Origin: Armatimonadota bacterium
Lineage (GTDB): Bacteria > Armatimonadota > UBA5829 > DTLH01
Length of the DNA: 64,000 nt
Reading direction: 5' to 3'
NCBI GenBank assembly: GCA_038207085.1
Contig: JBBRAE010000003.1
Span: forward strand, 108,383-172,382
Shown: positions 1-64,000 of the stretch, one piece after another
How the letters are laid out: each line of letters begins with the position of its first letter
How positions within the stretch are numbered: position 1 is the stretch's first letter
Notes under the pieces: model-generated
What the model was told of the DNA's origin: nothing
What the model saw: the letters and a program-made list of their open reading frames with translations, nothing else
Databases searched by the model: none
Program-made: the position numbers and the translations under genes

Positions 1-170
1 AGTTGAAACCGCGTTGTCTCTTTGGAGCTAATTTTGGGGCGGCGAATTATGCCTTCCGAACACCGGTGGCGCTTGCGCCGCGATAGACCATTAAGGGACG
101 GCGCGCATAGCGCCGTCGACATGAATACTGGCGTACCAGTCACAAACCCACTCAGAGATTCATTGGCTTC

Positions 171-200
171 AATATAGCACAACTGCTGAGTTTAACGCAA
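171..200 (-). promoter_or_regulatory. Putative sigma70 promoter pointing out of the left edge of the window
   Basis: Minus strand TTGCGT-18 nt-TATATT with an extended -10 TGn, downstream of coaE. Confidence 0.45.
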
Positions 201-225
201 GTAATTCCGACGCCTGGTTCACGCT

Positions 226-849
226 CTACGGACGGTCCGCACTGCCGCATCTGCCACCAATCGACCTCCACATCCGCTCGACCTGCGCTCGCGTATCCGA
301 AAGGCTCGTATCGGTGTGGATTATCCAGTCCGCGACTCTCACTTTCTCAGAGATCGGAAGCTGGGCGGCTAGGCGCTGACGCGACTCCTCCGCAGAGTAT
401 CCTCTTGTTGTCAGACGATTCAACTGCTCATCTTGTTCCGCTGCAACCACAACAACATTGTCAACGAGCCAAGAAATATCTAGTTCTACCAAAAGCGGGA
501 TCTCAACCGCTAGCACATCAGGGCCATCGGCACTGCTTCGAAACTGGGCGATGCGTCTCTCTATCTCAGCGATAATCCGGGGATGGGTGATGGAATTGAG
601 CTTTTCAAGCGCTTTTGGGTCGCCGAAAACGATCCCGGCCAGCCTCGAACGGTCGAGGCTGCCGTCGGGCGTGACCAAATCCCCTCCAAACCCGCGCGCG
701 ACCTCCACGAAACCCTCACTGCCCGGCGCGAGCACCTCCCGGGCGATCTCGTCGGCAGAGAATGTCAAAGCCCCGAGCTCGCGCAGCATTTCCGTAACGG
801 TCGATTTTCCGGTGGCGATTCCACCGGTTATTCCAAGCACCTTAGCCAT
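226..849 (-). CDS. coaE: Dephospho-CoA kinase
   Basis: GITGGIATGKST P-loop, LDRSRLA, ITHPRI and EIPLL motifs. Start moved to MAKVLG. Confidence 0.95.
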   Translation of the reverse strand: MAKVLGITGGIATGKSTVTEMLRELGALTFSADEIAREVLAPGSEGFVEVARGFGGDLVTPDGSLDRSRLAGIVFGDPKALEKLNSITHPRIIAEIERRIAQFRSSADGPDVLAVEIPLLVELDISWLVDNVVVVAAEQDEQLNRLTTRGYSAEESRQRLAAQLPISEKVRVADWIIHTDTSLSDTRAQVERMWRSIGGRCGSADRP

Positions 850-916
850 ATCACTACCATAACAGGATACCGCAAATCGCACTGACCGGCAAGCTGCAAT
901 TACTGCCATTACGTAC

Positions 917-955
917 AAAAAGCCGGGGACCACGAACACGTCGCGATCCCCGGCT
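917..955 (-). terminator. Intrinsic terminator after rpsA
   Basis: Minus strand AGCCGGGGA...TCCCCGGCT stem followed by a T tract. Confidence 0.7.
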
Positions 956-1002
956 CTACAACCTCACATGACGGCGCAGAGCGCTATCACAGAGTGCTAT
1001 CT

Positions 1003-2670
1003 CTAGTCTTCTTTGGGCTCCTCAACGGGAGTCTCCTCTGCTGCGGGAGCTTCTTCAGCCTCTGCAACAGGGGTTTCTTCAACTTCAGCAACCGGAGCTT
1101 CCTCAACCTCGGCAACAGGAGCTTCTTCAGCTTCTGCGACAGGGGCTTCCGCTGCTACAGTCTCAGTCTCAGCTTCGACTACGGGCTCAGCCTCCGCCTC
1201 GGTTTCGGCAACTGCTTCAGCCTCAACCTCAACGACAGCTTCCGCTTCAATTTCCACATCGGCGAACATCGGCTCGTCGATCGGAATTTCCATTTCCTCC
1301 ATATCCTCGGAGATGTCCTCAGCCTCTCGAATCTTTCGTTTCTTCTGACTCTTCTGGCTCTTCTGCTCGAACATATCTCCTACGAGGTCGCCGATAGTTG
1401 TCTTCGGCTCTTCGCGGTTGTAGGAACCGTAGTTCATCGGCTCACGGCGCTCTGTCTGCTCGCGAACCGGCTGCGGCTGCAGCGCTCGGAGGGACAGGGT
1501 CATTCGGCGCTCCTCAGGGCGCATATCGATAACCTTGATCTCCACCTCTTCGCCGACGGTGACGACGTCCTCAGGCTTGCTTACACGGCGAACCGCAAGC
1601 TCGGAGTTCGGGATGATACCTTCGATCCCGCCCTCGACCTGAACAAACGCGCCAAACGGCACGAGTCTGGTGACGTTGCCCTTGATGACATCGCCAACCT
1701 TGTATCTCGCAGCGATCTCCTGCCACGGATCGGGGAGAATCTGCCTGAGGCCAAGGGAAACCTTGCCCGCGGTCAGGTCCATCTTGAGGACCATAACCTG
1801 GATCTTGTCTCCGACCTTGACGGCCTCGCTCGGATGCTTGATCCGGGTCCAGCTCATCTCGCTGATGTGCAGAAGTCCGTCGATTCCACCGAGGTCGACA
1901 AATGCGCCGTAGTCGGTGATCCTGCGGACGACGCCGCCCCTGATCTGACCCTCCTCAAGGGTAGCAATGGTCAGTGTGCGCTGCTTCTCGCGATCCTCTT
2001 CAACAGCTAGTCTGTTGGAAAGAACCACCTTGCGGCGCTCGCGGTCTACTTCGATGACCTTAAGAGCAAGCGACTGCCCGACATACTTGTCGAGGTTCTT
2101 GATCTTGCCGCTGCCAACATGTGAGGCAGGAACGAACCCGCGGATGCCGAGGTCGACTACAAGCCCACCCTTGACGCGGTCGGACACCATAGCCGTAACG
2201 ACCTTGCCATCCTTGTGGCACTGCTCAACGCGAGTCCACGCCTGCTCGAAGTCTGCCCGCTTTTTGGAGAGAATAAGGGCTCCGTCCCCATCTTCCGGCT
2301 GCATGACGTAAACGTCAATACTTTCGCCGACAGATACGATGTCTTCCGGGTCCAGGCTGGAGTCCCGGCTAAGCTCGTGCGGCCTGATAAGTCCTTCGGA
2401 CTTGGTGCCGACATCAACGAGCACACCTTCCTTATCTATGTGAACAACAACCCCTTTTACGACATCGCCCTCAGTAAGTGACCTGAAGGTCCTGCCGTAG
2501 TCCACCGCTGATTGCTTTGCGAATTCAGCGGCAGCAGTGGCTGCCGATTCTGCTGCAGGCGCGGCCTGCTCGGCTGCTTCATCTCCGGCGTCTTCTCTGG
2601 CCTGGAAAGGTGTTCCTGACCACTCCGCGTGCTCGGTCGCGTTCTCGTTATCCTTCGTCTCGTCCCACAT
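1003..2670 (-). CDS. rpsA: 30S ribosomal protein S1 (four S1 domains, acidic N- and C-terminal extensions)
   Basis: S1 repeats GVLVDVGTKSEG, GGLVVDLGIRGFVPAS, YGAFVDLGGIDGLLHISEMSW and FGAFVQVEGGIEG. GAGAGGAG upstream. Confidence 0.95.
   Translation of the reverse strand: MWDETKDNENATEHAEWSGTPFQAREDAGDEAAEQAAPAAESAATAAAEFAKQSAVDYGRTFRSLTEGDVVKGVVVHIDKEGVLVDVGTKSEGLIRPHELSRDSSLDPEDIVSVGESIDVYVMQPEDGDGALILSKKRADFEQAWTRVEQCHKDGKVVTAMVSDRVKGGLVVDLGIRGFVPASHVGSGKIKNLDKYVGQSLALKVIEVDRERRKVVLSNRLAVEEDREKQRTLTIATLEEGQIRGGVVRRITDYGAFVDLGGIDGLLHISEMSWTRIKHPSEAVKVGDKIQVMVLKMDLTAGKVSLGLRQILPDPWQEIAARYKVGDVIKGNVTRLVPFGAFVQVEGGIEGIIPNSELAVRRVSKPEDVVTVGEEVEIKVIDMRPEERRMTLSLRALQPQPVREQTERREPMNYGSYNREEPKTTIGDLVGDMFEQKSQKSQKKRKIREAEDISEDMEEMEIPIDEPMFADVEIEAEAVVEVEAEAVAETEAEAEPVVEAETETVAAEAPVAEAEEAPVAEVEEAPVAEVEETPVAEAEEAPAAEETPVEEPKED
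1030..1150 (-). repeat. 24-nt in-frame tandem repeat encoding PVAE(A/V)EE(A/T) in the S1 tail
   Basis: PVAEAEEA PVAEVEEA PVAEVEET PVAEAEEA PAAEET in the translation. Confidence 0.8.
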
Positions 2671-2903
2671 CGATGTATGGCACTCCTCTCGTGGAAGCGG
2701 GCCGTGGCCGCCACGCCTATCGGCTCATTTAGCTTCCGTAATAATTGTCATCCGCGAACCACCAGGAACTCGCGTCAAACATTGCCAGCCGACCACATAC
2801 TGCCTGGTCAAGTCGGCCTAAGCCCAGGCACTGCCCGGACGTGCATATCCCAAAACGGTTTTGCACTAACCTTACGATATGATAGTCTCTCCGCAAGCTT
2901 ACG

Positions 2904-5639
2904 TCAAGAGACAGGCTGCATTTCAGCCCAGTTCTTTCCAATTTTTACATCAGAAATTAGTTTTACAGCCAGTGGATGGGCGTTTTCCATCAATTCCTTG
3001 ACCATTGGGACCACTCGGGCCACTTCTTCGGGAGGCGCTTCAAAGACCAGTTCGTCATGCACCTGAAGCACCATCTCGGTTTTGAGTCCCGCGCGGTGAA
3101 TCGCCTCGTCCACCCGAATCATCGCGATCTTCATAATGTCGGCCGCCGTCCCCTGTATCGGCATATTGACTGCGGCGCGCTCCGCAAACTGCCTGAAGTT
3201 TCGGTTGCCGCTGGTTATTTCGGGGACGTACCGGCGGCGACCGAGGATCGTCGTCACAAAACCGTTCTCACGGGCATAGGCGACCGTCTCTTCGGCGTAG
3301 CGGCGGACGCCCGGAAACTTCCCGAAGTAGCGATCGATATACTCGTGCGCTTCTCTGGGCGATATTCCAAGCTCTTTAGCCAGACCAAAGTCACTCATGC
3401 CATATATGACGGCAAAGTTCACAGTCTTCGCCCGCCGCCTCATATCCGAAGTCACCTCCGACTCAGTTACGCCAAAAAGCGTGGTCGCGGTCGCGGTATG
3501 GATGTCCTCATCGTTTTCAAAGGCGCGCACAAGCTCCGGGTCGTCGGTGACGTGGGCGAATATCCTGAGCTCTATCTGCGAGTAGTCGGCGGATATGAGC
3601 ACGTTGTCGTTTGTGGCGATAAAAGCCTTTCGGATTTCGCGGCCGATCTCGGTCCTGATCGGGATATTTTGCAGGTTCGGCTCACTTGAGGAGAGCCTGC
3701 CCGTCGTCGTAACCGCCTGGTTGAGCGAGGTGTGGATCCTCCCCGTGCGCGGGTTTATGAGCTTGGGGAGCGCATCGGCGTAGGTCGATTTCAGCTTTGA
3801 AAGCTCCCGCCACTCCAAAATATGGGCAACGATGGGGTGAATCAGCGCAAGCGTTTCAAGGGTTTCGGCGTCGGTCGAGTAACCCGTCTTGGTCTTTTTG
3901 CCCGACGGAATCTGCCGCTCTTCAAAAAGCACGGTCTGAAGCTGCTTTGGCGAGCCGATGTTGAACTCATGGCCCGCAAGCTCGTAGATTTCGTGCTCAA
4001 GCTCACGGATTCTGTCGTTTAGATGAATCGAAAGCCCACCCAGGTATTTGGTGTCGACCGCGACGCCCCGGAGCTCAACCTCGGCAAGCACCGGCACAAG
4101 CGGCATCTCGACCTGTTCGACCAACCCGAGGAGCCCGTCACGCTCGATCTTTGCTCGGAGCACCGGAACCAGGTGCCAGGCGGCTTCGGTCTCGGCGCAG
4201 GTGGTGAAATCGATCGCAGGCTCAAGGTCTTTGTTCTTTGCCTTGGGGTTGATCTGCGGAAGCTCGACACCAAGCTGCTCGAAGGCGACGTCACCTATCG
4301 AATAGCTGCTCCGTGCTGAGTTCAGCACGTACGCGCCGACCATGGTGTCAAACTCAAGGCCGCGCATCACTATGCCCAAGAGCTTGAGCGCCGCGAAGTC
4401 TCCTTTGAGGTCGTGGCCGACTTTTTTGATCGATTCGTCCTCAAGCACGTCTTTGAATATTTGAATATCAGAAGAATACCCCTCTTCTTCGTCATAAGAA
4501 AACAGCGCGCCGGTTGCCTCGGGCTTTGTCGATGAGCCGAGGCGCACGTAGGTCGTCTCATGCGGCCCGGTCGAAAACGCTATGCCCAGAAGCTCGCTTT
4601 CGGAGGGCTTGCCAAGCGTAGTATGCACGCGCAGGGCGAAGCGCCCGGCCTCGCGAAGTTTCTTGACCAGCGCTTTAACTTCCGAATCGGTCTCGACGGT
4701 GCTGCAGGTTCCAAGCTCAACCAACGGCACGACCTCTTCTTTGACCTCATCGGCCGCCTCGGGTTCCGGCAGGCGTCTGAGAAGCGTCCGAAACTCTAAC
4801 TCTTTGAAAAGCGAACGCAGGCGGTCTGAATCGATCCCCTGGTAGCGCAGCTCTTCGATCGTCTTCATAACGGGCACGTCGGTGATGATCGTCGCCAGTC
4901 GCTTGGAGAGAATAGCGTCGTCTTTGGAGTCGACGAGTTTTTTACGAAGTTTTTCATCGGCGACCTGATCGAGGTTGTCGTAGATCGCCTCGACCGTGTC
5001 GAACTGCTGGATGAGCTTGGCCGCGGTCTTGTCCCCCACCCCTTTGACACCTGGAATGTTGTCTGAGGCGTCGCCCTTTAGCGCCTTAAAGTCGGCCATC
5101 TGGGAGGGCTTGATGCCGAAGCGCGCGACTACGGCGTCTTCATCATATATAACGGTATCCGTGACGCCTTTGACGGTGGTCATCACCTTGACGCAGTCGT
5201 TTACGAGCTGGAGCGCGTCGAGGTCGCCTGTGACGATCAGGGTGTCGTAGCCTGCCTCGCAGGATTGGCGGGCGATCGTGCCGACGACGTCGTCTGCTTC
5301 AAAGCCCGGTATCTCGATGATCTGCGCCTGAAACGCCTCCACCATCGCCCGGGCGATCGGCCCCTGGACTTTCAACTCATCAGGCGTGGGCTTGCGATGG
5401 GCCTTGTAGCCGTCGAACTCCTCGTGGCGGAACGTCTTGACGGGCGCATCGAAGGCTACGACGATCGAGTCGGGCTTTTCTTCCTGGATCAGGCGAAGAA
5501 GCATCATAGCAAAGCCGTACACGGCGTTGGTCGGGACGCCTTCGGTGGTCGACAGGTGCTTCATCGCGAAAAACGCCCTGTACAAAAGGCTGTTGCCGTC
5601 TATCGCAACCAGTTTGTGTCTCTGGCTAGTGTCCAACAT
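2904..5639 (-). CDS. polA: DNA polymerase I
   Basis: 5'-3' exonuclease IDGNSLLYRAFFA and EADDVVGT. Polymerase motifs ADYSQIELR, RRRAKTVNFAVIYG and LQVHDEL. The ExoI acidic residues appear absent (ALRVHTT). Confidence 0.97.
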   Translation of the reverse strand: MLDTSQRHKLVAIDGNSLLYRAFFAMKHLSTTEGVPTNAVYGFAMMLLRLIQEEKPDSIVVAFDAPVKTFRHEEFDGYKAHRKPTPDELKVQGPIARAMVEAFQAQIIEIPGFEADDVVGTIARQSCEAGYDTLIVTGDLDALQLVNDCVKVMTTVKGVTDTVIYDEDAVVARFGIKPSQMADFKALKGDASDNIPGVKGVGDKTAAKLIQQFDTVEAIYDNLDQVADEKLRKKLVDSKDDAILSKRLATIITDVPVMKTIEELRYQGIDSDRLRSLFKELEFRTLLRRLPEPEAADEVKEEVVPLVELGTCSTVETDSEVKALVKKLREAGRFALRVHTTLGKPSESELLGIAFSTGPHETTYVRLGSSTKPEATGALFSYDEEEGYSSDIQIFKDVLEDESIKKVGHDLKGDFAALKLLGIVMRGLEFDTMVGAYVLNSARSSYSIGDVAFEQLGVELPQINPKAKNKDLEPAIDFTTCAETEAAWHLVPVLRAKIERDGLLGLVEQVEMPLVPVLAEVELRGVAVDTKYLGGLSIHLNDRIRELEHEIYELAGHEFNIGSPKQLQTVLFEERQIPSGKKTKTGYSTDAETLETLALIHPIVAHILEWRELSKLKSTYADALPKLINPRTGRIHTSLNQAVTTTGRLSSSEPNLQNIPIRTEIGREIRKAFIATNDNVLISADYSQIELRIFAHVTDDPELVRAFENDEDIHTATATTLFGVTESEVTSDMRRRAKTVNFAVIYGMSDFGLAKELGISPREAHEYIDRYFGKFPGVRRYAEETVAYARENGFVTTILGRRRYVPEITSGNRNFRQFAERAAVNMPIQGTAADIMKIAMIRVDEAIHRAGLKTEMVLQVHDELVFEAPPEEVARVVPMVKELMENAHPLAVKLISDVKIGKNWAEMQPVS

Positions 5640-5642
5640 ATC

Positions 5643-6695
5643 TTAACGCATACTTTCTATGGAATCGCTACTTGAGGAGAACCTTTCGATCAGCCGGTCA
5701 AGCAGAAGATCGTACTCCCGTGCGCCGTAACGCTCTTCGGTCGATCCCGAGCGCAGCATGTCGAGAACCCCTCCCCGCCCATCGTATTTTTCAACTCTAG
5801 GGTCGCCGGTGATGCCATTTTCGTGGGCCGCGGTGAGGAGTGTGTCGCGAAGCCCGCCGATCTTGTCGACCAGTTTTAGCTCAAGCGCCTGCCGTCCGGT
5901 GAAGACCCGACCATCGGCGATCTTTCGCACCTCTGACTCGGGCAGGTTGCGCCCCGTGCTCACGGCTTCGAGAAACTGCTCGTAGGTGTCGTCGATCATC
6001 CCCTGAATAAGCTTGCGCTCGTCGGGGGTAAGCGGCCTGTTCGAGCTGCCGATGTCCTTAAACTTCCCACTCTTGACAACCTGGGGGGACACACCGATCT
6101 TGCCGAAGAGCTTTGACATATCGGTAGTCTCCATTATGACGCCGATGCTCCCGGTGATGGTCGAGCCGTTTGCAAATATCTTGTCGCAGGCGGAGGCGAT
6201 GTAGTAGCCGCCGGACGCCGCAACGTCGCCCATCGAGGCATAGACTTTCTTTTCCAGCCGCACTCTTCGAATCTCTTGATAGACCTCTTGAGACCCCGCA
6301 GCGCTTCCACCGGGGCTGTTGATCCTGATCACGATCGCCCTGATGTTGTCGTCCTTGCGAGCTTTCTCAAGCTGTGCCACGATCCGCTCTGAGCCAGCGA
6401 CGCTCCCGCCAAAGAGTCCGCCGCCAGAGTCGCCTCCAGTGATGACCCCTTCGACATGGATCAGCGCCACGCGGTCACCAATCGAAGAAGAGCCCAACCC
6501 GCCGCCAATAACCGCAGCTATCACAAAAATCACAAAAAGCGGCACAAGCAGCGCAAACGCCGCGCAGCCGATCCCAACCGGAATCCACCACCTTACCGGT
6601 TTCCTCGGAGGAGGCGCGGGAGGGTTGTAACTTACCTGCTCGGCGCGAGGAGCCTCAGGCTCGCCGTTCATGTTTGCGGATTCATCTATGCTCAC
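5643..6695 (-). CDS. sppA: Signal peptide peptidase SppA (36K type, S49)
   Basis: N-terminal TM segment, INSPGGS, AASGGYYIA, TGSIGV and SGKFKD motifs. Confidence 0.92.
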   Translation of the reverse strand: MSIDESANMNGEPEAPRAEQVSYNPPAPPPRKPVRWWIPVGIGCAAFALLVPLFVIFVIAAVIGGGLGSSSIGDRVALIHVEGVITGGDSGGGLFGGSVAGSERIVAQLEKARKDDNIRAIVIRINSPGGSAAGSQEVYQEIRRVRLEKKVYASMGDVAASGGYYIASACDKIFANGSTITGSIGVIMETTDMSKLFGKIGVSPQVVKSGKFKDIGSSNRPLTPDERKLIQGMIDDTYEQFLEAVSTGRNLPESEVRKIADGRVFTGRQALELKLVDKIGGLRDTLLTAAHENGITGDPRVEKYDGRGGVLDMLRSGSTEERYGAREYDLLLDRLIERFSSSSDSIESMR

Positions 6696-6848
6696 AAAGA
6701 ATTCTCCTATATCGCCAAAAAGAGTTTAGCGATGCCCAGGGTATGGTGACAACTAGACTGCGCCCGCCAAGCAGACAGCGCATAACTAGGTGCGCAATCG
6801 CCGATTTCGCGAGTCTTCTCATTGCCGTAAATGTAGTATTTTCCGATG

Positions 6849-6878
6849 TTGACTTTGAAAATCCCATTCGAGTATACT
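6849..6878 (+). promoter_or_regulatory. sigma70 promoter of tRNA-Leu
   Basis: TTGACT-18 nt-TATACT ending 9 nt before the tRNA. Confidence 0.75.
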
Positions 6879-6887
6879 TACAGCACT

Positions 6888-6973
6888 GCCGGAGTGGTGG
6901 AATGGTAGACACGTCGGTCTCAAAAACCGATGAGGGAAACCTCGTGAGGGTCCGAGTCCCTCCTCCGGCACCA
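6888..6973 (+). tRNA. tRNA-Leu(CAA), encoded CCA end
   Basis: Acceptor GCCGGAG/CTCCGGC+ACCA, anticodon arm TCGGT-CTCAAAA-ACCGA, long variable arm GAGG-GAAA-CCTC, T arm GAGGG-TCCGAGT-CCCTC. Confidence 0.95.
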
Positions 6974-7095
6974 CATATACGAATGCCTTCCCAGACACTC
7001 CCCCAAACAACACATTATACCACCGTCATCACCTGCCAGCAAGCAAGCGAACGCCCGTTTTTAACAATGTACAACGGACGAAAGAAGGATTTCGC

Positions 7096-7125
7096 TTGAC
7101 GCGCGACTAATTGTAGAATTAGAAT
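7096..7125 (+). promoter_or_regulatory. Putative sigma70 promoter
   Basis: TTGACG-18 nt-TAGAAT upstream of the AGGAGG RBS of the next gene. Confidence 0.6.
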
Positions 7126-7144
7126 TAACTGCAGGAGGTAATGC

Positions 7145-7711
7145 ATGACACTATCACACATCAAAAAAATAGCCGTTGCGGTTGTTTTAGGCATAGGTGC
7201 GCTGTCCGGCGTCTGCTCGGCCGCTCAGTTCTCCGCTGACATAGTAGAGAAGTCAGGCGCGCCAGGATTTGCCAGCCACGTCTTCGTGCGGGACAACATC
7301 GTCCGCAGAGAGATCCGTCGGGCGGGCGACTTTGAGGCGGTTATCTACAGGCTCGACAAGGGGCTTATGTGGATCCTTCAGATCCAGGACAAGACCTACA
7401 TCGAAACCGATGTGCATCCTACCGCGTGGCTCAGCGCAGACTATTTTGACACGGTCAAGGACGTTGCCGCAAAGAAGCTGCTCGGCACAGAAAAGGTGAG
7501 CGGCTACGAGTGTGAGAAGTATCTGATCTACTTCAAAGACACCAACCGCGGCAAAGTCACCCAGTGGGTCTCAAAGAAGCTGAACTTCCCGCTCAAGGTC
7601 AGAGTGTGGACGCCTCGCGCCGAATACACCATCGTGTATACCAATATCGTCGAGAAGAATCTCCCGGACAGACTCTTCGATATCCCGGCGAACTATTCAA
7701 GACTGCAGTAA
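7145..7711 (+). CDS. Secreted protein, DUF4412-like
   Basis: Signal peptide, FSAD, LGTEKVSGYECEKY, WVSKKLNFPLK and LFDIPANY pattern, strong RBS. Confidence 0.7.
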   Translation: MTLSHIKKIAVAVVLGIGALSGVCSAAQFSADIVEKSGAPGFASHVFVRDNIVRREIRRAGDFEAVIYRLDKGLMWILQIQDKTYIETDVHPTAWLSADYFDTVKDVAAKKLLGTEKVSGYECEKYLIYFKDTNRGKVTQWVSKKLNFPLKVRVWTPRAEYTIVYTNIVEKNLPDRLFDIPANYSRLQ

Positions 7712-7740
7712 GTCTGACTACAAAAGTAATCGACAGATAC

Positions 7741-7772
7741 AAGACCACTGATGGGAGTCCTTCAGTGGTCTT
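7741..7772 (+). terminator. Hairpin, possible terminator, between the DUF4412 gene and argJ
   Basis: AAGACCACTGA...TCAGTGGTCTT 11-bp inverted repeat. Confidence 0.5.
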
Positions 7773-7792
7773 TACCATTCAGGAACGAGATT

Positions 7793-8992
7793 ATGAAGAA
7801 TATTGACGGAGCAATCACCGCACCAAAAGGGTTCAGGACAGCGGGAGTCCGCTGTGGGATAAAGCAGCAGGGCAAGGACATAGCGCTCGTCTACTCAGAC
7901 GCACCGACGGTATCAGCCGCGCTCTTTACGACCAACAAGATCAAGGCCGCGCCCGTGCAGCTCTCAATGGAGCACGCGAAGTCCGGGAAAGCCCGCGCAA
8001 TCGTCGCGAACGCAGGCAACGCCAACTGCTGCACCGGCCAGAAGGGGTTCGACGATGCCCGAGAGATGTGCGATCTTGCGGCAAAGGGCCTTGGCATTGC
8101 GCCTCAGGAGGTGCTCGTCTGCTCGACGGGGATTATCGGCCACTATCTGCCGATGGACTTGGTTCGCCTGGGAATCGCCCAGGCTGCGCAGTCGCTAAGC
8201 TCCGATGGCGGACCCGACGCGGCGCATGCGATTATGACCACCGACACCCGGCCCAAGATGACGGCTTGCGAGGTTGAGATCGGCGGGGTTCCCGTTAGAA
8301 TCGGCGGCATCGCCAAGGGCGTGGGGATGATCGAGCCGAATGTCGCGACGATGTTCTGCTTTATTACAACCGACGCAGCAATCGCGCCTGAGCTCCTGCA
8401 GGAAAGCCTGATGCTCGCCGCGGAGGTCTCGTTCAACAGCCTGACGATCGACGGCGACACGAGCACCAACGACACTGTGATAGCACTTGCAAACGGGCTC
8501 GCCGGAAACGCAGTGATCGACACCGAAGGCCCGGAGCTTGAAGATTTTCAGGAAGCGCTCGATCTTGTCTGCGAGGAACTGACCAAAGCGATCGCCCGCG
8601 ACGGCGAAGGGGCAACCAAGCTGGTCGAGGTCGTCGTAAGGAACGCGCAGAGCTATCCCGATGCAAAGAAGATGGCAAAGACGATCGCCAACTCTCCCCT
8701 GGTGAAGACGGCGATCTTCGGCGAGGACCCGAACTGGGGTCGCGTGATGGCAGCAGCAGGCCGCTCGGGCGCGCCGCTTGACCCGGGGACGATCGACCTC
8801 TATTTGGGAGACGTGAAGATCATCGCAGACGGCGCACCGGTTGACGTAGACCCCGAGGAGTCGCGCCGCCCGATGCTCAAAGATGAGCTTGTGATCACAG
8901 TCGACCTCAAAATGGGCGAGGCCGAGTCGAGAGTATTCACCTGCGACTTCTCGTATGAGTATGTGAAGATCAACGCCGAGTACCATACTTAA
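7793..8992 (+). CDS. argJ: Ornithine acetyltransferase / N-acetylglutamate synthase ArgJ
   Basis: NAGNANCCTG, STGIIG, AIMTTDT, KGVGMIEPNVATM, DGDTSTND, DGEGATK and YVKINAEYHT motifs. Confidence 0.96.
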   Translation: MKNIDGAITAPKGFRTAGVRCGIKQQGKDIALVYSDAPTVSAALFTTNKIKAAPVQLSMEHAKSGKARAIVANAGNANCCTGQKGFDDAREMCDLAAKGLGIAPQEVLVCSTGIIGHYLPMDLVRLGIAQAAQSLSSDGGPDAAHAIMTTDTRPKMTACEVEIGGVPVRIGGIAKGVGMIEPNVATMFCFITTDAAIAPELLQESLMLAAEVSFNSLTIDGDTSTNDTVIALANGLAGNAVIDTEGPELEDFQEALDLVCEELTKAIARDGEGATKLVEVVVRNAQSYPDAKKMAKTIANSPLVKTAIFGEDPNWGRVMAAAGRSGAPLDPGTIDLYLGDVKIIADGAPVDVDPEESRRPMLKDELVITVDLKMGEAESRVFTCDFSYEYVKINAEYHT

Positions 8993-9004
8993 TGGACATA
9001 AATC

Positions 9005-9080
9005 ATAGGGGCAGACCAGCGTGTCTGCCCAAGACTTGCGGGGTATCGACAAAATGGCGGACACATTGGTCCGCCCCTGC
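9005..9080. repeat. REP-like inverted doublet (GTAG-family-like)
   Basis: ATAGGGGCAGACCAGCGTGTCTGCCC and the inverted copy GGCGGACACATTGGTCCGCCCCTGC, 25 nt apart. Confidence 0.7.
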
Positions 9081-9104
9081 GTGGGATTCGAAATTGGTAG
9101 AGTT

Positions 9105-10055
9105 ATGAGTAAACCTAAGGTATTTATTGATGGCGAGGTCGGGACTACCGGCCTTCAGATACGGGCACGACTTGAGAGTCGGAGCGACATTGAGCTTGTC
9201 AGCATCGACCACGAGAAGCGCAAGGACGAGGTGGCTAAGAAAGAGATTTTGAACTCCGTCGACCTTGCGATTCTTTGTCTGCCCGACGATGCGGCGCGGG
9301 CGTCGGTTGCGATGATCGAGAGCCCCGACGTGCGCGTGCTCGACGCTAGCACGGCCCACAGGGTCGCGTGCGACTGGGTCTACGGGTTCCCCGAGCTTGT
9401 CCCGGGGCAGGCCGACCGGATCCGTGAGTCGAAGCGCGTCTGCGTGCCGGGGTGCTACCCGACGGGCATGCTCGCGCTCGTCACGCCGCTTGTCGATGCC
9501 GAGCTTCTGCCCAGTGAATATCCCCTTACGGTGCATGCGGTCTCGGGGTACTCGGGCGGCGGACGGAAGATGATCGAGGCGTTTGAAGGCGTCGGCCCCG
9601 AGCCGATCAACGACCCATACCGTCTCTACGCGCTCGAACTCGCGCACAAGCACGTGCCTGAGATGCACAAGTATTCGGGCCTTGCGCACAAGCCGATCTT
9701 CTCACCGGCGGTCGGTGCGTTTCGGCAGGGGATGCTTGTGCAGGCGCCGATTCATCTCAGAATGCTTGACAGGGCCGTCACGGTGAAGAAGTTGCACAAG
9801 GCCATTGAAGAACGCTTCGCTGGCGAGCGTTTCGTGAGGGTGGCGGCGATCGAAGATCGTCCCAAGATTCTGGCTCCCGAGGCGTTGAACGGCACCAACA
9901 TGCTGGAGCTCTTTGTCTTCTCAAACGCAGAGGCCGACCAGGCGCTTCTGGTGGCTCGGCTCGACAACCTGGGCAAAGGGGCTTCAGGCGCTGCCGTCCA
10001 GAATATGGACCTGATGCTCGGGCTTGAGGGGACGGGGACTTACGATTTGGCTTAG
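9105..10055 (+). CDS. argC: N-acetyl-gamma-glutamyl-phosphate reductase, type 2
   Basis: [36 protein letters not shown] and [14 protein letters not shown] motifs. Confidence 0.96.
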
Positions 10056-10057
10056 AG

Positions 10058-10555
10058 CTAGAACTTGATCGCTCTACCGAGGAGCAGCCCGTTTTCACTG
10101 TTCATCGACCACTTCCCGCAGGTGTAGCCGAGTGCTGCGCCTGCGGCCACATCATGCCAATGGTGCTTGTCCAGATCGACCCGCGACCACCCCACCAGAC
10201 CCGCGAGGCCGTAGTAAATCCACTTGTGCTTGTGATCTTTCTCAGCAAGGGCCGATGCCGTCGCGAAGGCCATTGAAGTGTGCCCACTTGGAAAGCTCTT
10301 CGTGTCGCTGCCGTCGGGACGGTCCTCGTGGATCAGTTCTTTCAAGAGACAGGTCACCGCGACGGTGGTCAGCTGCGCATCAAATATGCGCGCGGACTCG
10401 GCTTTGCCGATGTGGGAGCCGCCGAGCGCGGGGAGCACCATCGCAAGGGCGAGGGTCGCGCGGGTGTTGTCGCTCACACCTTCAGCAAACGATGAACCGG
10501 CGTAGCTCACCCCGGAAATTGCCAGGATGAGCACCAGCAGAATTGTATTTCTCAT
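10058..10555 (-). CDS. PAP2-family phosphatase
   Basis: K-x6-RP (KELIHEDRP), SFPSGH and SRVDLDKHHWHDV motifs, hydrophobic N-terminus. Confidence 0.85.
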   Translation of the reverse strand: MRNTILLVLILAISGVSYAGSSFAEGVSDNTRATLALAMVLPALGGSHIGKAESARIFDAQLTTVAVTCLLKELIHEDRPDGSDTKSFPSGHTSMAFATASALAEKDHKHKWIYYGLAGLVGWSRVDLDKHHWHDVAAGAALGYTCGKWSMNSENGLLLGRAIKF

Positions 10556-10578
10556 AGGTATCAAAACACCTTTGGCTA

Positions 10579-11967
10579 TTACTTTGTGGCGATTTCCGAG
10601 TTCTTCGCCGACACGCTCCACAGCGCCGCGAGCAGGCTCTCACCTACCACCCGGATGTCCCCTGCCCCAAGCGTGATCACCATATCGCCGGGCCGAACCT
10701 CTGAAAGAAGCGCATCGGCGATCTCGGACTTGTCGGGCATATAGCGAACGACCGGACCCGTCACCATATCGGCGATCATCTTACCTGATATGCCTTCGAT
10801 CGGCTTCTCGCGCGCGGCGTAGACGTCGGTCACGACGACGATATCGGCAAGCGCGAGGCTTTCAGCAAACTCAGTAGCGAAGAACTTGGTGCGAGAGTAG
10901 AGATGCGGCTGGAAAACGGCGATCAGACGGCGCTTCCAACCAGATCGGGCCGCGGAAAGCGTCGCAAATATCTCGCGGGGGTGGTGTGCGTAGTCGTCGA
11001 CGATCATGATATCGTTCGGCGTCCCGAGAATCTCGAAGCGTCGGCCGGTGCCGGTGAACTTGGCGAGCGCTGAGCGGATGTGTTCAAAGCTCGCGCCGTA
11101 TTCGAAGCCTATAGCGGCTGCGGCGAGCGAGTTTGCAATGTTTTGGACGCCAGGAACGCCCAAAGTGATCCGTCCCAGACTCTCACCGTTTCGGACGAGG
11201 TCGTAGCTTGCCTGAGGAGAGTCTACATCGATGTTGGTCGCGCGCAGATCGGCTTCGCCTTCGGTCGAGTAGCTGACGGTGCGCTGGCTGACGCCTTTCA
11301 GGACGCCTCGCACGTTCTCGTCGTCGATGCAGGCTATTACAACGCCGTCGGGGTCTATATGGGAGAGAAACCCTTCAAAGCTCTCGATGATCTTCTCTAG
11401 TGTGCCGTGGAAATCCAGGTGATCTGCATCGATGTTGGTGATCGCCGCGACGCTTGGGCGCAGGTTCAGGAACGAATCAAACGCCTCACAGGCTTCAGTA
11501 ACAAATAGGGACGTGCTTCCGACGTGGGCGTTTCCGCCGATCGCCGCGAGGTCGCCTCCGATCAGCACTGTCGGGTCAAGACCCGCTTCAGAGAGCACCA
11601 GGCTCACCATAGAGGTCGTAGTGGTCTTGCCGTGCGTGCCAGTGATCGCGACGCGGTTCTTGTAATCGTCCATCAGCCGCCCGAGCATCTGCGCGCGGTC
11701 GATCGTGGGGATTCCCCGGCTCTCCGCAGAGGCGCGTTCGGGATTGTCCCTGGGGATCGCCGCAGAGTAGACGACAAGCGTCGCGCCGTCGAGATTTGCC
11801 GAGTCGTGACCGATCGCGACCCTGATCCCCTGCGACTCAAGCCGCTCCGTGGTGGTGGTCTTCTTCTGGTCGGAGCCCGAGACCGCAGCGCCACGCACAT
11901 GCATCACGTGCGCAATTGCGCTCATCCCCGCTCCGCCTATTCCTATAAAATGGAACCTTTCACACAT
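10579..11967 (-). CDS. murC: UDP-N-acetylmuramate--L-alanine ligase
   Basis: HFIGIGGAGMSAIA, GTHGKTTT, DDYAHHP and FQPHLYSRT motifs. Confidence 0.97.
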   Translation of the reverse strand: MCERFHFIGIGGAGMSAIAHVMHVRGAAVSGSDQKKTTTTERLESQGIRVAIGHDSANLDGATLVVYSAAIPRDNPERASAESRGIPTIDRAQMLGRLMDDYKNRVAITGTHGKTTTTSMVSLVLSEAGLDPTVLIGGDLAAIGGNAHVGSTSLFVTEACEAFDSFLNLRPSVAAITNIDADHLDFHGTLEKIIESFEGFLSHIDPDGVVIACIDDENVRGVLKGVSQRTVSYSTEGEADLRATNIDVDSPQASYDLVRNGESLGRITLGVPGVQNIANSLAAAAIGFEYGASFEHIRSALAKFTGTGRRFEILGTPNDIMIVDDYAHHPREIFATLSAARSGWKRRLIAVFQPHLYSRTKFFATEFAESLALADIVVVTDVYAAREKPIEGISGKMIADMVTGPVVRYMPDKSEIADALLSEVRPGDMVITLGAGDIRVVGESLLAALWSVSAKNSEIATK

Positions 11968-11990
11968 AAAGCTATTCGCTATTAGCCGTT

Positions 11991-12069
11991 AGCTCGCTTT
12001 ATTCGTAAAGCGAATAAAGCTCTCGCTAGCAAAGCATTATTCACGCTCCTCGTGAATAATGCAGGTTAG
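11991..12069. repeat. 79-bp double-hairpin dispersed repeat, copy 1
   Basis: GCTTTATTCG-n5-CGAATAAAGC plus GCATTATTCACG-n5-CGTGAATAATGC. 69/79 identical to 19839-19917 by manual alignment. Confidence 0.9.
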
Positions 12070-12072
12070 CAG

Positions 12073-13158
12073 CTAGCCAACGGATTGCGCTACCTCCTGG
12101 ATTATGTTTACTATTTCTTTTGCAGCGTCCGGTTTACCCAGCGATTTGCTCTTCTCGGCCATAACGGTGAGCTTCGCGGTGTCGGCGAAGAGTGAGAGAA
12201 TGAGGTCGGCGAGCCCGTCGGACGAAAGCGCACTCTCCATCATTATAGCAGCACCGCCGGCATTTGCCACAGCTTCTGCATTTTTTGTCTGATGATCGGC
12301 GTGCGCAAACGGGTATGGCACGAAAATCGCCGGGAGCCCACGCACTGTGATCTCAGCGATGGTCGACGCGCCGCTTCTCGATACGACCAGGTCTGACGCT
12401 GAGTACGCAGCCGACATGTCGTCCATATACGGCGCGACGACGTAACCCTTGGACTGGGGCCGCTTAGCCATCACGTCGCCGTAGTTTTTGGAGCCTGTCA
12501 GGTGAAGCACCTGGATGCCTCGCGCAAGGAGCCTAGGAGCCGCCTCGATCACCGAATCGTTCAGCCGCCGCGCACCCTGGCTTCCACCGGTTACTAGCAC
12601 GACGGGTTTATCAGGAGCTAGACCAAGCAACGCCCGCGCCTCGCGTTTGTCGACGCCCGTGACGATGGACGGCCGCACTGGAAGCCCCGTAAGCGACGTT
12701 TTCCCATCGGGGAAACTCGATGTCGAATCTTGAAATGTGACGCAGACCCGCTTTGCGATCTTGGCGAGTAGAAGGTTCGTCCTGCCTGGAACCGAGTTTT
12801 GTTCGTGAATGACCACGGGGAGCCCGCGAAGCTTCGCCGCGAGCAGGACGCCCGCGCTCGTATAGCCGCCGGTTCCAACTACCACATCGGGCCGGAACTC
12901 GCCGAGCAGAGAGAAGGCTTTCACCGTCCCGAGGGCGAGCTTCAACATCGACTTGGCGGTGCGAAGCGACATCCCCGTGACGGGCCCGCTTGGGACCGAC
13001 TTGAAGGGCACACCTTCAAGGCCCGCAAGCCTGCCTTCGGGGCCGTGCTGGCTACCGACGAACAGAAGTTCCGCGCCGCGTTCCCTTAGCTGCCGGGCGA
13101 TACTCAGTGCAGGATAGATATGCCCGCCTGTCCCGCCTCCTGTGACGACTACTCTCAT
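12073..13158 (-). CDS. murG: Lipid II GlcNAc transferase MurG
   Basis: TGGGTGGHIYP, HEQN, GGSQGA, SRSGAST and HQTKNA motifs. Confidence 0.96.
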   Translation of the reverse strand: MRVVVTGGGTGGHIYPALSIARQLRERGAELLFVGSQHGPEGRLAGLEGVPFKSVPSGPVTGMSLRTAKSMLKLALGTVKAFSLLGEFRPDVVVGTGGYTSAGVLLAAKLRGLPVVIHEQNSVPGRTNLLLAKIAKRVCVTFQDSTSSFPDGKTSLTGLPVRPSIVTGVDKREARALLGLAPDKPVVLVTGGSQGARRLNDSVIEAAPRLLARGIQVLHLTGSKNYGDVMAKRPQSKGYVVAPYMDDMSAAYSASDLVVSRSGASTIAEITVRGLPAIFVPYPFAHADHQTKNAEAVANAGGAAIMMESALSSDGLADLILSLFADTAKLTVMAEKSKSLGKPDAAKEIVNIIQEVAQSVG

Positions 13159-14281
13159 GTTCCCCCTGTTCGGGTTCCTCCATTTTCTCTTCTGTGTGAC
13201 GCGACACCGAAAGCACGATCCCGACGCCAAAGAGCATAATAATCAGGTGCGATCCGCCGTAACTGATGAACGGAAGCGGCACACCGGTCGCGGGGATGGA
13301 CGAGGTGATCACAGCTATGTTCACCAGCGCCTGAAACGCGATCATCGAAGTGATCCCAAGCGCGAGCAGGCTCATATACGGCGACTTCGCCTTGTGCGCA
13401 ATCGAAAGCCCGCGTGCGGCAAACCATACGAAAAGCCCAAGTAGCGCGACCATTCCGATGAACCCGAACTCCTCGCCAAGCGTCGCCCCTATCATATCGG
13501 TCTGAGGCGCGGGGATGTAGAACTTCTCCCGCCCCTCGCAAAACCCGAGCCCGCTGAAACCGCCCGTCGCAAGCGCGAAGAGCGAGTGGGAAATCTGATA
13601 CCCTCCACCGTTGTACGAAGCGAGCGGGTTGATAAACGACGCAAGCCTTGCAAGCCGGTAGGGCTCGACCGCGATCATCAACGCGCCAAGCGCTGCACCC
13701 ACGCCACCAAGCGCGAGCATATGCCGCTTCTTCACTCCTGCGACGAAGAGCATCACGGCGGTTGTGAGCGCGGCGACGGTCGCCGTCCCGAGGTCTTCGA
13801 TCACCACCAGCCCGACTATAAACACGATCGGGATAAGCGACCTTACGAGCCTTTCAGGGTTTCTGATGCGCAGACCCTTGTTGGCAAGCTCGTCGGCGAG
13901 GTAAAGTACGAGAGCGAGCTTTGCAACCTCGGAAGGCTGCAAGTGAAACGGGCCGATCGGAATCCAGCGCGACGAGCCCGCGATCGACTTGCCTATACCA
14001 GGGACCATTACAAACGCAAGGAGCAGCACAGAGCCCCACAAGAATGTCGTCGTAATCGTCCTGAAAAACTTGGGATGAAGGTTTGCGCCGAGCAGAAGAG
14101 CCAGCCCGCCGGCTACGGCATATATGACCTGCAGCTTGACGTAGTGCCACGCGTCGCCGGTCTTGAGGTCAGCGGCACGGGCGAAGCTTGAGTCAAAAAC
14201 AAGCCACACACCTACCACGACAAGAACCATCGTGAGAGTCAGGAACAGATAGTCAAACGACTGCTTTCGGCGGTTGTTCAT
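13052..14281 (-). CDS. ftsW: SEDS peptidoglycan polymerase FtsW
   Basis: SRWIPIGPFHLQPSEVAK, GEEFGF and TGVPLPFISYGGS motifs, dcw position. Confidence 0.93.
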   Translation of the reverse strand: MNNRRKQSFDYLFLTLTMVLVVVGVWLVFDSSFARAADLKTGDAWHYVKLQVIYAVAGGLALLLGANLHPKFFRTITTTFLWGSVLLLAFVMVPGIGKSIAGSSRWIPIGPFHLQPSEVAKLALVLYLADELANKGLRIRNPERLVRSLIPIVFIVGLVVIEDLGTATVAALTTAVMLFVAGVKKRHMLALGGVGAALGALMIAVEPYRLARLASFINPLASYNGGGYQISHSLFALATGGFSGLGFCEGREKFYIPAPQTDMIGATLGEEFGFIGMVALLGLFVWFAARGLSIAHKAKSPYMSLLALGITSMIAFQALVNIAVITSSIPATGVPLPFISYGGSHLIIMLFGVGIVLSVSRHTEEKMEEPEQGEHESSRHRRRDRRAYLSCTEYRPAAKGTRRGTSVRR

Positions 14282-15673
14282 CTAATCACCTTGCCCTGTA
14301 GAGGCTCTATGTCGGACTGCGGCCTTGAAGACCTCGCCTCTCTCCTCGAAATTCCTGAACATATCAAAGCTCGCACAGCCCGGCGCAAGCATCACCGTGT
14401 CCCCGGACTCCGCGACAAGCGATGCCTTGGCGACGGCGTCGTTCATATCTGCAGCGTGCGTGATGTCGCCAAACCCGGTCGCGCGAACGGCCTCTTCGAT
14501 CTCATCCACGCTTGCGCCGATCAGAACGAGGTGCTTTGCCCGCGAGCTTACGACCTCGGCAAGCGGTGAGAGGTCCCCACCCTTGTGCTTGCCGCCCGCG
14601 ATCACGACGGGACGACCATTGACGGCCTCAACCGATCGGACGAACGCTTCCACATTGGTACACATCGAGTTGTTGATGTAGTCTACGCCGCCGATCTTCG
14701 CGACCCACTCCATCCTGTGGACGACTCCAGTGAACTCATGGAGCGCCTTTTGTATGCTCTCAGGCCTCACGCCAAAGGCAATCGCGCCGAGACATGCGGC
14801 CAAAACGTTCTCCTGGTTGTGCTCGCCGGGGAGCCTTATGTCGGTGATCGAACACGCGACGGTCTCGGTGTCCCCGATTCGGACCACAACTCGCTCCCCA
14901 TCGATAAACGCCCCATGCTCCACATTCTCTTTACGCGAAAAGTAGAGCTTGTGTCCGCCGACGTCTTCGGTGCGGGAGCGGACGGGTTCGTTGTCCAGAT
15001 TGATGACGGAGTAGTCTTCACCGGTCTGGTGCTCGAAGATTCTCACCTTGAGCGCGGCGTATTCTTCCTGGGTGTGGCGGTCGATGTGGTCGGCGCCGAT
15101 GTTCAGGAGCATCGCGACTTTCGGCTTGAAGCTCGTGATCCACTCCAGCTGAAAGGTGCTGATCTCAGCGACGATGACGCCGTCTGCAGAAGCTTTGTGT
15201 GCGGCAGTCACGAGAGGCACACCGATATCCCCCGCAGCGACGTTTCCGGCGATGTACGCCTCGCGCCCATCGGCCTGGAGCATCCGGCCCGTAAGCACTG
15301 TGGTCGTCGTCTTGCCGTTGGTGCCGGTGATTGCGATAATCGGGGCTTTTGCGATTCTGTAGGCAAGCTCGATCTCTGAGACAACTTCGACCCCTCGTGC
15401 AACGGCGTCTTTGAACATGTGCGCCGTCGCTGGAACGCCGGGGCTTGGGATCAATAGATCGATGCCGTCGAAGTCAACGCCCGGATGCCCCACCCGCGCC
15501 TCAACGCCGAGGCGCTTGGCCTCGCCGAGTTCGCGCCCGAGCTCGTGTGGGTTCTTTCGGTCAAAGAGTATGGGGGTCGCGCCAAGGTCTACTAGCACGC
15601 GTGCGCATGCCATGCCCGTTCGTGCCATGCCGACTACGGCGATTGTTTTTTCACTCAAACTGGACTCTGTCAA
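14282..15673 (-). CDS. murD: UDP-MurNAc-L-Ala--D-glutamate ligase
   Basis: SPGVP, ITGTNGKTTTT, EISTFQL and APGCASFDMFRNFEERG motifs. Probable TTG start overlaps the mraY stop. Confidence 0.95.
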   Translation of the reverse strand: MTESSLSEKTIAVVGMARTGMACARVLVDLGATPILFDRKNPHELGRELGEAKRLGVEARVGHPGVDFDGIDLLIPSPGVPATAHMFKDAVARGVEVVSEIELAYRIAKAPIIAITGTNGKTTTTVLTGRMLQADGREAYIAGNVAAGDIGVPLVTAAHKASADGVIVAEISTFQLEWITSFKPKVAMLLNIGADHIDRHTQEEYAALKVRIFEHQTGEDYSVINLDNEPVRSRTEDVGGHKLYFSRKENVEHGAFIDGERVVVRIGDTETVACSITDIRLPGEHNQENVLAACLGAIAFGVRPESIQKALHEFTGVVHRMEWVAKIGGVDYINNSMCTNVEAFVRSVEAVNGRPVVIAGGKHKGGDLSPLAEVVSSRAKHLVLIGASVDEIEEAVRATGFGDITHAADMNDAVAKASLVAESGDTVMLAPGCASFDMFRNFEERGEVFKAAVRHRASTGQGD

Positions 15674-16686
15674 TGATATCCCCAATTCCAATACAGAAGC
15701 GCAATCGCGGCAAAGACTACGCCTGCGATCCAGAATCTTACTACAACCGTCTGCTCGGGCCAACCCGAGAGCTCAAAGTGATGATGAACCGGACTCATCT
15801 TAAAGACACGTCTGCCGGTGCCTGTTCTGATCCGGGTATACTTAAAGACCGCCCATTGAAGAGCCGAAGAGAGACCATCGAGGATAAAGACCATCCCAGC
15901 GATGATCAACACAACCTCAAACTTGCCAACAATAGCCAACGCCGGAAAGATGACGCCGAGCGCAAGCGAGCCGGTGTCCCCCATAAAGACTTTCGCCGGT
16001 TTGAAGTTATACCAAAGAAACCCAAGACACGCTCCCGCAATAGCCGGAAACATCATGCCATAGGCACTAAGTGTAAGCCCTGCGGTAAAAAACAGCGCTA
16101 TCGCCAGAATGGCGGCAAGGCCTGCGGCAAGGCCGTCGAGGCCGTCGGTGATGTTGACGAAGTTCGCCATCCCCGTGATAAACAGCACTGCAAGCGGCGC
16201 ATACGCCCAACCTAGATCCACCCGCAGGCCTCTTCCGAGTTCGACTACGGTGTTCATCTGCCCCGTCGAGGCAAGATAGGCGACGAAACCGACAGCGGCG
16301 ATCAACTGCAGCAGAAACTTCGGTTTGCTCCCGATGCCGCGCCTGCCGTTCCTGGGCCGGATGGTCAGCCAGTCGTCCGCCGCGCCAAGAAGCGCGTACA
16401 CCAGAACAAGGGCAACAACTGCGTCATAGGGGGTGAAGCCGCCAAAACCGCCAGGTCTCATAAATAGCACGCGATTAGTGACTACGGGAATGAAAAAGCC
16501 GATCAGGATGATGATGCCACCCATTGCCGGAGTCCCGGCCTTTGAAGCGTGCGACTCTGGTCCCTCGCTCTGAATCACCTGACCAGCTTTCGCGCGCCTG
16601 AGCCGGGCAATGACCAAAGGGCCGACTGCAAGCGATATCACAAATGCAACGATGAATATAAACGAATAGAACGCCAGCCCCATCAC
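15670..16686 (-). CDS. mraY: Phospho-MurNAc-pentapeptide transferase
   Basis: KAGTPAMGG, NFVNITDGLDGLA, VFMGDTGS and PVHHHFEL motifs. Confidence 0.97.
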   Translation of the reverse strand: MMGLAFYSFIFIVAFVISLAVGPLVIARLRRAKAGQVIQSEGPESHASKAGTPAMGGIIILIGFFIPVVTNRVLFMRPGGFGGFTPYDAVVALVLVYALLGAADDWLTIRPRNGRRGIGSKPKFLLQLIAAVGFVAYLASTGQMNTVVELGRGLRVDLGWAYAPLAVLFITGMANFVNITDGLDGLAAGLAAILAIALFFTAGLTLSAYGMMFPAIAGACLGFLWYNFKPAKVFMGDTGSLALGVIFPALAIVGKFEVVLIIAGMVFILDGLSSALQWAVFKYTRIRTGTGRRVFKMSPVHHHFELSGWPEQTVVVRFWIAGVVFAAIALLYWNWGYH

Positions 16687-18041
16687 TTGAGCGCCTCCAC
16701 GACTTTTTCCATCTTCATCCCGCGCGAGCCCTTCACAAGCACCAAATCCCCAGACTGAACACGAGTCTTTAGCAGTTCAGCCGCATCGTCGCTCGTCTTG
16801 ACCTGCACGATCTCGCCCGTAAAGCCAGATGTATGCGCGCCTGTTGCGATCGCCTGACCGAGGTCGCCCACGGTCACGAGCACCGATATCCCGGACTCTG
16901 CCGCGACTTTGCCGACTGCGCGGTGCGTCGTCCCGGCGAAGTCACCGAGCTCGAGCATGTCGCCGAGCACTGCTATTCGACGCTGTGCGTCCATCGAGGC
17001 CAGGGTGCGAAGGGCGGCGTCCATCGAGGCGGGACTTGCGTTGTAGGTGTCGTCGATTATCCGGTAGCCGCCTGCAGTCTCGACCACGTTTGCGCGCTTG
17101 TCGCTTGCGGTCATCGACTCAAGCGCCGAAGCGATCTCTCCCGCCGTCATGCCGAAACACAGGCCGACCGATATTGCGGCAAGCGCGTTTGTGACCATAT
17201 GATCGCCGGGAAGCGGCAGATGAACGTCGAAACGCACGCCTCCGATGATGCCGGTGAAACTGGCGCAGCCGTCGGCGTCGATTGTCACGTTCTCCGCGCG
17301 CACATCGCCCGAGGCTCTGCCGTAGGATATTACCTGCGCGGCGCTTTTGTTCTTCAGTCGCTCAAAATACTTGTCATCGGCGTTCAAGACCGCAATGCCA
17401 TCGATTGGAAGCGCCTCGGCAAGCTCGCCCTTGGCGTCTGCGATGGCGTCCTGCGTCTCAAGCCGCTCGATGTGCGAGAGTCCGATGTTTGTTATCACAC
17501 CGATCTCGGGGTGGACGATATTGGCAAGCTCAGCAATCTCACCGGGCAGGCGCATCCCGACTTCCTGGACGAGTATCTGGTGTTCGTCGTTGAGTTGGAA
17601 GATCGTAAAAGGCACCCCGATTTCGTTGTTGAAGTTCCCCTCGTTCTTCAGCACGCAGAACTTGCTCCCGAGGACCGATGCGACCATCTCCTTGGTCGTC
17701 GTCTTACCGACGCTGCCGGTGATCGCGACGGAGCGCACGTTGAACGTGCGTCGATACCATGCCGCGAGGTTACCGAGCGCGACCAGAGTGTCATCGACCT
17801 TGATGATACTGCCGCGCGCATCGACTTCCCGCGACACGACGACTGCTCGAGCGCCCTTCTGAAAGGCAAGTGCGACGTAGTTGTGCCCGTCGCTGTTCTC
17901 GCCGACAAGTGCGAAGAACAGGTCGCCTTGTGCAATCGTGCGGGAGTCGGTGGAGATCCCCGTGATCTCGCCGGCAGACTCGCCCATAACCAGTTCGCCG
18001 CCCATCGCGGCTATAGCGTCAGTCAGTGATATACGTTTCAT
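16683..18041 (-). CDS. murF: UDP-MurNAc-tripeptide--D-Ala-D-Ala ligase
   Basis: ITGSVGKTTTKEM, NNEIGVP, DDTYNASP, GDMLELG and LVKGSRGM motifs. Confidence 0.96.
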   Translation of the reverse strand: MKRISLTDAIAAMGGELVMGESAGEITGISTDSRTIAQGDLFFALVGENSDGHNYVALAFQKGARAVVVSREVDARGSIIKVDDTLVALGNLAAWYRRTFNVRSVAITGSVGKTTTKEMVASVLGSKFCVLKNEGNFNNEIGVPFTIFQLNDEHQILVQEVGMRLPGEIAELANIVHPEIGVITNIGLSHIERLETQDAIADAKGELAEALPIDGIAVLNADDKYFERLKNKSAAQVISYGRASGDVRAENVTIDADGCASFTGIIGGVRFDVHLPLPGDHMVTNALAAISVGLCFGMTAGEIASALESMTASDKRANVVETAGGYRIIDDTYNASPASMDAALRTLASMDAQRRIAVLGDMLELGDFAGTTHRAVGKVAAESGISVLVTVGDLGQAIATGAHTSGFTGEIVQVKTSDDAAELLKTRVQSGDLVLVKGSRGMKMEKVVEALK

Positions 18042-18057
18042 AACAGTTGTCAGTTTG

Positions 18058-18202
18058 TCAGATCCCCGATCGTTCGGGAGATTGCTCCCGAATGCAAAGA
18101 ACAACGAGGACTTAAGTCCGGTGAGTCGACTTTAACCGACTGAGCGGGAGTGAACTCCCTTGCTGTTCTTTGTGTGCGCGATACACATCGCGCACGATCT
18201 GA
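18058..18202 (-). ncRNA. Candidate structured RNA (nested multibranch) between murE and murF
   Basis: Seven mutually compatible helices found by eye, two with G-U pairs on the minus strand. No family recognised. Confidence 0.5.
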
Positions 18203-18212
18203 TAGCTGAAAT

Positions 18213-19679
18213 CTATTTGACTCTCTTCCGTGCCTCAAGAACGTCCCTCGCGACCTCTCGGTCGTCGAAGTGGATCGTCTTGTCGGCGAAAATCTGATAG
18301 TTCTCGTGGCCCTTGCCGGCGATAACTACAATGTCGCCCTGCTCGGCTGAGCGTATCGCGTGGACAATGGCTTCGCGGCGGTCGACAATGACCTCGGGGC
18401 GGCTCTCAAGCGCGATTCCATCCAGAATATCTCGAATGATCGCCTCGGGCTCTTCTTTTCGGGGGTTGTCGCTTGTGACGATCACCATATCGGCGAGGTC
18501 GGAGGCGATCTTGCCCATTTTCGGTCGCTTGCCCCGGTCGCGGTTGCCTCCGCAGCCGAAGACGACTATCAAACGGTTCTTTGTCAGGCTCTTTGCGGTT
18601 CTGAGCACGTTTTCAAGGCCGTCCGGGCTGTGCGCGTAGTCTACTACCACGCCAAAGTCCTGACCGCAGTCGACCGATTCGAAGCGTCCGACGACTTTGG
18701 GGCTCATGGCGAGGCCCTGGACAATCGTTACGAGGTCGATACCAAGCCCAAGGCACGCCGCAGCAGCCGAAAGGCCGTTGTAGGCGTTGAAATAGCCGCC
18801 AACAGGCACATACGCCCGCTCGGAGACTCCCCTGTAGGTAATATCGAGCGATACGCCCGACTCGCTTACCTCGATCTCTGAACCCATAACATCGGCAGGA
18901 GAATTGATGCCGTAGGTGATGACCTCGCCAACGGTCGCGTCGATCACGGCCTGAGCGTAGGGGTCGTCGACGTTCACGGCGGCGACGAAACGCTTGCTTG
19001 AAAGCTTGGGATACTCTGAAAAAAGTGTGAGCTTGGTTGCAAAATAGTCTTCGAGCGTGCCGTGGAAATCGAGGTGGTCCTGGGTGAGGTTCGTAAAGAC
19101 ACCGCAGTCGAACTCACAGCCCGCTGTGCGCCCCTGCGCGAGCCCGTGGGAGGAGACCTCCATCGCGACGGCATCGACGCCACGGTCGACCATCTCGGCT
19201 AATACCTGCTGCAGGTCGGCTGACTCAGGGGTCGTGTGATCGGTCGGGAGGATCTCGTCTTCTATGCGAGTCCCGAGCGTTCCGACGAGCCCCGCCATGT
19301 TGCCCGCCGCGCGGAAGATGCTTTGGATCAGGTGGGTGGCGGTCGTCTTGCCGTTGGTGCCGGTGACGCCGACCATCATCATCTTGCGGGTGGGATAATT
19401 GTAAAACCTTGCGGCAAGCTGGGGAAGCGCCTCGCGTCCGTTTGGAACGACTACAAAAGGCACATCAGCATCAATCTCACGCTCGGATACGATGGCCGCA
19501 GCGCCATTTGCAACGGCGTCTGCGATGAACTCGTGTCCGTCAAATGTCCCCCCGCAGAACGCTACAAAGAGCATTCCCGGCGCAACTTTTCGGGAATCGT
19601 AAGCGACTCCCGTGATCTCCACATCGTCGCCGCTCAATCTGGAAGCCCCGAGGGTTTCTATCAAATAAGACAAATGCAT
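18213..19679 (-). CDS. murE: UDP-MurNAc-dipeptide--meso-DAP ligase
   Basis: GVTGTNGKTT, MEVSSH, DYAHSPD and DNPR (mDAP-type) motifs. Confidence 0.96.
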   Translation of the reverse strand: MHLSYLIETLGASRLSGDDVEITGVAYDSRKVAPGMLFVAFCGGTFDGHEFIADAVANGAAAIVSEREIDADVPFVVVPNGREALPQLAARFYNYPTRKMMMVGVTGTNGKTTATHLIQSIFRAAGNMAGLVGTLGTRIEDEILPTDHTTPESADLQQVLAEMVDRGVDAVAMEVSSHGLAQGRTAGCEFDCGVFTNLTQDHLDFHGTLEDYFATKLTLFSEYPKLSSKRFVAAVNVDDPYAQAVIDATVGEVITYGINSPADVMGSEIEVSESGVSLDITYRGVSERAYVPVGGYFNAYNGLSAAAACLGLGIDLVTIVQGLAMSPKVVGRFESVDCGQDFGVVVDYAHSPDGLENVLRTAKSLTKNRLIVVFGCGGNRDRGKRPKMGKIASDLADMVIVTSDNPRKEEPEAIIRDILDGIALESRPEVIVDRREAIVHAIRSAEQGDIVVIAGKGHENYQIFADKTIHFDDREVARDVLEARKRVK

Positions 19680-19838
19680 GGTTCTGTTGCTCTCGTAAAT
19701 TATACTACCTATTGTGGAGACACCAAACGCCAAAAAGAAAAGGGGGCCGCACAGCACAGATAGGACTCGCCCAAAATTCCTAATTCCGGCACGCGCACGG
19801 CCCCAAGCTTCAATTCTACAGTCGCAATTCTGTTCTTC

Positions 19839-19917
19839 AGCCCGCTTTATTCGCTTCACGAATAAAGCTTTCGCTAACAAAGCATTATTCACGCTACTCG
19901 TGAATAATGCGGGTTAG
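19839..19917. repeat. 79-bp double-hairpin dispersed repeat, copy 2
   Basis: Same orientation and length as 11991-12069. Confidence 0.9.
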
Positions 19918-19970
19918 ACCACTACGTTGGCCTTTGAATCAATATGGATACTCCTATTATAGAGCGATTG

Positions 19971-20002
19971 AAAATTGGGAAACCGGGTTTCCACGGTTTC
20001 CC
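19971..20002 (-). terminator. Possible terminator after ftsI
   Basis: GGGAAACCG/CGGTTTCCC stem followed by AATTTT on the minus strand. Confidence 0.45.
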
Positions 20003-20054
20003 CTAAAGCCCTGGGGCTGATAGGCTGGGAACGGACTCGCCCAAGATTCCCTTC

Positions 20055-21845
20055 CTAGCCCGTATGTCCAGCCCCAAGTTTGACACGAACCTTGCGCGCG
20101 CTTTTGGCGCCTCCGGGAGAATCTTTCTCAACCGGCGCATCAGGGGGCACTTTGAGATACCACATCGCCTGTCGCCCGATCTCTTGAAAGACCGGAGCGG
20201 CGACCGTCGCTCCCCAGTGCGAGCCCTTCGGTTCGTCAACAACTACACAAATGACAAGTCTAGGCTTGCTCGCAGGCAAAAACCCCATAAACGAGGCCAC
20301 GAACTTCCCTGCGGCGTAACCCCTGCCCGTCGTGCTCGCCTTCTGAGCGCTTCCGGTCTTGCCGCCGACGGTGTACCCCGGCACCTGGGCCGACTTCCCC
20401 GTGCCATCGTCGACGCATCCGATAAGCATATCGGTCGCAACTCGGGTCGTCTCGGGAGAAAGCACCCTGCGAACGACCACAGGCCTAAACGGCTCGACAA
20501 CAGTGCCGTCAGAGCTTCTGATTTCTCGGATCAGTCGCGGCTTCATAAGGTTTCCGCCATTTGCGACCGCTCCGTAGGCACACGCCATCTGAAGCGCTGA
20601 GACCGACACACCCTGCCCGAACCCTATGTTCGCAAGCTGCATCATGCTCCAGGTCTCGGGGTCCGGCAGCGGATAATACGCCGCTCCAGACATCCCTATA
20701 TCAGGACGGTCCAAAAGACCGAAGGCCTTTTCATACTCGTAAAGCTTCTCAGCACCGAGCCTTCTTGCGATATTCGCCGCCCCGATGTTGCAGGAGTAGC
20801 GAATCACTTTATACATGTCCGTCGCGCCGTGTCCCGCCATATACGGGTGGTGCAGCGAACAGTGAATCTTCCTGTTTCCGATCGGCATACCGCTTGATGA
20901 GCAGTTCGCAATGATCTGCCTCGGCGGAATCCCTTCCTCAATGCCAGCGGCGACCGTCATAAGCTTGAGCGTCGAGCCGGGCTCGTAAAGGTCCTTGATA
21001 GCCCGCAGCCTGCACTGCTCGGGTTTGAGCCCCTTGCGGTTGTTCGGATCAAACGTCGGGTAGTTCGCAAGTGCGAGAATCTCACCGGTTTTCGGATCCA
21101 TAACAAGCGCCGTCGCACCCGCAGGCTTGTAGGTGTCGCAGGTCTTCGCGAGCGCCTGTTCAGCGATGTGCTGCAGATAGGCGTCGATTGTGAGGACTAC
21201 ATCCTTGCCGTCCTCTTTGTCCTGCGTCCTTCGCCTGGTCTCGGGGATGATCCTTCCCCGGCTGTCGATTTCGGCAATAGTATAGCCGTCGCGCCCCGCC
21301 AAGTATCGGTCAGCGGCCTGCTCGACCCCTTCCTGGCCCCGGCCATTGCGGCCGGTAAACCCAAGAATCGCCGCACCAAGCGAGCCACAAGCGTAAACCC
21401 GCCTGGGTTCGCGCTCCGTGCCGACCTCTGCGATGCCCTCTTTTTCGATCTTGTCCTTTACATCAGCCGGGAACTGGTGGCCGATGTAGACAAAAGACCT
21501 GTTATCTGCAAGAAGCCCGCTCACCTGTACAAGGTCGAGCCCAGTGATCGATGCAAGCTTGCCGGCGGCCTCTTCCTTGTCCTTGATCTTCCTCGGGTGC
21601 GCGTAAACGGCGTATCCCGGAAGGTTAACGGCGAGTTCGCGCCCGGTACGATCTCGGATGATGCCGCGGCTCGCGACTATCGGGCGCTTTCGCACCCTGA
21701 TTTCCTGCGCCCGCTCACGATAAGGGCCAGGATTGATAACCTGAATATAAAACGCACGAAGAGCGATCAGCCCGAAGAGGAAAGCGAAGAGGACAAGCGT
21801 GAGTTCCGTTCGCTTCTTCAGCACTTTGCCACGTCTAAGCGCCAT
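20055..21845 (-). CDS. ftsI: Class B penicillin-binding protein (FtsI/SpoVD-like)
   Basis: RGIIRDR, EPGSTLK (SxxK), SCN (SxN) and KTG motifs, dcw position. Confidence 0.9.
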   Translation of the reverse strand: MALRRGKVLKKRTELTLVLFAFLFGLIALRAFYIQVINPGPYRERAQEIRVRKRPIVASRGIIRDRTGRELAVNLPGYAVYAHPRKIKDKEEAAGKLASITGLDLVQVSGLLADNRSFVYIGHQFPADVKDKIEKEGIAEVGTEREPRRVYACGSLGAAILGFTGRNGRGQEGVEQAADRYLAGRDGYTIAEIDSRGRIIPETRRRTQDKEDGKDVVLTIDAYLQHIAEQALAKTCDTYKPAGATALVMDPKTGEILALANYPTFDPNNRKGLKPEQCRLRAIKDLYEPGSTLKLMTVAAGIEEGIPPRQIIANCSSSGMPIGNRKIHCSLHHPYMAGHGATDMYKVIRYSCNIGAANIARRLGAEKLYEYEKAFGLLDRPDIGMSGAAYYPLPDPETWSMMQLANIGFGQGVSVSALQMACAYGAVANGGNLMKPRLIREIRSSDGTVVEPFRPVVVRRVLSPETTRVATDMLIGCVDDGTGKSAQVPGYTVGGKTGSAQKASTTGRGYAAGKFVASFMGFLPASKPRLVICVVVDEPKGSHWGATVAAPVFQEIGRQAMWYLKVPPDAPVEKDSPGGAKSARKVRVKLGAGHTG

Positions 21846-21854
21846 GGCGTCCTC

Positions 21855-22220
21855 CTACTCGACCTTTGCTATCCGTGTGCTCTCCTGTCCGCCGATAAAG
21901 ACCGATTGCACACTCGGGGCCATCCCCGCACTTATGGCAGCGGAGGAAAGTCTTCCGGGGCTCGAAAGCATCTGTATCTCGGTCGTCAGAGACGCATTCT
22001 CTGCCTCGGCCTGACGTATCTGCTTCTGAAGCGCCGCAGTGTTGTAGCCGCAGCGTGTAACCTGAGCATACATACCAATGTAGCAAAACGGGCCGACGAG
22101 CCCGACAATCGATGCCACAACACCCAAAATCGCCGTTTTGCGCTTTCTCTTCAGTCTACGCTGCGACCTCGGTGTCGATGGCGGACTCTGATATTCGATT
22201 TTTGCTGCAACTGCGGCCAT
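21855..22220 (-). CDS. ftsL: Cell division protein FtsL-like
   Basis: Basic N-terminus, one TM segment and a coiled coil, located between rsmH and ftsI. Confidence 0.7.
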   Translation of the reverse strand: MAAVAAKIEYQSPPSTPRSQRRLKRKRKTAILGVVASIVGLVGPFCYIGMYAQVTRCGYNTAALQKQIRQAEAENASLTTEIQMLSSPGRLSSAAISAGMAPSVQSVFIGGQESTRIAKVE

Positions 22221-22224
22221 TTGA

Positions 22225-23184
22225 TTAACTCCCAATATCCTGCTTTGGGTCGACTTTTTCTGCTATCCGGAGTTTCGCGCTTCGTGCGCGAGGGTTCTCT
22301 TCGGTCTCCTCCGGTGTCGGCAATATCGGTTTCTTGGTAAGCGTCCGAAGCGTCTGCTTTGCGCCACATGCGCACACGGGCAACGTCCTCGGGCACTGAC
22401 AGCGGCCTGCCTGGGCCGCAAAAAACTGCTTTACAATTCTGTCTTCGAGCGAGTGATAGCTGATTACAGCGATCCTCCCCGACCCGGCAAGAGCGTCGGT
22501 CGCGGCCTCTAGGCCCTGCTCAAGCGACTCAAGCTCGGTGTTGACTGCAATTCTAAGCGCCTGAAACGTCCGGGTCGCCGGGTGCGTCTTTGGCGGATGA
22601 AACTTCGCAGGAATCGCCCCACGCACGACGTCAGCCAAATCAGACGTGGTGCGTATCGGATCTTTCTTGCGTCGCTCCACAATAGCTCGCGCGATCCTCG
22701 CAGCCCACCGCTCATCTGAATGGACGAAAATCAACTGGGTAAGATCCTTTTCGGAAAGCCCATTGACGAGACTCTCAGCCGTAGTCGGCTGGCTCTGGTC
22801 CATTCGCATGTCAAGCGGCGCAGGAGTCTGAAAGCTGAATCCGCGCTCCGGAGTATCCAACTGGTGGGATGAGACACCGAGGTCGAAAAGCACCCCTTTT
22901 ATCGGTCCCGCGCTGACCTCTCCCAAAATCCGCGCAAGGTCTCCAAAATCTCCCCTTGCAAAAGTGACGCTTCCCGAAAACTCCTGAAGCTCAGCACCCG
23001 CGCACTCTATTGCGTCCGCGTCGCGATCGACACCGATCAGGTGTCCTCCAGGTTGTATAAGGCTGAGGATAGCCTTTGAGTGCCCAGCCCCGCCAAGTGT
23101 GCAATCTACGAAATTGTCACCAGGCTTTGGATCAAGCCATTCGAGCACTTCAGAGAGCAGAACCGGCCGATGGTACTCCGTCAC
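22225..23184 (-). CDS. rsmH: 16S rRNA m4C1402 methyltransferase
   Basis: HRPVLL, DCTLGGAGHS, DLGVSSHQLD, FQALRIAVN and NPRARSAKLR motifs. Confidence 0.97.
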   Translation of the reverse strand: MTEYHRPVLLSEVLEWLDPKPGDNFVDCTLGGAGHSKAILSLIQPGGHLIGVDRDADAIECAGAELQEFSGSVTFARGDFGDLARILGEVSAGPIKGVLFDLGVSSHQLDTPERGFSFQTPAPLDMRMDQSQPTTAESLVNGLSEKDLTQLIFVHSDERWAARIARAIVERRKKDPIRTTSDLADVVRGAIPAKFHPPKTHPATRTFQALRIAVNTELESLEQGLEAATDALAGSGRIAVISYHSLEDRIVKQFFAAQAGRCQCPRTLPVCACGAKQTLRTLTKKPILPTPEETEENPRARSAKLRIAEKVDPKQDIGS

Positions 23185-23644
23185 TTCCCTCACCGCCTTC
23201 CTTGCTCCCAAGCGCCGCCGCGGCCGCCTTGATGAGCTGCTCCGGGGTGAGATTATCGTTCTTGTAAGCTTCCCAATTGTCAGTCCCCCACAGCTCGCAC
23301 CACTCGCCTACCCCGACCATGACAAGGTCCTTGTCGATGCCGGCGTGCGCGCGAAGCTCGGGCGTAAGCTGTATCCTTCCCTGACCGTCGCAGGAGGTCT
23401 CGACCATCTCACCAAAGAGATGCCGGTAAAGCCTGCCGATCTCAGGGTTGAAGAGCATCATCATCGGGTTGCCGAGTCCCTGCGCCTGAGCCTTGATAAG
23501 CTCGAACCGCTCGGTGGTGAGCACAAGCAGGCAGCCGAGGCCGCGTGTGATTACGAACCGCTCTCCAAGAGAAAAGCGGAACTTCTTCGGAACAATGAAG
23601 CGACCTACTTCATCCAGCTTGTGATTGAAAGATCCACCAAACAA
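23150..23644 (-). CDS. mraZ: Division/cell-wall cluster transcriptional repressor MraZ
   Basis: Two DxxGR repeats (LDEVGRF, CDGQGRI), first gene of the dcw cluster. Confidence 0.9.
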   Translation of the reverse strand: MFGGSFNHKLDEVGRFIVPKKFRFSLGERFVITRGLGCLLVLTTERFELIKAQAQGLGNPMMMLFNPEIGRLYRHLFGEMVETSCDGQGRIQLTPELRAHAGIDKDLVMVGVGEWCELWGTDNWEAYKNDNLTPEQLIKAAAAALGSKEGGEGSDGVPSAGSAL

Positions 23645-23657
23645 TAGCGTGCCCGAT

Positions 23658-23727
23658 TCTCCAAAAATCTACCAGGGGTCCACCAGGAGTCCCCGTCTCG
23701 TTGCCATGATTCCTCCATGGCTCACCA
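23658..23727 (-). promoter_or_regulatory. Array of seven phased TGG-led direct repeats, putative MraZ operator
   Basis: Minus strand TGGTGA, TGGAGG, TGGCAA, CGGGGA, TGGTGG, TGGTAG, TGGAGA at 10-11 nt period. Confidence 0.65.
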
Positions 23728-23736
23728 ACTTGCATC

Positions 23737-23765
23737 AATATACCAGCCAGCAGTCCGAAAGTCAA
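23737..23765 (-). promoter_or_regulatory. sigma70 promoter of the dcw operon
   Basis: TTGACT-17 nt-TATATT with TGn. Confidence 0.75.
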
Positions 23766-24018
23766 GAGGCTCAACAATAATTTATAAAAATCTGTTCGGA
23801 CTAATGGGGAGTTAGGGCTCGTATTTGGTGACGTGGTTGTGAACTTTGACCAGTAAGCCGCATCGAGTGTGAATGTATATGAACAATATGGTGAATCCGG
23901 GGATGGATTGGCAAGCAGGCTCACACCTACGAGAAATTATGTGATAGTTTTATGTGATGGCCCCAAAAATGCGGTTTTCGGGGCCACAGGAGGTGAGACG
24001 TGGGGAATGCCGGTGGCG

Positions 24019-26412
24019 CTACCAAGTGTCGGGCAGCGAGGCGATATCCATAGGCATCGCCTCGGGTTGAAACCTCATCTCAAAGGCAACGGTCGTGCCC
24101 CCGGGTCCGGTCGCGAGGTAGACCTTGTCCGAAATCGATATGATCGCCTTGTAGCCCATACCCATCGAGTTTGCCGTGGAGTAACCAAGGCGAAGGGTCG
24201 CATCAGGGAGCACGAGATTCTCGATTCCGGGGCCGTCGTCGGTGATCTTCAGCATAACCCCGTCTGAGACTCGGTGGATCGAGACTTCCCCACCCTGCCC
24301 ATGCTTGATTGCATTGGTGGCCGCCTCTCCAAGACACAGGAGCATATCATATACGCGGTTCTCATCCATACCTTCGGACAGGCACCACTGGCGCACGTCG
24401 GATCGCAGATCGTGGAGCTGTCGGCCCTCGGCAATCTCCCAGCGCCGAAGCGCCCGCCCTGCTAACAGTTGGATCTCCTCGGACTCGCTTATCAGGAGCT
24501 TCCCCTGCGTAGCGGCAAGGATAGTGCGCTTGTAGAACTCCCGCTGGTGCGCCTCCATCTCAAGGCGCTTCTGCTCGGCGGAGATGCGCTCGGTGATGTC
24601 CATTGCGAACACGATGACGCCTGTGACCTCGCCGCCGCGGTCCTTGTAGGGAAGCTTGTCGGTCCTAAACCAACGCGTGTCACCATTTGGAAAGGTAATC
24701 CGTTCGATCACCGCGAGCTTGGGTTTGCCCGTCGAAAGCACCTCGATGTTGTCGGCGATCAGCTTGTCCATCTGCCCCGGCACAAGCGCGCGAAGCGTTC
24801 TGCCGATGATCCGGTCCATCGGGATATCGAAATACCTGCTGGTGGCATGATTTGCCCGCACGACTCTGTGGTCCTGATCGATGTATATAATCATAGCAGG
24901 GACCGTGTTGTAGATCGTGAGATAGTCTTCGCGCTGGCTTGCGAGCTCGGCCTCGGCGTGTTCGCGCAGTTCGCGGACCCGAATCGAGGAGATGCCAAAC
25001 GCAATGTCATCGGCAAGCTCGCGGAGCATATCGACCTCGGACTCGTTAAAAGCATGCGTCTGCGAAGCGTAAATATTGAGTGTCCCAAGCACCGACGCGC
25101 CGGAGACAAGGGGAAGCGCGATAAACGAGGCGTAGCCCCGCGCAAGGGCCATTTCACACCAAGCCCCACACCTGGGGTCATCCGATATGTCGCTTACGGC
25201 CTGAACGCTGGCCGTGCGTATAGCAGTCGCGGTAGGACCGGTTGAGTCGTCATTCCAGCTTATCTTGAGCCCTTCGAGGTAACCTTCGTTGTGCCCGCCG
25301 TAGCAGACCGGGGCGACGGTTTTCCCCTCATCATCGCGCGCAAACCCGACCCACGCCATACGGAACCCGCCGACCTCGACGATGATATTGCAGGCATCCT
25401 GAAGCAGTGACATCTCATCGTCGGTGCGCACGAGTATCTGGTTCACAGCCGAAAGCACCTTGAGAGTGCGGTTGGCGCGCTTCAGGGCATCCTCGGCGCG
25501 GTTCTGCTTGATGATCCGCCACACACCGCTCATCAGAAGCGTAAGCTGTCGGATGTCCGAGCCGTCGTAGTCGTCGTCCTTGTTGCCGACGCCTACGAGC
25601 ATCACGATATGCCCGTCGTCAAAGATTGGCACGTTCATGTGGCGGTTGATTTTGACATGTCCATCTGGAACGCCGTGCTTCATGGAGCTTGGCGCGTCGT
25701 AGTCGTTTGTTACGACAGTTTTTCGCTGGCGGACGGACTCTCCCCAGAGCCCGGTTTCGGCGACGGGGTAGACCATCGGTTTTTCCTGCATCCGGCACTG
25801 GGCCATCGCTCCGCCGGACCAGGAGTGCATCGTCAGCACGCTTTCGTCGTCGTTCAGGAACGCTACGTAGCCCACTTTGCTCCGGGTGAGGCTGACCCCT
25901 TCTTCAAGGGCAAAATTGGTGATATCATGGAGCGAGGAGCGAGTCATTTGGGTCAGTTTGACGAGCGCTTCAAAGCGGGACTCATCAAGCTGCAGCGCCT
26001 GATCGGCAAGTTTGCGCTCGGTGATGTCGCGCATGATCACCTGGACCTGTTCTTCGCCGGTTTCGGGGTCGATGACGAGGTAGGAGTCGTGCAGCACCCA
26101 TTTTGGGCGGCCTGAAAGGGTCTTGAAGGGATACTCGAAGTCGTGCACATGCCCGTGTTTGCGAAGCTCATCGCGCATCAGACCGCGCGGCCCGACATAC
26201 TCGATGTGGTCGGCCACATTCGTCCCACTAAGCGCTGCCGGGGCAGGGTATTTGTCCTCGATGTCGAGAATCTTCAGCACACCGCTGTCCGCAAAGACGA
26301 TGGTGCCGTCCAGCTTGTATCTGTACAGCCCGATACCCGCGAAATCAAACGCTTCCCTTCGGATAGCGTCCATGTCGAACTCATCTATTGGTATGGGGCG
26401 ATCTCGTTCCAT
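24019..26412 (-). CDS. Multi-sensor (PAS-GAF-GAF-PAS) protein with C-terminal RsbW/RsbT-like Ser/Thr kinase domain
   Basis: PAC motifs RDITERK and MDITER, two GAF-like blocks, EAATNAIKHG, DDGPGI and GYSTANSMGMG. No H-box seen. Confidence 0.8.
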   Translation of the reverse strand: MERDRPIPIDEFDMDAIRREAFDFAGIGLYRYKLDGTIVFADSGVLKILDIEDKYPAPAALSGTNVADHIEYVGPRGLMRDELRKHGHVHDFEYPFKTLSGRPKWVLHDSYLVIDPETGEEQVQVIMRDITERKLADQALQLDESRFEALVKLTQMTRSSLHDITNFALEEGVSLTRSKVGYVAFLNDDESVLTMHSWSGGAMAQCRMQEKPMVYPVAETGLWGESVRQRKTVVTNDYDAPSSMKHGVPDGHVKINRHMNVPIFDDGHIVMLVGVGNKDDDYDGSDIRQLTLLMSGVWRIIKQNRAEDALKRANRTLKVLSAVNQILVRTDDEMSLLQDACNIIVEVGGFRMAWVGFARDDEGKTVAPVCYGGHNEGYLEGLKISWNDDSTGPTATAIRTASVQAVSDISDDPRCGAWCEMALARGYASFIALPLVSGASVLGTLNIYASQTHAFNESEVDMLRELADDIAFGISSIRVRELREHAEAELASQREDYLTIYNTVPAMIIYIDQDHRVVRANHATSRYFDIPMDRIIGRTLRALVPGQMDKLIADNIEVLSTGKPKLAVIERITFPNGDTRWFRTDKLPYKDRGGEVTGVIVFAMDITERISAEQKRLEMEAHQREFYKRTILAATQGKLLISESEEIQLLAGRALRRWEIAEGRQLHDLRSDVRQWCLSEGMDENRVYDMLLCLGEAATNAIKHGQGGEVSIHRVSDGVMLKITDDGPGIENLVLPDATLRLGYSTANSMGMGYKAIISISDKVYLATGPGGTTVAFEMRFQPEAMPMDIASLPDTW

Positions 26413-26912
26413 TGTATTACTCCAGTTGACCAAATCGCGTCGCCAAGGGCGCACTCATCCCCCGAGGAGTATTATCCGTCATCTGATCAATTACCGCAAG
26501 CCGGCGTGTTCTCAGTCCACCGGATAGACGCACAACGGTGTTGTGCCACAAAAGCGCAGACAATCCCAATCTGACCTCACCCGAACTGCAGAGCTTTTCC
26601 CGATATCATACCTGCACTGCGGGCTATCTTTAAAATACCCAGCAATTGGAGGTTTGTAACGGAGGCTAGTGCACGCTTAACCTGAATATTGTTCTTTGCC
26701 CAAGCACTTATGCCGCGTGCAGAGGCTTCGATGAAAGTCTCGCCAAATCCCAATATTCAGGTTAATCCGCCACTAGGGGCCGGAGTATGTTGGGCCGGAT
26801 TTGAAATCCGAGCCCGATTGTGTGACATTATCCAATCAACCGGCATCGCAGATGCCTATCCGACCCATGCGTCCCGGATCACAGATCCGGACGAACTCAC
26901 CCCGAAATATTG

Positions 26913-26930
26913 TCGTGAAAAAATCCACGA
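26913..26930. promoter_or_regulatory. Putative Rex operator 1
   Basis: TCGTGAA-AAAA-TCCACGA resembles TTGTGAA-n4-TTCACAA, just upstream of the -35. Confidence 0.7.
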
Positions 26931-26936
26931 TATAGC

Positions 26937-26965
26937 TTGACATTAGCTCACCCCTATGGCATAAT
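26937..26965 (+). promoter_or_regulatory. sigma70 promoter of the rex-hyd operon
   Basis: TTGACA-17 nt-CATAAT with TGn. Confidence 0.8.
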
Positions 26966-26969
26966 CTAA

Positions 26970-26987
26970 TTGATAATTCTTTATCGA
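26970..26987. promoter_or_regulatory. Putative Rex operator 2
   Basis: TTGATAA-TTCT-TTATCGA 18-bp palindrome over the expected transcription start. Confidence 0.65.
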
Positions 26988-27054
26988 TATAAATCACTCG
27001 ATTCACTGGCTTGGTAGTCTCTGGCCCGACGACTAACCTGGAGGATGATCTATC

Positions 27055-27705
27055 GTGGAACCGGTCAAGAAAGTGGGCAGCCTGCCCTCAATAAGAAGAT
27101 TGCCCACATACCTTCGAGTGCTAAGGCAGTTCGAAGAGGCCGGGCGCGATATCGTCTCAAGCAACCACATCGCAGCGGTGCTCAGGCTCGACCCGGTGCA
27201 GGTCCGAAAAGACCTCGCGATCACCGGGATAATCGGCAAGCCAAAGGTCGGATACTTCGTCCCAACGCTGATCAAAGCGATCGAGGAGTTTTTGGGCTGG
27301 GATAACAGCTGCGAGGCGTTTCTGGTCGGCGCGGGGAACCTCGGAAGCGCACTTCTGGGTTACGCGGGGTTCAAAGACCACGGCCTGAACATCGTCGCGG
27401 CCTTTGACGCTGACCCGGCGAAGGTCGGCACGGAGATCGCGGACAAGTTCGTCCTGCCGCTTGAGAAGCTTGCAAATCTTGCCAAGCGAATGCACATCAC
27501 AACCGGGATCATCACCGTTCCCGAGTCCACCGCGCAAAGGATCGCCGATATGATGGTCGCAGCGGGAATCACAGCGATTTGGAACTTTTCTCCGGTCAGA
27601 ATAGACGTGCCGGAGAGTGTTGTCGTTCAAAATGAAGACCTCGCAGGAGGTCTAGCAGTACTCTGCGTTAAGGCTGCCGGAATCCGAAAGCCCGGGCGCA
27701 ATTAG
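27055..27705 (+). CDS. rex: Redox-sensing transcriptional repressor Rex
   Basis: RRLPTYLR, QVRKDLA, GKPKVGY, VGAGNLGSAL and AIWNFSP motifs. Confidence 0.95.
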   Translation: MEPVKKVGSLPSIRRLPTYLRVLRQFEEAGRDIVSSNHIAAVLRLDPVQVRKDLAITGIIGKPKVGYFVPTLIKAIEEFLGWDNSCEAFLVGAGNLGSALLGYAGFKDHGLNIVAAFDADPAKVGTEIADKFVLPLEKLANLAKRMHITTGIITVPESTAQRIADMMVAAGITAIWNFSPVRIDVPESVVVQNEDLAGGLAVLCVKAAGIRKPGRN

Positions 27706-27759
27706 TTATCACGAGTAGACTGCAAGTGGCAGAAAGCGCCATTTGCAGAGGAGGTCACG

Positions 27760-28269
27760 ATGCCGCAGGCACTCAAAAAGAAATCCAGAGAGAGGGTCCG
27801 CCAGTTCGAAAAAGTGTGCGAAATATTGGACCGCTTCAACCGCGACCCAAAGAAGCTCATCCCGATCCTGCAGCTTGTCCAGCACGAGTACAGGTATCTC
27901 CCGGAGGAGGTTCTGACCTATGTTGCCACATCGCTTGGGATTCCCCCCGCAAGGGTCTACGGCGTCGCGACGTTTTACGCACACTTCGCACTTGAACCCA
28001 AGGGCAAGTATGTGGTCAAGCTCTGCGACGGAACAGCATGCCACGTGAAGAAGTCGATCCCGATCCTTGAGGCGCTCCAAAAGCACCTCGGACTTTCTGG
28101 GAAGCAGACGACTACCGACGACATGCTCTTCACAGTCGAGACGGTCTCCTGCCTCGGCGCATGCGGGCTTGCTCCGGTTGTGGTGATAAACGACGACGTT
28201 CACGGACAGGTGACCCCGGAAATGGCGGTTGCTCTGCTCGAAGAGATAAAAGCAGTTGAGGGAAAGTAG
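27760..28269 (+). CDS. hydC: Electron-bifurcating [FeFe]-hydrogenase gamma subunit (NuoE-like, 2Fe-2S)
   Basis: VYGVATFY, CDGTACH and SCLGACGLAP motifs. Confidence 0.9.
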   Translation: MPQALKKKSRERVRQFEKVCEILDRFNRDPKKLIPILQLVQHEYRYLPEEVLTYVATSLGIPPARVYGVATFYAHFALEPKGKYVVKLCDGTACHVKKSIPILEALQKHLGLSGKQTTTDDMLFTVETVSCLGACGLAPVVVINDDVHGQVTPEMAVALLEEIKAVEGK

Positions 28270-28272
28270 CAG

Positions 28273-30168
28273 ATGAACAGCACTATTTTGAACCTCGAAC
28301 AGGTAACAAAGGACTACACGAACGCAGCCGAGCGCATAGCTCGCAGGGTAATCATCTGCGCGGGCACGGGGTGCGTTGCAAACGGAGCGCTCAAGGTGTT
28401 TGACGCCTTCCGTGACGCCATAGCCGACGCCGGGCTCGATGTCGTGACCGAGCTGAAGCGCGAAGAAGGCGGCGACGTCCACGTCTCTAAAAGCGGCTGC
28501 CAGGGCTTCTGCCAGATGGGCCCGCTCGTGACGGTGCTTCCCGAAGGCATTCTTTATACAAAGGTCAAAGCCTCCGACGTGGCCGAGATAGTCGAAAAGA
28601 CACTTGTCGCAAACGATGAGGTCGAGCGGCTGCTCTACGTTGACCCCATATCGGGTGAGCGCTGCAAGGGAACGGGCGATATCCCCTTCTACACCAGGCA
28701 GGAGCGCACGGTGCTTAAAAGCTGCGGTGTGGTCGACCCCGAGGATATTCGAGAGTATATCCAAAAGGGCGGTTACGCGGCTGCGATGCGCGCTTACAGC
28801 GAGATGACCCCGCAGGCGATCTGCGAGGAGATCACCCACTCCGGCCTTCGAGGTCGAGGCGGCGGCGGATTCCCCGCCGGACGCAAGTGGGACCTCACCC
28901 GCAAGCAGACAGAACCCAAGAAGTTCGTCATCTGTAACGGCGACGAGGGTGACCCCGGCGCGTTTATGGACCGCTCGGTTATGGAGGGCAACCCCCACAG
29001 CGTGATCGAGGGAATGATGATCGCCGCGCGCGCAATCGGCGCTGACGAAGGCTATATTTACGTGCGGCTCGAGTACCCGCTTGCGGTTAATCGTGTAAAG
29101 AAAGCCGTCAAAGACGCTTTGGCCGCGGGAATCCTCGGGCCCGACGTCTTTGGCACGGGACACGCTTTCAAAATTGAAGTTATGGAAGGCGCGGGCGCGT
29201 TTGTCTGTGGCGAAGAGACTGCGCTAATCGCTTCGATCGAAGGCAAGCGCGGGATGCCGCTTCCCAAGCCGCCGTTCCCTGCCCAAAGCGGGCTTGAAGG
29301 TAAGCCGACGGTTATCAACAACGTCGAGACGCTTGCTTCAGTCCCGATGATCTTGAATATGGGCGCAGCCGAGTATAGAAGTGTCGGCACGGAGACTTCT
29401 CCTGGCACCAAGACTTTCGCGCTAACCGGCCACGTGGTCAACACCGGGCTTATAGAGGTTCCGTTTGGGACGACGCTTCGAGAGATCGTAAACCACATCG
29501 GCGGCGGGGTTACAAACGACAAAGGCGAGATGACCGGAGAGGGCTTTAAAGCCGTTCAGATCGGCGGGCCGTCGGGCGGATGCCTTACCGAAGAGCACCT
29601 CGACCTGCCGCTTGATTTCGACTCACTGAAGAGCGTCGGCGCGATGGTCGGCTCCGGCGGGCTTGTAGTTATGAACAAAGAGACGTGCATGGTGGGCATC
29701 GCACGGTTCTTTATGCAGTTTACTCAAAACGAGTCCTGCGGCAAGTGCGTGCTCTGCCGCGAGGGAACCAAGCAGATGCTCGCGCTCCTAGACGACATCA
29801 TGGAGGGACGCGCGACCACCGAGACGCTTGAGCTCCTTGAGAAGGTCGCGCGAGCGGTGCAGAAGGGTTCGCTCTGCGGGCTCGGCAAGACCGCTCCAAA
29901 CCCGATTCTTGCTACCATGAGGCAGTTTAGAGCGGAATACGAGGCGCACGTCTATCAGAAACGATGCCCGACGGGACAGTGCAAGGCGCTTTCGATCCCC
30001 GAGATCATCGCCGAAAAGTGCAAGGGCTGCACGGCCTGTGCAAGAAAGTGCCCCGTAGGTGCGATCACGGGAGAGAAGAAAGAAGTCCACGTGATCGACG
30101 CCGATGCCTGCATCAAGTGCGGAGTCTGCAAAGAGACCTGCCGGTTTGACGCTGTAGTTGGAGTATAG
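28273..30168 (+). CDS. hydB: Electron-bifurcating [FeFe]-hydrogenase beta subunit (NuoF-like, FMN/NAD)
   Basis: N-terminal thioredoxin-like 2Fe-2S, GLRGRGGGGFP, CNGDEGDPGAFMDR, ESCGKCVLCR and C-terminal 2x[4Fe-4S]. Confidence 0.92.
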   Translation: MNSTILNLEQVTKDYTNAAERIARRVIICAGTGCVANGALKVFDAFRDAIADAGLDVVTELKREEGGDVHVSKSGCQGFCQMGPLVTVLPEGILYTKVKASDVAEIVEKTLVANDEVERLLYVDPISGERCKGTGDIPFYTRQERTVLKSCGVVDPEDIREYIQKGGYAAAMRAYSEMTPQAICEEITHSGLRGRGGGGFPAGRKWDLTRKQTEPKKFVICNGDEGDPGAFMDRSVMEGNPHSVIEGMMIAARAIGADEGYIYVRLEYPLAVNRVKKAVKDALAAGILGPDVFGTGHAFKIEVMEGAGAFVCGEETALIASIEGKRGMPLPKPPFPAQSGLEGKPTVINNVETLASVPMILNMGAAEYRSVGTETSPGTKTFALTGHVVNTGLIEVPFGTTLREIVNHIGGGVTNDKGEMTGEGFKAVQIGGPSGGCLTEEHLDLPLDFDSLKSVGAMVGSGGLVVMNKETCMVGIARFFMQFTQNESCGKCVLCREGTKQMLALLDDIMEGRATTETLELLEKVARAVQKGSLCGLGKTAPNPILATMRQFRAEYEAHVYQKRCPTGQCKALSIPEIIAEKCKGCTACARKCPVGAITGEKKEVHVIDADACIKCGVCKETCRFDAVVGV

Positions 30169-30170
30169 CA

Positions 30171-32189
30171 ATGAACAAAACTGAGTTCTTGATCATAGAC
30201 GGAAAAGAAATCGCAATCGAAGGCGAGCGGAACCTGCTTGAGATCATCCGAAAAGCCGGGATCGATATCCCGACGTTCTGCTATCACTCGGACCTGTCGG
30301 TCTACGGCGCGTGCCGGCTCTGCCTGGTCGACGTGGAAGGGCGCGGCATCGTCACCTCCTGCTCCACGCTTCCTGAGCCGGGTCTGAAAGTAAAGACGAA
30401 CACGGAAGAGATTCGCGAGATCAGAAAGATCACAATCGAGCTTCTGCTTGCCAATCACGACAAGAGCTGCCCGACCTGTCCGAAGAGCGCGGCATGCCAG
30501 CTTCAGGACCTTGCGCGCAGGCTCGGGGTCGAGGAGATTCGGTTCAAGCAGACCGCCGAGAAGCAGCCGATTGATCGCACGTCGCCCTCGCTTGTCCGCG
30601 ACCCGAACAAGTGCGTGCTCTGCGGCGACTGCGTGCGCGCCTGCCACGAGATTCAGGGTATAGGCGCGATCGACTTCGCGGGCCGCGGCGCCGAAAGCGC
30701 GGTTGTCCCGGCGTTCGGGAAAGACCTGGACAAGGTCGAGTGCGTTTACTGCGGACTCTGCGCGACAGTCTGCCCCACAGGTGCGATCACGCCCAAGAGT
30801 GAGGTCGAAGAGGTTTGGAAGGCGCTCCATGACGATTCAAAGACAGTCGTCGCCCAGATCGCCCCGGCAGTGCGCGTTGCGATAGGCGAGTACTTCGGTA
30901 TGGAGCCGGGCACGATCAACACGGGCCAGATGGCAGCGGCTCTAAAGGCCATGGGGTTTAACCAGGTTTATGACACGTCGTTTGCAGCAGACCTTACCGT
31001 GATCGAAGAAGGCACCGAGTTCATTGCCCGAAAGACCAAGGGAGAGAAGCTGCCGCAGTTCACGAGCTGCTGCCCGGCGTGGGTCAAGTTCGCGGAGCAG
31101 TATTATCCTGATCTTCTGCCGAACCTGTCCTCCTGCCGAAGCCCGCAGCAGATGTTTGGTTCGCTTGCGAAAGACACGCTTCCTGCGAAGCTTGGGGTCG
31201 AAAAGAAAGATATTGTCGTTGTCTCGATCATGCCCTGCACAGCCAAAAAGTTCGAGGCCAAGCGCCCCGAGTTCTCAAAGGACGGCGCGATGGACGTCGA
31301 TCACGTAATCACCACCCAGGAGCTTGGGCGGATGATCGAGGAGTCAGGCCTGAAGCTAAACAAGCTTGAGCCTGAGAGCCTTGATATGCCCTTTGGGTTC
31401 AAGACCGGGGCTGGGGTCATCTTTGGAGCCTCCGGCGGCGTCACCGAGGCAGTATTGCGCTTTGCGGCTGAGAAGATCAGCGGCGTAAAGCTGGATTCGG
31501 TCGACTTCAAAGCTGTTCGCGGCGAGGACGGGATCCGTGAGGCGACGATCAATGTCGCAGGCACTGAGCTTAAGCTCGCGGTAGTCCACGGGCTTGCAAA
31601 TGCGCGCGTTTTGGCTGAAAAGGTAAGAGCCGGGCAGTGCGAGTATGACCTGATCGAGGTTATGACGTGCCCCGGCGGGTGCATCGGAGGCGCGGGCCAG
31701 CCGGTTTCGCGCGACGCCGATGTGAAGAAGCTTCGTGCCAGAGGGCTCTATGACTCGGACAAGATGCTCGAGTTCCACAAGAGCCAGGACAACCATATGG
31801 TGAGCGAGTGCTACGCCAAGCACCTCGGCAAGGTCGGCGGCCACAAGGCCCACAACCTGCTGCACACGAGCTATCACAGCCGCAGGCGGATCACCGACTC
31901 CGATATCGACCTTGTGACGGGTCAGGCCAAGGACAAACTTGAAGTTCGGGTGTGCGTAGGAACGAGCTGTATGGTCAGAGGCTCGCAGACGCTCCTCAAG
32001 CAGCTCTTGGCCCACATCGACGACCAGGACCTGCAGGGTGAGGTTGAAGTCCGCGCGACGTTCTGCTTTGAGCAGTGCGACCGAGGCCCAACTGTCGCCG
32101 TAGGCAAAACGGTGATCGAGAAGTGTTCGTTTGAGAAGGCCATCAAGACGCTTGAGAAGGCTGTCGGCAAGGCGAAGTCGCCCGCGTAA
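30171..32189 (+). CDS. hydA: [FeFe]-hydrogenase catalytic subunit (group A3-like) with C-terminal thioredoxin-like 2Fe-2S domain
   Basis: H-cluster motifs FTSCCPAW, MPCTAKKFE and EVMTCPGGCIGGAGQP. C-terminal CVGTSC...FCFEQC. Confidence 0.95.
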   Translation: MNKTEFLIIDGKEIAIEGERNLLEIIRKAGIDIPTFCYHSDLSVYGACRLCLVDVEGRGIVTSCSTLPEPGLKVKTNTEEIREIRKITIELLLANHDKSCPTCPKSAACQLQDLARRLGVEEIRFKQTAEKQPIDRTSPSLVRDPNKCVLCGDCVRACHEIQGIGAIDFAGRGAESAVVPAFGKDLDKVECVYCGLCATVCPTGAITPKSEVEEVWKALHDDSKTVVAQIAPAVRVAIGEYFGMEPGTINTGQMAAALKAMGFNQVYDTSFAADLTVIEEGTEFIARKTKGEKLPQFTSCCPAWVKFAEQYYPDLLPNLSSCRSPQQMFGSLAKDTLPAKLGVEKKDIVVVSIMPCTAKKFEAKRPEFSKDGAMDVDHVITTQELGRMIEESGLKLNKLEPESLDMPFGFKTGAGVIFGASGGVTEAVLRFAAEKISGVKLDSVDFKAVRGEDGIREATINVAGTELKLAVVHGLANARVLAEKVRAGQCEYDLIEVMTCPGGCIGGAGQPVSRDADVKKLRARGLYDSDKMLEFHKSQDNHMVSECYAKHLGKVGGHKAHNLLHTSYHSRRRITDSDIDLVTGQAKDKLEVRVCVGTSCMVRGSQTLLKQLLAHIDDQDLQGEVEVRATFCFEQCDRGPTVAVGKTVIEKCSFEKAIKTLEKAVGKAKSPA

Positions 32190-32205
32190 AATTACGATGG
32201 GCAAC

Positions 32206-32337
32206 GATGGGCAGGGAGATTCCTCCCTGCCCCAAGTTTCGGGGGCATTTGCCCCCAACTACACTATCAAACAAGCAAGAATTGTTGGGGACGGATGTCC
32301 CTGAGACGGGCGCCGGGGAGGAATCTCCCCGGCGATC
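32206..32337. repeat. 54-bp inverted-repeat doublet, each arm with two hairpins
   Basis: 32206-32259 versus the reverse complement of 32284-32337 gives 40/54 identity, ungapped, with compensatory changes. Confidence 0.8.
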
Positions 32338-32355
32338 ATGGCCACTGGAGCAACT

Positions 32356-34143
32356 ATGGGAAACGATTCTCAAACTGGTCAGGTAGTATATACGAACAAG
32401 GCGCACTGCCGCGATTGTTACAGGTGCCTGCGCGTCTGTCCTGTGAAGGCGATCAGGATGAAAGACGGGCAGGCATACGTCGTCAAGGAGCTCTGCATAT
32501 CCTGCGGCACGTGCATCAGAGAGTGCCCGCAGGGAGCAAAGGCATTTCGAAACGATCTTGAGAAGGCGATACGCCTCATCGAGTCGGGCGGAAGCGTTGC
32601 AGTGAGCATCGCACCGAGCTTTGCCGCGATATTCTCGGACTGGGAGCAAAAGCGGCTTGCTTCGGCGCTTCGGAAGCTCGGATTCTCACACGTTGCAGAG
32701 ACCGCGATAGGCGCATACCACGTCGCGCACATGACGGGCAAACTCGTTTCGTCCAAGACCGATCAGACCCACATCTGCACCGCATGTCCCGCGATTGTGA
32801 GCTATATCGAGCGCTATCTGCCAGATCACGTCGACACCCTCGTGCCGGTCGCATCGCCCATGATCGCCCACGCGCGGCACATCAAGGCCAAGCTCGGGCA
32901 GGATGCCAAAGTCGTCTTTGTAGGCCCGTGTGTCGCCAAGAAGTCTGAGGCTGAGTGGCCGCAGAACCGGGGAATCGTCGACTGTGTACTTACGTTCCCT
33001 GAATTGCTCGAATGGTTCGAACGCGAAGACTTGAGCCTTGCCGCGTGCGAAGAAAGCGGCTTTGACGAGGAGCCTGAAGGCGCTGCGAGGTTCTTCCCAC
33101 TTGTTGGGGGCAGCGTGCGCACGTCCAATCTCGATACAGACCTACTAGCATCAGGCGTCGTCTCGGCAAGCGGGTTTGCCGAGGTATCTGAGCTGCTGGC
33201 AAATATATCAAATGCCAGGCCGATGGTTATCGAGCCGCTTTTCTGCACTCAGGGGTGCGTAAACGGCCCCGCGATGCCGGTTCGTACCAACGTGTTCGAG
33301 CGGCGTCGGCACGTGCTCGACTACGCTGGCACGAACACCGGACGCGAGCCGATAGCCGACTATACCGAAAGTGGGCTTTCCAGGCGATTTAGGGCCAAGC
33401 CTATGGAAGAGACCGAGATCGACGAAGAGACGATAAGAGAAGTGCTCGAAAAGACAGGCAAAGCCTCGCCCGAGAACCAGCTAAACTGCGGCGCATGCGG
33501 CTACCCAACCTGCCGCGACAAAGCAATCGCAGTCATACGAGGCATGGCCGAGCTTGAGATGTGCATCCCGTATATGAAGCGACTCGCGGAGCGGCGCACC
33601 GACAAGATCATCGAGACAAGCCCAAACGGCATCGTTATCCTGGACGAGCGGCTTAACATAATCAGCATGAACCCGGCCTTCAGGAACTTCTTTATGTGCT
33701 CGGAGGCGGTATCGGGGCGGCCCATATCGTACCTGATGGACCCCGACCCCTTCGAGCGGCTGGCGTCGGGCAAGGAAGAATTGATCGAGGCGGTCGTGCG
33801 CCACACTCGGGGGAACCTGCTCTGTCACCAGATTCACTACGCGCTCTCCGAGGAAAAGCAGTACGTGGGGATATTTGTGAACATCACCAAATCCCGCGCC
33901 GAGAAAGAGAAACTCGACACGCTTCGCGCACAGACCGTCACTCAGGCCAAAGAGTTGCTCGAACACCAGATCAACATGGCCCAAACGATCGCGAAGTTCC
34001 TGGGCGAAAGCACCGCACGGGGCGAAGACCTGCTTGAGCGACTCATGACAATCGCTGGTGAGGGAAACGAGGCCGCCCCTGAAAAGGGCAAAAGCGGAAG
34101 GCTTGGAATGGAATGGATAAAGGATACATACACGTCGAAATAG
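32356..34143 (+). CDS. Putative sensory [FeFe]-hydrogenase (group C, HydS/HfsB-like) with FeS and PAS domains
   Basis: N-terminal 2x[4Fe-4S], variant motifs CTACPAIV, GPCVAKKSE and FCTQGCVNGP, LNCGACGYPTC, PAS (IIETSPNGIVILD). Confidence 0.88.
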   Translation: MGNDSQTGQVVYTNKAHCRDCYRCLRVCPVKAIRMKDGQAYVVKELCISCGTCIRECPQGAKAFRNDLEKAIRLIESGGSVAVSIAPSFAAIFSDWEQKRLASALRKLGFSHVAETAIGAYHVAHMTGKLVSSKTDQTHICTACPAIVSYIERYLPDHVDTLVPVASPMIAHARHIKAKLGQDAKVVFVGPCVAKKSEAEWPQNRGIVDCVLTFPELLEWFEREDLSLAACEESGFDEEPEGAARFFPLVGGSVRTSNLDTDLLASGVVSASGFAEVSELLANISNARPMVIEPLFCTQGCVNGPAMPVRTNVFERRRHVLDYAGTNTGREPIADYTESGLSRRFRAKPMEETEIDEETIREVLEKTGKASPENQLNCGACGYPTCRDKAIAVIRGMAELEMCIPYMKRLAERRTDKIIETSPNGIVILDERLNIISMNPAFRNFFMCSEAVSGRPISYLMDPDPFERLASGKEELIEAVVRHTRGNLLCHQIHYALSEEKQYVGIFVNITKSRAEKEKLDTLRAQTVTQAKELLEHQINMAQTIAKFLGESTARGEDLLERLMTIAGEGNEAAPEKGKSGRLGMEWIKDTYTSK

Positions 34144-35267
34144 ATAAAAGCCAGGTGCCAAAGCACACCGGCGCGCCTAGCGGCGACGTCGTTGCATACG
34201 AGCGCACCGTCTCTTTGACCACCATCATCGTGGCCGACGGGATGGGCCACGGCATCAAGGCTAACATAGCCGCGCAGCTCTGCGTCGCGCGGATGCTCGA
34301 ACTGCTGCGCCGCGGCAACTCACTTCGTAAAGCCTTCGCGGCGGTCGTCAACACGATGGAGGTTTCCAAGGGCACGGACCTGCCCTACGCCGTATTGACG
34401 GCTGTCCGCATACTAAACGACGGCGTCGCGACGGTGCTCACATACGAGATGCCAGCGCCGATCTTTGTCACGGCCCGCTACGCGCACGTGTTGACTCAGC
34501 GGACGATCACCCTGGACGGCTCGCTTGTCGGGGAGACCAACTGTCACGTCGCCCCAGGGGAAGGCATCATTGTCGTCTCCGACGGAATCACCCAGGCCGG
34601 TCTTGGGATGGGGATGGCAAACGGCTGGACGATCGAGGGCGTGAGCCAGTTCATAAGTGACGTGATCCACGACGGGGCGAAGCTTAAAAGCCTACCCGGC
34701 GCGGTGCTTTCGCGCGCATGCCAGATATGGAAGGACGGGCTCGGCGACGATTGCTCGGTCGTGCTCGCATCCTGCCGCGTCGGCAAGACCGTCAACGTCC
34801 TCACAGGCCCATCCGCAGACCAGCGCCGGGACAAAGAGATCGTCAAGCGGTTTTTGATGCAGGACGGGACCAAGGTCGTAAGTGGCGGCACAACCGCAAG
34901 GATCGTCGCAGACTACCTGGAGCGCCCTATTGGGATCGAGGACAACCCAGACGTGATGCTCGCACCCGCGCGCTACTTCATCGATGGCATCGACCTCGTC
35001 ACAGAAGGCGCAGTCACGCTGAACCAGGTATATAACATCTTTGATGAGGATCCCGAAACGTTTGACGAAGTGAGCGGCGTCACCGATCTCGTCAAGCTAC
35101 TTAAATCTGCCGACCAGGTCAAACTGACCGTCGGCAACGCTCTAAACCCGGCAAACAGGGACATCAGCTTCAGGCAGCGGGGGATTCTCACCCGCCAGGC
35201 GATCATCCCATTGATCATCGAGAAGCTTGAGTCCTCCGGGAAACTTGTGGTCGTGGAAAACTGTTAG
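34113..35267 (+). CDS. SpoIIE/PP2C-like Ser/Thr phosphatase (HfsC-like)
   Basis: SGD, ADGMGHG, SDGITQAG and DDCSV motifs, overlaps the hydS 3' end. Confidence 0.85.
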   Translation: MDKGYIHVEIDKSQVPKHTGAPSGDVVAYERTVSLTTIIVADGMGHGIKANIAAQLCVARMLELLRRGNSLRKAFAAVVNTMEVSKGTDLPYAVLTAVRILNDGVATVLTYEMPAPIFVTARYAHVLTQRTITLDGSLVGETNCHVAPGEGIIVVSDGITQAGLGMGMANGWTIEGVSQFISDVIHDGAKLKSLPGAVLSRACQIWKDGLGDDCSVVLASCRVGKTVNVLTGPSADQRRDKEIVKRFLMQDGTKVVSGGTTARIVADYLERPIGIEDNPDVMLAPARYFIDGIDLVTEGAVTLNQVYNIFDEDPETFDEVSGVTDLVKLLKSADQVKLTVGNALNPANRDISFRQRGILTRQAIIPLIIEKLESSGKLVVVENC

Positions 35268-35411
35268 GTTACAGGTAGCGGGGAGCTGCCGGACATCAGC
35301 TCTCTGCTTTCCCGGGTTCACTTGCAATACCTCCGCCCGGGGTTCCAGGTTCGTTCAAAGCGACCGCTTCCCCCTGGAGGGTACTGACACCCGTACCCTC
35401 CAGCCCTTTGC

Positions 35412-37106
35412 CTAGAGCCTGTCCCTGCCTATCACGACGATTGCGGCATCGTCCTGGAGCTGGCCCTCGGCGTAGTCTGTGGCTATATTGAGCAAGTCGG
35501 AGGCGATATCTTCAACCGAAGTATCTACGCAGCCGCTGACAAACTCGATCACAGCCTCTTTGCTGAAGAGGTCAGTGCTTGACTTTCGGGCTTCGGTGAT
35601 GCCATCTGTGAACATCACTATTCGGCTCCCTGGATCGAGCCGACAGGTGGACTGCTTGTAAACTGATCCTGAGAGTATCCCCAAGGGCACGCCGGACAGG
35701 TCGAGCTCCTCAGTTTTGCCATCGGGATACAGCAGCACGGGGGACTCGTGACCCGCGTTCGAGTAGGTGAGCACTCCGCTTTGAAGGTCCAGAACCGCGA
35801 GAAACGCCGTCAGCATGTTGTGGTCTTCGTCGGCGCTCCGCGACAGGCTGATATTCGCGATCTCAAGCACCCGCGAAGGTTCGGATTCAACAAATGCGCT
35901 GCTTCGAATGGCGTATCTGGCCTCAGCGACCCTAATCGCCGCAGCAAGGCCTTTGCCCGCAACGTCACCGATCATCACGCATATACGGTCGCCATCGAGC
36001 TCGAATATATCGTAGAAATCCCCACCAATATTGGACTCTTTCAGGTTCGACCTGTATGCAGTCCCAAAATTGTAACCATTGATGCCTTGCGGAACCGACG
36101 ATGGAAAGAGCATCTGCTGCAGAATGCTTGTTATATACCGCTCGTGGCTCAGAAGCTCCTGCTCTTGTTGCTTACGCACCGTAATGTCGCGAATTATGCT
36201 CAAGAGAGTTTTCTCACCGCCGATCTCAGTGCCGCGGGCGTTTACTTCGACGGGGAATGTCGAGCCGTCCTTTCGGCGATGGATCGTCTCAAAAAGGACC
36301 CCTTTGAAGTATGCCTCGGCCATCTGCGGAGCGGCCTGGTCATGGGTTCCGGCTTCACGAATATCTGGGACAGAAAGCGATAGAAGCTCATCCCGGCTGT
36401 ATCCGTATGCGGAGATAGCTGCATTGTTAGCCTCGATGATACGTCCGTCGGTCCGCAGAAACAGAATGATGTCGCGCGAGTTCTCGGAAAGCATCCGGTA
36501 TTTTCTCAGCACTTCCTCGTCACGCTTGCGCTCAGTTATGTCCTCAATCGTGCCGATGGAATAGAAGGGTTTGCCCTCCGCGTCGAGAACGAGCCTGGCC
36601 GTGACACGGCCCCAGATGACGCTTCCGTCTTTGCGGATGTAACGCTTCTCCAGAATGCGAAGAGTTACTTTGCCGGAGATGAGATCGGACATGACCATTT
36701 TGCTGTCTTCCACCTCTTCGGGGCAAGTGATGTCGAGGAGACTTCTGCTGTCGAGCTCACCCGGATCGTACCCCAGCATCTGGTGAAAGGCAAGATTGCA
36801 GGAGAGCAGCTTCCCCTGCTCCAAATCGACGATGGCGAGCCCGATCGCGGCGTTGTCAAAAATCGCCTGGGCACACTCGTCGCTTCGCTGAGGCAGAGTA
36901 GGACACACGTCGGATGATTGCCTGGACAGCAATGCGGGGTCGATGATGACTTTGGCGTAGTCGCTGAGGCGCGGCTGCGCGCTGGCCTTGGCAAGCGAGG
37001 CGACCAGGTCGACGCGCGTGAGCTCGTCAGCAGACAACCCGAGCCCCGGAAGGCTGGAGGCGTCGCCGACCACCAGGATGCGATGACTGCTGTTCCTATC
37101 GGCCAT
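35412..37106 (-). CDS. PAS-PAS-PP2C (RsbU/RsbP-like) phosphatase
   Basis: Two PAS/PAC units, GGDFYD, IGDVAGKG, NAGHESP, FTDGITEAR and DDAAIV motifs. Confidence 0.88.
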   Translation of the reverse strand: MADRNSSHRILVVGDASSLPGLGLSADELTRVDLVASLAKASAQPRLSDYAKVIIDPALLSRQSSDVCPTLPQRSDECAQAIFDNAAIGLAIVDLEQGKLLSCNLAFHQMLGYDPGELDSRSLLDITCPEEVEDSKMVMSDLISGKVTLRILEKRYIRKDGSVIWGRVTARLVLDAEGKPFYSIGTIEDITERKRDEEVLRKYRMLSENSRDIILFLRTDGRIIEANNAAISAYGYSRDELLSLSVPDIREAGTHDQAAPQMAEAYFKGVLFETIHRRKDGSTFPVEVNARGTEIGGEKTLLSIIRDITVRKQQEQELLSHERYITSILQQMLFPSSVPQGINGYNFGTAYRSNLKESNIGGDFYDIFELDGDRICVMIGDVAGKGLAAAIRVAEARYAIRSSAFVESEPSRVLEIANISLSRSADEDHNMLTAFLAVLDLQSGVLTYSNAGHESPVLLYPDGKTEELDLSGVPLGILSGSVYKQSTCRLDPGSRIVMFTDGITEARKSSTDLFSKEAVIEFVSGCVDTSVEDIASDLLNIATDYAEGQLQDDAAIVVIGRDRL

Positions 37107-37171
37107 GTGAATCCACCAAGTTGCTCATAGCTTATGCCTATACCCCAAGAGCGAACTTACACCGGACACGG

Positions 37172-37212
37172 CCAGTGGAGACAAACCCAGCACTGCAGTC
37201 TGTCTCCACTGG
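37172..37212. terminator. Hairpin downstream of the cupin gene
   Basis: CCAGTGGAGACA/TGTCTCCACTGG 12-bp stem, no clear T tract. Confidence 0.4.
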
Positions 37213-37223
37213 TTGATAATAAT

Positions 37224-37772
37224 CTATCTTGCGTAGTCGTCCTGCACTCGGATGATGTCGCTTTCATCTGAGAGGTTATTCACATCCTCGTGCTGCCATA
37301 TCTCAGCTACCCGGCCCCAGGTGTCGAGCGCGCCGCAGAGCCTGTGCATGTGGCCGACGGGGACGCTGATCACCTCTCCGGGGAACATAAGGCTCTCGGT
37401 AAGGTGCTCCCTATCCGGGCCGTGGACTACGAGCACAGGGCCGTCCAGCACCCGCCAGAGCTCTGAGCGCCTGTGATGGAGCTGAAGCGACAGCCTCGCC
37501 GCCGGAGCTACGATCAAGACCTTGGGGTCGCGCCGCCCATGAGCCGAGCCGGTGTCGAATCCTTCCCAGTAGGCATCGAAGAACTTCGGCAGATCCTCCT
37601 CGGAGAACCGCAGAAACCCGCCCCAGGGCCTGGCAAAGTCCTGATCGGCGATGTTGAGGCCGAAACCCTTCGCCTCTGCAAGAATACGCTTGAAAACAAG
37701 ACCGCTTTGCGCTTTGTTTGTAAGATCCATTTCAGTCACCTTCTTTATTGTACTCACAACAGTGTTAGCCAC
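37224..37772 (-). CDS. Cupin, mannose-6-phosphate isomerase type II-like
   Basis: RPWGGF, RLSLQLHHRRSELW, HRL and ESDIIRVQDDYAR motifs. Start uncertain (37772 or 37730). Confidence 0.75.
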   Translation of the reverse strand: MANTVVSTIKKVTEMDLTNKAQSGLVFKRILAEAKGFGLNIADQDFARPWGGFLRFSEEDLPKFFDAYWEGFDTGSAHGRRDPKVLIVAPAARLSLQLHHRRSELWRVLDGPVLVVHGPDREHLTESLMFPGEVISVPVGHMHRLCGALDTWGRVAEIWQHEDVNNLSDESDIIRVQDDYAR

Positions 37773-37934
37773 CGAGCTATACCCTTCCTCCCTCTATTGA
37801 CGTTCGCCCGCCCGTGCGCTAACATGACGTGCAGGGAACAGACCCGGCAATTATATCGTCTTAATATAAGTAGTAACCGACCCGATAATTATAACCAAGA
37901 GGCATGCTGCCTCAAGCGAGAGGTATCGGAAGAA

Positions 37935-38762
37935 ATGTTGTTGAGGTCAATTTCGGTGGGCGCACTTGCGCTGGTTCTTTTGGGATGTCCCGCGATTGCG
38001 GACGGCTCACTCACGCTTGAGCTTGACGCGCCCAGGCTGCAGTCCCCTGCCCCACGGGAGGAAGCTCCCGCGCCGTCGTCCAAACCCAATATCACCACCG
38101 TTACCACCCGGGCAACCGCGCCTAAGACGATCGGACGCGTCGGTCTGGTCTCTGCTGACCGAGCCACCATTTACGGCAGCCGCAGCACCAGCTCCCGGAC
38201 CTTCTCCGTATGCACCAAAGACTGTCCACTCGCCCTCACATCGACCTCTGGGTCATGGTTTGGAGTTTTGATGGTCGACGGGAGCACGGGATGGGTGCAG
38301 CAGAGCAAGGTGAAACTCCTCGACTATGGGTTCACTCCACCCAAACCGAGCCGCGGAGCGCTTGCGTCCCGATCATCGAGCACACCCCGCTACGATCAGG
38401 CAGGGAACGCGATCATCCAGACCGCGCTTCAGTATACAGGCGTTCCATACGTCTACGGAGGCAACTCCACGACGAGCGGGATCGACTGCTCGGCGTATGT
38501 TAAGATGGTCTTTAGCCAGTACGGCGTGAATCTGCCGCGCACGGCGCGTGAGCAGGCAAACGTAGGGACTCCCGTTTCAGGGGACGACCTTCAGCCCGGC
38601 GACAGACTGTATTTCGCCTGCAAACACAACTATCCCGACCACTGCGGCATCTATATGGGCAACGGCTACTTCATCCACGCCTCAGCCTCACGCGGTGGCG
38701 TAGCTGTAGACAAGCTCTCTGGCAGGCTCTTCGCCAAGTCGCTTGTCGCGGCGATGCGCTAA
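37935..38762 (+). CDS. Secreted SH3 + NlpC/P60 (C40) peptidoglycan hydrolase
   Basis: Signal peptide, SH3-like WFGV...GWV, GVPYVYGG, DCSAY, LPRTA, HCGIY and FIHAS motifs. Confidence 0.9.
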   Translation: MLLRSISVGALALVLLGCPAIADGSLTLELDAPRLQSPAPREEAPAPSSKPNITTVTTRATAPKTIGRVGLVSADRATIYGSRSTSSRTFSVCTKDCPLALTSTSGSWFGVLMVDGSTGWVQQSKVKLLDYGFTPPKPSRGALASRSSSTPRYDQAGNAIIQTALQYTGVPYVYGGNSTTSGIDCSAYVKMVFSQYGVNLPRTAREQANVGTPVSGDDLQPGDRLYFACKHNYPDHCGIYMGNGYFIHASASRGGVAVDKLSGRLFAKSLVAAMR

Positions 38763-38893
38763 CTGCCAGCGAACACCCATATGGAACGAATTCCCTTTAA
38801 TCCTCGTAATATATATAGCACACGCTGGTAAGCCTTTCCTTTTGGAAAGAGATCTTTCCCCGTCCAAAGAGAGATCAGCTGAACAGCCTCCTG

Positions 38894-38931
38894 AAAAAAC
38901 CCCGCGGGCTGCCGCTTGGCCTGCGGGGTTT
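38894..38931. terminator. Bidirectional terminator-like hairpin
   Basis: AAAAAACCCCGCGGGC...GCCTGCGGGGTTT. Confidence 0.6.
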
Positions 38932-38982
38932 CACTTGTACCCCCAGGTTTCGGTTTCCCCGTTGTGTACAATCATTATCTAC

Positions 38983-39352
38983 GTGAGCACCAGACCATGT
39001 GATAACCTCGAGTATCGCAAGGCCCGCACCGGCGACCTTGAGAGAATCGCGCACGTGATGCTCGAAGCGTTCCCGGAAAGCGTCGAGCACTACGTCGGTC
39101 GTCGGGTCGAACCCGCCGTGATGGCCGATGTGTTTGCAATCGCACTTGACGCTGAACCCGAAGCGCTGATGGTCGGGGTGTGCGACGGCGAGATCGCGGG
39201 ATATATCTACGCGCCCCCCGACCTGTCCCGGGTCTTCAAATCGGCGATCACGCGCGGTCACTTGCCGAGGATGATTTGGCGCTGGCTGACGGGGCGCTAG
39301 TGATGCCCGGATTCTCTCAGTTGCCGTAGACCCAAGCTTCCAGGGACAGGGC
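38983..39352 (+). pseudogene. GNAT acetyltransferase remnant
   Basis: N-terminal GNAT half stops at 39300. Motif A (ARILSVAVDPSFQGQG) follows in a different frame at 39302-39352 and is then cut off. Confidence 0.7.
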
Positions 39353-40392
39353 TCGGCTACATGCGTCAGCAGGAGACGCTCCGGGCGCTGAAATCGCTTG
39401 GGATCCCCGAAGACCACGTCACATTCCTCGGTTACCCGAACCAGTATCTGAACCAGATGTGGTCAACCGAGCACTGGCTCCCTGACAACCCTGTTAGGTC
39501 CGTGCGAACCGACTCAACAAGCTCGCCATACAACAACTCACTTACGCCAAACGCCGTCTTCTGCGGCGAATCGATGCTCGGGGACGTGCGAAAGGTCCTC
39601 TTGCGCGTAAAACCCGACGTGGTAGTCACGATCCACCCGAACGACATTCACATCGACCACTGGCCGACAGGCGCAGTCGTCAGATTCACCCTGATGGAGT
39701 TTGCCCACAACGCGCGGCTGTACACCTATCTCATCCACCGCGACCTCTGGCCGGTCCCTCGGTCCTACCGCCCCAGGCTTGCGCTAGACCATCCTCAGGC
39801 GCTCGAGCCGCCCCAGACACTGAAGAAGCACCAAGCGATCGCAATGTACAAAACACAAGGCGGCAACATCGACCCACTGCTCAGAGCATTTGCCCGTCGA
39901 AACGACTTGTTTGCCCTCGTACCGGTCGGAGTATGGCCCGGCAGGATTTCACTCGGGCAGAGTCTCATCATCCGGGACTCGGTCGCCGACAGAATCGCCA
40001 ACCGCGAGCACCCCTACGCAGACATCCAACTCGTTCACGTCCGATTGGTCGGCGGCAGGCTCGCATTCCAGGTAACGCTGAGAGACTCGACAAAGCCGGG
40101 AGTCACTTACCACCTATCACTACATTCGGGAGGAGTCGGCTCGCAAGACAGAACTATTGCCTACTACCATTGGAGCGGCCCAGACGCCTTTGGAAGCGCG
40201 ATCCGTTCCGGCAGACTGGAAGACATAGACAACTCCACCCTGGCAGGCGCGGTCACAGCAAACGTGGCAAGCATCGAACTTCCCTCCCCACTAGAGGACG
40301 GTACACGGTTTATAATGGTGAAATCCTGGACCACGATGGCCTCGAAAGTGATCGACGAAACTGCCGAAACCGCCTTCGCAGTCACCCCTTAG
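39352..40392 (+). pseudogene. 5'-truncated PIG-L/LmbE-family deacetylase
   Basis: LGYMRQQE, FLGYP and HPNDIHIDH present. The N-terminal PHPDD motif and an RBS are absent. Confidence 0.7.
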
Positions 40393-40418
40393 AGCAGCCC
40401 ATTATTCGCAGACCATGC

Positions 40419-40448
40419 TTGAAAGAAGCTCGACTATTGTGCTATTAT
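40419..40448 (+). promoter_or_regulatory. Putative sigma70 promoter
   Basis: TTGAAA-18 nt-TATTAT with TGn. Confidence 0.5.
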
Positions 40449-40621
40449 CAATATGGTATGTTAGCGCATTACGCACCGCAGCGGCAGAAGTGTCGCGGTG
40501 GCGCGGCGCTACTGTGCCAGCCTTTCAGAGTGGCCCTACCCGGTCACAGGGCGGTCGTATAACTTCGCGCGGCACAAACTCATTTGGCCGCGTTTCCCAT
40601 TTTTTGCAAGGAGGACTTGTA

Positions 40622-41770
40622 ATGGCGGAAATGAAAGTGCCGTTCTACGGACACGTTCGGCAGTATCACAATTTGAAAGAGGACATCGATAAGGCTATCA
40701 GCGGTGTCCTGGAGAGCGGCATCTACACGCTCGGCCCTGTTATGAAGCGATTCGAAGGCGAGCTTGCCCAGTATATGGGGATGAAGCACGCGCTCGGGCT
40801 GAACTCTGGAACCGATGCACTGTGGCTTGTATTCCTGGCTATGGGCATCGGCGAGGGCGATGAGGTCATTACCACATCGAACACCTTCTTCGCGACCGCT
40901 GAGGCCGTCTGGCTTGTCGGCGCGACCCCTGTGTTTGTGGACGTAGACCCGGCAACCCGCAACATCGACGTAACCAAGATCGAAGAAAAGATCACCCCCA
41001 AGACCAAGGCGATTATCCCCGTGCACCTCTACGGTCAGCCGGCGGATATGCCTGCGGTTGCCGCGATCGCAAAGAAGCACAACCTGCTCGTGATCGAGGA
41101 CTGCGCTCAGGCGCTCGGCGCGGCAGGCGATGGTTGGAAGATAGGTGAGCTTTCCGACGCTGTTGCGACAAGCTTCATCACCGCGAAAAACCTCGGCACC
41201 TTTGGTGACTCCGGCGCGGTTATGTTCAACAACGATGCCTACCTTGAGCCGATCACCAAACTCCGAAATCATGGCTCCAGCAAGAGATCGATCCACTCAG
41301 TCGGTTGGAACAGCCGTCTGGACGAGATCCATGCCGCGATCCTGTCAGTCAAGCTGAAGCACATCGATGAGTTCAACGATAACCGCATCGCGCGTGCCAA
41401 GCAGTACGATGAGCTCCTTGCAGGAACTTCGCTCAAGCTGCCTTCCGGCAAGGCCGGTTACAGGCATGTCTACCACCTCTATGTGGTCGAGACTCCGAAG
41501 AGAGACGAGCTGCAGGCGTTCCTTTCCGAGCGCGGCATCACCGCTCTTACCAACTACCCGGTCGCCATCCATCAGCAGGACGGATTCCCGTTCGGCGCAG
41601 GCGACCCGAGCCCGGTTCTCCCCGAGACCGAGCTGAACTCCGCCCAGTGCCTGTCGCTGCCGATGTACCCAGAGCTCACAGCTGAAGAGTGCAAGTACGT
41701 CGCCGACGCAGTGGTCGAGTGGGATCAGTTGAACAACAGCCAGAAGGGCTGTTGCTGCTGCTGCAAGTAA
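40622..41770 (+). CDS. DegT/DnrJ/EryC1/StrS-family PLP aminotransferase
   Basis: NSGTDAL, PVHLYG, IEDCAQA, SFITAKNLG, NSRLDEI and LSLPMYP motifs. AAGGAGG RBS. Confidence 0.92.
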   Translation: MAEMKVPFYGHVRQYHNLKEDIDKAISGVLESGIYTLGPVMKRFEGELAQYMGMKHALGLNSGTDALWLVFLAMGIGEGDEVITTSNTFFATAEAVWLVGATPVFVDVDPATRNIDVTKIEEKITPKTKAIIPVHLYGQPADMPAVAAIAKKHNLLVIEDCAQALGAAGDGWKIGELSDAVATSFITAKNLGTFGDSGAVMFNNDAYLEPITKLRNHGSSKRSIHSVGWNSRLDEIHAAILSVKLKHIDEFNDNRIARAKQYDELLAGTSLKLPSGKAGYRHVYHLYVVETPKRDELQAFLSERGITALTNYPVAIHQQDGFPFGAGDPSPVLPETELNSAQCLSLPMYPELTAEECKYVADAVVEWDQLNNSQKGCCCCCK

Positions 41771-41855
41771 TATAAGCTAACCCTACGGCAGCCGGACACG
41801 TCCACACGGGCGAGACCCGGCTGTCGTTCTACTATGTGTCCACAAAGAGGCAACC

Positions 41856-42878
41856 ATGAGTGACAAGATCTATACCGTCGCCATAGCCGGCTGCGGCAAG
41901 CGCGGCAAGGTTCATGCCGACGTCTTCCATAAGAACCCCCGATTTCAGGTAGTCGGGCTCTCTGACGTCGACGAAACGAGAATGCAGGAAGCAGCGGCGC
42001 TTTGCGGCTCCCCCGCGCTCTTCGCCGACGCAACCGAGATGCTCCAGACCACAAAACCCGACGTATTCTGCTTCTGCACCCCACCAACCGTCAGGCTTCC
42101 ACTGGTGAAGGCCGGATGCGACGCGGGCGTCAAGCTTATCGCTTACGAAAAGCCGATGGCGACCAATATGACTGAAGCGATCGAGATGCGGGACATGATG
42201 CGCGCGGCGGGCGTGAAAAGCGTCCAGAGCCATCAGCGCAAGTATAACATCCAGTTCCAGAAGACCAAGGATATCATCGACTCCGGCGCGCTCGGACAGA
42301 TCCACACCATCTACGCGACCGCTACCGGGTGGATGATGCACATGGCCACACACCTCGCCGACTACATCAACTGGTTCAACGGCAACGCCGACGTGGAGTA
42401 CGTAATCGGTCAGGCCGACGGCAAGGAGAAGTTCTCCGATGGCCACCCGTCCCCCGACTATATTGGTGGGTTCATCCAGTTCAAGAACGGCGTACGCGGC
42501 ATCCTTGAGACCGGATCCCTCGCCCCGGACGTTCCCGAGGTTGAATACTGGTGGAGAAAAGTCCGTATCGGCGCACAGGGGACCGAAGGGTTCGCCGAGT
42601 GCTTCGTCGGCGGCGGATATCGCGCCGTCACCAAGAGCCGAGGCTATGAGTCGAGCGACGAAGGCACCTGGGATGCCGATCACGAGCAGGATCCCTACAT
42701 CGAGGACATCGCCCTTTGGCTCGACGGCACAAAAGAGCACCCCTGCGACGGAGAAATCGGATTTAAAGACGCAGAAATTATGTGCGGGCTGATGAGAAGC
42801 GTAGTGGAGCGAAAGAAGATCGACTTCCCGCTCACGCCAGGTCCGAATGAGCTCGAAATGCTTGAGAAGACGCTGTAA
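41856..42878 (+). CDS. Gfo/Idh/MocA-family oxidoreductase
   Basis: IAGCGKRG Rossmann start, CTPP, EKPMA and HMATHLAD motifs. Confidence 0.85.
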   Translation: MSDKIYTVAIAGCGKRGKVHADVFHKNPRFQVVGLSDVDETRMQEAAALCGSPALFADATEMLQTTKPDVFCFCTPPTVRLPLVKAGCDAGVKLIAYEKPMATNMTEAIEMRDMMRAAGVKSVQSHQRKYNIQFQKTKDIIDSGALGQIHTIYATATGWMMHMATHLADYINWFNGNADVEYVIGQADGKEKFSDGHPSPDYIGGFIQFKNGVRGILETGSLAPDVPEVEYWWRKVRIGAQGTEGFAECFVGGGYRAVTKSRGYESSDEGTWDADHEQDPYIEDIALWLDGTKEHPCDGEIGFKDAEIMCGLMRSVVERKKIDFPLTPGPNELEMLEKTL

Positions 42879-42906
42879 AGTGTCTCTGCACTAACAACAA
42901 AACTAG

Positions 42907-42938
42907 AAAAGGCCCGAACTTCCACAGTTCGGGCCTTT
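42907..42938. terminator. Bidirectional intrinsic terminator
   Basis: AAAAGGCCCGAACT-tccac-AGTTCGGGCCTTT between convergent genes. Confidence 0.8.
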
Positions 42939-42949
42939 ATTTCTTATCT

Positions 42950-43183
42950 CTAATTCCTGTAACGCCAGTTGATCACACCGAGCGACCACAACCCTGATAT
43001 CGGGGCGAGTGACACACGAGGCAACGGCCTGCGCAGGATCAAGGGAAGAAGCACAAGCAGTATCGCGAGGCAAAGAGATCCGCCGACGTACCGCATGGCG
43101 CGGCACACCAGGATCCACGTCGTCAAAGCGGTCGTCACGAACGCCATCAGCACAAGACTCGAAACAACATACAGGTATTTCAT
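42950..43183 (-). CDS. Small hypothetical membrane protein (77 aa)
   Basis: GGAAGGAGAGG RBS and two to three hydrophobic stretches. Confidence 0.5.
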   Translation of the reverse strand: MKYLYVVSSLVLMAFVTTALTTWILVCRAMRYVGGSLCLAILLVLLPLILRRPLPRVSLAPISGLWSLGVINWRYRN

Positions 43184-43414
43184 GTGCCTCTCCTTCCACC
43201 TACAACTGATGCAACAGTTCAAAAAGAGACTTAACGTTACACCATCTCATCAGTAGAGAACAGCATCATACTGCTCCACCCTGCCAGCATTATACCACAT
43301 ATTCGACGGAATATCGCTCAGTACAAACGATAGAGTCGTGTGCCGCAAAACTTGCCCCTCTGGGCATCGACTCGCGACTCACGACTCTCAACTTCAGAAA
43401 TATCACTCGACAAC

Positions 43415-43807
43415 TTAACGCTTCGAGAACTGGAATCCTCTTCTTGCTCTCTTGCGCCCGTATTTCTTCCGCTCTTTAACGCGGGGATCTCGGGTCAAGA
43501 ATCCAAGCTTTCGCAGGATGGGACGGGTATCACCGATCTCAAGCAGAGCCTTGGAAATACCATGTCTGATCGCTCCGGCCTGTCCGGCGATTCCGCCACC
43601 AAGGCACTGTGCGGTGACATCGAACTTGCCGACTGCATCAACTGCCTCAAACGGCTGCTGGATGATCATCTCAAGCGTCTTTCGCCCAAGATACTTTGTC
43701 ATAGCGCGCCCGTTGATTGTGATGGTGCCTTCACCTGGGGTCAGCCACACCTTAGCGGTGGCGTTCTTGCGATGACCCGTTGCGTAGTATCGTACGGTCT
43801 CCTCCAA
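43415..43807 (-). CDS. rpsI: 30S ribosomal protein S9
   Basis: [14 protein letters not shown] and ERKKYG...QFSKR. Confidence 0.97.
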
Positions 43808-43821
43808 AGGATAATTCCTCC

Positions 43822-44250
43822 CTATACCAAATCCAACTTAACAGGCTGCTGCGCCTCGTGCGGATGCTCCGCGCCGGCGTAGACCTTGAGCTTTGTCATA
43901 ATCTGAGCACCGAGTTTATTGTGGGGGATCATACCCTTTACAGCTCTCTCGATGGATCTCTCAGGCTTGGTTTCAAACATTTTGCCGCGAGTTATCTGGC
44001 GGATTCCGCCAGGGTACATCGTATGCCAATAGATCGGCTCCTCGGCCTTGTTGCCGGTGAGCTTTGCCTTCGCGGCATTGATAACGATCACAAAATCGCC
44101 GGTATCCACGTGCGGGGTGAAAATCGGCTTGTGCTTCCCTCTCAGGATCTTCGCAACCTGCGAGGCTAGCCGGCCGACAGACATATCCGTTGCGTCAACC
44201 ACATACCACTTTCGAACCAGTTCGTGTGGTTTAGCCACATATGATTTCAT
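43822..44250 (-). CDS. rplM: 50S ribosomal protein L13
   Basis: WYVVDA and [17 protein letters not shown]. Confidence 0.97.
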
Positions 44251-44981
44251 TAATAGGTTACCTCCACAAGCACCAACCCCTGAGGTGGCGCCGTCCTACC
44301 GGCCAGCCGCCGGTCTTTAGCTTCAAGTATGAATTGCACATCGTCCGGCGTCCGCCTCCCCTGCCCAACTTCAACGAGTGTTCCAACAACAATCCTCGCC
44401 ATGCTGTGCAAAAACGCGTTCGCTCTGATGCCAAATACGATCTCGTCCCCCGCACGGCTTATCGAGAGCTCCGTAAGCTCCCGCACCCTGCTGGGGGTGT
44501 CCATAACCGCCGAAAACGATGTAAAATCGTGCTTTCCAAACAGATACTCCGCACCACGGCGCATCAAGTCGATATCCGTTGCGTGCGGGACATACCAGTG
44601 GAACCTCCCGCCAAGCGCGGACGGGTTCTCACGGTTTAGTATAACGTATCTGTAAGATCTTGACCTGGCCGAATGCCGCGCATGAAAGTCCTGCGGCATC
44701 TCGACTGCCTCCCGCGCGACTATGTCCCGGGAAAGCAGGGAGTTCAGCGCAACGGGGATCCGCTCAACCGGGATCGTCCCCGTGGTCCTGAAGCTCACCA
44801 CCTGGCCCACAGCGTGCACTCCGGCGTCAGTCCTGCCGGCACCCGCTATGTGAATCGATTCTTTCGTGATTCGGGACAAGGCCCACTCAAGTTCGCCCTG
44901 GATGGTTCTGCGCCCCGGATGCCTTTGGAACCCCATATATTCCGTTCCGTCATACTCGACGGTCACTTTCAGGTTCCGCAT
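44250..44981 (-). CDS. truA: tRNA pseudouridine(38-40) synthase
   Basis: [14 protein letters not shown] and FLHSMAR. Confidence 0.96.
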
Positions 44982-45031
44982 AATAATAAGCTATCAGCAG
45001 TCAGAAGTCTATCACCGCTGACTGCCGACCA

Positions 45032-45391
45032 CTAATCCTCAGCAATCAGTTCGAGCTTGACCATCGGCGCAGCGTCTCCGCGGCGGAACCCGATTCTGGT
45101 CATCCTGGTGTAGCCACCGGGACGCTCCACGAACTTCGGCGCAATCTGATCGAAAAGCTTCTTTACGAGCGTCTCGTCGTTCAGAATCTTTCTTGCCTGC
45201 CTGCGCGAATGGATCGTGTTATCCTTTGCTCTGGTGATCACCTTCTCGGCAATGGCACGTGCCTCTTTTGCGCGTGTTTCCGTTGTTTCAATTGTCTCAT
45301 GCAGGAGAAGCGAGCGCACCAGACCTCTCAAGAGGGCAAGCCTCTGGTCGGACGGCAGGCCGAACTTTCTCCCGGCTATTCTATGTCGCAT
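45032..45391 (-). CDS. rplQ: 50S ribosomal protein L17
   Basis: MRHR, RPGGYTR and RRGDAA. Confidence 0.97.
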   Translation of the reverse strand: MRHRIAGRKFGLPSDQRLALLRGLVRSLLLHETIETTETRAKEARAIAEKVITRAKDNTIHSRRQARKILNDETLVKKLFDQIAPKFVERPGGYTRMTRIGFRRGDAAPMVKLELIAED

Positions 45392-45521
45392 CTTTTACGC
45401 TAACCTACCTTCGTCAAGCTAAGAGTGTATCCCAACCCTTTGAATAGAATGGGGAGTGTATCCGCCTTTCCAGAACAGCTTTCACCGTTCCCGGGCTCGG
45501 ATACACTCTAATGATCTCAGG

Positions 45522-46604
45522 TTATTCCTCGTCTTCGTCCTCGGACACGTCCTCGGAGGATTCTTCCTCGCCAGCCGTTTCCTGGACATCATCGAGCTCT
45601 TCGTCCATATCCTCATCGGAGTCCGCCGTAGCAAGAATGATCCCTGCCTCGCCGTCTCTCGACTTGCGCAAACCAAGACCAAGCATCGCGAGCTTGTCCT
45701 TGACCTCGTTAAGCGACTTCTTACCGAAGTTCCTGATGTTCATCAGGTCGGTCTCGCTGTACTGCACCAACTCACCGATGGTAAGTATGTTCGCCTTCTT
45801 CAGACAGTTGTATGTGCGCACAGAGAAGTCCAGCTCCTCAATACGCGCATCGGGTGCCTGCGGTCCGCCGGCAATACCCTCGCTGCCAAAGTCAGCAAAC
45901 CCTGTTCTCGGTCTGTTAGAGAAGTCAAAGAACAGCCTAAGGTGCTTGTCGATGATCTTGGCGGCGTCGCTGATCGCGTCGCTCGGTCCAAGGGTCCCGT
46001 TGGTCCAAACCTCAAGCACAAGCCGGTCGTAGTCGGTCTTGTGTCCGACTCGGGTCGGCTCCACAGTGTAGCTGACCTTTCTAACCGGAGTGAAAAGCGC
46101 GCCTACTGGGATAACCCCAATAGTCTGCCTTCCTCTTTCCTGCTTGTCGGGCGGCACATATCCTTTGCCGACTTCAACACTCATCTCCATCTTAAGATGC
46201 GCAGTCTGATCGTCAAGAGTCGCGATGTGAACCTCAGGGTTGACGATATCAATCTCGGGCGGACACTTAATGTCCGCACCGGTCACGTCGCCGGGTCCGT
46301 GCACGTCGATCTCGAGCCGGGGCTCGGTGTTCGCCGCGCCATCGCGCATCCTGACATTGACCTCGCGCATGTTGAGGATGAGCTCTGTGCAGTCTTCCTT
46401 GACACCAGGTATCGTGGAAAACTCATGGAGCACACCATCAATCTTGATTGTCGTTATCGCCGCCCCAGGAATAGACGAGAGCATAACGCGCCGGAGGCTG
46501 TTGCCGATAGTGGTGCCAAAGCCCCGTTCCAGCGGCTCGATAACGAACTTGCCGTAGCCATCGTTTTCTTCCAGCGACTCAATGCGCGGCGTTACCATAT
46601 CCAT
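45522..46604 (-). CDS. rpoA: RNA polymerase alpha subunit (with acidic tail)
   Basis: EPLERGFGTTIGNSLRR, SVRTYNCLK and NFGKKS. Confidence 0.97.
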   Translation of the reverse strand: MDMVTPRIESLEENDGYGKFVIEPLERGFGTTIGNSLRRVMLSSIPGAAITTIKIDGVLHEFSTIPGVKEDCTELILNMREVNVRMRDGAANTEPRLEIDVHGPGDVTGADIKCPPEIDIVNPEVHIATLDDQTAHLKMEMSVEVGKGYVPPDKQERGRQTIGVIPVGALFTPVRKVSYTVEPTRVGHKTDYDRLVLEVWTNGTLGPSDAISDAAKIIDKHLRLFFDFSNRPRTGFADFGSEGIAGGPQAPDARIEELDFSVRTYNCLKKANILTIGELVQYSETDLMNIRNFGKKSLNEVKDKLAMLGLGLRKSRDGEAGIILATADSDEDMDEELDDVQETAGEEESSEDVSEDEDEE

Positions 46605-46622
46605 ATTCGATTCACTCCGTCC

Positions 46623-47252
46623 TTATCTCGAGTAGAACTCGACGATTAGGGACTCCTGGACGTCAGTGTCGATCTCGTCGCGGATCGGCGCTGAAAGAAC
46701 GGTCCCGCTCATTTTGTTCGCGTCGAACCGCAGCCAGGCCGGGATCCCCCGTCCACCTGAGCTCTCGATAGCAGCCTGAAGAGCGGACATTCCCCGCGCC
46801 CCTTCAGCGATATCGATGACATCGTTCGGCCTGAGCAATGCGGACGCAATGTCCAACCGATGGCCATTAACGAAAACGTGACCGTGGTTCACGAACTGAC
46901 GCGCCTGGGCTCTTGAGGATGCAAGTCCCAACCTGTAAACAATGTTGTCGAGCCTGAGCTCCAGCAACTGAAGCACGTTCTCACCGGTTACGCCCTTGCG
47001 TCTGACGGCTTCCTTCATATAATTGCGGAACTGGCCTTCACGTACGCCATAAATTCTCCGCATCTTCTGTTTTTCTCGAAGCTGAACCCCATAATCAGAG
47101 AGTTTCTTCTGTCTACCCTGACCGTGCTGGCCAGGAGCATACTGACGCCTCTCAACCGGACACTTCCGGGAAAAGCACTTGTCTCCCTTGAGATACAGCT
47201 TCTCCAATTCGCGCCTGCACAACCTGCAGACGGCGCTTCCCTGAGTTGCCAT
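46623..47252 (-). CDS. rpsD: 30S ribosomal protein S4 (Cys-containing type)
   Basis: CRLCRR, PGQHG, LREKQK and IVEFYSR. Confidence 0.97.
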   Translation of the reverse strand: MATQGSAVCRLCRRELEKLYLKGDKCFSRKCPVERRQYAPGQHGQGRQKKLSDYGVQLREKQKMRRIYGVREGQFRNYMKEAVRRKGVTGENVLQLLELRLDNIVYRLGLASSRAQARQFVNHGHVFVNGHRLDIASALLRPNDVIDIAEGARGMSALQAAIESSGGRGIPAWLRFDANKMSGTVLSAPIRDEIDTDVQESLIVEFYSR

Positions 47253-47276
47253 ACTTTGCCTATTCTCCTTGGAACG

Positions 47277-47672
47277 CTACACCCGGCGCCGCTTCGGCGG
47301 CCTGCAACCGTTGTGCGGGATCGGCGTGCAATCCTTGATCATGCTAACTTCGAGCCCGACTGCCTGCAGAGACCTAATAGCGGTCTCCCTGCCAGATCCG
47401 GGACCCTTTACAAGAACATCAATCCGCTTGAGCCCGTGCTCCATAGCTCTGCGAGCAGCCGACTCAGCGGCCATCTGGGCTGCAAACGGAGTGCCCTTCT
47501 TAGTTCCTTTAAATCCCACCGTGCCAGAACTAGCCCACGAGATCAAGTTCCCGTTGACGTCCGTGATGGACACGATTGTGTTATTGAACGTGCTCTGGAT
47601 ATGGGCCACGCCTTGAGCAATGTTCTTTTTCTCTTTCGGCTTGACCCGAGCCGTCGTTGTCTTTCTAGCCAA
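47277..47672 (-). CDS. rpsK: 30S ribosomal protein S11
   Basis: STFNNTI and [13 protein letters not shown]. Confidence 0.97.
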
Positions 47673-47692
47673 GCTAAGGACCTCCTAAGCTC

Positions 47693-47759
47693 AATTTCAG
47701 ATTTGAGATTGCAGGTTGCAGATCAGTTTCCTGCAATCTGCAATTTGAAATCTGCAATT
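47693..47759. repeat. Heptamer-repeat hairpin
   Basis: ATTTCAG ATTTGAG ATTGCAG GTTGCAG, then CTGCAAT CTGCAAT TTGAAAT CTGCAAT. Confidence 0.85.
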
Positions 47760-47770
47760 ACGATTTCAGA

Positions 47771-48148
47771 CTATTTTGCCTTCTTCCTTTTCGCGCCAAC
47801 CGTCCTCCTCGGACCTTTGCGCGTTCGGGCATTGGTGCTAGTTCTCTGCCCTCTTACAGGAAGACCGCGGCGATGCCGAATCCCTCTGTAGGACCCAATC
47901 TCCATAAGCCTGCGGATGTTCATCGAGAACTGCCGTCTCAGGTCGCCTTCAACCTGATACTCACGCTCGATAACCTCTCTAAGCCTGGCGACCTCACCCT
48001 CGGTCAGGTCTCGCACCCGCGTATCCACCGACACACCAGCCTGCTCGAGAATATTCTTGCTCGAGGTTAGCCCGATGCCGAATATATAGGTTAGGGCAAT
48101 CTCTACTCTTTTGTCTCTCGGAAGGTCAACTCCCGCAATTCTTGCCAA
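47771..48148 (-). CDS. rpsM: 30S ribosomal protein S13
   Basis: ARIAGVDLP and [13 protein letters not shown]. Confidence 0.97.
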
Positions 48149-48167
48149 GTTCAGCCTCCTCCGTTGC

Positions 48168-48284
48168 CTACCCCTGCCTCTGTTTGTGCTTGGGGTACTG
48201 CTTGCAGATCACGCGCAGGACGCCTTCCCGCTTAACGATCTTACACTTATCACACATTTTCTTAACCGACGCTCTTACCTTCAA
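48168..48284 (-). CDS. rpmJ: 50S ribosomal protein L36 (zinc-ribbon type), not in the ORF track
   Basis: Manual translation from [41 protein letters not shown]. Confidence 0.96.
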
Positions 48285-48428
48285 CGTTGTTCTCCTTGGG
48301 AGAGCTCTTGCTGCTGGCTCTTAGCCATTAGCAGTCAGCACTACCCTACTCCCCGCAGACTCCGACGTGAGCTTCGGAACCTTAAGGAAACAGGCTGATG
48401 CCGGTAGCTAACACCTACTAGCCTCTCG

Positions 48429-48650
48429 CTATTTATACCTGTAAACGATCCTGCCTCGGGTGAGATCGTAGGGCGAAAGCTCCATAAGCACCCTGTCACC
48501 AGGAAGGATCTTGATGAAGTGCATCCTGATCTTCCCTGAAACGTGTGCCAGCACCTTGTGCCCATTTGCAAGCTCTACACGAAACGTAGCGTTCGGTAGA
48601 GTCTCGGTAACCACACCTTCGACTTCAATCGCTTTCTCTTTATCGGCCAC
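48429..48650 (-). CDS. infA: Translation initiation factor IF-1
   Basis: [13 protein letters not shown] and [13 protein letters not shown]. Confidence 0.97.
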
Positions 48651-48656
48651 TTTTAT

Positions 48657-49430
48657 TTACAGCCTCGATTCTTCATTACGCCGCAGCGTTAAGATGTCAG
48701 GCCCCTGCCTAGTAATAGCCACTGTGTGCTCGAAGTGAGCGCTCAGCTTCTCGTCCGCCGTAACAATAGTCCAGCGGTCTTTCAGCTGAATCACTTCGAA
48801 CGTGCCCGCGTTGACCATAGGCTCAATCGCAAGAGTCATACCATCTTGCAGCGCAACGCTCTTCCCGGGCGTCCGGAAGTTCGGCACCTGTGGGTCCTCG
48901 TGCATCTGGGTTCCAATGCCGTGTCCCACAAGATCCCTCACGACCGAATAGCCGTGCTTCTCCGCATAATTCTGAATCGCCGCGCCGATGTCAACAAGCT
49001 TGTTGCCGACTCTCGCCTCCGCGATCCCTTTGAACAGAGCTTCACGAGTAACCTGCAGCAGTCGTTTTGCCTCCTCAGAGACTTCTCCGACCGCTACGGT
49101 CAAAGCGGAGTCACCGTGATAACCATCCACGATGGCCCCGATATCAATGCCTACAACGTCCCCGGACTGAATCACCCGTTCATCTGACGGTATTCCGTGC
49201 ACAACTTCTTCGTTGACAGCGACGCATACCGTGTTGGGGTATCCCCGGTAACCTTTGAAAGATGAGATGCCGCCGTGCTCGTTGATCACTTTCTCAGCAA
49301 GACGGTCCAGGTCAAGAGTTGTGGTCTTGCCCGGAACGATCGATGCCTCGAGCACCTCAAGTGTGCGGGCGACAACCTGCCCAGCTACACGCATCTTTTC
49401 AATTTCCGCAGGCTTCTTAATCTTTATCAT
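48657..49430 (-). CDS. map: Methionine aminopeptidase type I
   Basis: NEEVVHGIP, GHGIG, IEPMVN and SAHFEHT. Confidence 0.96.
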   Translation of the reverse strand: MIKIKKPAEIEKMRVAGQVVARTLEVLEASIVPGKTTTLDLDRLAEKVINEHGGISSFKGYRGYPNTVCVAVNEEVVHGIPSDERVIQSGDVVGIDIGAIVDGYHGDSALTVAVGEVSEEAKRLLQVTREALFKGIAEARVGNKLVDIGAAIQNYAEKHGYSVVRDLVGHGIGTQMHEDPQVPNFRTPGKSVALQDGMTLAIEPMVNAGTFEVIQLKDRWTIVTADEKLSAHFEHTVAITRQGPDILTLRRNEESRL

Positions 49431-50062
49431 TTCGTCAGAGCAGCTGAAACCTTCTCAAACACACTCTCTATGCTCCCAGTCGCGTCGATCTCAGCAAGAA
49501 TACCTTTCTGCCGATAGTAATCGAGCACGGGAGACGTCTGCTTCTGATAGACACACAGCCGGTTTTGCACAGCCTCAGCAGTGTCGTCAGCCCGTTGCAC
49601 GATCTGTCCGCCGCAAGCGTCACAGCCGGAGGCGTCACCCATAGTCGACACCATGAACGGCTTCCCACAGCCGCTGCACACCCGCCGCCCAGAGAGTCGC
49701 TGTATGAGGTCCTTATCGGGAACACTCAGGCTTACAACCGCTTCAAGCGGCTTGTCAATCTCCGCGAGCATCGCGTCAAGCGCCTCGGCCTGAGCAACGG
49801 TCCTCGGAAAGCCGTCGAACATAGACCCGGCGTCTCCAAGATTCCCAAGCTTCTGCTTTGCAATCTCAATAACAACCGAGTCAGGTACAAGCTCGCCCTT
49901 CGTCATATAACCCTGGGCGAGTTTTCCCACCTCCGTACCTTTTGCAACAGCCTCTCGAAGGATATCCCCCGTCGACACATGCGCCGGTCCAAACTTCTTA
50001 CTCAGCAGTCCCGCCTGGGTGCCTTTTCCGGCCCCAGGCGGTCCAAATAGTACGATCCGCAT
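49427..50062 (-). CDS. adk: Adenylate kinase (Cys4 LID)
   Basis: GPPGAGKGTQA, DGFPRT and CSGC...CDAC. Start could be 50071. Confidence 0.95.
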   Translation of the reverse strand: MRIVLFGPPGAGKGTQAGLLSKKFGPAHVSTGDILREAVAKGTEVGKLAQGYMTKGELVPDSVVIEIAKQKLGNLGDAGSMFDGFPRTVAQAEALDAMLAEIDKPLEAVVSLSVPDKDLIQRLSGRRVCSGCGKPFMVSTMGDASGCDACGGQIVQRADDTAEAVQNRLCVYQKQTSPVLDYYRQKGILAEIDATGSIESVFEKVSAALTK

Positions 50063-50113
50063 ACGACTCATATCCAAGGTGGAGAGTATTGAACTCTCCA
50101 CCGGCTCCATTTC

Positions 50114-51397
50114 TTACTTGATAAAGCCTTCGTAGTGTCTCATCAAAAGCTGAGACTCGATGGCCTGCATTGTCTCAAGAGCTACACCAACCACGATCAG
50201 AAGCGATGTGCCTCCAAGCAGGCTGAATGAGTTCCCAACCCCAACCCATGTCGGCAGATAGTACTGCGCGAGGGCGATGGTCGCAAGGAAAAGCGCTCCA
50301 GCAAGGGTGATCCTGGTCATAACCTTGTCCAGGTACTCCATTGTCGGTTTCCCCGGCCTGATGCCTGGGATAAAGCTTCCCCACTTCTTCAGGTTTTCAG
50401 CAACCTCCGGCACGTTGAACGACACCGCAGTATAGAAATACGTGAAGAAGATTACCAACAGCGCATACATAATCGTCCCGACGATATGCCCACTGGGCCC
50501 AGGAGTAAATATCCTGGTCACATTCTGAAGCGTCTCGCCGATACCGGTCTTTGGAAGGAATCCCGCGATCGTTGCAGGGAAATACTGCAGAGAGATCGCA
50601 AAGATGATCGGAATAACTCCAGCGGAGTTAATCTTGAGCGGCAGATACGACTGCTGCCCGCCGTAGACCTTGTTTCCTACTACGCGCTTGACGTGCTGGA
50701 TCGGAATCTTTCTCTGCGCCTGAGTCACAGCGACGATTGCCATAACGGTAGCGACAAAGGAGATCACCAAAAGAACAACGTTCCACCAGTGGATCGTCCC
50801 GGCCTCGAGCCTCGCCCCGACACCAACAAACTGTGAAGGCAGACTCGCTACGATTCCCGCAAAGATAATGATCGACACGCCGTTTCCGATGCCCTTGTCG
50901 GTGATCTGCTCACCAAGCCACATCAGAAAAGCTGTTCCCGCGGTCAGAGTGATCACGACCTGCAGGCGGGCAAAAAAGCCCGGGAACTCGACTCCCATCC
51001 CACTAAGCCATGCGGTCATACCCCAGGCCTGAAGGAAAGCAAGTCCACCGGTCATCCACCGGGTCCATAGTCTGATCTTCTTCTGTCCGGGCTCACCCTC
51101 TTTAGCAAGCTGTTCAAGCTGTGGAAGCGCCATAGTCAGAAGCTGCATAATGATCGATGCGTTGATGTAGGGAGTGATTCCCATCGCAAAGATCGTGAAC
51201 TTCTTAAACGCACCACCCGTGAACGCATTAAAAAGGTCAAGCAGGCCGCCGGCCCCCTTGAGCTTCTCCATCGCCTCGGCGCTTACAGCCAGCGGAATAT
51301 GCAATCCGATGACGTAAACAGCGAACATCGCGAAAACGAACAGTATTCGCTTTTTGAGGTCCGGTACCCGGAACGCCGCAAGAACTGATGTTAACAT
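50114..51397 (-). CDS. secY: Preprotein translocase subunit SecY
   Basis: MGITPYINASII, GIGNGVS, FIPGIRPG and GGTSLLIVVGV. Confidence 0.97.
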   Translation of the reverse strand: MLTSVLAAFRVPDLKKRILFVFAMFAVYVIGLHIPLAVSAEAMEKLKGAGGLLDLFNAFTGGAFKKFTIFAMGITPYINASIIMQLLTMALPQLEQLAKEGEPGQKKIRLWTRWMTGGLAFLQAWGMTAWLSGMGVEFPGFFARLQVVITLTAGTAFLMWLGEQITDKGIGNGVSIIIFAGIVASLPSQFVGVGARLEAGTIHWWNVVLLVISFVATVMAIVAVTQAQRKIPIQHVKRVVGNKVYGGQQSYLPLKINSAGVIPIIFAISLQYFPATIAGFLPKTGIGETLQNVTRIFTPGPSGHIVGTIMYALLVIFFTYFYTAVSFNVPEVAENLKKWGSFIPGIRPGKPTMEYLDKVMTRITLAGALFLATIALAQYYLPTWVGVGNSFSLLGGTSLLIVVGVALETMQAIESQLLMRHYEGFIK

Positions 51398-51837
51398 TAA
51401 AGTAACTCCGTGCTCCCGCCTGCCGCTTTAATCTTCTCCTCTGCGGCCTTGCTGAACTTGTGCGCCTTGACCGTAAGATTCTTAGTCAATTCGCCTTCCG
51501 CAAGCACCTTAAGCCCACTTTCGAGCTTCTTTATTATGCCAAACTCAATAAGCATATCTGGATCGACAACCGTGCCAGCATCAAACTGCTCAAGCGTTTC
51601 CAGGTTGACGAGTGCGAAATACTTCTTAAATCTATCGTTATTGAATCCTCTGGCATGAGGCAGTCTGCGATGAAGCGGAGTCTGCCCACCTTCGAACCCT
51701 ACCCGAACGTGGTTTCTGGCCTTCTGGCCTTTAGCACCCTTGCCCGCAGTCTTGCCCTGTCCGGTTCCAATACCGCGTCCAATGCGCTTGCGAGTCTTGC
51801 TCTGGCCAGCTACTGGTTTAAGATCTGCCAGTTTCAT
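51397..51837 (-). CDS. rplO: 50S ribosomal protein L15
   Basis: RIGRGIGTG and [14 protein letters not shown]. Confidence 0.96.
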
Positions 51838-51838
51838 C

Positions 51839-52033
51839 CTACTTGCCCTCCACCGGCTCATCGAGCCGTTCGACCTCGACCAGATGGGTTATCTTGCGAA
51901 TCATGCCGAGGATATCATCGGTCTCCTGCTGGACGACAACCGAGCCAAGCTTACCCAGGCCAAGCGACCTGACGGTTCGCCGTTGCTTGTCGTTATATCC
52001 AGCCAAGCTCCTTTTTAGTGTTATTTTAATCAT
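51839..52033 (-). CDS. rpmD: 50S ribosomal protein L30
   Basis: [14 protein letters not shown] and [10 protein letters not shown]. Confidence 0.93.
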
Positions 52034-52077
52034 CTGTCCGATAGTCCTCACAAATCATGTGACGCTTCAAAGAACGT

Positions 52078-52665
52078 CTACTCAGCGGCTACGGTAGCCG
52101 TATCCTCTTCAGTGTCAACAGGCGTCGGGGCGGGACCTGCGCCGGTATCAAGCAGCTTTGCCATCCACGGCACCATCTCCTCGATCCTCTTGCCACGCAG
52201 TGCCGCTACGTCTTTCGCCCTCTTCAGCCTCTTCAGGCCTTCGATGGTCGCCCAAGCGGTATTTACGGGGTTGCCGGAGCCCATGCTCTTTGCAAGGACG
52301 TCCCTGACGCCACCAAGCTCAAGGATCGGCCGAACCGCACCACCAGCCACTACCCCGGTTCCGGGGCTTGCTGGCTTCATCATAACCTTGGACGCGCCCA
52401 TTTTGACCACGATCTCATGAGGAAGCGTGTCGTTGATGATCGGGATCTCGATGATGTTCTTCTTAGCAGCCTCAATACCTTTGCGTATTGCATCGGGAAT
52501 AGCACGAGCCTTGCCAAGACCTACACCAACGTGTCCTGCTCTGTCGCCAACGGCTACGAGCACGCTCCAAGAGAGTGTTCGTCCACCCTTGTGTGTCTTC
52601 TGTACTTTGTTTGTCCGGATAACCTGCTCCGCCAAATCGAGCGTGTCCGGATTGATTCTAGGCAT
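52078..52665 (-). CDS. rpsE: 30S ribosomal protein S5
   Basis: KGGR and KPASPGTGVVAGG. Confidence 0.96.
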   Translation of the reverse strand: MPRINPDTLDLAEQVIRTNKVQKTHKGGRTLSWSVLVAVGDRAGHVGVGLGKARAIPDAIRKGIEAAKKNIIEIPIINDTLPHEIVVKMGASKVMMKPASPGTGVVAGGAVRPILELGGVRDVLAKSMGSGNPVNTAWATIEGLKRLKRAKDVAALRGKRIEEMVPWMAKLLDTGAGPAPTPVDTEEDTATVAAE

Positions 52666-52675
52666 ATATATTCTC

Positions 52676-53035
52676 CTAAAACTCCAGCCCGGTTTCACGC
52701 GCAGCATCGGCGAGCGACTGGACCCGGCCGTGATACTTATAGCCGCCGCGATCGAAGACGACCTGTTTGATCCCCTTTTCGATCGCTCGCTTAGCTACCA
52801 GTTCTCCAACGGCCTTTGCAGCTTCACTGTTGCCGCCGGACTTAAACTTGCCCTTCAACTCCGCATCTATGGTTGAAGCGGACACCAAAGTCACCGCCTG
52901 GGAATCATCTATAAGCTGAGCGTAAATATTCTCCAAGCTGCGATAAACGTTCAGCCTCGGTTTTTCCGAGGTTCCGTTAACTTTTTTCCTGACTCTTGAA
53001 TGGCGCTTTAGCCTTAGCGCCTCTCTTTTTTCCAT
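52676..53035 (-). CDS. rplR: 50S ribosomal protein L18
   Basis: PRLNVYRS and [13 protein letters not shown]. Confidence 0.96.
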
Positions 53036-53121
53036 TAAGTTTCTCCTGAGTAACGGCGGTGAACTGCGAGCTGTGGGGGCTTACCACACGACCCTCGCCC
53101 ACCGCCGATCAATCTCTAAGC

Positions 53122-53685
53122 TTACTTGCTGCCAGCCTTACCTTGCTTACCAGCCTTGCGTCTGACGTATTCGCCTCTGTAGCGAATGCCTTTACCCTTG
53201 TAGGGCTCCGGCGGTTTGACGCGGCGGATCTCAGCGGACTGCTGACCAACGATCTGCTTGTCAATTCCTCTTACGACGACGAAAGGCATCCTGGTGCCGA
53301 CGTCCTGACCAACCTCGAACTCAACTCCGGGTTTCGGCTCCACTACCACGGGATGGCTGAAACCAATCTGCATAATGAGCTTCTTATCTTCGATCGCAGC
53401 ACGGTAACCCACGCCTCTGATCTCAAGAATCTTCTCATAGCCTTTGGTAACGCCCTCAACCATGTTTGCTAGCAGCGCCCTGGTCAGTCCGTGCAGTGCG
53501 CGGTGGTCCCTCTGGTCGCTCGGTCGCTCAACGAGCACCTGGCTGTCCTCCATCCGGATTGTAATATCCTGATGAAACGACTGTGTGAGCTCACCCTTTG
53601 GGCCCTTCACCGTCACGGTATGATCATCCATCAATACCTGCACTCCTGCAGGAATATCGATGGGCATTCTGCCTATTCTCGACAT
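53122..53685 (-). CDS. rplF: 50S ribosomal protein L6
   Basis: [13 protein letters not shown] and [11 protein letters not shown]. Confidence 0.97.
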
Positions 53686-53746
53686 TTGTAACTTTCCTCC
53701 AAGTCAATGCGCGCAGTATGCCGAAGCACTTACACGCAGCGACAGC

Positions 53747-54145
53747 CTACCAGACGTAACAGAGAACCTCGCCGCCAATGCCACTGCGTCGTGCTTCTCG
53801 GTCGGTCATCACACCCTTTGAGGTGCTGACAATCGCGATCCCGAGACCACGAAGCACTCTGGGCACTTCGTCCCGCTTGGCATACACGCGCAGACCGGGC
53901 TTACTAACCCGCTTGAGGTTAGTAATAACCTTGTCTCTGCGCTGACTGTACTTAAGCTGGATCCTGACGGTCGGGAACTTTGCGTCCTTGGCCATCTCAA
54001 AACCCTTGATGAAGCCCTCTGACTGAAGAATCCTGACGATCTCCATGCTGAGCTTCGATGCCGGAGCCTCGACTGTATCGTGATTCGCCCCGTTTGCATT
54101 CCGGATGCGAGTCAGGAGGTCGGCAACTGGATCCGTAACATTCAT
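53747..54145 (-). CDS. rpsH: 30S ribosomal protein S8
   Basis: [21 protein letters not shown] and GGEVLCYVW. Confidence 0.97.
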
Positions 54146-54181
54146 TAACAATCCTCCCACGAGCTGACGCCACAAAGCCTT

Positions 54182-54210
54182 ATTATACAGCTTCGGCCGC
54201 CTCCCGTCAA
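54182..54210 (-). promoter_or_regulatory. Near-consensus sigma70 promoter between rpsN and rpsH
   Basis: Minus strand TTGACG-17 nt-TATAAT. Confidence 0.75.
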
Positions 54211-54298
54211 GACATCTGCTGTCAACTGTTAGCTATTAGCTGCCAGGCGCCGTGTGGGCGGCCCAGCAGCTAAATGCAAACAGCTAAAAGCTCTAAAA

Positions 54299-54484
54299 CT
54301 ACCAGCTGGATTTTGTCACTCCAGGGATAAGCCCCTTGTGTGACATCTCCCGGAAGCAGATGCGGCAGAGACCGAAGTTTCGGATGTATCCTCGCGGACG
54401 GCCGCAAATGTTGCATCGGTTATACCCGCGCACCTTGAACTTAGGTTTGCGCTGTGCCTTCTCAATTAAAGCCTGCTTTGCCAA
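54299..54484 (-). CDS. rpsN: 30S ribosomal protein S14 type Z
   Basis: 61 aa, RCNICGRPR...LCRICFR...SSW. Confidence 0.97.
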
Positions 54485-56551
54485 CTACTCCTCCTTGGCC
54501 TTCTTCGTTTGCTCAATAATCTGCTGAGCTGTACTGGCCGGAACCTCCTCGTAGTGCGAGAAGGTGGCCTTGAAAGTGCCTCTTCCACGGGCGATGGACC
54601 GGAGATCTATCGCATATCTGAGCATCTCTGCCTGTGGAACACTGGCTTTGATCCTCTGCTTGTGACCGATCGGTTCCATGCCCACAATCCTGCCCCGTTT
54701 TCCGTTGATGTCACTGATCACGTCGCCCATATATTCTTCAGGAACGACGACCTCGACCTCAAGCACGGGCTCAAGAATAACCGGATTCGCCTTGGCTGCG
54801 GCTGCCTGGAAACCCAGGACCCCCGCAAGCTGGAAGGCCATATCCGATGAGTCCACATTATGAAACGAACCGTCATAGACGGTTGCCCTAACGTCTACCA
54901 CAGGGTTCCCCGCAAGGATTCCCCTGCCAAGGGCTTCATGAATCCCTTTGTCAACTGACGGAATCCACTGCCTCGGGATCGAGCCGCCGACAATCGCGTC
55001 GACGAACAGGTAACCCGCACCTCTTTCCTGGGGCTCAAGACGAACCCAGGCATCACCAAACTGTCCGCGTCCACCGGTCTGCTTCTTGTGCCTACCCTGC
55101 GCCTCAGACATCTTGGTGATCGTCTCACGAAACGCCACCTTCGGAGTGCTGGTCACGACCTCAACTCCGAACTTTCTCTTCAGCCTGTCGTGAACGATAT
55201 CGAGATGAGTGTCGCCAAGCCCGGAGATCAGTGTCTGACCGGTCTCAGCGCCACGCTGAGTCTTAAACGTCGGGTCCTCATCTGCGAGTTTCCCAAGCGC
55301 CGGACCGAGTTTGTCTTCGTCAGCCTTGGTCTTTGCGCTGATAGCAAGTGAGTACACCGGCTCCGGGTACTCAATCGCTGGAAAGGTGATCGGCTTTGCC
55401 TTGTCGCAAAGCGTGTCGCCAGTTCCGGTCTCGGCAAGTTTTGCAACTGCGCCGATGTCCCCAGCCGTCACCTCAGAGGTCGCCTCCTGGTGTTTGCCAC
55501 GCAGGAGATAAACCTGCCCAACACGCTCCTCACGCCCCTTGCTGCTGTTCAAGACGGTCGAGTCGCTCTTGAGCGCTCCCGAATAAACCCTGAAATAGGT
55601 AAGCTTACCTACATAAGGGTCCGCCATCGTCTTGAAGACAAGCGCGGAGAACGGACCATCAGCGGTCCTGGTCTCCTCTTTGTCTCCATGAGCGATTCCC
55701 GTTACCGCGCCGACTTCGGACGGGTACGGAGTTTCCTTTACGATAAAGTCCAGAAGCATCGTAAGCCCGATCTGCTTTAAACCAGACCCGCAGAGCACAG
55801 GACACACTTTGCCGTCGCGGACGCCAATCTCAAGCGCTGACTTTACCTCTTCGGCGGTGAGTTCTTCACCATCGAGATATTTCAGCGTAAGCTCGTCGTC
55901 GGTCTCTGCGACCACTTCGACAAGCGCCTCATGGAACTGACCGATCTGCGCCTGCATATCAGCAGGAATCGGCATCTCACTTGGCTTTCCTCCTGCGAAG
56001 GAGTAAGCCTTCATACCGATGATGTCGACCAGTCCACTAAACGAGTCCTCTGAGCCGATCGGTATCTGCACCGGCACGACACTTCGACCAAATACACTCT
56101 GGAGCTGCTCGACAACTTGGAAATAATCCGCGTTTTCACGCTCCATCTTGTTGACAAAGAACACTTTGGCCGCTGATCTCGCGCTGGCATAGTCCCAGCC
56201 CGTCTCAGTTCCGACCTCAACGCCACCTACGGCGTCTACGACGATCAAAGCCGTCTCGGCGACTCTAAGCGCCCCGATCACATCACCGACAAAGTCCGGG
56301 TAACCCGGAGTGTCGATCAGGTTGATCTTCGCGTTATTCCACTCACACGGAGCGAGTGCCGCATTGATACTTATTTTCCGTTTAATTTCATCGGGATCAT
56401 AGTCAGTGGTGGATGAACCATCATCCACCTTGCCAAGCCTGTCAATGGCACCGCCATTGAACAATAGAGCCTCTACGAGCGACGTTTTCCCAGCGCCGCT
56501 ATGACCAACTACCGCCACGTTCCGAATTGCTTCAATTGAATACTTGTTCAT
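54485..56551 (-). CDS. Elongation factor G paralogue (EF-G II / FusA2-like)
   Basis: Five-domain EF-G layout with variant GTPase motifs GHSGAGKTS, RKISI, DTPGY and NKME. HKKQTGGRGQFG and YDGSFHNVDSS present. Confidence 0.9.
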   Translation of the reverse strand: MNKYSIEAIRNVAVVGHSGAGKTSLVEALLFNGGAIDRLGKVDDGSSTTDYDPDEIKRKISINAALAPCEWNNAKINLIDTPGYPDFVGDVIGALRVAETALIVVDAVGGVEVGTETGWDYASARSAAKVFFVNKMERENADYFQVVEQLQSVFGRSVVPVQIPIGSEDSFSGLVDIIGMKAYSFAGGKPSEMPIPADMQAQIGQFHEALVEVVAETDDELTLKYLDGEELTAEEVKSALEIGVRDGKVCPVLCGSGLKQIGLTMLLDFIVKETPYPSEVGAVTGIAHGDKEETRTADGPFSALVFKTMADPYVGKLTYFRVYSGALKSDSTVLNSSKGREERVGQVYLLRGKHQEATSEVTAGDIGAVAKLAETGTGDTLCDKAKPITFPAIEYPEPVYSLAISAKTKADEDKLGPALGKLADEDPTFKTQRGAETGQTLISGLGDTHLDIVHDRLKRKFGVEVVTSTPKVAFRETITKMSEAQGRHKKQTGGRGQFGDAWVRLEPQERGAGYLFVDAIVGGSIPRQWIPSVDKGIHEALGRGILAGNPVVDVRATVYDGSFHNVDSSDMAFQLAGVLGFQAAAAKANPVILEPVLEVEVVVPEEYMGDVISDINGKRGRIVGMEPIGHKQRIKASVPQAEMLRYAIDLRSIARGRGTFKATFSHYEEVPASTAQQIIEQTKKAKEE

Positions 56552-56592
56552 CTAGTGGCCATCCCTTCCGTCCTCTTTCTCAAGAGTTAAGT

Positions 56593-57135
56593 TCAGGACT
56601 GTCTAAACGGCATACCAAGCGATTTCAGTAGAATCTTGCCCTCTTCATCGGTCTTAGCAGTCGTCGTGATGATAATATCCATCCCACGCGTCCTGTCGAC
56701 TTTATCATAGTCGATCTCCGGGAACACAAGCTGTTCCTTGAGACCCATTGCAAAATTCCCGCGACCGTCAAACGAGTTAGGGTTGACTCCACCGAAGTCG
56801 CGGACTCGGGGGAGTGTTATGTTGAAGAACCTGTCAAGGAACTCCCACATCTTATCGCCGCGAAGCGTCACTTTGCAGCCAATGCGCATACCTTCCCTGA
56901 TCTTGAAGTTCGAGATCGACTTCTTTGCCCGGGTGACGATCGGCTTCTGGCCTGAAATGATCGCCATGTCGTTCACGGCTGCATCGAGCTGCTTCGTGTC
57001 CGTAACGGCTGCGCCGACACCCATATTGATAACGACCTTGTTCACCGTGGGAACCATCATAATGTTCTTATAGTTGAAGGTCTTCATCATATTGGCGACG
57101 ACTTCGTCTTTATACTTGTCCTTCATTCGTGGCAT
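56593..57135 (-). CDS. rplE: 50S ribosomal protein L5
   Basis: INMGVG, LPRVRDF, FDGRGN and FPEIDYD. Confidence 0.97.
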
Positions 57136-57148
57136 TCGAAGCGTCTCC

Positions 57149-57520
57149 TTATGCGTCTATCAGCTCATGGCACTTGCTGCAGCGCCTTGTCTTCGTTCCG
57201 TCGTTTGTAGTGCCTGAGCCAATCCTTGTGGGCTTGCTGCACTTCGGACAAACGAGCATAACCTTGCCCACAGTAACGGGCGCAGGCATATGAATCAAGC
57301 CGGTCTGGGTATTTGGGGTAGCTCTTGTAGCTCTCCCGGCTTTCTGGTGCTTTGTGACCACGTTGACGCCATCGATGATGACTCTGCCCTCATCCGGAAT
57401 CGTCTCAATGATCTTGCCTTGCTTTCCCTTGTCTTTGCCGGAAAGCACGATTACCAGATCGCCCCGTCTCAGACGCACCCGACCTTCGTATTTTGGTTTG
57501 TTCTGTCCAAATTTTCTCAT
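57149..57520 (-). CDS. rplX: 50S ribosomal protein L24
   Basis: KOW motif [16 protein letters not shown]. Start taken at MRKFG after AGAGG. Confidence 0.93.
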
Positions 57521-57612
57521 AGTTCGCATCCTCTTGGGCATGGGTCATGGGTCACGGGTCCTGGAACCACAATCGGTTCCCTGTCCCTGGCCCATGCCCC
57601 AGCCCAGAAACC

Positions 57613-57981
57613 CTAGAGTACCTCCGGCGCGAGCGATACGATTCGCATAAAGTTCTTATCGCGAAGCTCTCGCGCGACCGGGCCGAAGATCCTCGTGCCG
57701 CGGGGCTCGTTGGCGTTGTTAACGACGACCGCTGCGTTCTCATCAAAGCGCAGGATCGAGCCATCGCGCCTATGGATGTCATTCTTGGTCCGAACGACAA
57801 CTGCCCGCACGACATCGCCTTTTTTGACGGTCGCGCCAGGAGTCGCAGACTTGACGGCGCCAATGATGATGTCGCCTACGTCCGCGTAGTGGCCGTTCGA
57901 GCCCTTCATAACCCTGATGCACAGGATCTCCTTAGCCCCGGAGTTATCCGCGGACCTAAGCCGCGTGTATGGTTGTATCAT
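57613..57981 (-). CDS. rplN: 50S ribosomal protein L14
   Basis: [18 protein letters not shown] and SLAPEVL. Confidence 0.97.
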
Positions 57982-58067
57982 TCCAGTAACCTCAGTTCAG
58001 AGTTCAGAGTATTCGAGTTCAGAGTAGAGAGACAGAAGCGTAACACTCTGCACTCCGCACTCCGAAT

Positions 58068-58325
58068 CTACTTAGCTTTTTCGACGATCCTGGACACGCG
58101 CCAGCGCTTCTCTCTGGACAGGGGTCTGGTTTCTACGATCTCTACCGTATCTCCCTCACCCGCACTGTTGGTCTCGTCATGCGCCTTAAACTTGGTAGTC
58201 TTGCGCATAATCTTGCCATACAGCGGGTGACGGACCAGAGTCTCGATGGCCACAACGACCGTCTTGTCCATTTTGTCGCTTACAACGCGACCGGCGCGAA
58301 CTTTTCTTCGACCTCTTTCGCTCAT
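58068..58325 (-). CDS. rpsQ: 30S ribosomal protein S17
   Basis: [17 protein letters not shown] and ETRPLS. Confidence 0.97.
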
Positions 58326-58549
58326 GCCTTGGCCTGTTCTCCTGCTTCAGAAAGCTCTATCTGCCTTGCGACAGTAAGAATTCGCGCTATCTTCTTGCGC
58401 GACTCCCGAATGGCGATCTTATTTGTGAGCTGCTGCATAGCTGCCTGCTGTCGGAGCAAATAAAGGTTCTTGCGCTCCTCGGCAAGCACTGTCTCCAGCT
58501 CTTTACTCGTGCTCTGCTGAAGTTGCCGCTTCGATTCCGACTGCTTCAC
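58322..58549 (-). CDS. rpmC: 50S ribosomal protein L29
   Basis: Helical hairpin with [13 protein letters not shown], located between rplP and rpsQ. Confidence 0.88.
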
Positions 58550-58970
58550 TTATCTCACTCTGCTCTTTCCTGGTGAAAAACCTGACCTTGATAGGCAGCT
58601 TATGCGACGCAAGTCTCATAGCTTCCTTGGCCAGTTCGACGGGCACTCCGGACATCTCAAAGAGCATCCGGCCCGGCTTGACAACGGCGACCCAGACTTC
58701 TGGAGCGCCCTTTCCGCTTCCCATTCGGGTTTCAGCAGGCTTCTTCGAAACCGGCTTATCCGGGAAGACGCGGATCCAAATCTGTCCGCCTCGCTTGATG
58801 TGTCTAGTCATCGCAACACGAGCGGCTTCGATCTGGTTTGACGTCAGCCAGCAGCTCTCGAGGGCCTGCAGTCCGTACTCACCAAAATCGATCTTGTTTC
58901 CCGAGTTGGCCTTACCGGCCCTGGACCCACGATGCACCTTGCGATGCTTGACCTTTTTCGGCATTAACAT
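58503..58970 (-). CDS. rplP: 50S ribosomal protein L16
   Basis: [13 protein letters not shown] and ETRMGSGKG. Confidence 0.97.
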
Positions 58971-58973
58971 GAC

Positions 58974-59831
58974 TTACGCGCTGCCTCCTCTACCGCCACG
59001 GCCACCTGCGCCGCCGCGACCACCTGCACCACCTGCACCACCGGGACCGCCGCCGCGTCCTTGGAAGCCGCCACGGCCACGGTCACCACCGCGTCCACCG
59101 CCACCGCCTCTTGGACCGCGGTCATCGCGGCGCCGTCTCTCGCCAATCTCTCTGCGGCGAGCTTCCATTATCTGCTCTTCCGTCATCTCAACCTTGCGCT
59201 GACCAGGAAGAATGTCGCCTCGGTATATCCAGACCTTTATGCCGATGTGGCCATAGGTCGTCTTAGCTTCAGCGAATCCATAATCTATGTCTGCACGAAG
59301 AGTCTGAAGCGGAATCTTTCCCGCTCTGTCGATTTCAACACGTGCCATCTCAGCGCCACCAAGGCGTCCGGCGCACCGGATTCTGATGCCCTTGGAGCCC
59401 ATCCGCATGGTCCGCAGAATCGCCTGCTTCATCGCTCTTTTGTGAGCGATTCGCTTCTCGATCTGCTGTGCGATCGACTCGGATACCAGCTGAGCGTCAA
59501 GCTCCGGCTGGCGAACCTCTTCGACCGCAACGTGGACCTGCTTGCCGCCGGTCAGCTTCGTGATCTGATCACGAAGTTCGTCGACGCCCTTGCCACCGCG
59601 TCCGATAATGATACCGGGCTTGGCGGTGTGGATCATCAACTTGACCCGACCGGGGGACCGCTCGATCTCAATTCTGGAGATCGCCGCGATCGACAGCTTA
59701 TTTTTGATAAACTTCCGAAGCTTTGCGTCCTCAGCAATGAGAGCGCCCATCTCCTTGGTAGCATACCAGCGGCTGTCCCAGTCGCGGAAAACTCCAACGC
59801 GATATCCTATTGGGTGAATCTTCTGTCCCAA
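58974..59831 (-). CDS. rpsC: 30S ribosomal protein S3 with Gly/Arg-rich tail
   Basis: [30 protein letters not shown] and [11 protein letters not shown]. Confidence 0.97.
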
Positions 59832-60587
59832 TTACTCTCCTCCTTCGGGCGTCTGCGCTTCAGGAGCGCCGCCCGTGACCGCTTTGGATGCAGCCGGGGC
59901 GGTTTCTACCTTCTTCGCCCGCTTCGGCTTTGCGGCATCGGCCTTCACGGCACGTCTCGGAGCCTTGGCGACTGTCTTTGCAACAGCCTTGCCGCGCTTC
60001 GAAATCTTGGACTCCTGCTCGCCCTCGGCCAGGCCGATAGTGATGTGGCTGGTGCGCTTCAGAATCCTGTAAGCGCGCCCCATCGCCCTCGGGCTGATCC
60101 TTTTAAGGGCCGGGCCGTCGTCCACGTGAACATGCATAACTTCCAGCTTGTCAGGGTCCATCCGGTGGTTGTTCTCGGCGTTAGCCGTTGCGGATTTGAC
60201 GAGCTTGGCTACTGTTTTTGCAGCCGAGTTCGGGACAAACTGCAGGATTGCCAGCGCATCGGCGACGGTTTTGCCGCGGATTGCATCCACGACGAACCGA
60301 CACTTGCGCGGGGAGATCCTAACATACTTGACCACCGCTACCGGAGCCTGGACAACACTAACCGCGAAATCACGGCTGTACCTGTCCTTCAGGCCCTGCT
60401 CGAGGCACGCTACGATCGAATCACGTCCTTTGTCTCGTTCGACAACGAACCGATCCGCTTTATCTGGAGTGTGCAGCGATACGCTGCAGCCGCCGTCTTT
60501 CGGGACGACAACCCCTACTCTCCAAACTCGCAGCCCGCCTACTTGTCTTCTCACATAATCGCGAACCCTCGCGACTGAAGCTTCCAT
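59832..60587 (-). CDS. rplV: 50S ribosomal protein L22 with N-terminal KH-like domain and Ala/Lys-rich tail
   Basis: Core YVRISPRK...[10 protein letters not shown]...[19 protein letters not shown] begins near residue 82. AGGAG RBS 8 nt before the ATG at 60587. Confidence 0.93.
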
Positions 60588-60607
60588 CTGCTAATCTCCT
60601 AAACGAC

Positions 60608-60892
60608 TTACCTGAGCCCGGTCTTGCGTTCTGTCTGACCGGCATGGCCCCGGTAAAGTCGCGTAACGGCAAACTCACCAAGCTTGTGTCCGACCATGTT
60701 CTCGGTGATAAACACCGGAACATGTTTTCGTCCATCGTGCACTGCGAGCGTGTGACCGATCATCGAAGGAAAGACGGTTGATCTTCTCGACCAGGTCTTG
60801 ATGATCCGCTTCTCGCCTTTCGCATTCATGTCATCAATCTTCTTAAGGAGCTTCTCTTCAGCATACGGCCCCTTTTTAAGCGATCTAGCCAC
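60608..60892 (-). CDS. rpsS: 30S ribosomal protein S19
   Basis: RSLKKGP, KTWSRRS and MVGHKLGEF. Confidence 0.97.
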
Positions 60893-60904
60893 CGGCTATT
60901 CCTC

Positions 60905-61732
60905 CTACTTATTTCTTCTTCTGACAATCATCTTGTCGGACTGCTTTTTCTTCCTGGTCTTGGCGCCAAGCGCTGGCTTGCCCCAAGGCGACATAGGAGT
61001 CTTGCGTCCGATCGGCGACTTGCCCTCACCACCACCGTGCGGATGGTCTCTCGGGTTCATAGCCACACCACGAACCGTCGGACGGATACCGAGCCATCTA
61101 TTCCTACCGGCCTTGCCGAGGGAGATGTTCTCATGATCCAAGTTTCCGACCTGTCCGATCGTAGCCACGCACGTCTGAAGGACGTTGCGCATCTCCCCCG
61201 ATGGGAGTCGAAGCGTCGCGTACTTGCCTTCCTTTGCCATCAGCTGAACACCGCTTCCGGCGCTCCTCGCCATCTGTCCACCCTTGCCGGGGGTCAGCTC
61301 CACATTGTGGACGACCGTACCAACAGGGATGTTAGCAAGCGGAAGAGCGTTGCCCGGGCGGATATCCGCCGTGGTGCTCCTGAGGATCGCATCTCCCACT
61401 TTTACGCCAAGCGGCGCGAGGATATATCTCTTCTCGCCGTCTACGTAAAAAATCAGCGCGATTCTCGCTGAGCGGTTCGGATCGTACTCGATCGCGGCAA
61501 CCTTGCCAGGGACATCGACCTTATCCCTCTTGAAATCTATGATTCGGTACTGGCGCTTATGGCCACCACCGACGTGCCTCATCGTCAACTTGCCCTGGCT
61601 GTTTCGCCCGCCGGTCCTCTTGATCGGCTTGACGAGCGACTTCTCGGGCTCTTTCTTCGTCACTTCCTCGAACGTCGATACTGTGAAGTATCTGCGGCCC
61701 GGCGAAGTAGGCTTAAACTGTTTCAGTGCCAC
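60905..61732 (-). CDS. rplB: 50S ribosomal protein L2
   Basis: [19 protein letters not shown] and [12 protein letters not shown] start. Confidence 0.97.
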
Positions 61733-61844
61733 TGGAAATTCCTCCCGGCTATACCGAAACCGAGTTGCGAGTCGAGAGTTGAAATTTCTAAGTAAGCGCC
61801 CTCGGGCACCACTCAGCACTCAGCACTCTGTACTCTAAACTCAG

Positions 61845-62135
61845 TTAAACTCCTTCAAAAATCTCGATGCGCGATCCGGGCGCTAGCGTTACATAAGCCT
61901 TCTTGGTATCCGGGCTCATTCCCTTGGGGAATTTCCCGACCCTTCTCGACTTGCCCTTCACGGTTACCGTGTTCACCTTGGCCACCTTGACGTTGAATAT
62001 CTTCTCAACGGCGCCGCGGATCTCGATTTTGTTTGCATCCTTTGCGACTTCGAAGGTGTACTTGTTCTCGGCCACGCCGGACATGCTCTTCTCAGTAACG
62101 ATCGGACGCGTCACTATGGTATATGCGTCTCTCAC
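61845..62135 (-). CDS. rplW: 50S ribosomal protein L23
   Basis: PIVTEKS, ANKIEI and KKAYVTL. Confidence 0.96.
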
Positions 62136-62758
62136 TTTGAAAACGCCTCCTCAAGTCTGACCGCTGCGGCTTTGGTTAGAACCACCCGATCGCTGTCCAG
62201 CACCTCGGAGATCGAGAGCGCCGGAGCGATTCGAAGCGTAAGGCCGGGAATGTTGCGAATCGACTTGACGAGCGCCTCGCTCACTTCGGTCGTCGCAAAA
62301 AGAATCCTGCCTTCAAGGCCAAGCCTCTTAAGAGTCTCCGCCATCTTCTTGGTGCTGATTTCGGTCACCTGCAGATCGTCAAGGATCATAACCTCGCCGT
62401 CAGCAAGCTTCGCCGAAAGAGCGCTGCGCAGTGCCGCATGTCTCATTTTCTTGGGCATCCGCTGCTCGTAGCTTCTTGGATGCGGGCCCCAAACGACTCC
62501 ACCACCGGGCCAGTGCGGAGCTCGGATGCTCCCCTGTCTCGCGCGGCCGGTGCCTTTCTGTCTGAAAGGCTTCCTTCCGCCGCCTGCGACTTCAGCGCGG
62601 GTCTTGGTGTCAGCGGTTCCCATTCTCTGGTTTGCGAGCTCTTCTACAACCGCCTGGTGCAGCAGCGGAATATTACGCTCCGCGCCGAACACTTCGGCCT
62701 TCAGTTCGAGCTCTCCAACCTTGTCGCCGTTCAAAGATACCAGGGTTACCGTAGGCAT
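62132..62758 (-). CDS. rplD: 50S ribosomal protein L4
   Basis: [27 protein letters not shown]. Confidence 0.97.
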
Positions 62759-62759
62759 C

Positions 62760-63392
62760 CTACTCCCCCTTTTCCATCTTACGAAGTACCACGATGCCGC
62801 CGGTAGCTCCCGGCACCGCACCGCGTACTAAAACTATGTTTCGTTCCGAGTCGACCCGAACGATTGTCAGCCTGCGGACCGTAGCGGTCACGCCACCCAT
62901 CCGTCCAGGACGTTTTACGCCCTTGAACGTCCTAGCAGCATCAGTAGCACCACCGGACTGCGGTTTACGGTGGACCATCGAACCGTGGGTTTGATCTCCA
63001 CCGTGGAAGTGCCATCTCTTCATAGCTCCCGCGAAGCCCTTACCCTTGCTCGTGCCCGTAGCCGCAATCTTGTCCCCAGCTGCAAAAACCTGATCAGCCT
63101 TGACTTCCTGCCCAACTACCAGTTCGTCGTCTCCGACGGTCGGAAGCTCCCGCAGGTATTTGACCGGCTTTACGCCGCCCTTATTCAGGTGCCCGAGCTC
63201 CGGCTTGGTCAGCTTGGACTCCTTGACGGCCATATAGCCGACCTGGACGCCTTCGTAACCGTCAGTTCCAACCGTCTTCTTCTGAGTCACAACTACGGGC
63301 TCAGTAGAAATAACGGTCACCGGTATGAGCTTTCCTGATTCGTCAAAGATCTGGGTCATCCCCAGTTTCTTGCCCAGAATCGCCTTTAGCAT
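62760..63392 (-). CDS. rplC: 50S ribosomal protein L3
   Basis: GKKLGMTQIF, SKGKGFAG and RGAVPG. Confidence 0.97.
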   Translation of the reverse strand: MLKAILGKKLGMTQIFDESGKLIPVTVISTEPVVVTQKKTVGTDGYEGVQVGYMAVKESKLTKPELGHLNKGGVKPVKYLRELPTVGDDELVVGQEVKADQVFAAGDKIAATGTSKGKGFAGAMKRWHFHGGDQTHGSMVHRKPQSGGATDAARTFKGVKRPGRMGGVTATVRRLTIVRVDSERNIVLVRGAVPGATGGIVVLRKMEKGE

Positions 63393-63486
63393 TGTTCACT
63401 CCTGGGTGCTCCTACGTTGGGTGCTGGGTGTTGGAACGAGTTGCCCCATGCCGACACCTAACACCTAACGCAAAACACCAATCAAA

Positions 63487-63795
63487 CTACAGCTTGATTT
63501 CAATATCGACGCCGCTCGGCAGATCGAGCCGCATCAGCGCGTCGATCGTCTTAGGCCCCGGATTCAGAATGTCGATCAGTCGCTTGTGCGTCCTGACCTC
63601 AAAGTGCTCCATCGACTCTTTGTCGATGTTCGGACCGCGGTTCACGCAGTAAATGTCCTTCTCTGTGGGAAGGAGCACCGGACCGGATATTCTTGCGCCA
63701 GTCCGTCTTGCGGTCTCCACGATCCTTTCGGCCGACTGATCCAGCACTCTGTGATCGAACGCCTTAAGCCGAATCCTTACCTTGTCTTTGCGCAT
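63487..63795 (-). CDS. rpsJ: 30S ribosomal protein S10
   Basis: [17 protein letters not shown] and [11 protein letters not shown]. Confidence 0.97.
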
Positions 63796-63812
63796 CGTAA
63801 CTCCTTAGCCTC

Positions 63813-63845
63813 CGTTCATCGGTCCGGCATGCGGACCGATGAACG
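63813..63845. other. Perfect 14-bp hairpin between tuf and rpsJ
   Basis: CGTTCATCGGTCCG-gcatg-CGGACCGATGAACG. Confidence 0.6.
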
Positions 63846-63858
63846 TTTGCTGAATAGC

Positions 63859-64000
63859 TTACTGAAGAATCGTACTAATAACGCCAGCTCCGACGGTGTG
63901 TCCACCTTCTCGGATAGCGAACCTAAGACCCTCTTCCATTGCGATCGGCACGATCAGCTCGCCGATGATGGAGATGTTATCCCCAGGCATAACCATCTCA
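63859..64000 (-). CDS. tuf: Elongation factor Tu, 3' end only (runs off the window)
   Basis: Manual translation [46 protein letters not shown]. Confidence 0.95.

Follow-up and report, generated by a model that had tools for sequence, protein, structure and literature searches.

A probable REP/REPIN-type repeat unit with a structured core between murE and murF of an Armatimonadota bacterium

Described REP systems and the murE-murF unit

The terms REP, REPIN and REPtron are used here as they are outlined in PMC3116915, PMC3733652 and PMC6006769. A RAYT gene bracketed by its own inverted REPs is the arrangement called a REPtron (PMC3733652, PMC6006769). The REPINs of P. fluorescens SBW25, as described by Bertels and Rainey (2011, PMC3116915), consist of two inverted REPs and a spacer which together form one larger fold in single-stranded DNA or mRNA; they are dispersed extragenically with no target duplication, and a single-copy RAYT is flanked by the same REPs. 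The E. coli REP/BIME sequences (Quentin et al. 2018, PMC6006769) are mosaics of REP subtypes in alternating orientation, and copies are found within operons near stop codons. In TIRtrons, whose enzymes are termed TIRYTs, the RAYT-like genes lie between inverted repeats that are longer and in part double-palindromic, and these repeats also make up moderately abundant families (Di Nocera et al. 2013, PMC3733652). A foot other than GT[AG]G is outlined for subclasses 2.6 and 3 of Quentin et al. (PMC6006769).

The window analyzed here is a stretch of 64,000 nucleotides from an Armatimonadota bacterium. The structure found between its murE and murF genes is read as one copy of a 132–133-nt non-autonomous repeat of the REP/REPIN (BIME-like) type, and we put the probability of this reading at about 0.85. 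The first-pass annotation had offered a non-autonomous structured insertion element as one explanation. This is supported and is refined here to a REP/REPIN-type repeat, the terminal hairpin of which is also found on both sides of a RAYT gene.

The window family resembles the SBW25 REPINs, as outlined above, in its two inverted REPs and spacer, its single larger fold, its extragenic dispersal, its flanked single-copy RAYT and its lack of target duplication. It differs from them in having a GATC foot and not a GTAG foot, unlike REP stems, a spacer of three hairpins closed by a stem, and 28 loci as compared with hundreds (PMC3116915). With the E. coli system, in the account of Quentin et al. (PMC6006769), it shares the mosaics of REP subtypes, the alternating orientation and the intra-operon copies near stop codons. 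It also shares with TIRtrons the RAYT-like gene between partly double-palindromic inverted repeats and the moderate abundance, and with subclasses 2.6 and 3 the atypical foot, however the feet given for the TIRtron and atypical REP classes are others, e.g. CnGA, and the organisms belong to other phyla (PMC3733652, PMC6006769). The word GATC is absent from the main text of PMC3733652, PMC6006769 and PMC12306157. A literature search gave no paper on REP elements in Armatimonadota/Armatimonadetes; the supplementary tables of the REP papers may list related types. Non-GTAG feet and RAYT-like genes with double-palindromic flanks are already described, and the window family adds the GATC foot and the elaborate core.

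As regards REPIN membership, a hairpin with a foot, extragenic dispersal, a flanked single-copy RAYT gene and the RAYT protein were all found; a GT[AG]G foot was not. The GATC foot, the unlike end stems, with which the unit departs from a strict REP doublet, and the 28 loci, a low copy number for a REPIN population, stand in contrast to typical REPINs. The core is structured and conserved far beyond what a REPIN spacer needs, and the REPIN reading leaves the core, the foot and the unlike stems without explanation.

Correia/NEMIS and ERIC elements are small, structured, non-coding intergenic MITEs that are often co-transcribed, and they display long terminal inverted repeats and target-site duplications. 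The window family has neither property. A classical MITE, i.e. a derivative of a DDE element, was considered and rejected on the same two grounds, as seen in 15 copies.

Fold, modules and dispersal of the repeat unit

The murE-murF spacer is 171 nt long and is read on the minus strand, from the murE stop codon TAG (window positions 18213..18215, minus strand) to the murF start codon ATG (18039..18041, minus strand). The MurF N-terminus aligns with those of relatives from residues 1–6, and murF has no obvious Shine-Dalgarno sequence. The outer stem of the fold begins 10 nt and the repeat unit 13 nt downstream of the murE stop codon. The spacer had been described as densely paired, and its minus-strand RNA indeed beats its dinucleotide shuffles: the minimum free energy (MFE) is −70.9 kcal/mol, the shuffle mean is −44.6 ± 4.2 kcal/mol (z −6.2), and 0 of 200 shuffles are as stable.

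All helices named in the first-pass annotation are present in the minus-strand MFE structure of the 171-nt spacer, and both its coordinates and the 16-nt distance from the outer stem to the murF ATG are correct. There is an outer 7-bp stem, UCAGAUC/GAUCUGA, followed by a 9-bp hairpin GUGCGCGAU-GUGU-AUCGCGCAC, an 11-bp stem CAAAGAACAGC/GUUGUUCUUUG that encloses three hairpins (GGGAG-UUCA-CUCCC, AGUCGG-UUAAAG-UCGACU and GGAC-UUAA-GUCC), and an 8-bp hairpin UUCGGGAG-CAAU-CUCCCGAA. The fold is self-closing and leaves few unpaired bases between the murE stop and the murF start. The plus strand is yet more stable (−80.4 kcal/mol, z −8.55), each helix being a local palindrome. The first-pass annotation had taken two minus-strand G-U pairs to favor a structure acting in the mRNA; the pairs are present, but the inference to the mRNA strand fails since the plus strand gives the better fold.

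The earlier statement that no known RNA consensus is recognizable holds for both Rfam 15 and ARAGORN, neither of which gave a relevant match. With Rfam 15 at permissive thresholds over positions 17700–18600 the sole match is a chance mir-1202 outside of the element (E-value = 1.1), and ARAGORN found no tRNA or tmRNA gene. No promoter-like or terminator-like sites were found on the minus strand within the element.

Heptamer-like units adjoin the element at window positions 18042–18057 and 18203–18212. Tandem units of this type (CTGACAA, CAGCTAA, GTCAGCC, GGGAACA, ATGCACA) often adjoin hairpin elements in this genome and in relatives; they are also present at window positions 47694–47758, 57535–57564 and 57994–58064 and in regions L112, L107 and L093. 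They recall the heptamer repeats of cyanobacteria.

The 132-nt repeat unit, REPIN-like in build, is at positions 18068..18199 (minus strand). It starts with GATCG and ends with CGATC, the boundaries being taken from 15 full copies and their flanks, and this 5-nt GATCG/CGATC is its only terminal inverted repeat. The 5′ REP module, REP1 (18174..18199, minus strand), has a GATC foot, a G, a 9-bp stem and a 4-nt loop, GATCGTGCGCGAT-GTGT-ATCGCGCAC. The core (18095..18172, minus strand) is made up, in the minus-strand fold, of the 11-bp stem and the three hairpins that it closes. The GGACTTAAGTCC hairpin is part of this core module, and we know of no counterpart to the module in the E. coli REP/BIME system. 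The 3′ REP module, REP6A (18068..18092, minus strand), has an 8-bp stem, a 4-nt loop, a C and the GATC foot, TTCGGGAG-CAAT-CTCCCGAA-CGATC. Its geometry is that of REP1 inverted and its stem sequence differs; the units of the window's own genome (G000) generally have such unlike end stems, inverted and of equal geometry, and a copy at C8:117037 is a hybrid with regard to the end hairpins. The GATC foot is invariant at the 5′ end of all 15 full copies and at the 3′ end of 14, the remaining copy ending differently.

The outer stem extends beyond the unit. It consists of the 5′ GATC of the unit plus three flanking bases (UCAGAUC, 18196–18202), which pair with GATCTGA, a chance sequence of the 3′ flank (GAUCUGA in the RNA, 18058..18064, minus strand). 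These flanks lie outside of the repeat unit and differ among copies.

The genome, 3.35 Mb in 83 contigs, was searched with the spacer. Many copies were found, and their BLAST identity to the window copy is 75 to 94%. A nhmmer profile of the family gives 76 rows at E ≤ 1, both strands counted; when overlaps are merged at E ≤ 1e-4, 28 loci remain, distributed over 16 contigs, and 15 of these loci are full length. A fuzzy pattern census of the genome shows REP1 at about 27 distinct places (49 matches over both strands) and REP6A with 15 pattern matches. By a crude longest-ORF call, all 28 loci lie between long open reading frames, and by such a crude call several copies are found 10–25 nt beyond a stop codon. 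The orientation relative to the flanking open reading frames is sense at 7, antisense at 10, convergent at 8 and divergent at 3 of the 28 loci; two crude ORF calls disagree at several loci, and the safe statement is that both orientations occur.

Alignment of the 15 full copies, each extended by 45 nt of flank at either end, shows an abrupt similarity that runs from GATCG to CGATC. The flanks are unrelated, and no direct repeat or target-site duplication was detected in those of the 15 full copies. Six of the 15 nonetheless form three pairs with common flanks that lie inside larger composite blocks with other repeats, and part of the spread may have come about by duplication of such blocks.

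A covariance model, R1, was built from the alignment of the 15 full copies (A1). With this model the unit at window positions 18068–18199 reaches 151.5 bits when read on the minus strand, as compared with 93.1 bits for the plus strand. In the 15 copies, standard pairs make up 90.4% of pair cells, as compared with 35.6–50.4% when the 3′ partners are slid by 1–3 columns, and 11 of the 43 pairs are altered on both sides. The end hairpins are paired in 97% (5′; three pairs altered on both sides) and 92.5% (3′; four pairs) of cells. The two small core hairpins are paired in about 98–99% of cells and are near-invariant, hence uninformative, and the middle core hairpin is paired in 80%, with three pairs altered on both sides. 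The long stem is paired in 82% of cells, its upper pairs being broken in most of the 15 copies. The window copy is among the better-paired ones. G-U cells number 31 and A-C cells 18 out of 645, many of them shared by descent, a difference that is too weak to call a strand preference. The energies of the individual full copies are similar on both strands, with RNA as well as DNA parameters.

A cross-genome alignment has 61 rows from 32 places, 29 of these being represented on both strands. In this alignment, which was fitted to R1 and is thus biased towards the model by construction, 90.3% of cells pair as compared with 32.5–51.3% for slid partners, and 42 of the 43 pairs are altered on both sides. 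The first-pass annotation had named homologues without compensatory changes as evidence that would speak against its structure; such changes are in fact plentiful. As they are strand-symmetric, they show selection for hairpin formation and not for mRNA function.

The window has other structured repeats. A double hairpin of 79 nt, with a short stem around it, is present at 19839–19917 and 11991–12069 and belongs to a second, far more abundant family, with 302 BLAST HSPs that fall into about 190 genomic coordinate bins. Two of its copies are in the dcw cluster, one of these directly upstream of murE, and a further copy is found within the 3′ coding end of a RAYT paralogue (C18:53310-53831), where the reading frame apparently continues to its normal end. 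An element at 32206–32337 (plus strand) has the same build as the murE-murF unit with other hairpins, i.e. a GATG 5′ foot, a GATC 3′ foot and the inverted loops ATTC/GAAT. The R1 score of this element is 44.2 bits, and there are about eight related places in the genome. A weaker R1 match (18.2 bits) is at 26761–26896.

RAYT genes, related units and the murE-murF junction

A six-frame search of the genome with the Pfam Y1_Tnp model shows four places. One is a 178 amino acid open reading frame at G000:C23:43330-43866, which reaches 100.4 bits with the NF047646 model, 'REP-associated tyrosine transposase' (cut-off 80). Its Pfam Y1_Tnp score is marginally above threshold (23.2, cut-off 23), and it falls below the cut-off of the IS200 equivalog model (20.6 bits, cut-off 55). 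A miniature element derived from IS200/IS605 (PATE) was rejected on the basis of this IS200 score (20.6 bits vs 55) and of the single copy of the enzyme gene. The HUH (IMPTHLHLV) and DYIHNNP motifs of the C23 protein align with those of E. coli TnpA-REP, PDB 4er8 (Messing et al. 2012, PMC3479197). In this and in the location of the gene between inverted REPs it resembles the E. coli REPtron tnpA-REP (yafM) as outlined in PMC6006769; unlike a member of the E. coli system, it has a weak similarity to 4er8 (E-value = 0.035) and the tetranucleotide differs.

The C23 RAYT is bracketed by inverted, identical 26-mers, GATCGTGCGCGATATTCATCGCGCAC, which are REP1 with the loop ATTC. Inward of each 26-mer is GAAACAGAAGAA or TTCTTTTTC, corresponding to the halves of the long stem, and R1 scores the two flanks as family copies (60.9 and 53.0 bits). 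The gene is single copy, its nearest paralogue in the genome being 45% identical, and by the genome pattern census no other gene is flanked by a REP1-type hairpin. An intact hairpin of the 3′ type (REP6A) was not found beside any RAYT of the genome.

The C23 cassette is also bracketed by a 30-bp direct repeat (positions 1249–1278 and 2053–2082 of region L051, on the same contig of G000), which duplicates the last codons and the stop of the gene upstream of the RAYT. A half hairpin, AGTGCGCGATATGTGT, is located between the left 30-bp repeat and the left GATC. To our knowledge, such a duplication is not expected of typical REPtrons. Contig C5 has a RAYT-like gene of 187 aa with HUH and Y motifs (region L050, G000:C5:69548-72883), and on both sides of it are near-identical GTAG-footed, REPIN-like elements of about 125–130 nt in direct orientation, with the same following bases. 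Further RAYT-like sequences are found on C18 and on C44, the latter matching in two pieces. At least two RAYT/repeat systems are thus present in the genome.

The way in which the unit may spread can be outlined by analogy with E. coli TnpA-REP and the IS200/IS605 enzymes, in part from general knowledge of their mechanism. The C23 RAYT would recognize the hairpin, in its folded state and together with the tetranucleotide foot, on single-stranded DNA, to which it could gain access for instance at replication forks. It would cut and rejoin at the foot, and a unit bounded by inverted feet would be copied or moved without target duplication.

Relatives were represented by 40 genomes, none of the same genus. 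BLAST with the unit matched none of the 40, however R1 at E ≤ 0.01 gives matches in 14 of them and is multi-copy in several (G004, 18; G006, 16; G007, 18; G027, 14; G038, 14). G038 has only the class in common with the window's organism and its copies have about 69% G+C, yet every helix is kept through compensatory change and the copies retain the initial GAU, GGACUcAAGUCC and the terminal CGAUC. The GGACUnAAGUCC core hairpin is invariant in the copies of the window's own genome and is kept in the class-level relatives. The units of G004, G007 and G027 are shorter, 75–98 nt, with the order GATC-hairpin-GAAACAGAA-(one hairpin or none)-TTCTGTTTC-hairpin-GATC, and the three-hairpin core therefore represents an elaboration of a simpler inverted-REP element. 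In these three genomes and in G006 the two unit ends are alike. An array in G038 consists of four 129-nt homologous elements placed head to tail with gaps of 65–135 nt (L040 835–1629, G038:C1).

The association with RAYT genes is seen in some of the relatives. In G006 the RAYT orthologue (62% identity) is accompanied on either side by similar hairpins and by the GAAACAGAA / TTCTGTTTC halves, and the homologue in G038 (37% identity) is located between inverted GATC-footed hairpins of a different stem sequence. Among 20 RAYT loci examined, a clear inverted GATC pair is found at two (G000 and G038) and a one-sided GATC hairpin at G006 and perhaps G036; the remaining loci, mostly of other RAYT clades, have none adjoining. 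A RAYT match is present in 13 of the 14 R1-positive relatives and in 11 of the 26 R1-negative ones, a comparison in which kin are non-independent and paralogous clades are mixed.

A metagenome scan with a looser pattern of the superfamily gave 28 places, one of them with the full 132-nt build, and the exact REP1-plus-stem pattern gave 0 stretches. The single match to the core motif in the contig pattern scan, from Parapedobacter, is taken as chance (R1 11.4 bits, E-value = 0.37).

The murE-murF gap could be measured in 18 of 20 relatives and is 171 nt in the window's own genome. It is −28 to 21 nt in 10 of the 18, including four of the five relatives of the same family. The 132-nt unit is absent from the junction in all five same-family relatives, as judged by BLAST and by inspection of the spacer. 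The tight junction in four of these five indicates that the window element is an insertion. In the other eight of the 18 the gap is 72–392 nt and is filled with unrelated hairpin-rich sequence (junctions L075-L093); the inserts of G006 and G008 include the hairpin type that flanks the G006 RAYT. It would appear that the junction has been hit repeatedly and independently, and a permissive landing place fits these sequences better than a conserved regulator.

As to consequences for the host, the murE-murF copy would be carried as a passenger by the dcw transcript. The hairpins of this copy might, as an incidental effect, slow 3′-to-5′ decay of the murE mRNA or disturb the coupling of murE and murF, and any such effect on the mRNA would be a by-product and not the reason for the presence of the element. 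E. coli REPs are described as stabilizing upstream mRNA and as lowering translation only if their distance to the stop codon is below 16 nt (PMC12306157). By analogy an effect on murE is possible, the first stem being 10 nt past the murE stop.

Alternative readings and significance

Departures from the simple REPIN reading concern the core and the foot. The core may be the working part of the element, with the GGACUnAAGUCC hairpin acting as an RNA module or as a place where the RAYT or some protein of the host could dock, and the GATC foot may tie cutting to methylation or replication. This proposal starts from what the REPIN reading leaves aside; we regard it as unlikely. GATC is also a site of the Dam/MutH/MboI type. 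In the genome its observed/expected ratio is 0.95, i.e. it is neither avoided nor enriched, and homologues of D12-class methyltransferases are present. A link between the foot and methylation is pure speculation.

A mobile repeat may also have been put to secondary use by the host at this location, as a barrier to decay, as a damper of murE translation, or as a closed fold that brings the murE stop and the murF start close together. The first stem 10 nt after the murE stop would fit such a use, as would the self-closed fold with its few unpaired bases between stop and start. The insertion also broke a junction at which, in 10 of 18 relatives, the two genes overlap or are closely spaced, and yet murF has no obvious Shine-Dalgarno sequence. 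However, the unrelated inserts at the same junction in other relatives fit a permissive site better than a selected one, and secondary use is judged distinctly unlikely.

The repeat or MITE could have been spread by an agent other than a RAYT, i.e. by a classical DDE transposase or an IS200/IS605 TnpA, or it could owe its spread to recombination and segmental duplication alone. In favor of this, three pairs of copies have common flanks, hairpins of the 3′ type lack a RAYT of their own, and the genome contains several further repeat families as well as three or more additional RAYT-like genes. Such an agent is nevertheless very improbable in our view. There is no target-site duplication, the terminal inverted repeat is limited to the 5-nt GATCG/CGATC, and the sole gene flanked by the family hairpin is a RAYT that fails the IS200 model (20.6 vs 55).

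The first-pass annotation's other proposal was a novel RNA for cis-regulation or processing of the dcw transcript, which could be thought of as an attenuator, an RNase site or a ribozyme that sets murF relative to murE. It can draw on the strong fold (z −6.2), the two G-U pairs on the mRNA strand and a sense orientation, with the structure extending from 10–13 nt past the murE stop to 16 nt short of the murF ATG. It is largely refuted by dispersal and hardly credible, since the same unit is found at 27 other loci beside unrelated genes (28 intergenic loci in all) in mixed orientations, is absent from the junction in five of five same-family relatives, folds better on the plus strand, lacks an Rfam match, and carries no promoter- or terminator-like site on its minus strand.

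With the REP/REPIN reading, a candidate for a new riboswitch or ribozyme is removed, and the strong fold would derive from a selfish or domesticated DNA repeat and not from selection on the dcw mRNA. The RAYT-flanked, GATC-footed family could serve to study how a RAYT reads its foot and hairpin. From the murE-murF copy it could be learned how two essential and normally coupled genes tolerate a structured insert of 132 nt between them. If the core does prove to be a working part, the family would represent a distinct, GATC-tagged REPIN class of the Armatimonadota, controlled in a way that has not been described for REPINs, and its closed fold would let copies occupy essential operons such as dcw without uncoupling the neighboring genes.
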